Positions 1 to 24,000 of a stretch of 24,000 nt of DNA are shown here, in pieces. How positions within the stretch are numbered: position 1 is the first letter of the stretch; the number at the start of each line of letters is the position of its first letter. A model generated the notes under the pieces. It did no database searches. It saw only the letters and a program-made list of their open reading frames with translations, and had not been told where the DNA came from. This DNA is from an uncultured Nitrososphaerota archaeon. GTDB taxonomy: Archaea > Korarchaeota > Korarchaeia > Korarchaeales > Korarchaeaceae. Made by a program: the position numbers and the translations under genes. Where the stretch lies: the NCBI GenBank assembly GCA_964618805.1, contig CAZUBM010000010.1:38839-62838 (forward strand), in the 5' to 3' direction.

Positions 1-1311
1 GCAAAAAAGCACGATGCAAAGATCCTTACGAGTAATTCCATAAGATGGCTAGCTCTCAGGGCAAAAGGGATTCAAGCCTCGTATTTTGGAGCTGGCGATT
101 GGAGACCAGTTCTAGAGGAATTCTTCCAAGAGGACGTAATGAGCGTACACCTAAAGGAGGGCGTACCTCCTATGGCTAAGAGAGGACATCCAGGGCACTT
201 TAAACTCGTCAAATTGAGGGAAGATCCGATGAAGAAGGAAGAGATGTTGAAACTTGCCTATGCTCTTATAGAAGGAGCTAGATCGGATCCAGAAGTCTTT
301 ATCGAGATTCAGAGAAGGGATGCATACGTCATCCAGTTAAGGGAGTACAGGATCCTTATAGCACTTCCTCCGTTCTCCGATGGTGTTGAGATCACAGCAG
401 TAAGGCCTATCGTTAAAGTTACGTTAGACGATTACGAGCTAAGTGCAAAATTGAAAAAAAGGTTAAAGGAGAGAGCAGAAGGTATCGTAATAGGAGGACC
501 TCCAGGAGCTGGAAAAACTACGTTCACAAGCGCTTTAGCCGAATTCTACAAGAATTTAGGGAAGATAGTTAAAAGTCTAGAGTCTCCGAGAGATTTGCAA
601 GTAGGAGACGAGATCACACAATATACGAAGCTAAATGGGAGCTTTGAGAATGCTGCTGATCTCTTACTTCTAGTAAGGCCAGATTATGTGTGTTTTGACG
701 AAATGAGGAAGGACGATGATTTCAACATATACACGGACATGAGGTTGGCTGGAATAGGGATGGTTGGCGTGATACACTGTGGCTCGCCTATTGAAGCAAT
801 TGAGCGATTCATAAGCAGAGTAGATCTTGGAATGCTTCCCCACGTGATAGATACTGTGATATTCATAGAGGAGGGAAGGATAAAGAAGGTCTACAGCCTA
901 AACATCACCGTAAAAGTCCCTCATGGGATGAGAGAAGAAGGTCTTGCGAGACCTGTCGTGTTGGTTAGGGACTTTGAGAGCGGACAAGTCGAATATGAGA
1001 TTTACTCGTTCGCAGAGCAAGTTGTAATAATGCCATTGAGGAAGAGAAGGGCCCCTACGATAGAGATAAGGGAACCCTCTTTAGGAAGAGAGATCTACGA
1101 TTTTTCGGTGAGAGAAGGAAAGAAATCTGTCATATTGGACCTTGGAGAGCAAGCTGCAAATAGAAGTGTGTCCCTTTACGATGGAGATAGGGAGATCACT
1201 ACTTTAAAGCTAGGTCCTATGGGAAGAACTGCTGTAGGCAAGAGAAGGAAGGCTGGAAGACAGATATTAAAGGCATGGAAAGCTGGAACGCTTAGAGCTT
1301 TTTATTTATGA
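1..1311 (+). CDS. PIN-domain / PilT-type ATPase with C-terminal RNA-binding-like region (COG1855-like); 5' end runs off the window
   Basis: Frame 1 is open from base 1 (AKKHDAKILTSNSIRWLALRAKGIQ... upstream of the listed ATG at 139), so the ORF is truncated by the window edge. It has a Walker A (IGGPPGAGKTT) and a PilT-like core (RPDYVCFDEMR, GIGMVGVIH). Confidence 0.75.
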   Translation, partial: AKKHDAKILTSNSIRWLALRAKGIQASYFGAGDWRPVLEEFFQEDVMSVHLKEGVPPMAKRGHPGHFKLVKLREDPMKKEEMLKLAYALIEGARSDPEVFIEIQRRDAYVIQLREYRILIALPPFSDGVEITAVRPIVKVTLDDYELSAKLKKRLKERAEGIVIGGPPGAGKTTFTSALAEFYKNLGKIVKSLESPRDLQVGDEITQYTKLNGSFENAADLLLLVRPDYVCFDEMRKDDDFNIYTDMRLAGIGMVGVIHCGSPIEAIERFISRVDLGMLPHVIDTVIFIEEGRIKKVYSLNITVKVPHGMREEGLARPVVLVRDFESGQVEYEIYSFAEQVVIMPLRKRRAPTIEIREPSLGREIYDFSVREGKKSVILDLGEQAANRSVSLYDGDREITTLKLGPMGRTAVGKRRKAGRQILKAWKAGTLRAFYL

Positions 1312-1836
1312 TATTCCGCTCGTTGAAATTTTCCTAATACGTTCCTCTATTCCGATGGACTTAAGGAATTCGAAGACAGCAGGTGGAACTAAATGCTTCC
1401 AGGAGCTATCCCCCTTCAATATCTGTTCTCTTATGTGAGTAGCGGAGTATTTCTCTCTCTCATAGAACGGTATGGGAAGCACTTTTATTCCCACTCTGGT
1501 GAGATCCTTTATAGTCTCTGGATCGTTTGAATATGCTACATCTATCCTTGGTACCCTGTCTAACACAATCAATCCCCAGTCTTCTTCTGGGCTCTCCGTA
1601 TCCGGGATGTTTACCAAGAAAACTTTTCTTAATGGGATTCTTTCTTGTCTAAGGGCTCTTACAATCATTTCATATCTTTCATCCACAGAAAGAGGATTTC
1701 TAAGCGTGTTAGAGTATTGAGCACTCCCAATAGCAATTACTATCTCCTCTACTTGCTCTAATATGTATTTCACTGCATGCAGATGACCATAATGAAATGG
1801 TTGGAATCTTCCGACGTATAGGCCTCTCTTATACAA
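1306..1836 (-). CDS. nadM: Nicotinamide-nucleotide adenylyltransferase (archaeal NMNAT)
   Basis: N-terminal GRFQPFHYGHL nucleotidyltransferase motif, about 175 aa. TTG start at 1836 (an in-frame stop lies immediately upstream) with AGGTG 8 nt upstream. Convergent 6-nt overlap with the ATPase gene. Confidence 0.88.
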   Translation of the reverse strand: MYKRGLYVGRFQPFHYGHLHAVKYILEQVEEIVIAIGSAQYSNTLRNPLSVDERYEMIVRALRQERIPLRKVFLVNIPDTESPEEDWGLIVLDRVPRIDVAYSNDPETIKDLTRVGIKVLPIPFYEREKYSATHIREQILKGDSSWKHLVPPAVFEFLKSIGIEERIRKISTSGIS

Positions 1837-2017
1837 TTCTTACACCTGCTTTTTCCTACAAGCCTGACCTTTGAAGGTCAGGATAAAATCTTAACTCTTA
1901 GTTCAAACGTGATGTTAAACACAAGAATAGAAATAATTAGCAATGGCCTAATTGTCAAACAAATCGACTTAATTAGATTGCAGGGTTCAAATCTCATGTA
2001 AACATTGAAATCCGATC

Positions 2018-2491
2018 TTAAAGAAGGTCATCCGGTCTTATCACAAGATGTTCAGGTAATTCTTCCTTTATTTCTTCATAGGTGTGTTCGTCCATTATCA
2101 AAACGTTCCCAAATATAGTTATATTCTCTATGTGCCAATACAGAGGGAAAGCCTTCATCATTCTGTTTAATATTTCTTCAACCTTTCTCATCCTCCTCTC
2201 AATCTCTGGATTTGCCTTTCCTACATAAACCCACTTTTTCTTTCCTTTTGGAAAATATATTACCCTGTACCAATATCTCTTTCTGTAAAAATATATTCTC
2301 CCTTTCTTTGATACAACCTTATGAATTGTCCTTAGGTGATAACCCTCCAAGCCATAATCGTGCTTAAGGTTCCTAAGAACTCTATTTCGAATCCTTCTTA
2401 ACTCAGTTATCTCCTTCTTGTACCACCGCGCGATGTCCTTGCTAACCCCAACTATTACAAGCTTGGGCATTTTGTGCAAGGTTCTTTTCAT
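2018..2491 (-). CDS. Hypothetical, strongly basic protein with an aromatic/basic beta-hairpin-like core (KKGRIYFYRKRYWYRVIYFPKGKKKWVYVGK)
   Basis: Intact 157-aa ORF with coding-like composition. I recognise no family motif with confidence. Confidence 0.5.
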   Translation of the reverse strand: MKRTLHKMPKLVIVGVSKDIARWYKKEITELRRIRNRVLRNLKHDYGLEGYHLRTIHKVVSKKGRIYFYRKRYWYRVIYFPKGKKKWVYVGKANPEIERRMRKVEEILNRMMKAFPLYWHIENITIFGNVLIMDEHTYEEIKEELPEHLVIRPDDLL

Positions 2492-2673
2492 GTCTTCTGA
2501 GATACAAAAAGATAATGACTAAAGAAACTTCAGGAAAAGGGAGATGCTTCTCTCTCTATTAATAGATCTCTCACCTACATTATATTTTAACCTTGATTCT
2601 ATGAAAAAATTGTAGAAAGCCACGGCTGCTTTTAAAAACAGGAGATCAAGCCCCTGGATAAGTTTAATTCTCA

Positions 2674-2880
2674 ATGAGTCAATCTGATCAACCTATGCCA
2701 ACAATAAAGTGCAGATCTTGCGGTGCTAAGATCCTAATAGATGAAGATGATTATGAAGGAACCGTTGAGTGTCCTGATTGCGGTGCCTTGATGTATGTTA
2801 AGATTTCAGCTGGTAAAGTAAAGGAAGTAGAGCTAGAGGAAGAGAGCGAAGAAGAACTGGAAGGAGAGGAAGAATGGTGA
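2674..2880 (+). CDS. Small zinc-ribbon protein with acidic C-terminal tail ending EEEW (LysW-like amino-group-carrier architecture)
   Basis: CRSCG...ECPDCGA zinc ribbon followed by ...VELEEESEEELEGEEEW*. The paralog alignment suggests the real start may be the second Met at 2695 (MPTIKC...). Confidence 0.7.
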   Translation: MSQSDQPMPTIKCRSCGAKILIDEDDYEGTVECPDCGALMYVKISAGKVKEVELEEESEEELEGEEEW

Positions 2881-2921
2881 ACTCAAGTGTTTAATGATCA
2901 AGAAAACCTGTGGTGATCTCA

Positions 2922-3130
2922 ATGCCCACTGTAATGTGTCCAAGTTGCTTAGTTGAATTCGAGGTGAAAAGAAAGGACTACGAAGGGAAAGTTGATTGTC
3001 CTGCTTGCGGTGCTTCATTCACATAAAAATAGAGGAAGGAAAACTAAAACAAGCAAAGCTAGCAGTGAGCCTCAATGAAATACCGCTTTCTGAGGGGGAG
3101 CTGGAAGGTGAAGGAGAGGAAGAATGGTGA
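2922..3130 (+). pseudogene. Frameshifted paralog of the LysW-like zinc-ribbon protein
   Basis: ATG at 2922 is preceded by GGTGATC. MPTVMCPSCLVEFEVKRKDYEGKVDCPACGASFT stops at TAA 3024-3026. The -1 frame continues (H)IKIEEGKLKQAKLAVSLNEIPLSEGELEGEGEEEW* to 3130. Against copy 1 it looks like a 2-nt deletion near 3021-3026. Confidence 0.6.
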
Positions 3131-3580
3131 GAGGTGAAGATAATGTTAGAAGAGGAGAAGAAAAAGAAAAAGAAGCAAAGGGAGAAGAAAAAGAAGAAAT
3201 AGTGTGGTAAATCGAAGAATCCTCCTTTCTCCCTTTTTTAAGCGAAGTTTAGAAACAGTATCCTTTGAATACTTAACCTACTACTTTCAGCCCCTCATAT
3301 TTGCCATTTGGACGGTTTATAAAAAAAGAATAAGTTGTTGGTATTATATTCAACAAGAAAAAGGAATACGTTATGATAAAGGAGGGTTAGCCTCTTAACG
3401 ATCAAAATCCTCTCTACTGCATGGGAGATTGAGTACTATACTGCTTTAATGTTTGATATCAAGCATTATTAAGTCTTCTTTTTTGTTAAAGTCTATTTAG
3501 GAATGATTTTCTACTTCGATTCTATTTAACTAACCTATTCTTAACATCGAATAGTTCAAATCTTAACTCATCTTAATTTA

Positions 3581-4399
3581 ATGGGAATATCGATGAGGGT
3601 GGGATATGTTCAGACATCTCCTTTTTTAGGAGATGTAGCGAGAAATGTTGATTCTGCTCTAGCATTAGCCTCAGGTGAGGAAGCTGATTTGTTGGTCTTT
3701 CCAGAACTCTTCAATACTGGATATCTCTTTCTTAACAAGAAGGATCTAGCAAAGGTCGCAGAACCAATTCCAAACGGGCCTACCACAAAGAAGTTGATGA
3801 GATTTTCTGCAGAGCACTCGGTCTCAGTTATTGCGGGCATTGCTGAGAAGGAAGGCTCGAAATTCTATAATTCTGCTGTGATCATAAACTCTGATGGGGA
3901 CTATTTAGGGACTTATAGGAAGTTACATCTATTTTTGACTGAAAAGCTGGTATTTGAACCTGGAAACCTCGGTCTTCAGGTCTTTGACCTTGGAAAGATA
4001 AGAGTTGGAGTGATGATCTGCTTTGACTGGATTTTTCCCGAGGCGGCAAGGGTGTTGTCGCTCAAAGGAGCCCATTTGATCGCGCATCCAGCCAATTTGG
4101 TGTTACCCTATGCACAGACGGCAATGTTAGCTAGATCCATAGAGAACAGGGTGTTCACCATAACTGCTAACAGAATTGGGCGAGAAGAGAGGGATGGTAA
4201 AAAGTTGCGCTTCACGGGAAGGAGTCAAATAACATCTCCAAACATGAGGATCTTGAAAAGGGCTTCTGAAAGCTTAGAAGAGGTAGGTGTAGTCTGCATT
4301 GATCCTAGAGAGGCGGAAAACAAGAACATAACCGAACTAAATAATTTATGGGAGGATAGGAGACCAGCCGAATACTCCCTTTTGGTTAGAGAAAAGTAA
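3581..4399 (+). CDS. Carbon-nitrogen hydrolase (nitrilase superfamily)
   Basis: Glu-Lys-Cys triad context: LLVFPELF, YRKLHLF, GVMICFDWIFPE. About 270 aa. Confidence 0.85.
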   Translation: MGISMRVGYVQTSPFLGDVARNVDSALALASGEEADLLVFPELFNTGYLFLNKKDLAKVAEPIPNGPTTKKLMRFSAEHSVSVIAGIAEKEGSKFYNSAVIINSDGDYLGTYRKLHLFLTEKLVFEPGNLGLQVFDLGKIRVGVMICFDWIFPEAARVLSLKGAHLIAHPANLVLPYAQTAMLARSIENRVFTITANRIGREERDGKKLRFTGRSQITSPNMRILKRASESLEEVGVVCIDPREAENKNITELNNLWEDRRPAEYSLLVREK

Positions 4400-5175
4400 T
4401 GGTGTGGGTGTCCTACATGTCCTTTGGTGAACCGCCTAATAGGGAATATCCTGAATCGCCCATGGTTGGGGTAGGAGGAGTTGTACTCAAAGATAATAAG
4501 GTTTTACTAGCTAAAAGAAGCAATCCTCCAGGCAGAGGATTATGGTCAATCCCTGGAGGACTTGTTAGGCTTGGTGAGACGTTAAGAGAGGCTGTTAAGA
4601 GAGAAGTCATGGAAGAATGCGGTTTAGAAGTCGAGCCCATAAGCCCGCTCAAGGTCTTTGACGTAATAGAAAAAGATGAAGAGGGGAAGATAAGATTTCA
4701 CTACGTAATAGTGGACTATCTCTGTAAGATTAGTAAGGAAGGAACTATTCGTCCAGGGGGCGATGTTGAGGAAGTTAGATGGATAGGCATCGATGATGCT
4801 CTTCATCTAGATCTGACTAAAGGTACTAGGTCTCTGATAATGGGTCTTAAGAAAAGACTCTTAGTTATTAGGAACTCTGACATCGAGAAAGTTATGCTTG
4901 GAGCTCCAAAAGGACATAAACATATAAGAGGCCTTATTTTCCTGAAAAATGAAGTAGTAATCGTTTTTCAACAAGCTACTCTTGAGAACATAGCTCGTGG
5001 TGTGATAAATTTGATCACACATCCTCTCAAGAGGGCTCTATGCTTAAGATGTGTTAGATTGGAGAATAGGAAGGGAGATTTTGCAGAATATCAACTTATC
5101 GAAGAAGATAGATCAGAAGAGGACATAATAAACGAGATAACGTTTCTCCTCGCTGAAGAACAGCCAAACCTATAA
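4399..5175 (+). CDS. Nudix hydrolase fused to a C-terminal domain of about 110 aa with unknown function
   Basis: Nudix box GGLVRLGETLREAVKREVMEECGL. The ATG overlaps the upstream TAA (TAATG coupling). I do not recognise the C-terminal half (LLVIRNSDIEK...AEEQPNL). Confidence 0.8.
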   Translation: MVWVSYMSFGEPPNREYPESPMVGVGGVVLKDNKVLLAKRSNPPGRGLWSIPGGLVRLGETLREAVKREVMEECGLEVEPISPLKVFDVIEKDEEGKIRFHYVIVDYLCKISKEGTIRPGGDVEEVRWIGIDDALHLDLTKGTRSLIMGLKKRLLVIRNSDIEKVMLGAPKGHKHIRGLIFLKNEVVIVFQQATLENIARGVINLITHPLKRALCLRCVRLENRKGDFAEYQLIEEDRSEEDIINEITFLLAEEQPNL

Positions 5176-5212
5176 GTGTGATACCTCCTTAACCACTTGG
5201 AAAGAAATACAG

Positions 5213-7555
5213 ATGAGAGAAGCCAATAACTTCAACCCGTCCCCAATACACAATATCTTAGAAAGAGTAGAAGATGAGAGACTTCTTTCTTTCTTGAAAG
5301 AGCTGGAGGAAAGGAGCTCAATCAGCGTTGGCAACGTAAAGGTTAGCAGATTAGCAGCAGCCATGTATCATGATGCAGTTCCAGCTAAATATGAGGAAAT
5401 AGACCTTCATCCAGATGTAAAGAGGATCCTCAGTAAGAGAGGCCTCTTTCCTCTTTTTACTCACCAATCAAAAGCAATAAAAGCGGTTCGAGAAGGGAGA
5501 AATGTAGCCGTTGCTACGCCTGCAGCTAGTGGAAAGTCCCTAGTTTACTTGATTCCAATTTTTGAGAGTTTTATAGAAGATAATAGAACGAAGGCGCTGT
5601 ATCTCGCTCCAACTAAGGCTCTAGAAAGAGATCAGCTTCTTAAGATAATGGATCTTTCTAATTCACTCAAGGGGTTTAGGGTTGCAGCCTACGACGGAGG
5701 AACCCCGCCAGAAGAAAGAGCTGAGATCAGGAAAAATCCTCCTACCCTTCTTCTAACAAATCCAGACATGTTGCATTACGGTATATTACCCAACCATAGC
5801 AAATGGAGTTCGTTCCTCTCAAGCCTAAAATTCGTAGTTTTAGATGAAATTCATGAATATAGAGGGATTTTTGGAGCTCATGTGGCTAACATTTTAAGGA
5901 GAACAAAACGCCTTGCTGAGACATATGGATCAAAACCCATGTTCATAGCTGCCTCCGCCACTATTGCAAATCCTAAAGAACATGCAGAGAAATTAGTTGG
6001 TGAGAAGTTTGAAGTAATAAAGGAAAGTGGCTCTGCCAGGCCAGCTAAAATCATTCTTCTCTGGAATCCCGTACCTCTCTTCGATCCTTATACCGATGCT
6101 GAGCGTCTTTTCCTAGGAGCGATCTCAGCAGGTTTGAAAACGATCGTTTTTTGTAAGTCAAGAAAGGTTGTGGAGATCATGACAAGAAACGTAAAGAGAC
6201 ACCTCCTTAGGCTTGGTAGAGATGATCTTCTTGGTAAAATTGCTTCTTATAGGTCCGGATATCTTCCAAAGGAAAGGAGAAAGATTGAGAGGATGCTTTT
6301 TTCAGGACAACTTAAGGGAGTCGTTGCAACAAGTGCATTAGAGCTTGGAATAGATGTAGGAGAGCTTGATTGTTGCATTCTGGTAGGCTATCCTGGTTCA
6401 AGGATTAGCACATTGCAGAGAGCTGGGAGAGTAGGAAGGAGGGTTGGGAGAGCTGGCATCATCGTGATGGTCGCTATGGAAGATGCCCTTGACCAATATT
6501 TTGTGAAAAATCCGAAAGAATTGTTCTCTGGGGATGTTGAAAAGGCCTTTGTAAATCCTGAGAATGAGAGATTGCTTTCAAAGCATGTATTGTGCGCTTC
6601 CTCCGAATTACCCGTTAAGGAGGAGGATTCTCTGTACTTTGGGGAGAGACTTACTAGTATTTTAGAGGATTTGGAAAGGGAAGGAAAAGTAAAGAGAACG
6701 GCCTTTGGTTATGTCTCCCTAATAAGAAGGCCTCATGTCAAGGTTAGAATAAGATCTATAGAGGATCCCTTCACACTCGTTAATGTAGAAGCTGGCAAAG
6801 AGATAGGTTATGTGGATGGGGCTCGAGTTTTCAGGGAATGTTATCCTGGGGCCATCTATCTGCACATGGACAGGGCATACCTCGTTGTTGGTTTAGATAT
6901 TGAAAATAGGAAAGTTCTCTTGAGAAAAACCATGTTAAAATACTATACACAGGAACTCGTATCCTCAAATGTGAAGATATCGCGGATTTTGAGGGAATTT
7001 AGTAGAGAAGATGTTAGAATAAGGCATGGGGAGGTTAGGGTCACTGAACGCGTCGTTGGATTTAGGAAAAAGCCAATAAGAGGGGGAGTTTCTAAAGAGA
7101 TCGTACCACTTTCCTTGCCTCCCTATGAATTTGAATCTGAGGCAATATGGTTCGAACTTCCCTTGGAAATGCTGCATTATGTTGAGAGCAAGGGCATGGA
7201 CTTTCATGGAGGGATCCATGGAAGCGAACATGCATTAATAGCCATGGCTCCTTTGTTCACTTTATCTGACAGGGCGGATTTAGGCGGTGTTTCAACGCCA
7301 TATCATCCCCAACTTAGTGGGCCTGGCATCTTCATTTATGAAGGGTATCCGGGAGGAGTTGGTATAGTGGAAAAGCTGTATAATGACGCCTTTTCATGGT
7401 TAAAGAAGACCTACATCAACATAAAAGAGTGTCCTTGTGAATCTGGGTGTCTTAGCTGTGGTCTCTTGAGTCCTAAATGCGGAAATGAGAACCAGCCGCT
7501 GGATAAGGTGGCTGCACAATTCATATTGCGTTATATCCTAGAAAAAATAGGATAG
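5213..7555 (+). CDS. DExH-box helicase with C-terminal DUF1998/MZB Cys-cluster domain (COG1205, YprA/MrfA-like)
   Basis: Motif I ATPAASGKS, motif II DEIHEY, motif VI QRAGRVGRR, and a C-terminal CPCESGCLSCGLLSPKCGNENQPLDK metal-binding cluster. Confidence 0.88.
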   Translation: MREANNFNPSPIHNILERVEDERLLSFLKELEERSSISVGNVKVSRLAAAMYHDAVPAKYEEIDLHPDVKRILSKRGLFPLFTHQSKAIKAVREGRNVAVATPAASGKSLVYLIPIFESFIEDNRTKALYLAPTKALERDQLLKIMDLSNSLKGFRVAAYDGGTPPEERAEIRKNPPTLLLTNPDMLHYGILPNHSKWSSFLSSLKFVVLDEIHEYRGIFGAHVANILRRTKRLAETYGSKPMFIAASATIANPKEHAEKLVGEKFEVIKESGSARPAKIILLWNPVPLFDPYTDAERLFLGAISAGLKTIVFCKSRKVVEIMTRNVKRHLLRLGRDDLLGKIASYRSGYLPKERRKIERMLFSGQLKGVVATSALELGIDVGELDCCILVGYPGSRISTLQRAGRVGRRVGRAGIIVMVAMEDALDQYFVKNPKELFSGDVEKAFVNPENERLLSKHVLCASSELPVKEEDSLYFGERLTSILEDLEREGKVKRTAFGYVSLIRRPHVKVRIRSIEDPFTLVNVEAGKEIGYVDGARVFRECYPGAIYLHMDRAYLVVGLDIENRKVLLRKTMLKYYTQELVSSNVKISRILREFSREDVRIRHGEVRVTERVVGFRKKPIRGGVSKEIVPLSLPPYEFESEAIWFELPLEMLHYVESKGMDFHGGIHGSEHALIAMAPLFTLSDRADLGGVSTPYHPQLSGPGIFIYEGYPGGVGIVEKLYNDAFSWLKKTYINIKECPCESGCLSCGLLSPKCGNENQPLDKVAAQFILRYILEKIG

Positions 7556-7568
7556 GGATGGAATTAGG

Positions 7569-8600
7569 TTGAAAGGAACCTTATGTTCCCCTAAGACTGT
7601 CCTTGTAAGAATTTCTGAAAGAGAAGGGATTCCTCTTATTGGTGCAATTCCATTCGGTTTGATAGATAGAGGTACAAACGTCATTCAAGTAAGGCCTTCA
7701 TCCATGTGTCCTCTTTCATGCGTATTTTGTTCTACGGATGCTGGTCCTAATTCCAGAACAAGACTTGCTGAGTACTTCGTTGATTTGGATTATATAATCG
7801 CATACTTTGAAAGGCTAGTTGATTTTAAGGGAATAGATGACATAGAGGGACATATCGATACAGTTGGAGATCCTTTAACTTATCCTCATCTTACGAATCT
7901 GATAAGAAGATTAAAACAGAACCCTAGAGTCAAGATAGTCTCTATTCAGACGCATGGACAGCTTTTGACAGAGGAAAAAATATATGAGATGGAGGAGGCT
8001 GGTCTAGATAGGATTAATCTAAGCATAGACTCTCTTGATGCTGAGCGTGCTCGATTTCTCAGCGGCTCTCCCTATTATGATGTTGAAAAGGTAAAGGAAT
8101 TGGCCAAAATAATAACAGAGTGCACTAGCATGGATCTTTTGATAGCCCCGGTTTGGGTTCCAGGGATTAACGATAAGGATATGTTTGAACTCATAGAATT
8201 CGCTCTATCGGTAGGTGCTGGCAAGAGATGGCCGCCTCTTGGGATTCAAAAGTACATCCCTCACAGGCTTGGAAGGAAGCCAAGAAACGTTAAGCCAATG
8301 AGCTGGGCTAGGTTTTATTCGGTCCTAGAGCGTTGGGAATCCAGATTTGGCGTTAAGTTAATCCTCTACCCGGAAGATTTTGGAATACATCCAGCTCCTA
8401 GGCTTCCTAATGTGATGAAGCTCGGTCAGGTTGTAAGGGCTAAGATAGTTGGGTTAGGGTGGCGGAGAGGAGAAGCTCTTGCCGTAGCTAAGAACAGGAT
8501 CATCATGATCCTCAATGCAGCAAGTCTTCCTTTGGGTTCTGAGGTAAAGGTAAGAATAATTAGGGATAAAGACAACATATATGTAGGAAAGCTCGTTTAA
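7569..8600 (+). CDS. Radical SAM enzyme with C-terminal TRAM-like beta-barrel (COG2100-like)
   Basis: CPLSCVFCS (CX3CX2C) cluster motif. The C-terminal KLGQVVRAKIVGLGWRRGEALAV...GSEVKVRIIRDKDNIYVGKLV looks like TRAM. TTG start 13 nt after the helicase stop. Confidence 0.75.
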   Translation: MKGTLCSPKTVLVRISEREGIPLIGAIPFGLIDRGTNVIQVRPSSMCPLSCVFCSTDAGPNSRTRLAEYFVDLDYIIAYFERLVDFKGIDDIEGHIDTVGDPLTYPHLTNLIRRLKQNPRVKIVSIQTHGQLLTEEKIYEMEEAGLDRINLSIDSLDAERARFLSGSPYYDVEKVKELAKIITECTSMDLLIAPVWVPGINDKDMFELIEFALSVGAGKRWPPLGIQKYIPHRLGRKPRNVKPMSWARFYSVLERWESRFGVKLILYPEDFGIHPAPRLPNVMKLGQVVRAKIVGLGWRRGEALAVAKNRIIMILNAASLPLGSEVKVRIIRDKDNIYVGKLV

Positions 8601-8734
8601 ATGATCTGTCTCCAACATTGATTAATACCCAATTTGGAAGCTTCAGTTTTAAAAGGTGAAACCCTTGTTGGCATTGAAACCCATTCACTTATGATAATAA
8701 CCCAAGAGTAAGAGAAGGAGGTTAATGCGAGAAG

Positions 8735-9976
8735 ATGAAATCGAGTTCGATATCCAAGTATAAATTCAGAAAGCTGCTGAAGATGCTCAAGGAAAAGCAG
8801 GGAAGAGGCACCGAACTAATCTCACTTTACATACCTCCAGGAAGGAATATTTTTGACGTAGGAAATTATTTGAGGCAAGAACAAGACCAAGCGGGTAACA
8901 TAAAGGATAAGCTAACTAGGAAGAATGTCCAATCTTCGATAGAAAAGCTCATTCAATACCTAAAGCTCTATAGAAAGACCCCTCCAAATGGCTTAGCATT
9001 GTTCTGCGGAGCAATTCCTCAAGGACCAGTAAGGGGAACGGAGAAGATAGAGATGTACGCGATAGAGCCTCCCGAGCCGGTGAGGTCTTTCATGTATGTC
9101 TGTGATCAAACATTCTATCTCGAGCCTTTAGAGGAGATGGCAAGGGAGAAGGATGTCTACGGTCTTCTAGTGCTGGATAGAGGGGGTGGAGCAATAGCTA
9201 TATTGAGAGGAGCAAACTACACTGTCGTTAACAGAGTTTCGTCAGACGTCCCTCCGAAGCATAGCGCTGGCGGATGGTCCCAGAGGAGGTTCGAAAGAAT
9301 AAGGGAGGAGAAAGTTCATGAGTTCTTCAAGAAGTTTGGAGAGGCTGCCAACAAAGCTTTATTGCCTTACATAAAGGAGCTAAAGGGAATAATCATAGGA
9401 GGTCCTGGAGACGCGAGGGAAATTTTTGAACAGGGAAATTACTTAGATTACCGTCTGAAATCAAAAGTTCTTGCCAATTTGCCTCTCTCTTATTCTGGAG
9501 AGGGTGGGCTCAGGGAATTAATTGAAAAATCGATGGATGTCCTGAAAGGCGCTGCCCTAGTAGAAGAGAAGGAAGCTGTTGATAAAATTCTCAGAACCTT
9601 GGCTAGAAATCCAAATCTAGTGGCATATGGGATAAGAGATGTGTTACAATCGTTGATGAGCGGAGCAGCAGAAATGGTAGTCGTTCTCAGCGACTTAGAA
9701 TACTTACATGTTAAGAGAACTTGTCAAAATTGTGGTTTTGAGGAGGAGAGGCTCATAAAGGTGGGAGAGACAGAAACACAAGAGAACTCCGTGCCCTGCC
9801 CTAAATGTGGATCTACGACGTTTGAAGTTGAGAAGGAGGATATAATTGATTACATCGTTACATTGGCAGAATCAATATCAGCAGAGGTCGTAGTCATATC
9901 AAGCGAGACGGAATGGGGTGAGCAGCTGAAGGCCCTTGGAGGGGTAGCCGCCTTACTCAGATATGAAGCTGGTTGA
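8735..9976 (+). CDS. prf1: Peptide chain release factor aRF1 homolog with non-canonical GGW in place of GGQ
   Basis: GRGTELISLYIPP, GNIKDK (NIKS position), YVCDQTF (YxCxxxF) and PKHSAGGWSQRRFERIREEK all align without gaps to the KHxxGGQSAxRFxRL core. A CxxC...CxxC zinc-ribbon insert lies in the C-domain (9722-9808). Confidence 0.85.
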   Translation: MKSSSISKYKFRKLLKMLKEKQGRGTELISLYIPPGRNIFDVGNYLRQEQDQAGNIKDKLTRKNVQSSIEKLIQYLKLYRKTPPNGLALFCGAIPQGPVRGTEKIEMYAIEPPEPVRSFMYVCDQTFYLEPLEEMAREKDVYGLLVLDRGGGAIAILRGANYTVVNRVSSDVPPKHSAGGWSQRRFERIREEKVHEFFKKFGEAANKALLPYIKELKGIIIGGPGDAREIFEQGNYLDYRLKSKVLANLPLSYSGEGGLRELIEKSMDVLKGAALVEEKEAVDKILRTLARNPNLVAYGIRDVLQSLMSGAAEMVVVLSDLEYLHVKRTCQNCGFEEERLIKVGETETQENSVPCPKCGSTTFEVEKEDIIDYIVTLAESISAEVVVISSETEWGEQLKALGGVAALLRYEAG

Positions 9977-9979
9977 TAA

Positions 9980-9990
9980 CTTTTTATTTG
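9980..9990 (+). promoter_or_regulatory. TATA-like box for tRNA-Ala
   Basis: CTTTTTATTTG is centred about 24 nt upstream of the tRNA 5' end at 10009. Confidence 0.4.
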
Positions 9991-10008
9991 GCCAATGGAA
10001 AAATCTGT

Positions 10009-10110
10009 GGGCCGGTAGCTCAGTGGTAGAGCGCCGCTCTCGCACTAAGAGCGACAAATCGTCGCTCTTGCGGATAGCGGAGGTCGCGGGTTCGAATCCC
10101 GCCCGGTCCA
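10009..10110 (+). tRNA. tRNA-Ala (anticodon CGC) with an intron of about 30 nt
   Basis: Acceptor GGGCCGG/CCGGTCC contains the G3:U70 Ala identity pair. D arm GCTC-AGTGGTA-GAGC, anticodon stem CCGCT/AGCGG, loop CT-CGC-A, T arm GCGGG-TTCGAAT-CCCGC, discriminator A. No CCA is encoded. Confidence 0.93.
10045..10074 (+). other. tRNA-Ala intron (near position 37/38, boundaries +/-1 nt)
   Basis: 30 nt separate anticodon-loop A37 from the 3' anticodon stem. The intron has an internal 9-bp hairpin (AAGAGCGAC/GTCGCTCTT), and its 3' GCGG pairs with anticodon-loop UCGC. Confidence 0.85.
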
Positions 10111-10398
10111 TCTTTGATTAAGGTCAAACTTGTTGTCTAACTTTCGTTTTAAGGTTAGTTATTGGATGGAGATGGAGGTTAAAGTTGCTAGAAGGCAACC
10201 TCTTCCTCATGCAAATAAGGACTGATATGCTTATTATGATGCATATATGGACGCTAAAAGAGATTTGTTAGGCTTGCTAAAGAGTTCCTGAAGCTATAAA
10301 AAAGCGAGAGTGTTTGCGATTGGAATTAAAAGAAACAGGGTCTACTCCTAGAACGGATATTAAGGGATCGATAAGAACCAACTTTCTAGCTCAAAAAG

Positions 10399-10470
10399 AG
10401 CCGGGGCCGGGATTCGAACCCGGGATCGGTGGGTCTGCAGCCCACCGCCTTACCACTCGGCTACCCCGGC
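10399..10470 (-). tRNA. tRNA-Cys (anticodon GCA)
   Basis: The reverse complement reads GCCGGGG-TA-GCCG-AGTGGTA-AGGC-G-GTGGG-CTGCAGA-CCCAC-CGATC-CCGGG-TTCGAAT-CCCGG-CCCCGGC-T. It is 72 nt with a U73 discriminator. Confidence 0.93.
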
Positions 10471-10552
10471 TTGCTATAAAGAAGATCAATTTCGCTTATT
10501 TTAATCTTCCGACCTAATGTTAAAATGAGGAAATCACTGCTAACTTACCTTT

Positions 10553-11842
10553 TTAGGCAAGTTTTCCTTTTATTTCCCCTATAAGTCTATCTAAAGGAAT
10601 TTCTGACTCCTCGCCCGAGTCCAGATCCCTTACTTTCACAGATTTCTTTTCAAGTTCCCTCTTTCCTAGCAAAACCACGAGTTTACACCCTTTTTTGTTT
10701 GCATACTCGAGCTGTTTGGATAAAGGTCTCTCCCTTAACTCCACATCGGTCTTGATTCCCGCCATTCTAAGGTCCCTTGCTATCTTGAGAGCGAGTGGCT
10801 TTAGCTCATGCCCGATGTATGCTACGAAGACAGGTCTCCTATCTCTTATCTCAACAACTCCTTTTTCCTTGGCTGCTTCAACGAGACGATCGACTCCAAA
10901 TGACATGCCAACACATGAGACGTCCGGTCCTCCGTATAGGCTTATTAGATTGTCGTACCTTCCCCCTCCGCACACGGAGTAAGGTATTCCTTCTACTAGG
11001 ACTTCAAACACCATACCTGTGTAATAAGCTAATCCCCTAACGATGTTGGGAGAAAAAAGGATCCAATTTCCTAATCCTATCTCTTTCCCGAGATCGAAGA
11101 GCTTGATTAGGCGTTCTATGACTTGTCTTAGCTTAGGCTCCTCCAACACTTCAAGAGCCTCTTCCGGTAATCTGTTCTTCAGACCTAGAAGGAACATTAC
11201 TCTATCAAAGAGCTCTTTTCTTCCATTAAGAGCTGCTAAGAGTTCCCGATTAAACGTTTCATTAGAAATCTTGTTCTTCTTATCTATGACTAGCATTACT
11301 CTGTACTGTTGGTCTGAATCAAATCCCTCTTGCCTTAGCATTTCCCTGAATATCCGAACGTCGTTTACTTCAACCCTAAAATCCTTAAAACCTAGAGCTA
11401 ACATCGAGTCGATTACTACGGACATCACCTCAAGATCTGATTCTATGGATAAAGCACCTATCAACTCGACGCCCGCTTGCCAGAACTCCCTATATCTCAT
11501 TTTCTGGGGCTCATCGTATCTAAACACGCTTCCAAAGTAGCTCCATTTGACTGGTAGTTTGAGCTCTCCAGCCCTCTGAACGAAAAGTCTGGCTGCCGAG
11601 GGCGTAAGTTCGGGTCTCAGCGCCACCTTTCTACCTCCGAAGTCCGTGAAGGTATACATACGCTTCTCTATCTCCTCCCCTGACTTCCTTTCAAAGAGAG
11701 AAAATGGTTCCAGAGTTGGTAATACAATTTCTTCGAATCCGTACAAATTAAATACGGTCCTTAGTGTATCTTCTACCCTCTGAAAGATTCTCGCTTCCTC
11801 AGGCATTAGTATCCTGAAGCCCCTTAGCGTTGAGAAGTCCAT
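10553..11842 (-). CDS. hisS: Histidyl-tRNA synthetase
   Basis: Class II core with RPELT, YFGSVFRYDEPQ, and the HisRS-typical CGGGRYDNL. C-terminal anticodon-binding domain. 429 aa. Confidence 0.92.
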   Translation of the reverse strand: MDFSTLRGFRILMPEEARIFQRVEDTLRTVFNLYGFEEIVLPTLEPFSLFERKSGEEIEKRMYTFTDFGGRKVALRPELTPSAARLFVQRAGELKLPVKWSYFGSVFRYDEPQKMRYREFWQAGVELIGALSIESDLEVMSVVIDSMLALGFKDFRVEVNDVRIFREMLRQEGFDSDQQYRVMLVIDKKNKISNETFNRELLAALNGRKELFDRVMFLLGLKNRLPEEALEVLEEPKLRQVIERLIKLFDLGKEIGLGNWILFSPNIVRGLAYYTGMVFEVLVEGIPYSVCGGGRYDNLISLYGGPDVSCVGMSFGVDRLVEAAKEKGVVEIRDRRPVFVAYIGHELKPLALKIARDLRMAGIKTDVELRERPLSKQLEYANKKGCKLVVLLGKRELEKKSVKVRDLDSGEESEIPLDRLIGEIKGKLA

Positions 11843-11865
11843 CCCAAGAGTTGTTCGGCATGAAT

Positions 11866-11876
11866 ACTTAAATAAA
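11866..11876. promoter_or_regulatory. Shared AT-rich TATA element between divergent hisS and tRNA-Arg
   Basis: ACTTAAATAAA lies about 27 nt upstream of the tRNA-Arg 5' end. On the other strand it lies about 29 nt upstream of the hisS ATG, which implies a leaderless hisS mRNA. Confidence 0.4.
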
Positions 11877-11897
11877 CCCTAGGTCTCTCTCATCACT

Positions 11898-11972
11898 GGG
11901 CCCGTAGCTCAGTATGGATAGAGCGGCGGCCTCCTAAGCCGTAGGTCGCGGGTTCGAGTCCCGCCGGGCCCG
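11898..11972 (+). tRNA. tRNA-Arg (anticodon CCT)
   Basis: GGGCCCG-TA-GCTC-AGTATGGATA-GAGC-G-GCGGC-CTCCTAA-GCCGT-AGGTC-GCGGG-TTCGAGT-CCCGC-CGGGCCC-G. 75 nt. Confidence 0.93.
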
Positions 11973-11990
11973 TTTTTAGTTCTGTTTTTT
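11973..11990 (+). terminator. T-run terminator after tRNA-Arg
   Basis: TTTTTAGTTCTGTTTTTT follows the discriminator base directly. Archaeal termination occurs at oligo-T. Confidence 0.45.
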
Positions 11991-12021
11991 AGTCTGAAGC
12001 GAACCTATCGTGGTGGGTAGG

Positions 12022-13035
12022 ATGAAACTAAGGAATTTGGCGTTAGCATGCTTTACCTTGGTCTTAATTGTTGTTCCAGCTGCTTTAGTCCGCAGTCAAC
12101 AACCTCCAGCTTCCACATATGGGGCAATTGTTGTTAGAGGGGACATATATGCAGATTGGACCTTGGCTATGGCTTTTTCTATGAAAGAAAGGATACCTGT
12201 ACTCACGCTGTTCAAAGAAGTGAATGAGGAAGAAGTTATTGGTGTATTAACCAGTTTGTTGGAGGCAAGACGATCTGTTCTTATCGTAGGGGATTCTATG
12301 GCTGTTCCAAGGGACTTCGAGATCATATTGAAATCCATGAGGATAGATGTGGATAGGGTAGGGGGCGCAACGAGGGCAGACACATCTTTACAAATGATAA
12401 TAAGGGGTTTCTGGGCCGAAAGTAAGGAGCTAGTTGTAGTTGACGGTCAGAAAAGGGAGCTATACATACCAGCTCTTTCTCTATCATCGACAGCTCTAGC
12501 GCCAATAGTGTACTCTATTGAAGGCCACCTTCCTGAGAATTTTTACAAAGTTGTAGGGAACTACATGACAAAACTCGAGACCATATACGTTCTAGATAAC
12601 TCTCTTTCGGAGGATGAGATCAAAAGGCTAATTAACAAAGGTTATACAATAAAAGAAATGAATATTACGACTGTAGAAGCTCCAAAGAGAAGTTTAGTTC
12701 AGCAAGCATCGTTATGGCTTAGAGAAAGAGCCTTAGGTATTGTTACTGGCCTTTTCATGGGGACTATTGCGTCTTATCTCATTTTATTGAGGAAAAAGAG
12801 ATCTCCTTCTGAACTATTGATGAGTTTCTTAACAAGGGATGAGAGAGCGCTCGTAGAAATAATTAGGAGAAATAAAGAAGTAAGGCAGGAGGATCTTCCC
12901 GAATTGACAGGTTTTTCTCGTCCTAAAGTAAGTAGAATGGTGAATGAACTGGTGAGTAGGGGGATATTGGAGAAAGAGGTCTCAGGAAAGACTTATGTGT
13001 TAAGGGTTAGGAATCTATTTAAAGGGAGAACTTGA
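12022..13035 (+). CDS. Membrane-anchored winged-helix (MarR-like) regulator with extracytoplasmic CWB2-like domain
   Basis: Signal/anchor MKLRNLALACFTLVLIVVPAALV (the ATG at 12022 is preferred over the GTG at 12010). CWB2-like elements (IVVRGDIYADWTLAMAFS, DRVGGATRADTS). TM helix ALGIVTGLFMGTIASYLILL followed by RKKR. C-terminal wHTH LTRDERALVEIIRRNKEVRQEDLPELTGFSRPKVSRMVNELVSRGILEK. Confidence 0.7.
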   Translation: MKLRNLALACFTLVLIVVPAALVRSQQPPASTYGAIVVRGDIYADWTLAMAFSMKERIPVLTLFKEVNEEEVIGVLTSLLEARRSVLIVGDSMAVPRDFEIILKSMRIDVDRVGGATRADTSLQMIIRGFWAESKELVVVDGQKRELYIPALSLSSTALAPIVYSIEGHLPENFYKVVGNYMTKLETIYVLDNSLSEDEIKRLINKGYTIKEMNITTVEAPKRSLVQQASLWLRERALGIVTGLFMGTIASYLILLRKKRSPSELLMSFLTRDERALVEIIRRNKEVRQEDLPELTGFSRPKVSRMVNELVSRGILEKEVSGKTYVLRVRNLFKGRT

Positions 13036-13064
13036 CCTAACCCCTCAAGGTCGGAGGTTCTATT

Positions 13065-13238
13065 ATGTCAAGAGAAGAGTTGTATTGCACTTCCTGCGGG
13101 AGAAGAGTAACCTATCAGCCTTCATTGGTCACCTTCCTCTGCCCAAACTGTGGTGAGGCTCTTATAGTACGGTGTAGGATTTGCAGACAACAAGCAAACC
13201 GTTATATATGTCCCGTGTGTGGTTTTGAGGGTCCCTAA
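13065..13238 (+). CDS. Small double zinc-ribbon protein (COG2888-like, usually found next to aEF-1beta)
   Basis: This 57-aa ORF is absent from the supplied track: MSREELYCTSCGRRVTYQPSLVTFLCPNCGEALIVRCRICRQQANRYICPVCGFEGP. GGAGGT sits 6 nt upstream of the ATG. Confidence 0.75.
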   Translation: MSREELYCTSCGRRVTYQPSLVTFLCPNCGEALIVRCRICRQQANRYICPVCGFEGP

Positions 13239-13252
13239 GAGGTCGATGAAGC

Positions 13253-13519
13253 ATGACTAAAATCCTAATGGAAGTAAGAGTCCTTTTGGAAGTTGAATCC
13301 GATCGTGAGAAAGTCTTAGAGTCCATAAGAGATTCCCTAAGGGAAAATAGTGCAGAACTGCTTGACTTCGATAAAGTTCCGATAGCCTTCGGAATTGAGG
13401 CTCTTAACCTATTCATAAGAGCTCCAGAGGAAGAAGGGATTACTACAAAAGTACTTGATGGGATAAGCAACGTAGAAGGGGTAAGTAGCGTCGAAATAGG
13501 TAGGACTTCAAGAGCGTGA
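13253..13519 (+). CDS. Translation elongation factor aEF-1 beta
   Basis: 88 aa, with the typical ...VPIAFGIEALNLFIRAPEEEG...GVSSVEI pattern and size. Confidence 0.85.
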   Translation: MTKILMEVRVLLEVESDREKVLESIRDSLRENSAELLDFDKVPIAFGIEALNLFIRAPEEEGITTKVLDGISNVEGVSSVEIGRTSRA

Positions 13520-13525
13520 GCTGAC

Positions 13526-13795
13526 ATGACTAGTTCCAGTTTATCTCTACCAGTTTGGTATGTGATTTATGATTTTCTAAAGAAGTGTAGAGAAGAAGGG
13601 ATTACAGACAAGGAACTGTATGAAAAAGTAGTTTCCGACAATCCCTGGATCTCCCTACCTCAGATTTCAGAAGCCTTACTTAAGTTAGAAGCTGCTGGAA
13701 AAATTAGAACTGTTAGAGGGGGTAGGAAAGGCACTCTCATAGTTGAACTTATAGAAGGACGCAAACATAGATACGTCCTATCTGACGAGGACTAA
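13526..13795 (+). CDS. Small hypothetical protein, possibly winged-helix
   Basis: Intact 89-aa ORF 6 nt after the aEF-1beta stop. ISLPQISEALLKLEAAGKIRTVRGGRKGTLIVEL resembles a recognition helix plus wing. Confidence 0.5.
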   Translation: MTSSSLSLPVWYVIYDFLKKCREEGITDKELYEKVVSDNPWISLPQISEALLKLEAAGKIRTVRGGRKGTLIVELIEGRKHRYVLSDED

Positions 13796-13798
13796 ACG

Positions 13799-14818
13799 CT
13801 AAAACCAAGCTTCCAAACCCTCTGAAGGTGGTTTCATTTTTCTAAGTTCTTCTAAGGTTTTCTCCACCCTTTTAGGGGAAAATTCGTGTTGATTTACCAT
13901 GAAATCGTAAAGCTTCTCTTCATCAACTGGTTTAAGGGTTAAATCATAGTTATCTGAGGTAGGAGGATCCAAGAAGAACTCATAAATATCCTTTGGATCG
14001 ATTTCAAACTCCCAATTCACGTGTGAGAGGATTTCATCTAGCGTTTTATACGTTTCAACTAACTTTAAAGCCTTCTTACATCCTATCCCTTTAATCCCTC
14101 CTGGATTATAATCCGTCCCAACAAGTATGCCTATTACAATTAGTTGCTCCCTGCTGATACCTAAGTTGCCCAAAGTTTCATCTAGAAGGATCTCCTCTGG
14201 ATAGATTCTGACATATGCCTTCTCTCTCGGTAATTTTCTTCTCTCAGAGAATGTCAGATTCCTTACAAGCCTTGGTGAGCCAAATAAGAGGGAGTCATAA
14301 TCTTGAGATCCTGCTGCCCATACATCGCCTTTCTTAGCCATATAGGCTGCTTGTGCCTCTCCTTCACTTGGTGCTTGGACGATGGGTACTCCCATATATT
14401 CAAGAATCTTCTTGGCGTCCTCTATCATCTCTGGAGTTAAGGAAAGAGCTGCTTGTGCGTACTTTCTTGCTTCTTCTAATCTCCCAGCAGCCAGTGCTTC
14501 CTTCCACTTTTTCATAGCTTCTCTCCTTACCTCCTCCCTCTCTTCTACAGTCGCCCTCTTGAAAGGAGGGGGCTCCCCGTCAAACACGTATATAGGTGTT
14601 ATACCTGTTGTGAGAAGCTTAGCGGTCCTGTAAAAGATGCCGGAATGGACTGAAGTTATCTCCCCGCTGCTCGTCATTAATGGCGTTCCATCCTTCTGTC
14701 TTATGATAGATAAGAACTGATACATGGCATTAAAGGCATCGATAGCCACGGATTTTCCTTTAAGCTTTTCTAAATCTATCCTATGGGTTATAACAAGGTC
14801 ACTTATCTTAACTCCCAT
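13799..14818 (-). CDS. fen: Flap endonuclease 1
   Basis: The canonical N-terminus MGVKISDLV...AIDAFNAMYQFL starts at the internal ATG at 14818. The 46-codon upstream extension in the track is non-homologous. XPG-N/I motifs and a C-terminal PIP-like tail (LEAWF). Confidence 0.9.
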   Translation of the reverse strand: MGVKISDLVITHRIDLEKLKGKSVAIDAFNAMYQFLSIIRQKDGTPLMTSSGEITSVHSGIFYRTAKLLTTGITPIYVFDGEPPPFKRATVEEREEVRREAMKKWKEALAAGRLEEARKYAQAALSLTPEMIEDAKKILEYMGVPIVQAPSEGEAQAAYMAKKGDVWAAGSQDYDSLLFGSPRLVRNLTFSERRKLPREKAYVRIYPEEILLDETLGNLGISREQLIVIGILVGTDYNPGGIKGIGCKKALKLVETYKTLDEILSHVNWEFEIDPKDIYEFFLDPPTSDNYDLTLKPVDEEKLYDFMVNQHEFSPKRVEKTLEELRKMKPPSEGLEAWF

Positions 14819-14873
14819 CGGCCTTCGTATTATCTTACTTTGGTCCAAGGATAAAAACAAATCTGGAGGGATA

Positions 14874-15254
14874 ATGTCAATGAAATCTATGAGATTAAGC
14901 TCTAGATACAAGCAAGTTATTGTTGTTAGAGGCGATATAGAAATGAGTAGAGGCAAGATTGCTGCTCAAGTAGCTCATGCAGCGTGTGAAGCTTTTGAAA
15001 ATGCCAGAAAGATGGTCCCACGCATTTGGAGTAGTTGGAGAGAGGAGGGAGGGAAGAAGGTGGTATTGGTGGCAAGTGAAAAGGAGCTTCTAGAAATCTA
15101 TAAAAAAGCAGAAATCCTAAATATTCCAAGAGCATTAATTAGGGATGCTGGTTTGACGGAGTTGCCCCCTGGAACTCTTACTGCAGTTGCGATAGGTCCT
15201 TTTGATGGGGAAAAGATAGATAAAATCACAGGGCATTTGAAACCCTTGAAATAA
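14874..15254 (+). CDS. pth2: Peptidyl-tRNA hydrolase, archaeal type (Pth2)
   Basis: KQVIVVRGDIEMSRGKIAAQVAHAA...KVVL...LTAVAIGP. The start is trimmed to ATG 14874 (GGAGGG upstream), because the longer track ORF overlaps the fen 5' end. Confidence 0.88.
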   Translation: MSMKSMRLSSRYKQVIVVRGDIEMSRGKIAAQVAHAACEAFENARKMVPRIWSSWREEGGKKVVLVASEKELLEIYKKAEILNIPRALIRDAGLTELPPGTLTAVAIGPFDGEKIDKITGHLKPLK

Positions 15255-15256
15255 AA

Positions 15257-15670
15257 TTAGAGTGCCTTAATTTTGATCAGAAGGTCTTCTCCTTTCTTTA
15301 ACATATTTATTATAGGTCTTGGAATATCTTTTGCTGCAGCCGTTGCTTCTATAGCTATCGTGCGGCCGTCTATATAGGTAGATTTCCTAAATACCATCTC
15401 TTTTTCGGATAAAAACTCTAGTTTAGGGGATCCACGGGCCTTAAATGAAAATCTTCTATCGCCAACTGAAATCACGACTTCTATCTGACCTCCATTCAGC
15501 AAATGCTCCTTTAACTCAGGGCAGAGATCTTTCACCGCCTTATCGGCCATTATTCCTATTATACAATCAGCTCTTATCGATATTTCAGTCTCTTTGGTGA
15601 TTTCTATCGTTGTTCCATGCATACCAGTTACGTTTGGATGCCCTCTGGCATGTATGATCTCCTCAACCAA
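15257..15670 (-). CDS. DUF371-family protein
   Basis: IHARGHPNVTGMHGTTIEITKE...ADCIIGI pattern, 137 aa. Confidence 0.7.
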   Translation of the reverse strand: MVEEIIHARGHPNVTGMHGTTIEITKETEISIRADCIIGIMADKAVKDLCPELKEHLLNGGQIEVVISVGDRRFSFKARGSPKLEFLSEKEMVFRKSTYIDGRTIAIEATAAAKDIPRPIINMLKKGEDLLIKIKAL

Positions 15671-15709
15671 TCCAACAAAATTATCTCTAATCCTAGCATA
15701 AAAAGCAGG

Positions 15710-16442
15710 ATGGTTGGAAAAGATGAAGAGTATGCTGTAAGACGAGCCAAATTAGTTGAAAGTTTGGTCAGGCAGGGAATAATCAGATCAGATTCGGTGA
15801 AAAGATCTGCTATGAAAGTCCCGAGAGAAAAGTTCGTTCCGCCAAGGCAAAGGGAATTTGCATATGACGATACGCCGCTTCCTATAGGAGAGGGCCAGAC
15901 GATTAGTGCGCCACACGGATTCCCGCCGGGGATCCGGGCGAAACATGGTGTTTATGATGAACGAACTTCTTCGATTAGAAAAAGGTATGGTAGTATTCGA
16001 AGTGGGTGCTGGAAGCGGATATCATGCAGCAACGTTAGCGGAAATAGTTGCTCCAGATGATTTGCCCTTGGAAGAGTGGGGACACGTATATTCTGCTGAG
16101 ATAATTAGAAGTCTTGCTGTAAGAGCCTGGAAAAATCTTATGGACGCAGGATATGCCGATAGAGTAAGCGTTCTTCATTGTGACGGAAGTTCTGGTTTTC
16201 CTCTGAACATCAAGGCTGATAGAATTCTAGTGACTGCAGCAGCTCCTTCCATTCCAAAACCTCTAATGGATCAGGTAAAAATAGGAGGTAGAATCGTAAT
16301 TCCTATTGGTCTGGTCAGAGGCCTGTTCTTTGCTCAAAAACTTGTAGTTGCAGATAAGTTAGGGGAGGAAAAGTTCAATATTAAGGAGGTAGCTGATGTA
16401 GCTTTTGTCCCATTAAGAGGTAGATATGGATGGAGAGGTTGA
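15710..16442 (+). CDS. pcm: Protein-L-isoaspartate O-methyltransferase, interrupted by a 28-nt BHB-type intron (exons 15710-15914 and 15943-16442)
   Basis: Exon 1 frame: ...FAYDDTPLPIGEGQTISAPH. Exon 2 frame: MVFMMNELLRLEKGMVVFEVGAGSGYHAATLAEIV...DRILVTAAAPSIP...GGRIVIPIG...FVPL. The joined ORF is 234 aa and in frame. Confidence 0.85.
15915..15942 (+). other. Candidate bulge-helix-bulge (BHB) intron within the pcm mRNA
   Basis: Hand fold. Exon helix: 15906-08 pairs with 15944-46. Central 4-bp G-C helix: 15909-12 pairs with 15937-40. 3-nt bulges: 15913-15 and 15941-43. 9-bp intron helix: 15916-24 pairs with 15928-36, closed by a GCC loop. Confidence 0.75.
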
Positions 16443-17056
16443 TAGCAAGCGGAGCAGAAGCAAAGATCTATGAAACTGATTTCTTCGGAGTTCCAGCCAT
16501 TAAGAAGGTTAGGATAAGGAAGAATTATCGAGTTTTTGAATTAGACTCTCTTCTTAGAAAGAAGAGAACTTCCAAGGAAGTAAAGGCTCTCCATAGGGCC
16601 AAGAAATTTGGAGTCCCTTGTCCTTCGATCCTAGACGTTCATGAATTCGAAATTATCATGGAAAAGATCGATGGAGTTACGTTGAGAGATTTAATAGTAA
16701 AATTAAATGAAAAAGAACTTTCTGTAGTTTCAAATCTGTTAGGCGCGATTGTTGGTAGGCTTCATAAAGCTGGCTTAGTTCATAACGATCTAACGGGTGT
16801 AAACTTCATCTTAGTGGATCGAGATAAAATATGCCTCATAGACTTTGGGCTTGTTGAGTTTTCTGAGAATTGTGAGGATAGAGCGGTGGACTTGCACGTA
16901 TTCAAGCAATCTGTAGGTGCTATCGACCCTAAAAGGAGGGATTTTATAATGAGCAAATTCCTCGAAGGATACTCTAAGGAGCTTGGGGAAAGAGCCAAAG
17001 AAGTGATTTCTAGACTTAGGACAATCGAGAGAAGAGGAAGGTATAAGATAAGGTGA
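16430..17056 (+). CDS. bud32: KEOPS subunit Bud32 (Kae1-associated atypical kinase)
   Basis: LIASGAEAKIY, small RIO-like kinase core HNDLTGVNFIL...LIDFGL, ~208 aa. Overlaps the pcm stop by 13 nt. Confidence 0.85.
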   Translation: MERLIASGAEAKIYETDFFGVPAIKKVRIRKNYRVFELDSLLRKKRTSKEVKALHRAKKFGVPCPSILDVHEFEIIMEKIDGVTLRDLIVKLNEKELSVVSNLLGAIVGRLHKAGLVHNDLTGVNFILVDRDKICLIDFGLVEFSENCEDRAVDLHVFKQSVGAIDPKRRDFIMSKFLEGYSKELGERAKEVISRLRTIERRGRYKIR

Positions 17057-17062
17057 TGAGCA

Positions 17063-17632
17063 TTGGAAACGCTTAAATTTGTCACATCAAATCCCCACAA
17101 GTTTCGTGAGGCAGAGGCCATTTTGGGGGATTTTGGTATAGAAGTTAAATGGATGAACCTAGAATACCCGGAACTTCAAGCTGATACTCTTGAAGAGGTT
17201 GTCCTTTACTCCTTAAAGTGGTTGAGTGAAAGTAAAGGAATAAAAGAACCCTTCTTCATAGAGGACGCTGGGTTATTCATCCGTTCTTTAAAGGGATTTC
17301 CTGGTCCTTATTCTTCCTATGTATTTAGGACCATAGGCAATGAAGGGATATTGAGGTTAATGAATGGCATAGAAGACAGGAAAGCTAAGTTTAGATCAGT
17401 TATAGGTCTTGCTATTGATGGAAAACATTACACATTCCATGGCGAGACAAAAGGCTCAATTGCTGATTCTATTCGTGGAACATTGTGGGGATTCGATCCA
17501 ATATTCGTTCCAGAGAATATGGGAGGACTTACATATGCCGAGCTAGGTGTAAGAAAGAATTTGGTCTCTCATAGAAGGAAATCACTCGAGCTTATGGCCT
17601 CTTGGTTTTCAAGAAAAGTTAAAAAATCGTAA
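17063..17632 (+). CDS. Non-canonical purine NTP pyrophosphatase (ITPase, HAM1/RdgB family)
   Basis: KFVTSNPHKFREAE N-terminal motif, GFPGPYS, GFDPIF. TTG start at 17063. Confidence 0.88.
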   Translation: METLKFVTSNPHKFREAEAILGDFGIEVKWMNLEYPELQADTLEEVVLYSLKWLSESKGIKEPFFIEDAGLFIRSLKGFPGPYSSYVFRTIGNEGILRLMNGIEDRKAKFRSVIGLAIDGKHYTFHGETKGSIADSIRGTLWGFDPIFVPENMGGLTYAELGVRKNLVSHRRKSLELMASWFSRKVKKS

Positions 17633-17652
17633 AATAAGAAGGGATGGATTAG

Positions 17653-18102
17653 GTGAGTCCTTTGGAAAGAAGAGAGGAAGAAGCGCACAAACATTTCTCT
17701 GGCAGAGAAAAGCCAGAATGGGTTTCAATGAATCCAGATGACGTTGTCTCATTGATCGTTAAAATGGGAAAGAGAGGAGTCCCTCCAAGCCAAATTGGGA
17801 TGATCTTAAGGGATGTGTATGGGATACCTTCTGTCAAACAGATCTTGGGCAAGAAAATAACTGAAGTCTTGGAGGAGCAGGGTGTTGCTCAGAAAATACC
17901 TGAAGATCTGCTTTCTTTGATGAAAAAGGCATATAAAATCAGGAAACATCTTGAAACCCATAGAAAGGATTTCCATTCGAAAAGAGGGTTGCAGATTACT
18001 GAGTCTAAGATAAGAAGGCTGGTTAAATACTATAAAAGAACTGGAAAACTTCCTGAAGACTGGAGATATGATCCAAGCATGTTAGAAATGATTATAACGT
18101 GA
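17653..18102 (+). CDS. rps15: Ribosomal protein uS15 (S15P/S13e)
   Basis: PEWV...VVSLIVKMGKRGVPPSQIGMILRDVYGIPSVKQILGKKI...IRKHLETHRKDFHSKRGL...ESKIRRLVKYYK. GTG start (an in-frame TAG lies directly upstream). Confidence 0.9.
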   Translation: MSPLERREEEAHKHFSGREKPEWVSMNPDDVVSLIVKMGKRGVPPSQIGMILRDVYGIPSVKQILGKKITEVLEEQGVAQKIPEDLLSLMKKAYKIRKHLETHRKDFHSKRGLQITESKIRRLVKYYKRTGKLPEDWRYDPSMLEMIIT

Positions 18103-18117
18103 GAGGGAGCCTCCTAG

Positions 18118-19566
18118 ATGGAAGATTTGGATAAAGTATGGAAGTCATTGAATTCAAAGGCTAAAAGAATTGCGGATCTCATTTATAGCGTTGGAAAAGA
18201 GTCTCCAGTAAGAATAATTACACATATCGATGCAGATGGGTTATGTGCTGGAGGTTTAATTGCGAAAGCTTTGAAAATGTTAGGTGTCCCCTTTCATCTC
18301 TCTTCAGTAAAATTCCTGAGTAAAGAGCTCATTTCCCAAATACTGTCTGAGAAATACAGCCTTTTCATATACTTGGATCTAGGATCAGGATACTTAAACG
18401 AAATCAAGGATGCTTTGAGTTCTAAGAAGAATAAAACTGTTTTAGTATTGGATCATCATCCTCCTGTTAAAGCGCAACAAAATAATCGCTTTTATTTGCT
18501 AAATCCATTCGATGAAGGCATAAATGGAAGTTATGAAATAAGCGGTGCAGGAATTGCGTACCTCGTTTACAGACACCTCATCGGAGGGGATGATGAGAGC
18601 ATTATTATGGCGCTTACCGGAGCTTTAGGGGATCAACAAGCTGGTGAGAATGGATTTTCAGGAATAAATTCCATGTTTGTCGAGTTGGCAAAAAAACTAG
18701 GTGTTCTGGAGGTTAAAAGGGACTTAAGGCTCTTTGGAGGTCCAGATTACCCTTTAGTACCAGCTCTTCAGAGAACTTATGATTTAGTTCTTCTTGGACT
18801 ATTCCAAGAAGCTAAAGAAGCTGTTAATTTGTTAGAAAGACTCAAAATCCCTTTAAAGGTGGAAAATAGGGCCATAAGACTATCTGATCTATCTGTTGAA
18901 CAAAAAAGAGAGCTTTTTAATGAGATTGTGAAACGGATGGTTTCTAAAGGAGAGAGCGGCCTTTCAGCGCTAACAAATCTCTTTGGAGATGTATATCTAG
19001 CAGTTTCTGAGCCAATCGGTTCGCCGACAAGGGAATTGAATGGCTTTTCAACCCTTCTAAATGCCTGTGGTAGAATGGGAAGACCTGATTTAGGCATAGC
19101 CTTAGCAATGGGTTTAAGGGGGATTATTCTTGATTCAGCCCTGCAAACCCTATCTGATTACAGGAAAACTCTAGCAAAAGCTCTATCTCATATAATGGAG
19201 GACTCCGGCGAAATAACTAGGAAAGAAAATGGTATTCTCTTTTTAATAGGAGGAGAAGAGATCAGAGATACAATGATAGGTACGATAACTTCGATAATAT
19301 CAAAAAGCAAGTTTTCAAAGGAGTTCCTCATTGTAATTGGCTTAACAAACAGCGAGGCAGTTGTGAAGATATCTGCTAGATTGACAGATGTTGGGATTAG
19401 GGCTGGAATAGATCTAGATCATTTGATGAGAATGAGTTGTGTGAGGGTTGGAGGCATTGGAGGGGGACATAAGCATGCAGCTGGTGGTTATATCCCACAA
19501 GGTGAGGAAGAACGTTTCATCAAGACAGTTTTAGAATATTTAAACGAGGCCAAGGCTCTCAAGTAG
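18118..19566 (+). CDS. RecJ/Cdc45-like DHH-family phosphoesterase
   Basis: DHH motifs are intact: HIDADGLCAGG, YLDLG, LDHHPP, GIGGGHKHAAGG. Adjacency to the S15 gene is a known conserved archaeal arrangement. Confidence 0.85.
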   Translation: MEDLDKVWKSLNSKAKRIADLIYSVGKESPVRIITHIDADGLCAGGLIAKALKMLGVPFHLSSVKFLSKELISQILSEKYSLFIYLDLGSGYLNEIKDALSSKKNKTVLVLDHHPPVKAQQNNRFYLLNPFDEGINGSYEISGAGIAYLVYRHLIGGDDESIIMALTGALGDQQAGENGFSGINSMFVELAKKLGVLEVKRDLRLFGGPDYPLVPALQRTYDLVLLGLFQEAKEAVNLLERLKIPLKVENRAIRLSDLSVEQKRELFNEIVKRMVSKGESGLSALTNLFGDVYLAVSEPIGSPTRELNGFSTLLNACGRMGRPDLGIALAMGLRGIILDSALQTLSDYRKTLAKALSHIMEDSGEITRKENGILFLIGGEEIRDTMIGTITSIISKSKFSKEFLIVIGLTNSEAVVKISARLTDVGIRAGIDLDHLMRMSCVRVGGIGGGHKHAAGGYIPQGEEERFIKTVLEYLNEAKALK

Positions 19567-19938
19567 TTGTTTTAGCTCCTTTCTCGTCTCTGATTCTTCC
19601 TTCTTGTACCTCTCCAGCAAGGTTTCGGTCAACTCCTTCCTTGATTTCAGATCCTCAAGGAGTTCTTCCTTGTTCCTTTTGATGAAAACGTGTCCAGCTC
19701 TTTCATAAACCTCTGTATCTCCCTTAATCTTCTCCAATTTTCTCAAAGCCTCTTCCATAGATCTGAGGTCTAGCTCAAGAGTTGTTATTTGAGTTCTAAG
19801 GGACTCAATCTTGCTAACAAGCTCTCTATATTTTGCCTGAGCATACTGCATGTTTTCATCCGAAGCCAATTGCATCACATGGATAGCTTTGATAGCAGAT
19901 CTTTTAATTTGATCCTTTCGACGAAACCTATCTCTCAA
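19540..19938 (-). CDS. pfdB: Prefoldin beta subunit
   Basis: Two coiled-coil heptad regions flank the beta-hairpin segment DTEVYERAGHVFIKRNKEE. About 120-130 aa. The true start may be an internal Met. Confidence 0.75.
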   Translation of the reverse strand: MRDRFRRKDQIKRSAIKAIHVMQLASDENMQYAQAKYRELVSKIESLRTQITTLELDLRSMEEALRKLEKIKGDTEVYERAGHVFIKRNKEELLEDLKSRKELTETLLERYKKEESETRKELKQLLESLGLV

Positions 19939-20431
19939 GTTCTACTAGCGCCGCTTTCTCCAATATGATTAGTTCTAACCTTCTTGAGCATGATGATAGG
20001 TTCTCCACGCCTAATTTCCTTGCCAAGCTTTTCATAGAACCGAATTCATTGGTCTGCACAGCTCTTAGAGCATCACACACTCTAACAGCGAGTTTATTCC
20101 AGTCCAGCGGCTTAGCTGAAATGGCTATGAAGACAACATTGTCAGTCCCTATCGGATTTGTGAATCCTAACGCTTTATGGATCTGCCTCTCCCCTGTAAG
20201 ACAGACAGCAATTTCTGACCTTAAATTTCTGGTGATATTTTTCCCCTCTTTAAAGGCTCTTAAAGCTCTATATGTTGCTATTGCCGCATGTCTATAGGAA
20301 GCTACTGATGATGATTTAATGAAGACTGTTTTAATGTCCTCTACGAACTTTTCTGGGATTTCCTTTAGGGGTTCGGTGAGCTTTAGGGACATGACAGCGA
20401 TGTACCCTTCTGAGGTTTCGAACACTTCCAC
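19928..20431 (-). CDS. cgi121: KEOPS subunit Cgi121
   Basis: SEIAVCLTGERQIHKALGFTNPIG and the C-terminal LELIILEKAALVELER match the pattern I recall from archaeal Cgi121 (EILVRASGQRQIHEAI...LEKIALIEL). Confidence 0.8.
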   Translation of the reverse strand: MEVFETSEGYIAVMSLKLTEPLKEIPEKFVEDIKTVFIKSSSVASYRHAAIATYRALRAFKEGKNITRNLRSEIAVCLTGERQIHKALGFTNPIGTDNVVFIAISAKPLDWNKLAVRVCDALRAVQTNEFGSMKSLARKLGVENLSSCSRRLELIILEKAALVELER

Positions 20432-20603
20432 TCTTCTTACACCATTAATTTCCCCTTATCCCCCCTAAGACTTGCTAGACAGATAATATATAATTTAGGT
20501 AACTTCGCAGGGCTTGTCTATTAACAAATTGGGTCATTTGAGCATACACAGGTCTTACAGGCATATACCCCAACAAGCTTATAGGATGTCTTGAATTCCC
20601 GTC

Positions 20604-22205
20604 ATGGGGCGCCAGATGGACATAGGACCTATAGAAGAACTTTCATCTAACAGGATCTTAAGAACTGCATGGTACTCTATTGTGGTCGGTTTCTTCCTCT
20701 TGTTCGTTCTAATACCTCCGATATATCTTTTTGCATATCTAGCTGGAAGTTTTGACAAGCTCCCCCTTGTATTGAATAACCCTGAGATAGTTAAGGATAT
20801 GAAAAGCGCGATGAGTCTAAGCTATGCTATTGCAGCAACTGTTACCCTCATAGATTTGATAGCCGCTCTTCCTATGGCTTGGATCCTTCTAAAGAAAGAA
20901 TTCCGTTTAAAGCGATTTCTTGATACTCTATTAGATCTTCCTATGGCTCTCCCAACATCTGCATTGGGATTCTCAGTAGCGATGTTTTGGCTCAAAGTGG
21001 CCAATCTAAGGAGCGCCTTTTGGGCTGTGGTTGCTTTACATGTAGCAATGAGCTATCCTTATATGCTAAGAACCCTAATTGCATCATTGAAGGCCGTAAA
21101 ATCTCAATATGAGATCGCTGCTCGAACCTTGGGCGCCCACCCTTTTACGGTAGCTAGAACTGTTACTCTACCGATCGCTAAGCCTGGCATAATCGCTGGA
21201 TGTATCCTTTGTTTTGCGAAAAGTTTGAGTGAAACTGGGGGAACTGCGGTCACTCTATCGATAATAGGGGTGCTAGAACGGACAGGACCTGTTCTAATTA
21301 AGACTTGGAAATCGATCACAGAGCAAACTGAAGTTTTCATTTTAGCTGGAGGCATTTTAAGTGCAATTTTGATTATTTCATCTTTAGTGACTTTATACTC
21401 GTTCAAGGTGTTAGCATCAAGGTGGAAGATACCGATAAAAAGGATTTGGCCTTGGGAGAAGAGAATAAGCCGAAAGCCATTTACTTCTATTAGAGATTTC
21501 TTCTCAGTATTTTTCTCCATCTTTGTTGTTCTCATTCCTTCTATATTCATAGCACTTTTTCCTTTATGGTTGAAGGTTGAAGGGCTGCCAAGCGGTCTTT
21601 TTTCTGCGATCTGGAACTCCGTTTTAATAGCCTCTATAACGACGGTGATAAATCTGATAACAGGAGTTCCCCTCTCTATTCTGATCGCTCGATCCAGATC
21701 TTCTGTTATAACAAGCATATTAGATGCGTTAGTTAACATACCGCTCATAGTTCCAACTACAGCCTTGGGCTTCTCGATCTCTCTTTTTTGGAGTAGAGGC
21801 GTTGCATTAGGTCTTTCTGATTTAACTGTTATCTCCCTTGCTCACATATCATTTACGCAACCCTTACTTGTTAGAAACGTAATAGCCTCTCTAGAACAGT
21901 TAGATCCATCGTTAGAAGATACCGCAAGAACTCTAGGTGCGAATCCTCTGGAAACCTTTAGGAAGATTACTTTTCCTTTGATAAGTCCCGGTATAGTGGC
22001 TGGAACCATTTTATCCTTTACAAGGAGCTTAGGAGAAACTGGAGCTACTATTTCAGTGGTTCCAATAGCGCATACTGCTCCAGTTTACATAGTCGAACTT
22101 GTGAGCAAGAGGGCTTATTCCGTTGCTGGAATATCATGCATAATTCTCCTCTTGATATCTGGAATATTGCTTTACGCTTTAAAGAGGACAGGGAGGGGTT
22201 CATAG
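20604..22205 (+). CDS. ABC transporter permease, fused double-domain (FbpB/ThiP-type)
   Basis: Two EAA-loop repeats (AARTLGAHPFTVARTVTLPIAKPGIIAG and TARTLGANPLETFRKITFPLISPGIVAG) and about 12 hydrophobic segments. Confidence 0.85.
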   Translation: MGRQMDIGPIEELSSNRILRTAWYSIVVGFFLLFVLIPPIYLFAYLAGSFDKLPLVLNNPEIVKDMKSAMSLSYAIAATVTLIDLIAALPMAWILLKKEFRLKRFLDTLLDLPMALPTSALGFSVAMFWLKVANLRSAFWAVVALHVAMSYPYMLRTLIASLKAVKSQYEIAARTLGAHPFTVARTVTLPIAKPGIIAGCILCFAKSLSETGGTAVTLSIIGVLERTGPVLIKTWKSITEQTEVFILAGGILSAILIISSLVTLYSFKVLASRWKIPIKRIWPWEKRISRKPFTSIRDFFSVFFSIFVVLIPSIFIALFPLWLKVEGLPSGLFSAIWNSVLIASITTVINLITGVPLSILIARSRSSVITSILDALVNIPLIVPTTALGFSISLFWSRGVALGLSDLTVISLAHISFTQPLLVRNVIASLEQLDPSLEDTARTLGANPLETFRKITFPLISPGIVAGTILSFTRSLGETGATISVVPIAHTAPVYIVELVSKRAYSVAGISCIILLLISGILLYALKRTGRGS

Positions 22206-22206
22206 G

Positions 22207-23292
22207 TTGCCAAGGGTGGAGTTAAAGGGAGTAACCGTGAGATATGGGAGAAAAATAGCGCTAGACAACATTGATATCAAGATAAAGAGTGGAGATTATG
22301 CTATAGTTGCTGGTCCTACTGGAGCCGGAAAAACAACTTTGTTAAAAGCCATTTGCGGCTTAGTTCCCTTAGTTAAGGGAAGAATTATTGTAAACGGCGA
22401 GGATATCACCGAAGTTCCTCCTGAGAAAAGAGGCATTGGTTATCTACCTCAAGGATATGCCCTTTTTCCCCATTTAGATGTATGGGGAAACGTTACATTT
22501 GGTCCGACCAGCAGAGGGTGGGACAAAAGTGATGTTGAGGTCATTGCAAGAAGAATCTTGAATATGGTTGGCCTCATTGAGCGAGCTGACGCATATCCCC
22601 ATGAGTTAAGCGGTGGAATGGCCCAAAGAGTTGCTTTAGGTAGGGCCATAGCCTCTGGAGCAGATCTAATCCTTCTAGACGAACCTCTTTCGGCCCTTGA
22701 CGTGATGCTCCGCATGATATTAAGGTATGAAATCAAGAAAATGGCCAAGGCCCTTAATCTCACCGTAATACACGTGACTCATGACCAAGAGGAGGCCATG
22801 AGTATAGGAGATCGCATATTTCTTCTTAGGAAAGGGAGGGTCCTCGAGGAAGGATCCCCTGAAGAGCTATTTAAGTCTCCTGAAAACCCATTTACAGCAT
22901 ATTTTATAGGAGAAAGCAATTTTTTCATCGGTTATGCTGATAATGGGGTCGTTAGAATAGACGATCTTGAGTTAAGAAGCACATCTAGGCTTAGAGGGGA
23001 AGTCTTAGTTGCAATAAGGACAAGAAGAGTTAAGATCTTCATGGGCAAGGGAGAAACTCTCAATTCCATTAGAGCAAGAGTTGAGGAAATTAGGTTCTTT
23101 GGAAAAGTGACTAAGCTTCTGTTAAACGTAAATGGTTTGAGAATAATTAGCGAGATGCCTACTCTGAAAATTAGGGGCTTAAAGCAGGGAGAAATAGTCT
23201 TCATCTCCATAGATCCAATGGATGTATTGCTGTATGAATTGGAAACCTTGGAAGAATATCCTGAGATAAAGGAGGTGATCATGAATTCCTGA
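22207..23292 (+). CDS. ABC transporter ATP-binding protein with C-terminal TOBE-like domain
   Basis: Walker A GPTGAGKTT, Q-loop LPQGYALFPH, signature LSGGMAQRVALGRA, Walker B LILLDEPLSALD, H-loop IHVTHDQ. TTG start 1 nt after the permease stop. Confidence 0.9.
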   Translation: MPRVELKGVTVRYGRKIALDNIDIKIKSGDYAIVAGPTGAGKTTLLKAICGLVPLVKGRIIVNGEDITEVPPEKRGIGYLPQGYALFPHLDVWGNVTFGPTSRGWDKSDVEVIARRILNMVGLIERADAYPHELSGGMAQRVALGRAIASGADLILLDEPLSALDVMLRMILRYEIKKMAKALNLTVIHVTHDQEEAMSIGDRIFLLRKGRVLEEGSPEELFKSPENPFTAYFIGESNFFIGYADNGVVRIDDLELRSTSRLRGEVLVAIRTRRVKIFMGKGETLNSIRARVEEIRFFGKVTKLLLNVNGLRIISEMPTLKIRGLKQGEIVFISIDPMDVLLYELETLEEYPEIKEVIMNS

Positions 23293-23296
23293 GATA
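23259..23296 (+). repeat. 10-nt direct repeat TCCTGAGATA (23259-23268 and 23287-23296) flanking an SD+ATG cassette at the ATPase1/ATPase2 junction
   Basis: The repeat is exact, with a 28-nt offset. The intervening AAGGAGGTGATCATGAAT contains the extended SD and an ATG. Confidence 0.8.
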
Positions 23297-24000
23297 GAAC
23301 TTAGGAACATTAGAAAGACATTTGACAGGATCATAGCGGTCGACAGGGTGAATCTTCTCATAAGAGATGGGGAATACTTGGCTGTCATAGGACCTAGTGG
23401 TTGTGGAAAGTCAACCCTTCTCAAGATAATATCTGGGATCTTAGAACCAGATGAAGGTGATGTATTGGTGGATGGAAAGTCAATCCTCGGAAAGCCGCCC
23501 GAAGAAAGGAACATTGGCTTCATATTTCAGGATCTAGCTTTATTCCCTCACATGAATGGTTTTGAGAATGCAGGATATGGGTTGAAGGTTCGAGGATTGA
23601 GTGAAAAGGAAGCATATCAACGCATTCTTGAATTTGCAAAGGAATTTGGATTTGATATAGGATTTAATAAGCTTCCTGATGAAATGAGCTCAGGAGAACA
23701 GCAGCAAGTAGCTTTATTGAGGGCGATTGCTTATGGAGCAAAAATCCTTCTTTTAGATGAGCCTCTTTCGGCTATAGATAGAAAGGTTAGCGAAGAGGCG
23801 AGGGAAAAATTGAGGAAAATCGTCAAGTCTAAAGACCTAACAGCAATTCATGTAACACATAATCAAGAGGAGGCCATGGCAGTTGCCGATAGAATCGCGG
23901 TTATGAGAAAGGGAAGGTTTATCCAAGTAGGCACTCCAGAAGAGCTATATTATCAGCCAAATACTCCTTTTGTCATGACGTTTGTCGGAGACGCAAGTTT
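23285..24000 (+). CDS. Second ABC transporter ATP-binding protein (3' end off window; start codon unresolved)
   Basis: This frame is open from 23285: (I)PEIELRNIRKTFDRIIAVDRVNLLIRDGEYLAVIGPSGCGKSTLL..., Q-loop FIFQDLALFPH, degenerate signature MSSGEQQQVALLRA, Walker B ILLLDEPLSAID, H-loop IHVTHNQ. The first in-frame ATG/GTG/TTG is GTG 23348, which is downstream of the conserved strand 1. Confidence 0.8.
   Translation, partial: MPEIELRNIRKTFDRIIAVDRVNLLIRDGEYLAVIGPSGCGKSTLLKIISGILEPDEGDVLVDGKSILGKPPEERNIGFIFQDLALFPHMNGFENAGYGLKVRGLSEKEAYQRILEFAKEFGFDIGFNKLPDEMSSGEQQQVALLRAIAYGAKILLLDEPLSAIDRKVSEEAREKLRKIVKSKDLTAIHVTHNQEEAMAVADRIAVMRKGRFIQVGTPEELYYQPNTPFVMTFVGDAS

What the first reader, a model, noticed from the sequence alone, without database searches (positions are those of the whole stretch)
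9269..9283. aRF1 homolog with the universal catalytic GGQ replaced by GGW
PKHSAGGWSQRRFERIREEKVHEFF aligns without gaps to the aRF1/eRF1 core ...KH..GGQSA.RF.RL..E. The glutamine needed for peptidyl-tRNA hydrolysis is Trp here (codon TGG at 9275-9277), and a Gln sits two residues later (GGWSQ). Going from CAR to TGG needs at least two substitutions, so this is not a trivial base error.

The N-domain decoding motifs are also shifted: GTS becomes GTE, NIKS becomes NIKD (8897-8908), and YxCxxxF is retained. The rest of the protein is intact, and the gene sits in a conserved translation-gene neighbourhood.

I see three possibilities. It may be a catalytically unusual release factor. It may be a non-hydrolysing paralog, such as a rescue or stalling factor, with a canonical copy elsewhere. 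Or it may be a lineage-specific variant of the motif.
Basis: partly seen in the sequence, partly recalled or inferred. Interest (0 to 1): 0.7.

Follow-up and report, generated by a model that had tools for sequence, protein, structure and literature searches.

The report
Archaeal release factor with GGW motif
The protein that ends translation in this hot-spring/vent archaeon carries tryptophan where every textbook release factor has its "universal" catalytic glutamine, and the same swap has arisen repeatedly in other archaea, nearly always with a spare glutamine two residues later.

Summary
ORF 8735-9976 (+) is a full-length aRF1 (TIGR03676, 482.6 bits against a cut-off of 234.7). Codons 9269-9277 read Gly-Gly-Trp exactly where aRF1 and eRF1 structures have GGQ.

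It is not a sequencing error and probably not a spare paralog.
- All eight members of one Korarchaeota sub-clade (67-93% identity) have GGWSQ. Every sister Korarchaeote has GGQSQ.
- The gene is under strong purifying selection (dN/dS about 0.025).
- In the deepest GGW lineage it sits at the ancestral aRF1 locus.
- It keeps the stop-codon reading motifs.

The swap is recurrent. Among 150 diverse aRF1 cluster representatives, 19 have W, M or F at this position, from about ten origins. Q sits two residues later in 18 of these 19, against 25 of 124 GGQ forms.

Best reading: this is a working release factor with an alternative loop, GG[W/F/M]-S-Q. That loop matches the GGxSQ motif of Vms1-like release factors.

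Two things remain untested: whether the genome holds a second aRF1, and whether this protein actually releases peptides. I found no report of the variant in the searchable literature.

The parts
8735..9976 (+). aRF1 gene (413 aa) with N, M and C domains; TGA stop
   Evidence: Pfam eRF1_1/2/3. TIGR03676 482.6 bits against a cut-off of 234.7. PDB 4af1 E=4.8e-78. AF2 model pLDDT 88; best Foldseek hits are aRF1/eRF1.
9269..9277 (+). GGW tripeptide (G179 G180 W181) in place of GGQ
   Evidence: Conserved in P0001-P0007, L001, L002, L004, L108 and L114.
9275..9277 (+). TGG codon for Trp181, the substituted catalytic position
   Evidence: TGG in all six clade DNA sequences despite saturated synonymous divergence. 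Sisters use CAG or CAA.
9278..9283 (+). Ser182-Gln183; Gln183 is the candidate displaced catalytic Gln (GGxSQ)
   Evidence: The +2 residue is Q in 18 of 19 W/M/F representatives against 25 of 124 GGQ representatives. GGxSQ is the motif of aVLRF1 and acVLRF1 (PMC6514570).
9284..9292 (+). Arg184-Arg185-Phe186 at the start of the post-loop helix. Position 186 is Tyr in most non-Q aRF1s and in P0007.
   Evidence: Tyr at 186 in 16 of 19 against 25 of 124. The helix starts at residue 183 in the AF2 model.
8807..8815 (+). GTE, the archaeal form of the GTS decoding loop
   Evidence: GRGTEL in nearly all archaeal hits.
8879..8908 (+). E49-Q50...N55-I56-K57-D58, the NIKS-type decoding loop. Y50->Q is specific to the GGW clade.
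9095..9115 (+). YVCDQTF (the YxCxxxF decoding motif)
9722..9808 (+). CxxC...CxxC zinc-ribbon insert in the C domain, shared with GGQ Korarchaeota and many other aRF1s
   Evidence: Weak L37e-type zinc-ribbon hits.

Best explanation
This is the organism's orthologous class-I release factor, and most likely its only one. It carries a lineage-fixed alternative catalytic loop, GGW-S-Q, instead of GGQ.

Proposed mechanism. The N domain still reads all three stop codons. The M-domain loop still enters the peptidyl-transferase centre: the two glycines, the RRF helix and the loop length are unchanged. Peptidyl-tRNA hydrolysis still happens. The bulky Trp fills the pocket normally taken by N5-methyl-glutamine, or stacks on a PTC nucleotide. 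The polar role of the glutamine side chain is taken over by Gln183 two residues downstream, as in the GGxSQ loop of Vms1-like release factors. The backbone NH of residue 181 may also carry the chemistry.

Shown: identity, conservation, orthology, purifying selection, recurrence and the W/M/F-to-+2-Gln association.
Inferred: that the protein releases peptides, and which group does the chemistry.
For: - Bona fide aRF1: TIGR03676 482.6 bits against 234.7; full-length matches to solved aRF1/eRF1; AF2 model matches aRF1/eRF1.
- Clade-wide: GGWSQ in the window plus P0001-P0007 (67-93% identity). All 38 other Korarchaeal aRF1s have GGQSQ. The GGW group is a monophyletic sister without a long branch.
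- Purifying selection: dN/dS 0.024-0.028 at dS about 1.5, and TGG is kept while flanking codons drift.
- aRF1 is among the best-conserved genes between the window and L004: 66.7%, against 44-67% for nine neighbouring genes.
- Positional orthology: the arrangement of a GlmU-like NTP_transf_4 gene divergent from aRF1 is shared by GGQ lineages L006 and L121 and by GGW lineage L004. L004 also shares the HisRS...S15 block with the window.
- Decoding motifs are intact, and TAA, TGA and TAG are all used as stops (10, 7 and 5 genes).
- Recurrence: Altiarchaeales WOR_SM1_86-2 has GGWSQ in four assemblies, while its 119 nearest relatives have GGQ.
- Among 150 representatives, 19 have W, M or F at this position, from about 10 origins, with NIKS and YxCxxxF kept.
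- The +2 residue is Gln in 18 of 19 against 25 of 124 (Fisher 3e-10, not corrected for phylogeny). Tyr186 occurs in 16 of 19 against 25 of 124.
- Precedent: GGxSQ in aVLRF1 and acVLRF1 (PMC6514570). Vms1 has GGSQ and loses function when it is converted to GGQ (PMC5989216).
- The Gln backbone amide is credited with catalysis in bacterial RFs (PMC6742477). Human eRF1 Gln substitutions 'do not entirely abolish' activity, going by the Seit-Nebi 2000 title in the reference list of PMC12440015.
Against: - No biochemical evidence exists for release activity.
'Sole copy' therefore rests on synteny and base rates.
- Loop length is unchanged relative to GGQ sisters, so Gln183 would need a register shift to reach the canonical Gln site. 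In the AF2 model residue 183 already starts the helix.
- Gln183 is ancestral: GGQSQ is found in all Korarchaeota. It is a permissive background rather than a new compensatory change.
- Counter-examples exist: GGWSA (P0366, nested inside a GGW clade) and GGMSA (P0074, a singleton).
- W at the same spot also occurs in Balon-type hibernation factors that do not hydrolyse. Rv2629 reads AGW there, though the alignment is of low similarity.
- The GGQ Gln is essential in vivo in yeast and E. coli (my own knowledge; Q182E was not propagable in PMC12440015).
- The Fisher tests are not corrected for phylogeny.
Confidence: 0.62

Rival explanations
1. A non-hydrolysing aRF1 paralog, for example a stop-codon-specific stalling, rescue or hibernation factor, with a canonical GGQ aRF1 encoded elsewhere in the genome.
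For: The catalytic Gln is missing. W at the equivalent loop position is seen in Balon/Rv2629-type hibernation factors and in baeRF families 2 and 10. Balon binds the A site without hydrolysis (PMC10901736). The genomes are MAGs and could not be searched whole.
Against: The GGW gene sits at the ancestral aRF1 locus. There is no rate acceleration. GG, RRF, NIK, YxCxxxF and the C-terminal GG..LLRY are all retained under dN/dS of about 0.025. No paralog-like second Korarchaeal clade mirrors the GGW clade in the tree. The deep GGQ branch P0045 is itself a positional ortholog in another lineage. Scores against the pelota and Rv2629 models are far below their cut-offs.
Confidence: 0.14
2. The sole aRF1 recognises stop codons but no longer triggers hydrolysis itself. 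Release is completed by another hydrolase, such as Pth2 or an aVLRF1-type factor, after ABCE1-driven splitting. This would be two-step termination.
For: The canonical Gln is lost. Pth2 is encoded about 5 kb away (window about 14904-15254), in a block conserved with L004. VLRF1-type factors act on 50S/60S-bound peptidyl-tRNA (PMC6514570; PMC5989216).
Against: Pth2 is present in the GGQ relative examined too (L120) and is near-universal in archaea (my own knowledge), so its presence says nothing specific. The tight W/M/F-to-+2-Gln and Tyr186 coupling and the retained GG and loop length point to a loop still working inside the PTC. Routing every termination event through a rescue-like pathway would be costly.
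Confidence: 0.08
3. The change at residue 181 is driven by intein biology. It lies at the -1 position of a widespread intein insertion site (GGx|intein|S). Selection for splicing, or against homing-endonuclease cleavage, pushed Q to W/M/F, and catalysis merely tolerates it.
For: Dozens of aRF1 representatives carry an intein inserted exactly between residue 181 and Ser182. P0384 has Intein_splicing and LAGLIDADG domains inside eRF1_2. Eleven of the 12 members of the large non-Q clade contain inteins.
Against: The Korarchaeal and Altiarchaeal GGW genes and their GGQ sisters have no intein. Most intein-bearing aRF1s keep Q at -1. A synonymous change would evade a homing enzyme more cheaply. The idea explains origin, not function, so it is compatible with the main explanation.
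Confidence: 0.08
4. Sequencing or assembly error, or a pseudogene.
For: None beyond the rarity of the motif.
Against: The same TGG appears in at least 8 independent assemblies across saturated synonymous divergence. The ORF is intact with a low dN/dS.
Confidence: 0.01

Closest known systems
Canonical archaeal/eukaryotic class-I release factor aRF1/eRF1 (TIGR03676; PDB 4af1, 3agk, 1dt9)
   Same: Three-domain architecture, GT[SE], NIK[SD] and YxCxxxF decoding motifs, the Gly-Gly pair, the RRF helix, the C-terminal GG..LLRY, a zinc-ribbon insert, and the genomic locus of the Korarchaeal ortholog.
   Different: The 'universally conserved' Gln of GGQ (PMC2613156; PMC6144793) is Trp, so the Mtq2 methylation target is absent. 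Y50->Q next to the decoding Glu is also specific to this clade.
Vms1-like release factors (eukaryotic Vms1/ANKZF1 GGSQ or GxxQ; aVLRF1 and acVLRF1 GGxSQ; Pfam PF18859)
   Same: The loop sequence GG-x-S-Q-R-R-F/Y-E-R is identical in pattern. Marine and soil acVLRF1-like proteins read AGGSSQRRFER. The functional Gln lies downstream of the GG pair.
   Different: VLRF1 proteins lack the stop-codon-reading N domain and act on split large subunits. Here x is Trp, not Ser or Thr. The NCBIfam acVLRF1 score is 52 against a cut-off of 125.
Balon / Rv2629 / MSMEG_1130 ribosome hibernation factors and baeRF families 2 and 10
   Same: Same aeRF1 fold. Some members carry GGWSQ (L091, L109), and Rv2629 has AGW at the aligned position.
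   Different: They lack NIKS and YxCxxxF, are bacterial, bind with EF-Tu and keep the PTC inert. The score here is 25 against a cut-off of 320.
Pelota/Dom34
   Same: Paralogous A-site factor with the same three-domain plan and no catalytic Gln.
   Different: Pelota lacks the whole GGQ loop and the decoding motifs. The score here is 79.6 against a cut-off of 177.65.
Laboratory GGQ glutamine mutants of RF1, RF2 and eRF1
   Same: Replacement of the Gln side chain while the Gly-Gly pair and backbone are kept. Partial activity in vitro is reported.
   Different: Those are engineered and generally not viable as the sole copy. This one is natural, fixed for a long time and recurrent.

Membership tests
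aRF1/eRF1 (class-I release factor, TIGR03676) | Whole-protein match above the curated equivalog cut-off | tested here: met
   482.6 bits against 234.7, covering residues 8-411.
aRF1/eRF1 (class-I release factor, TIGR03676) | Three domains (eRF1_1, eRF1_2, eRF1_3) and the aRF1/eRF1 fold | tested here: met
   All three Pfam domains match. The AF2 model (pLDDT 88) hits 4af1 at E=1.4e-40 and has TM 0.79 to eRF1 in 5lzt.
aRF1/eRF1 (class-I release factor, TIGR03676) | Stop-codon decoding motifs GT[SE], NIK[SD] and YxCxxxF | tested here: met
   GTE at 8807-8815, NIKD at 8897-8908, YVCDQTF at 9095-9115. These are identical in form to GGQ Korarchaeota.
aRF1/eRF1 (class-I release factor, TIGR03676) | [quoted passage not shown] | tested here: not met
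   GGW at residues 179-181. By descent the protein is the aRF1 ortholog, but this functional hallmark fails, so equivalence of activity is unproven.
aRF1/eRF1 (class-I release factor, TIGR03676) | Orthologous genomic position relative to canonical aRF1 of related genomes | tested here: met
   The divergent NTP_transf_4 and aRF1 pair is found in L004 (GGW), L006 and L121 (GGQ). The window's own upstream neighbour is different (a radical-SAM gene).
aRF1/eRF1 (class-I release factor, TIGR03676) | Stop-codon-dependent peptidyl-tRNA hydrolysis with aEF1alpha-GTP | not testable with these tools
   Needs a biochemical assay.
aRF1/eRF1 (class-I release factor, TIGR03676) | N5-methylation of the motif Gln by Mtq2 | tested here: inconclusive
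   The target Gln is absent. Mtq2 (TIGR00537, 141 bits) lies near aRF1 in GGQ Korarchaeota. No Mtq2 could be assigned to a GGW genome, and P0260/L118 remains unclassified.
Vms1-like release factors (aVLRF1/acVLRF1, GGxSQ) | GGxSQ catalytic loop | tested here: met
   GGWSQ at 9269-9283. The motif definition is from PMC6514570.
Vms1-like release factors (aVLRF1/acVLRF1, GGxSQ) | Family-level sequence match and absence of a stop-codon-reading N domain | tested here: not met
   NF041024 scores 52.1 against a cut-off of 125. A full eRF1_1 domain is present.
Balon/Rv2629 ribosome hibernation factors | Family-level match; HP motif in place of NIKS; no catalytic loop | tested here: not met
   NF052289 scores 25.2 against a cut-off of 320. 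The NIK motif is retained.
Pelota/Dom34 | Family-level match; truncated M-domain tip | tested here: not met
   TIGR00111 scores 79.6 against a cut-off of 177.65. The full-length loop is present.

The most novel reading that the evidence does not exclude
The 'universal' GGQ is not universal. Archaea have evolved a second working catalytic loop for peptide release, GG[W/F/M]-S-Q-x-R-[Y/F], about ten separate times. In this loop an aromatic or hydrophobic residue occupies the old glutamine pocket and the catalytic or water-selecting glutamine sits two residues downstream, as in Vms1-like factors. These lineages would terminate all translation with that loop. They may have lost or retargeted Mtq2 methylation.
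Probability: 0.5. Interest if true: 0.88.

Novelty: new variant of a known kind. Interest (0 to 1): 0.8.

Why it matters
GGQ is the textbook example of a motif conserved across all class-I release factors, and it arose by convergence in bacteria and in archaea/eukaryotes. What its glutamine side chain does is a long-running question: catalysis, exclusion of nucleophiles other than water, or serving as a methylation target.

Lineages that have lived for a long time with Trp, Phe or Met at that position give ready-made test cases. They come with a coupled downstream Gln and a Tyr186 change. The proteins can be expressed, reverted (W181Q, Q183A) and imaged on ribosomes.

There are practical consequences too.
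- Annotation rules and motif-based screens that require GGQ will misjudge these factors.
- A sequence link appears between canonical aRF1 and the GGxSQ loop of Vms1-like rescue factors.
- The finding raises the question of what Mtq2 does in these organisms.

Tried and rejected
- Second aRF1 copy. The single genome-contig scan went on locating the clade, so whole MAGs could not be searched. Accession-block matching through the listing of cluster members returned no accessions.
- Mtq2 loss as an indirect test. The Korarchaeal Mtq2 search and three context look-ups placed L119 and L120 in the GGQ clade. L118 stayed unclassifiable by gene content or GC. Result: inconclusive.
- Genetic-code artefact (TGG read as Gln). 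Rejected, because W394 aligns with Trp in all relatives.
- Stop-codon reassignment. Rejected for the window, because all three stops terminate genes.
- 'Shifted' decoding motifs. Rejected, because NIKD and GTE are the clade norm.
- GGR as an evolutionary intermediate. All GGR matches in the metagenome scan were non-coding or unrelated ORFs.
- Viral GGW aRF1-like genes in IMG/VR. The one hit was spurious.
- Literature. No paper pairs 'GGW' with 'release factor'. The searches on Korarchaeota, DPANN and aRF1 inteins turned up no report of it. The key older papers (Seit-Nebi 2001; Shaw & Green 2007) are not held.
- The +2-Gln evidence from the metagenome scan is circular, because the pattern required Ser-Gln. 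Only the unbiased representative set is used for that argument.
Full report
**Observation**

The window encodes a 413-aa protein at 8735-9976 (+). The DNA at 9269-9283 reads GGC GGA TGG TCC CAG, which is G179-G180-W181-S182-Q183. The protein matches all three eRF1 Pfam domains. It scores 482.6 bits on the NCBIfam aRF1 equivalog TIGR03676, whose cut-off is 234.7. The pelota, acVLRF1 and Rv2629 models all score far below their cut-offs. Full-length HMMER alignments to solved aRF1/eRF1 chains put W181 on the Gln of GGQ, with no gap in the motif and its flanks. An AlphaFold2 model (mean pLDDT 88) finds aRF1 4af1 (E=1.4e-40) and ribosome-bound eRF1 structures as its best matches. In that model GGW lies in the loop just before the long helix that starts at residue 183.

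**Not an error, and fixed in a lineage**

A search of 5.8 billion proteins returned seven clusters at 93-67% identity. All read PK[HV]SAGGWSQRR[FY]ER. The next 38 hits are Korarchaeota at 65% identity or less, and all read PKHSAGGQSQRRFER.

In a neighbour-joining tree the GGW sequences form one clade. It is sister to the main GGQ Korarchaeal clade and has no long branch. A deeper GGQ lineage (P0045) lies outside both.

Members come from independent assemblies: MAGs CAYZRF01, JAVCBX01 'Kor4' and QMVZ01 'B15_G15' from Guaymas, plus ENA, Logan and JGI metagenomes.

At the DNA level, the window against L001, L108 and L114 gives dN/dS of 0.024-0.028 at dS of about 1.5. Deeper pairs are saturated at synonymous sites. 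TGG is kept in all six sequences while the flanking Gly, Ser and Arg codons vary. Sister clades use CAG or CAA. The ORF's only other TGG codon (W394) aligns with Trp in all 38 relatives. TAA, TGA and TAG terminate 10, 7 and 5 window genes, so the genetic code is standard.

**Ortholog or paralog**

In GGQ Korarchaeota, aRF1 lies divergent from a GlmU-like NTP_transf_4 gene and is followed by PIN_9, S1 and S24e. This holds for L006 (GCA_026986575.1) and for L121 (the P0045 lineage).

The deepest GGW lineage (L004, P0007) keeps the NTP_transf_4 and aRF1 pair. It also shares the block HisRS, DUF7343, aS21, EF1-beta, FEN1, Pth2, DUF371, PCMT, RIO, Ham1, S15 and DHH with the window. The GGW gene therefore occupies the ancestral aRF1 locus.

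Between the window and L004, aRF1 is 66.7% identical. Nine neighbouring genes range from 44% to 67%. That is no sign of relaxed or accelerated evolution. Clade-specific replacements at otherwise fixed columns are few and mostly conservative. The exceptions are Q181W and Y50Q, the residue after the decoding Glu.

Absence of a canonical copy is therefore inferred, not shown.

GRGTEL is the form in most of the archaeal aRF1s retrieved. NIKD occurs in all GGQ Korarchaeota and in several other Thermoproteota groups.

**Recurrence**

A metagenome scan for AGG-x-SQRR[FY]ER, with x limited to codons lacking A at the second position, found three kinds of genuine hit:
- the Korarchaeal genes;
- more than 80 acVLRF1-like proteins reading AGG[S/T]SQRRFER;
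- further GGWSQ proteins.

One of the GGWSQ proteins is the aRF1 of Altiarchaeales WOR_SM1_86-2. It scores 413 bits on TIGR03676 and is present, identical or with 3 nucleotide differences, in four assemblies. Its 119 nearest relatives all have GGQ. Two others are bacterial baeRF family 10 and family 2 (Rv2629-like) proteins. M. tuberculosis Rv2629, a Balon-type hibernation factor, aligns AGW with GGW, though the alignment is of low similarity.

The decisive, unbiased sample was an exhaustive phmmer search of 1.84 billion cluster representatives at the 50% identity level. The best 150 are diverse archaeal aRF1s. Counts at the GGQ position were:

| Residue at position 181 | Representatives |
|---|---|
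| Gln | 124 |
| Trp | 12 |
| Met | 4 |
| Phe | 3 |
| Other or unparsed | about 6 |

The last group includes two GGE proteins that have also lost NIKS and YxCxxxF, and so look like true divergent paralogs. The W/M/F proteins keep NIKS, YxCxxxF and GTx.

In a neighbour-joining tree, 12 of the W/M/F proteins form one large clade. The remaining ones placed in the tree are scattered, and P0465 was too short to be placed. Together with the Korarchaeal and Altiarchaeal cases and P0074 (GGM), that makes about ten origins.

Two other positions are coupled to the swap. The tests are not corrected for phylogeny.

| Feature | W/M/F representatives | GGQ representatives | Fisher p |
|---|---|---|---|
| Gln at +2 | 18 of 19 | 25 of 124 | 3e-10 |
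| Tyr at position 186 | 16 of 19 | 25 of 124 | 9e-8 |

By origins, roughly nine of ten have Gln at +2. The exceptions are P0074 (GGMSA, an unverified singleton) and P0366 (GGWSA, nested inside a GGW clade).

**Mechanism**

The retained Gly-Gly pair, loop length, RRF/RRY helix, decoding motifs and C-terminal GG..LLRY, all under strong constraint, point to a factor that still reads stop codons and still places its loop in the peptidyl-transferase centre.

Burroughs and Aravind describe GGxSQ as the catalytic motif of aVLRF1 and acVLRF1. They note a conserved Gln in baeRF family 10 (PMC6514570). Yeast Vms1 has GGSQ, and converting it to GGQ abolishes function (PMC5989216).

For bacterial RFs, the backbone amide of the GGQ Gln is credited with catalysis (PMC6742477). 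[quoted passage not shown] I could not read its text.

I therefore favour a working release factor. In it, W181 (or F or M) packs where N5-methyl-Gln normally packs, or stacks on a PTC base. Gln183, the residue-181 backbone NH, or both, support hydrolysis.

Several points count against this:
- Gln183 is ancestral in Korarchaeota, so it is permissive rather than compensatory.
- The loop is not lengthened, and residue 183 begins the helix in the model.
- Non-hydrolysing Balon-type proteins also carry W at this spot (PMC10901736).
- GGQ mutants are not viable as sole copies in model organisms (my own knowledge; Q182E was not propagable in PMC12440015).

**Mtq2**

Haloferax Mtq2 methylates the GGQ Gln of aRF1, and Mtq2 is said to occur in all archaea (PMC6144793). 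GGQ Korarchaeota encode an Mtq2 (TIGR00537, 141 bits) next to KsgA. In L006 it lies about 4 kb from aRF1, and in eight lineages it shares a contig with aRF1, judged by contig-length matches. No Mtq2 hit shares a contig with a GGW aRF1. Gene order differs in the GGW clade, however, and the one divergent candidate (P0260/L118) could not be assigned. This test is inconclusive.

**Comparison and novelty**

By descent this is a member of the aRF1 orthologous group. It fails the family's best-known functional hallmark, GGQ, and matches the loop pattern of the Vms1-like families without belonging to them.

GGQ is called 'universally conserved' in aRF1/eRF1 (PMC2613156; PMC6144793). Full-text searches found no paper pairing GGW with release factors, and no mention in recent Korarchaeota genomics papers. 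I rate it a new variant of a known kind, of high interest.

The main uncertainties are the untested activity and the unverified absence of a second copy.

Noticed in passing
P0369-P0508 (many representatives); L128 6001-8739: Dozens of archaeal aRF1 genes carry one to three inteins. The commonest insertion site is exactly between the GGQ-position residue and the following Ser (GGx|Cys...intein...|Ser). P0384 has Intein_splicing and LAGLIDADG domains there and sits on a 464-kb contig next to the L3/S11/S4/S13 genes. Eleven of the 12 members of the big non-Q clade contain inteins.
   Followed up: partly
L107 1-5571; also L012, L054, L113: A contig with a terminase large subunit and a Mu-like portal (a tailed virus, from JGI metagenome contigs of unrecorded habitat) also encodes a mini aRF1-like protein. 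It has N and M domains only, with NIKA, YYCGRDF and GGWSQ, and an in-frame TGA between the two parts. The identical protein occurs on four contigs.
   Followed up: partly
window 10009-10110 (+): An intron-containing tRNA lies 33 nt downstream of the aRF1 stop. Rfam found it (64 bits) but ARAGORN missed it. The anticodon is CGC with G3:U70, so it is tRNA-Ala, with a 33-nt intron after position 37.
   Followed up: yes
L008-L117 (more than 80 loci): The metagenome scan pulled out a large, well-conserved family reading ...KNRHRAGGSSQRRFERSRERL..., which looks like acVLRF1 with a GGxSQ loop. Its loop and helix start are nearly identical to those of aRF1.
   Followed up: no
L091 and L109; PDB 8v9k: Bacterial baeRF family 10 and family 2 (Rv2629-like) proteins carry GGWSQ. 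M. tuberculosis Rv2629 (a Balon homolog) has AGW at the aligned position. Trp at this loop position therefore recurs across the superfamily.
   Followed up: partly
window 8882-8884 (Q50): The GGW Korarchaeota also changed the residue after the decoding Glu from Tyr to Gln (EQDQAGNIKD against EYDQA[SG]NIKD). Altiarchaeota, both GGW and GGQ forms, have EQ at the same place.
   Followed up: no
L006 14872-16190 (-); L119, L120, L118: In GGQ Korarchaeota, Mtq2 (the HemK2 family RF-glutamine methyltransferase) overlaps KsgA and lies a few kb from aRF1. In L120 the pair abuts the Pth2-FEN1 block, whereas in the GGW clade that block is flanked by DUF371 instead.
   Followed up: partly
P0074; P0425, P0470: P0074 is a singleton aRF1 reading GGMSA, with no close relative in hand. 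P0425 and P0470 are aRF1-like proteins reading GGE that have also lost NIKS and YxCxxxF, and so are probably true non-decoding paralogs.
   Followed up: no
window 2674-2880 and 2910-3130 (+): Two adjacent small ORFs (68 aa, and about 38 plus 44 aa) each have CxxC...CxxC followed by an acidic tail ending EEEW. They lie in an otherwise ORF-poor 1.1-kb gap.
   Followed up: no
window 14724-15254 (+) against 13799-14956 (-): The mechanical Pth2 ORF overlaps the FEN1 gene by about 230 nt. The Pth2 homology starts at residue 61, so the true start is probably near 14874-14943.
   Followed up: partly

Follow-up and report, generated by a model that had tools for sequence, protein, structure and literature searches.

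A very likely bulge-helix-bulge intron in the coding sequence of an archaeal pcm gene, supported by comparative sequence data

In a 24,000-nt stretch of archaeal DNA (the window, meaning the whole stretch analyzed here), the frame of pcm, the gene for the protein-repair enzyme PIMT (protein-L-isoaspartate O-methyltransferase), is broken into two open reading frames, 15617..16060 and 15906..16442. The insert at the break is 28 nt long and 71% GC, against 42% GC for the window. This raises a simple question. How could a gene interrupted in this way still encode its enzyme? We propose that the 28 nt at 15915 to 15942 are very likely (probability about 0.88) a bulge-helix-bulge (BHB) intron in the pcm coding sequence, spliced by EndA and RtcB, where splicing itself is inferred and no transcript evidence is available.

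Removal of 15915 to 15942 in silico gives ...GQTISAPHMVFMMNELL... and a 234-aa product starting at the ATG at 15710, which reads GQTISAPH/MVF (the slash marks the junction). This predicted product matches Pfam PCMT from end to end (1.3e-55) and aligns with the solved PIMT structures 2yxe and 1jg1 without a gap across the junction. The predicted spliced mRNA would read ...GCGCCAC/ACATGGTG... at the junction, with the 30-mer ATTAGTGCGCCACACATGGTGTTTATGATG spanning it; deletions starting at 15915, 15916, or 15917 yield the identical mRNA because of an AC/AC repeat. Restoration of frame and motif is shown at this level, and the original prediction, that a 28-nt excision would give a 234-aa product with APHMV and its His restored, holds in silico. 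The features of the locus are listed below.

15710..15914, plus strand: pcm exon 1, from Met1 (ATG at 15710) to the first base of the His69 codon
15915..15942, plus strand: predicted BHB intron, 28 nt, ACGGATTCCCGCCGGGGATCCGGGCGAA; its deletion restores frame and motif
15943..16442, plus strand: pcm exon 2, from the second base of the His codon through the TGA stop, within ORF 15906..16442
15906..15908, plus strand: outer (exon-exon, h) helix, 5' strand, pairing with 15944 to 15946
15909..15912, plus strand: central 4-bp helix H, 5' strand CGCC, exonic, pairing with GGCG at 15937 to 15940; present in 12 of 12 variants
15913..15915, plus strand: 5' 3-nt bulge ACA, identical in all variants; predicted cut at 15914/15915
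15916..15936, plus strand: intron hairpin h', 9 bp (15916 to 15924 with 15928 to 15936), loop GCC at 15925 to 15927
15937..15940, plus strand: central helix, 3' strand GGCG, intronic; noncoding yet identical in all variants
15941..15943, plus strand: 3' 3-nt bulge AAA, first and third nucleotides invariant A; predicted cut at 15942/15943
15944..15946, plus strand: outer helix, 3' strand CAU, invariant, but coding (His/Met) also fixes CAU

The ATG at 15710 comes after a divergent DUF371 gene.

The sequence of 15906 to 15946 on the plus strand, GTGCGCCACACGGATTCCCGCCGGGGATCCGGGCGAAACAT, contains every base, pair, bulge, and loop that had been claimed when the element was recognized from sequence alone. 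The outer helix consists of G15906.U15946, U15907-A15945, and G15908-C15944, and the 9-bp intron helix holds a single U.G, at 15921/15931. The elements are ordered as in the BHB introns of tRNAs, with h-H-bulge-h' along the 5' strand and h'-H-bulge-h along the 3' strand. The core BHB criterion, two 3-nt bulges on opposite strands with a 4-bp helix between them, is fulfilled in the window and in all 12 sequence variants described below, as is the presence of an inner flanking helix h' closing the 5' bulge (9 bp in the window and 5 to 9 bp elsewhere). When 15896 to 15956 was folded with RNAfold, the central helix reappeared together with the ACA bulge and the 9-bp intron helix (-23.3 kcal/mol, z = -2.29); in this minimum free energy (MFE) structure, the 3-bp outer helix is displaced, and the 3' bulge measures 2 nt rather than 3 nt. 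The outer helix of the window is marginal, with only 3 bp, a terminal G.U, and a shifted position in the MFE structure, and its middle pair is a C.A mismatch in 6 of the 12 variants. The motif is probably strict in half of the variants at best and relaxed (HBh'-like) in the others, and the claim of strict hBHBh' geometry holds only marginally.

Could such a fold occur by chance? A BHB scanner with the pattern h(>=3)-H(4)-3-nt bulges-h'(>=3) returned 414 loose matches in the window, and shuffled windows gave 450 each; when the inner helix had to reach >=9 bp, there were 3 in the window versus 1.3 expected from shuffles. BHB geometry alone does not stand out from chance and was dropped as evidence. 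The argument that the structure together with a motif-exact excision is beyond chance is weaker than it had been stated, since BHB-shaped pairings are common in shuffles, and the case rests on comparative data instead.

Relatives were collected by a protein search with the spliced product as query, followed by contig retrieval, a genome scan, a metagenome scan, and a second protein search. The first matches were the window's own C-terminal fragment and four more fragments of 162 to 179 aa with 80 to 87% identity. Exon 2 is called as a separate protein of 160 to 179 aa in the window organism and in relatives (P0002-P0006, P0241, P0256, and P0257), and one 243-aa protein, P0001, derives from an in-frame 27-nt variant and carries nine extra residues exactly between H and M. 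Apart from fragments and this in-frame read-through, the protein database contained no full-length intronless product with >76% identity. The absence of a spliced-form protein is uninformative, because the database sources are mostly metagenomic DNA. The metagenome pattern left the insert free and required ATGATGAA; it missed a GC-rich clade (MMDELL), which the second protein search then recovered.

An insert at the same codon was found in 28 loci, which represent 12 distinct sequence variants (the window and 11 others) from more than 20 independent assemblies made from different samples with different pipelines; nine intronless relatives lack it. The source environments include hydrothermal-vent and sediment samples, among them those behind SRR7517633, Ga0180302, Ga0164311, and ERZ940666, and the MAGs concerned include GCA_037917635.1, GCA_024281195.1, GCA_027491375.1, and GCA_053989035.1. 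All of the loci are syntenic, with PTH2, DUF371 (opposite strand), pcm, a Bud32-like kinase, Ham1, and S15. In the window, the start of the Bud32-like KEOPS kinase at 16430 overlaps the pcm stop. The inserts are 23, 27, 28, or 29 nt long; thus, the frame is broken in most variants, and translation through the insert is ruled out. All variants share an invariant core, GCGCC-ACA-CGG...CCG-GGCG-ANA-CAU, around a hairpin that differs in length (5 to 9 bp) and sequence and has an unconstrained loop. At the middle position of the 3' bulge, all four nucleotides (A, G, U, and C) occur among the variants, and the third position is fixed; this is what would be expected if the second position lies in the intron and the third in the exon, as part of the His codon. 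A cut after the second bulge nucleotide gives QTISAPHMVFM in 12 of 12 variants in silico, and among the cut positions considered in the original prediction, only this one keeps His across variants.

The intron-bearing genes belong to two clades that are only ~60% identical to each other in PIMT protein: a low-GC clade, which includes the window and has 75 to 89% PIMT identity within it, and a GC-rich clade, which carries the 23-nt introns. Judged by its aRF1 and PIMT sequences, the organism falls in an uncultured group to which Candidatus Korarchaeota are the closest named relatives, with an aRF1 identity of 63 to 64% followed by a drop to ~50%. A neighbor-joining tree unites the intron-bearing genes in a single group, with a bootstrap value of only 27%, and places the intronless L021/L025 as its sister. 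A single gain is plausible, and it is possible to say no more from this tree, which leaves gain and loss unresolved at that bootstrap value; overall, the intron likely arose once, in the ancestor of this Korarchaeia-related group.

Does selection act on the RNA structure? In nine aligned variants, the intron helix is 100% paired, with changes on both sides at 5 of 9 pairs. The RNAalifold consensus consists of the central helix and the hairpin, with compensatory double changes at 5 of 13 pairs, and lacks the outer helix. When all pairs of the BHB are scored, pairing reaches 97.8% of cells compared to 90.4% in shuffles (0/500), with a covariation score of 0.257 compared to 0.111 (0/500), and no slid register exceeds 49%. 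The hairpins of four variants contain a G.U pair and none contains an A.C pair, which probably points to RNA of the sense strand. The central helix never varies, and its support comes from conservation, not covariation. The structure of the insert, its conservation, and its covariation are shown by these data.

The exons carry a signature of their own. Four-fold-degenerate residues (Ala, Gly, Pro, Thr, or Val) are invariant at 57 columns in the alignment of the eight full-length intron-bearing genes. The codon is invariant as well at only two of these columns, GCG (Ala) and CCA (Pro), and it is these two codons that form the exon side of the central helix and contribute the first base of the bulge. 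The nine intronless relatives use GCT, GCA, GCG, or GCC at the Ala, CCT, CCC, or CCA at the Pro, and CAC or CAT at the His. These data show that synonymous exon sites are constrained where they pair with the intron, and we regard the frozen codons as the strongest single evidence of an RNA structure constraint tied to the insert. Pairwise comparison of the exons of eight full-length spliced coding sequences gave omega values of 0.03 to 0.13 in both exons, with dS saturated (>1 or not computable) in nearly all pairs; between relatives for which dS could be estimated, omega was 0.01 to 0.13 for exon 1 and 0.03 to 0.07 for exon 2. This constraint on both exons is shown and means that pcm is functional in all lineages. 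Same-site inserts, covariation, selection on both exons, and frozen synonymous sites all support the claim of a spliced BHB intron in pcm.

The processing itself, namely EndA cleavage, ligation, and the fate of the intron, is inferred. In the pre-mRNA, exon CGCC, from the Ala-Pro codons, would pair with intron GGCG to form the 4-bp central helix, flanked by the two opposite-strand 3-nt bulges and the GC-rich intron hairpin. The tRNA-splicing endonuclease EndA would then cut after the second nucleotide of each bulge, as in the original prediction; this is the published position, EndA being described from crystal structures as cutting BHB bulges between the second and third nucleotides (PMC12397907). 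EndA cleavage leaves 2',3'-cyclic phosphate and 5'-OH ends, which RtcB joins. An RtcB-type ligase would join ...GCGCCAC to ACAUGGUG..., recreating the His codon and the frame and hence the 234-aa PIMT, and the excised 28-mer would probably be circularized, which would create the junction ...GGGCGAA/ACGGATT.... Without splicing, the mRNA would encode no more than the N-terminal part of the protein, cut short and followed by junk residues. The probable reason for the persistence of the intron is that only a base-exact deletion could remove an insert from an active-site motif.

Is the splicing machinery present, and would it accept this substrate? The window contains neither endA nor rtcB. It does contain an intron-bearing tRNA-Ala(CGC) at 10009 to 10110, which implies that splicing machinery of the tRNA type exists in the organism. 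This tRNA intron was rejected as an internal reference for the cut site: in a register test that required splice sites giving a 7-nt anticodon loop, its best 4-bp helix, CGCA/UGCG, was out of register with the splice sites. The cut position was taken from the literature for that reason. A possible objection is that the 3' bulge is poorly closed, because the outer helix has only 3 bp, is not chosen by RNAfold, and carries C.A in 6 of 12 variants; an endonuclease of strict specificity might not cut such an element. Relaxed BHB motifs need a broad-specificity endonuclease. The endonuclease of Candidatus Korarchaeum cryptofilum is reported to be an unusual alpha2 enzyme with a Crenarchaea-type loop and probably of broad specificity (PMC3239211).

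The most serious rival, which is nevertheless very unlikely, holds that EndA cuts the BHB and the halves stay unligated, so that pcm is down-regulated or its two parts are translated into separate polypeptides. The 3' cleavage product, with AC-AUG-GUG at its 5' end, would resemble a leaderless mRNA for a 165-aa C-terminal part. In its favor, the 3' exon would begin 2 nt ahead of the conserved Met codon, gene callers predict a C-terminal protein of 160 to 179 aa in every relative, and mRNA targets of yeast TSEN provide a precedent for cleavage without ligation (PMC10485636). Against it, the enzyme has a single domain and aligns without a gap to monomeric PIMT structures, and a split would interrupt its invariant GQTISAPHMV motif; the 5' product would also be a nonstop mRNA. 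BHB cleavage products held together by flanking helices are also a natural substrate of RtcB. Furthermore, purifying selection acts equally on exons 1 and 2, and therefore both halves are needed together.

A second rival, also very unlikely, keeps the insert in the RNA and lets the ribosome shift frame, bypass the hairpin by hopping, or terminate and reinitiate at the downstream AUG. A stable hairpin at the frame break, an AUG directly after it, and the annotation of the in-frame 27-nt variant as one 243-aa protein (P0001) would fit recoding. However, inserts of 23, 27, 28, and 29 nt would require different events in sister lineages, and read-through would end in tails of 2 to 63 unrelated residues. 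Hopping from CAC at 15914 to 15916 to a landing site CAU at 15944 to 15946 was rejected, since translation would resume in the wrong frame. Recoding models of any of these types leave the frozen GGCG, GCG, and CCA and the preserved 3-nt bulges unexplained.

The weakest rival, a dead insertion (a palindromic DNA element or footprint that pseudogenized pcm, or a sequencing or assembly artifact), matches the palindromic, GC-rich, and frame-breaking insert with its flanking 2-nt AC repeat but is all but excluded by the presence of the insert in more than 20 independent assemblies, which contradicts an artifact, by omega values of 0.03 to 0.13 in both exons with saturated dS, by compensatory changes with G.U but no A.C pairs, and, for a dispersed repeat, by the lack of another copy in the sequence scanned.

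Three other candidates were discarded. A dispersed or mobile repeat was rejected with a covariance model built from the variants, which found the element at pcm only in 172 kb of sequence scanned. A group I or group II self-splicing intron was rejected because Rfam scans, with both gathering and E-value thresholds, identified only tRNAs in the window and no match at 15800 to 16050, and the insert measures 28 nt versus hundreds of nucleotides for such introns. An intrinsic terminator or attenuator was rejected as well: no terminator-like site lies in 15600 to 16100, and the hairpin is followed by GGGCGAAACAUGG instead of a T-run.

How does a spliced pcm intron compare to known systems? Its closest counterpart is the cbf5 intron of Desulfurococcales and Sulfolobales, which is 16 to 44 nt long, has a relaxed BHB, is in frame in some cases, interrupts a catalytic codon, and has been both gained and lost (PMC2738675); it is reportedly the subject of work by Watanabe (2002), Yoshinari (2006), and Yokobori (2009; PMC2738675). 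Both are tiny BHB introns in coding sequences (16 to 44 nt in cbf5 and 23 to 29 nt in pcm), too short for a homing enzyme, with a partly relaxed motif and with lengths that are not bound to multiples of three, some variants being in frame. Both also interrupt a codon in a catalytic or most-conserved motif and are confined to one clade with intronless sister lineages. They differ in host gene, a protein-repair gene versus an RNA pseudouridine synthase, and in lineage, since the pcm intron occurs in Korarchaeia-related metagenome-assembled genomes (MAGs) and not in Desulfurococcales or Sulfolobales; the cbf5 gene of Candidatus Korarchaeum cryptofilum has no intron (PMC2738675). Unlike that of cbf5, the BHB core of pcm is invariant over ~40% protein divergence. 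Finally, splicing of cbf5 has been demonstrated in vivo and in vitro, whereas that of pcm is inferred.

The statement that cbf5 is the only well-established BHB intron in an archaeal protein gene needs one correction, as the 5' untranslated region (5'UTR) of Haloferax volcanii HVO_1309 also has an mRNA intron (Schwarz 2020, PMC7714728), the spliced RNA of which is seen in transcriptome sequencing (PMC10485636); in reviews, it is the only archaeal mRNA case besides cbf5 (PMC7714728 and PMC10485636). Like pcm, for which this is predicted, HVO_1309 offers an mRNA substrate with a BHB to the archaeal splicing endonuclease. It differs in its 5'UTR position without effect on a reading frame and in its euryarchaeal host with an alpha2 enzyme. 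Compared to archaeal tRNA and rRNA BHB introns (hBHBh'; Marck and Grosjean 2003), the pcm element has the same two 3-nt bulges 4 bp apart, the same cut after the second bulge nucleotide, and presumably the same enzymes. Unlike tRNA introns, it lies in an mRNA without an anticodon stem to give a stable outer helix, and codons form the 5' half of its central helix, freezing synonymous sites.

In eukaryotes, IRE1 and RtcB splice XBP1 (26 nt) and HAC1 mRNA under stress regulation, and an alternative protein is produced. These introns share with pcm a very short length within a coding sequence, a protein endonuclease with an RtcB-type (or tRNA) ligase and no spliceosome, and a change of reading frame upon removal. 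Their endonuclease, the kinase/RNase IRE1, is unrelated, however, and acts on twin stem-loops rather than a BHB, and the pcm intron is not a member of this family.

A full-text literature search found no paper linking BHB to isoaspartyl or PIMT, nor any later account of further coding-sequence BHB introns. After cbf5, pcm is very likely only the second coding sequence in archaea for which there is good evidence of BHB-type mRNA splicing; the host gene and the lineage are in all probability new, and the mechanism, as in cbf5, is already known. Endonuclease-mediated splicing of archaeal protein mRNAs rests on very few cases, cbf5 (2002) and one 5'UTR, to which the pcm intron adds a second host coding sequence and a new lineage nearest Korarchaeota. 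Its evolutionary signature is unusually clean, with compensatory changes, all three lengths modulo 3, and synonymous freezing limited to paired sites. The pcm case would mean that such introns can persist across deep divergence inside an active-site motif, and it offers a concrete substrate for studying how EndA recognizes a BHB outside a tRNA scaffold.

Bolder readings can be put forward, none of which we consider likely. The intron might be a maintained checkpoint, which, if true, would make synthesis of a protein-repair enzyme depend on EndA/RtcB capacity or on temperature through BHB folding and could extend by translational coupling to the Bud32-like KEOPS kinase. Alternatively, the excised 23- to 29-nt RNA circle might have a function of its own, or pcm might be the first of several protein-coding BHB introns in the Korarchaeia-related lineage.

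The practical consequence concerns annotation. Gene callers split or mistranslate such pcm genes, giving "proteins" of 160 to 179 aa or a 243-aa version with 9 spurious residues, and therefore BHB-aware annotation of archaeal MAGs is needed. The combination of a frame break, a BHB, and frozen synonymous sites is a usable signature to screen for more cases. The intron-bearing sequences identified here come mostly from hydrothermal-vent metagenomes.

Mis-annotation of intron-bearing pcm genes is very probably systematic across the relatives. The pcm intron of L002/L003, loci from the assembly GCA_037917635.1, is 27 nt long and hence in frame, so gene callers have annotated their database protein P0001 as a 243-aa PIMT carrying nine extra residues (GFQLEPGRN) within the GQTISAPH|MV motif, residues that are almost certainly spurious. 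The other intron-bearing relatives have pcm annotated as two "proteins" of 82 aa and 160 to 179 aa.

The pcm neighborhood is conserved between L036, a locus of the GC-rich intron-bearing clade (GCA_053989035.1, 757-2745), and the clade of the window, TruD aside: the GC-rich clade has a TruD pseudouridine synthase gene between PTH2 and DUF371, unlike the window clade, which has none at this position. Two genes near pcm in the window are:

16430..17056, Bud32-like kinase ORF, overlapping the pcm stop by 13 nt (16430-16442)
19928..20431, minus strand, Cgi121, near pcm and the Bud32-like kinase ORF

Ham1 and S15 lie closely downstream of the kinase ORF. Since translation of the unspliced pcm mRNA stops early, at 16060, it is conceivable that pcm splicing affects expression of the Bud32-like KEOPS kinase via translational coupling.

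Another intron of the window lies in a tRNA gene, identified with Rfam (64 bits) and aragorn -i and not recovered by ARAGORN in its default run:

10009-10110, plus strand, intron-containing tRNA-Ala(CGC)

Its 30-nt intron is located at position 37/38. Of its 4-bp helices the best is CGCA/UGCG, which comes with an 8-bp hairpin and the 3-nt bulges CUA and GAU. This helix does not fall in register with the splice sites that a 7-nt anticodon loop requires, so the functional BHB of this tRNA has to be a relaxed form.

The strongest BHB-shaped match besides pcm, at 13830-13890 (plus strand), has an inner helix of 9 to 10 bp and a 50- to 51-nt "intron" and runs antisense to FEN1 (13799..14818, minus strand), at the 3' end of that gene. 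Neither a frame break nor other support was found at this site, and the match is likely due to chance, in agreement with the 1.3 expected per window.

A tandem pair of small zinc-ribbon ORFs (CxxC...CxxC) includes one broken frame:

2674-2880, plus strand, first ORF, intact, 68 aa
2922-3131, plus strand, second ORF, ended after 34 aa by a TAA at 3024

The two are paralogous, with acidic tails ending in EGE(G)EEEW. The C-terminal half of the second ORF (HIKIEEGKLKQAK...EGEGEEEW), homologous to the first, resumes in the -1 frame, and in the alignment CGASF|HIKIEEGK matches CGALMYVKISAGK of the first ORF residue for residue. The break is either a recoding site or a 1-nt frameshift, the latter as a pseudogene or sequencing error. 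The pair is followed by a purine-rich GAA/GAG tract at ~3090-3200.
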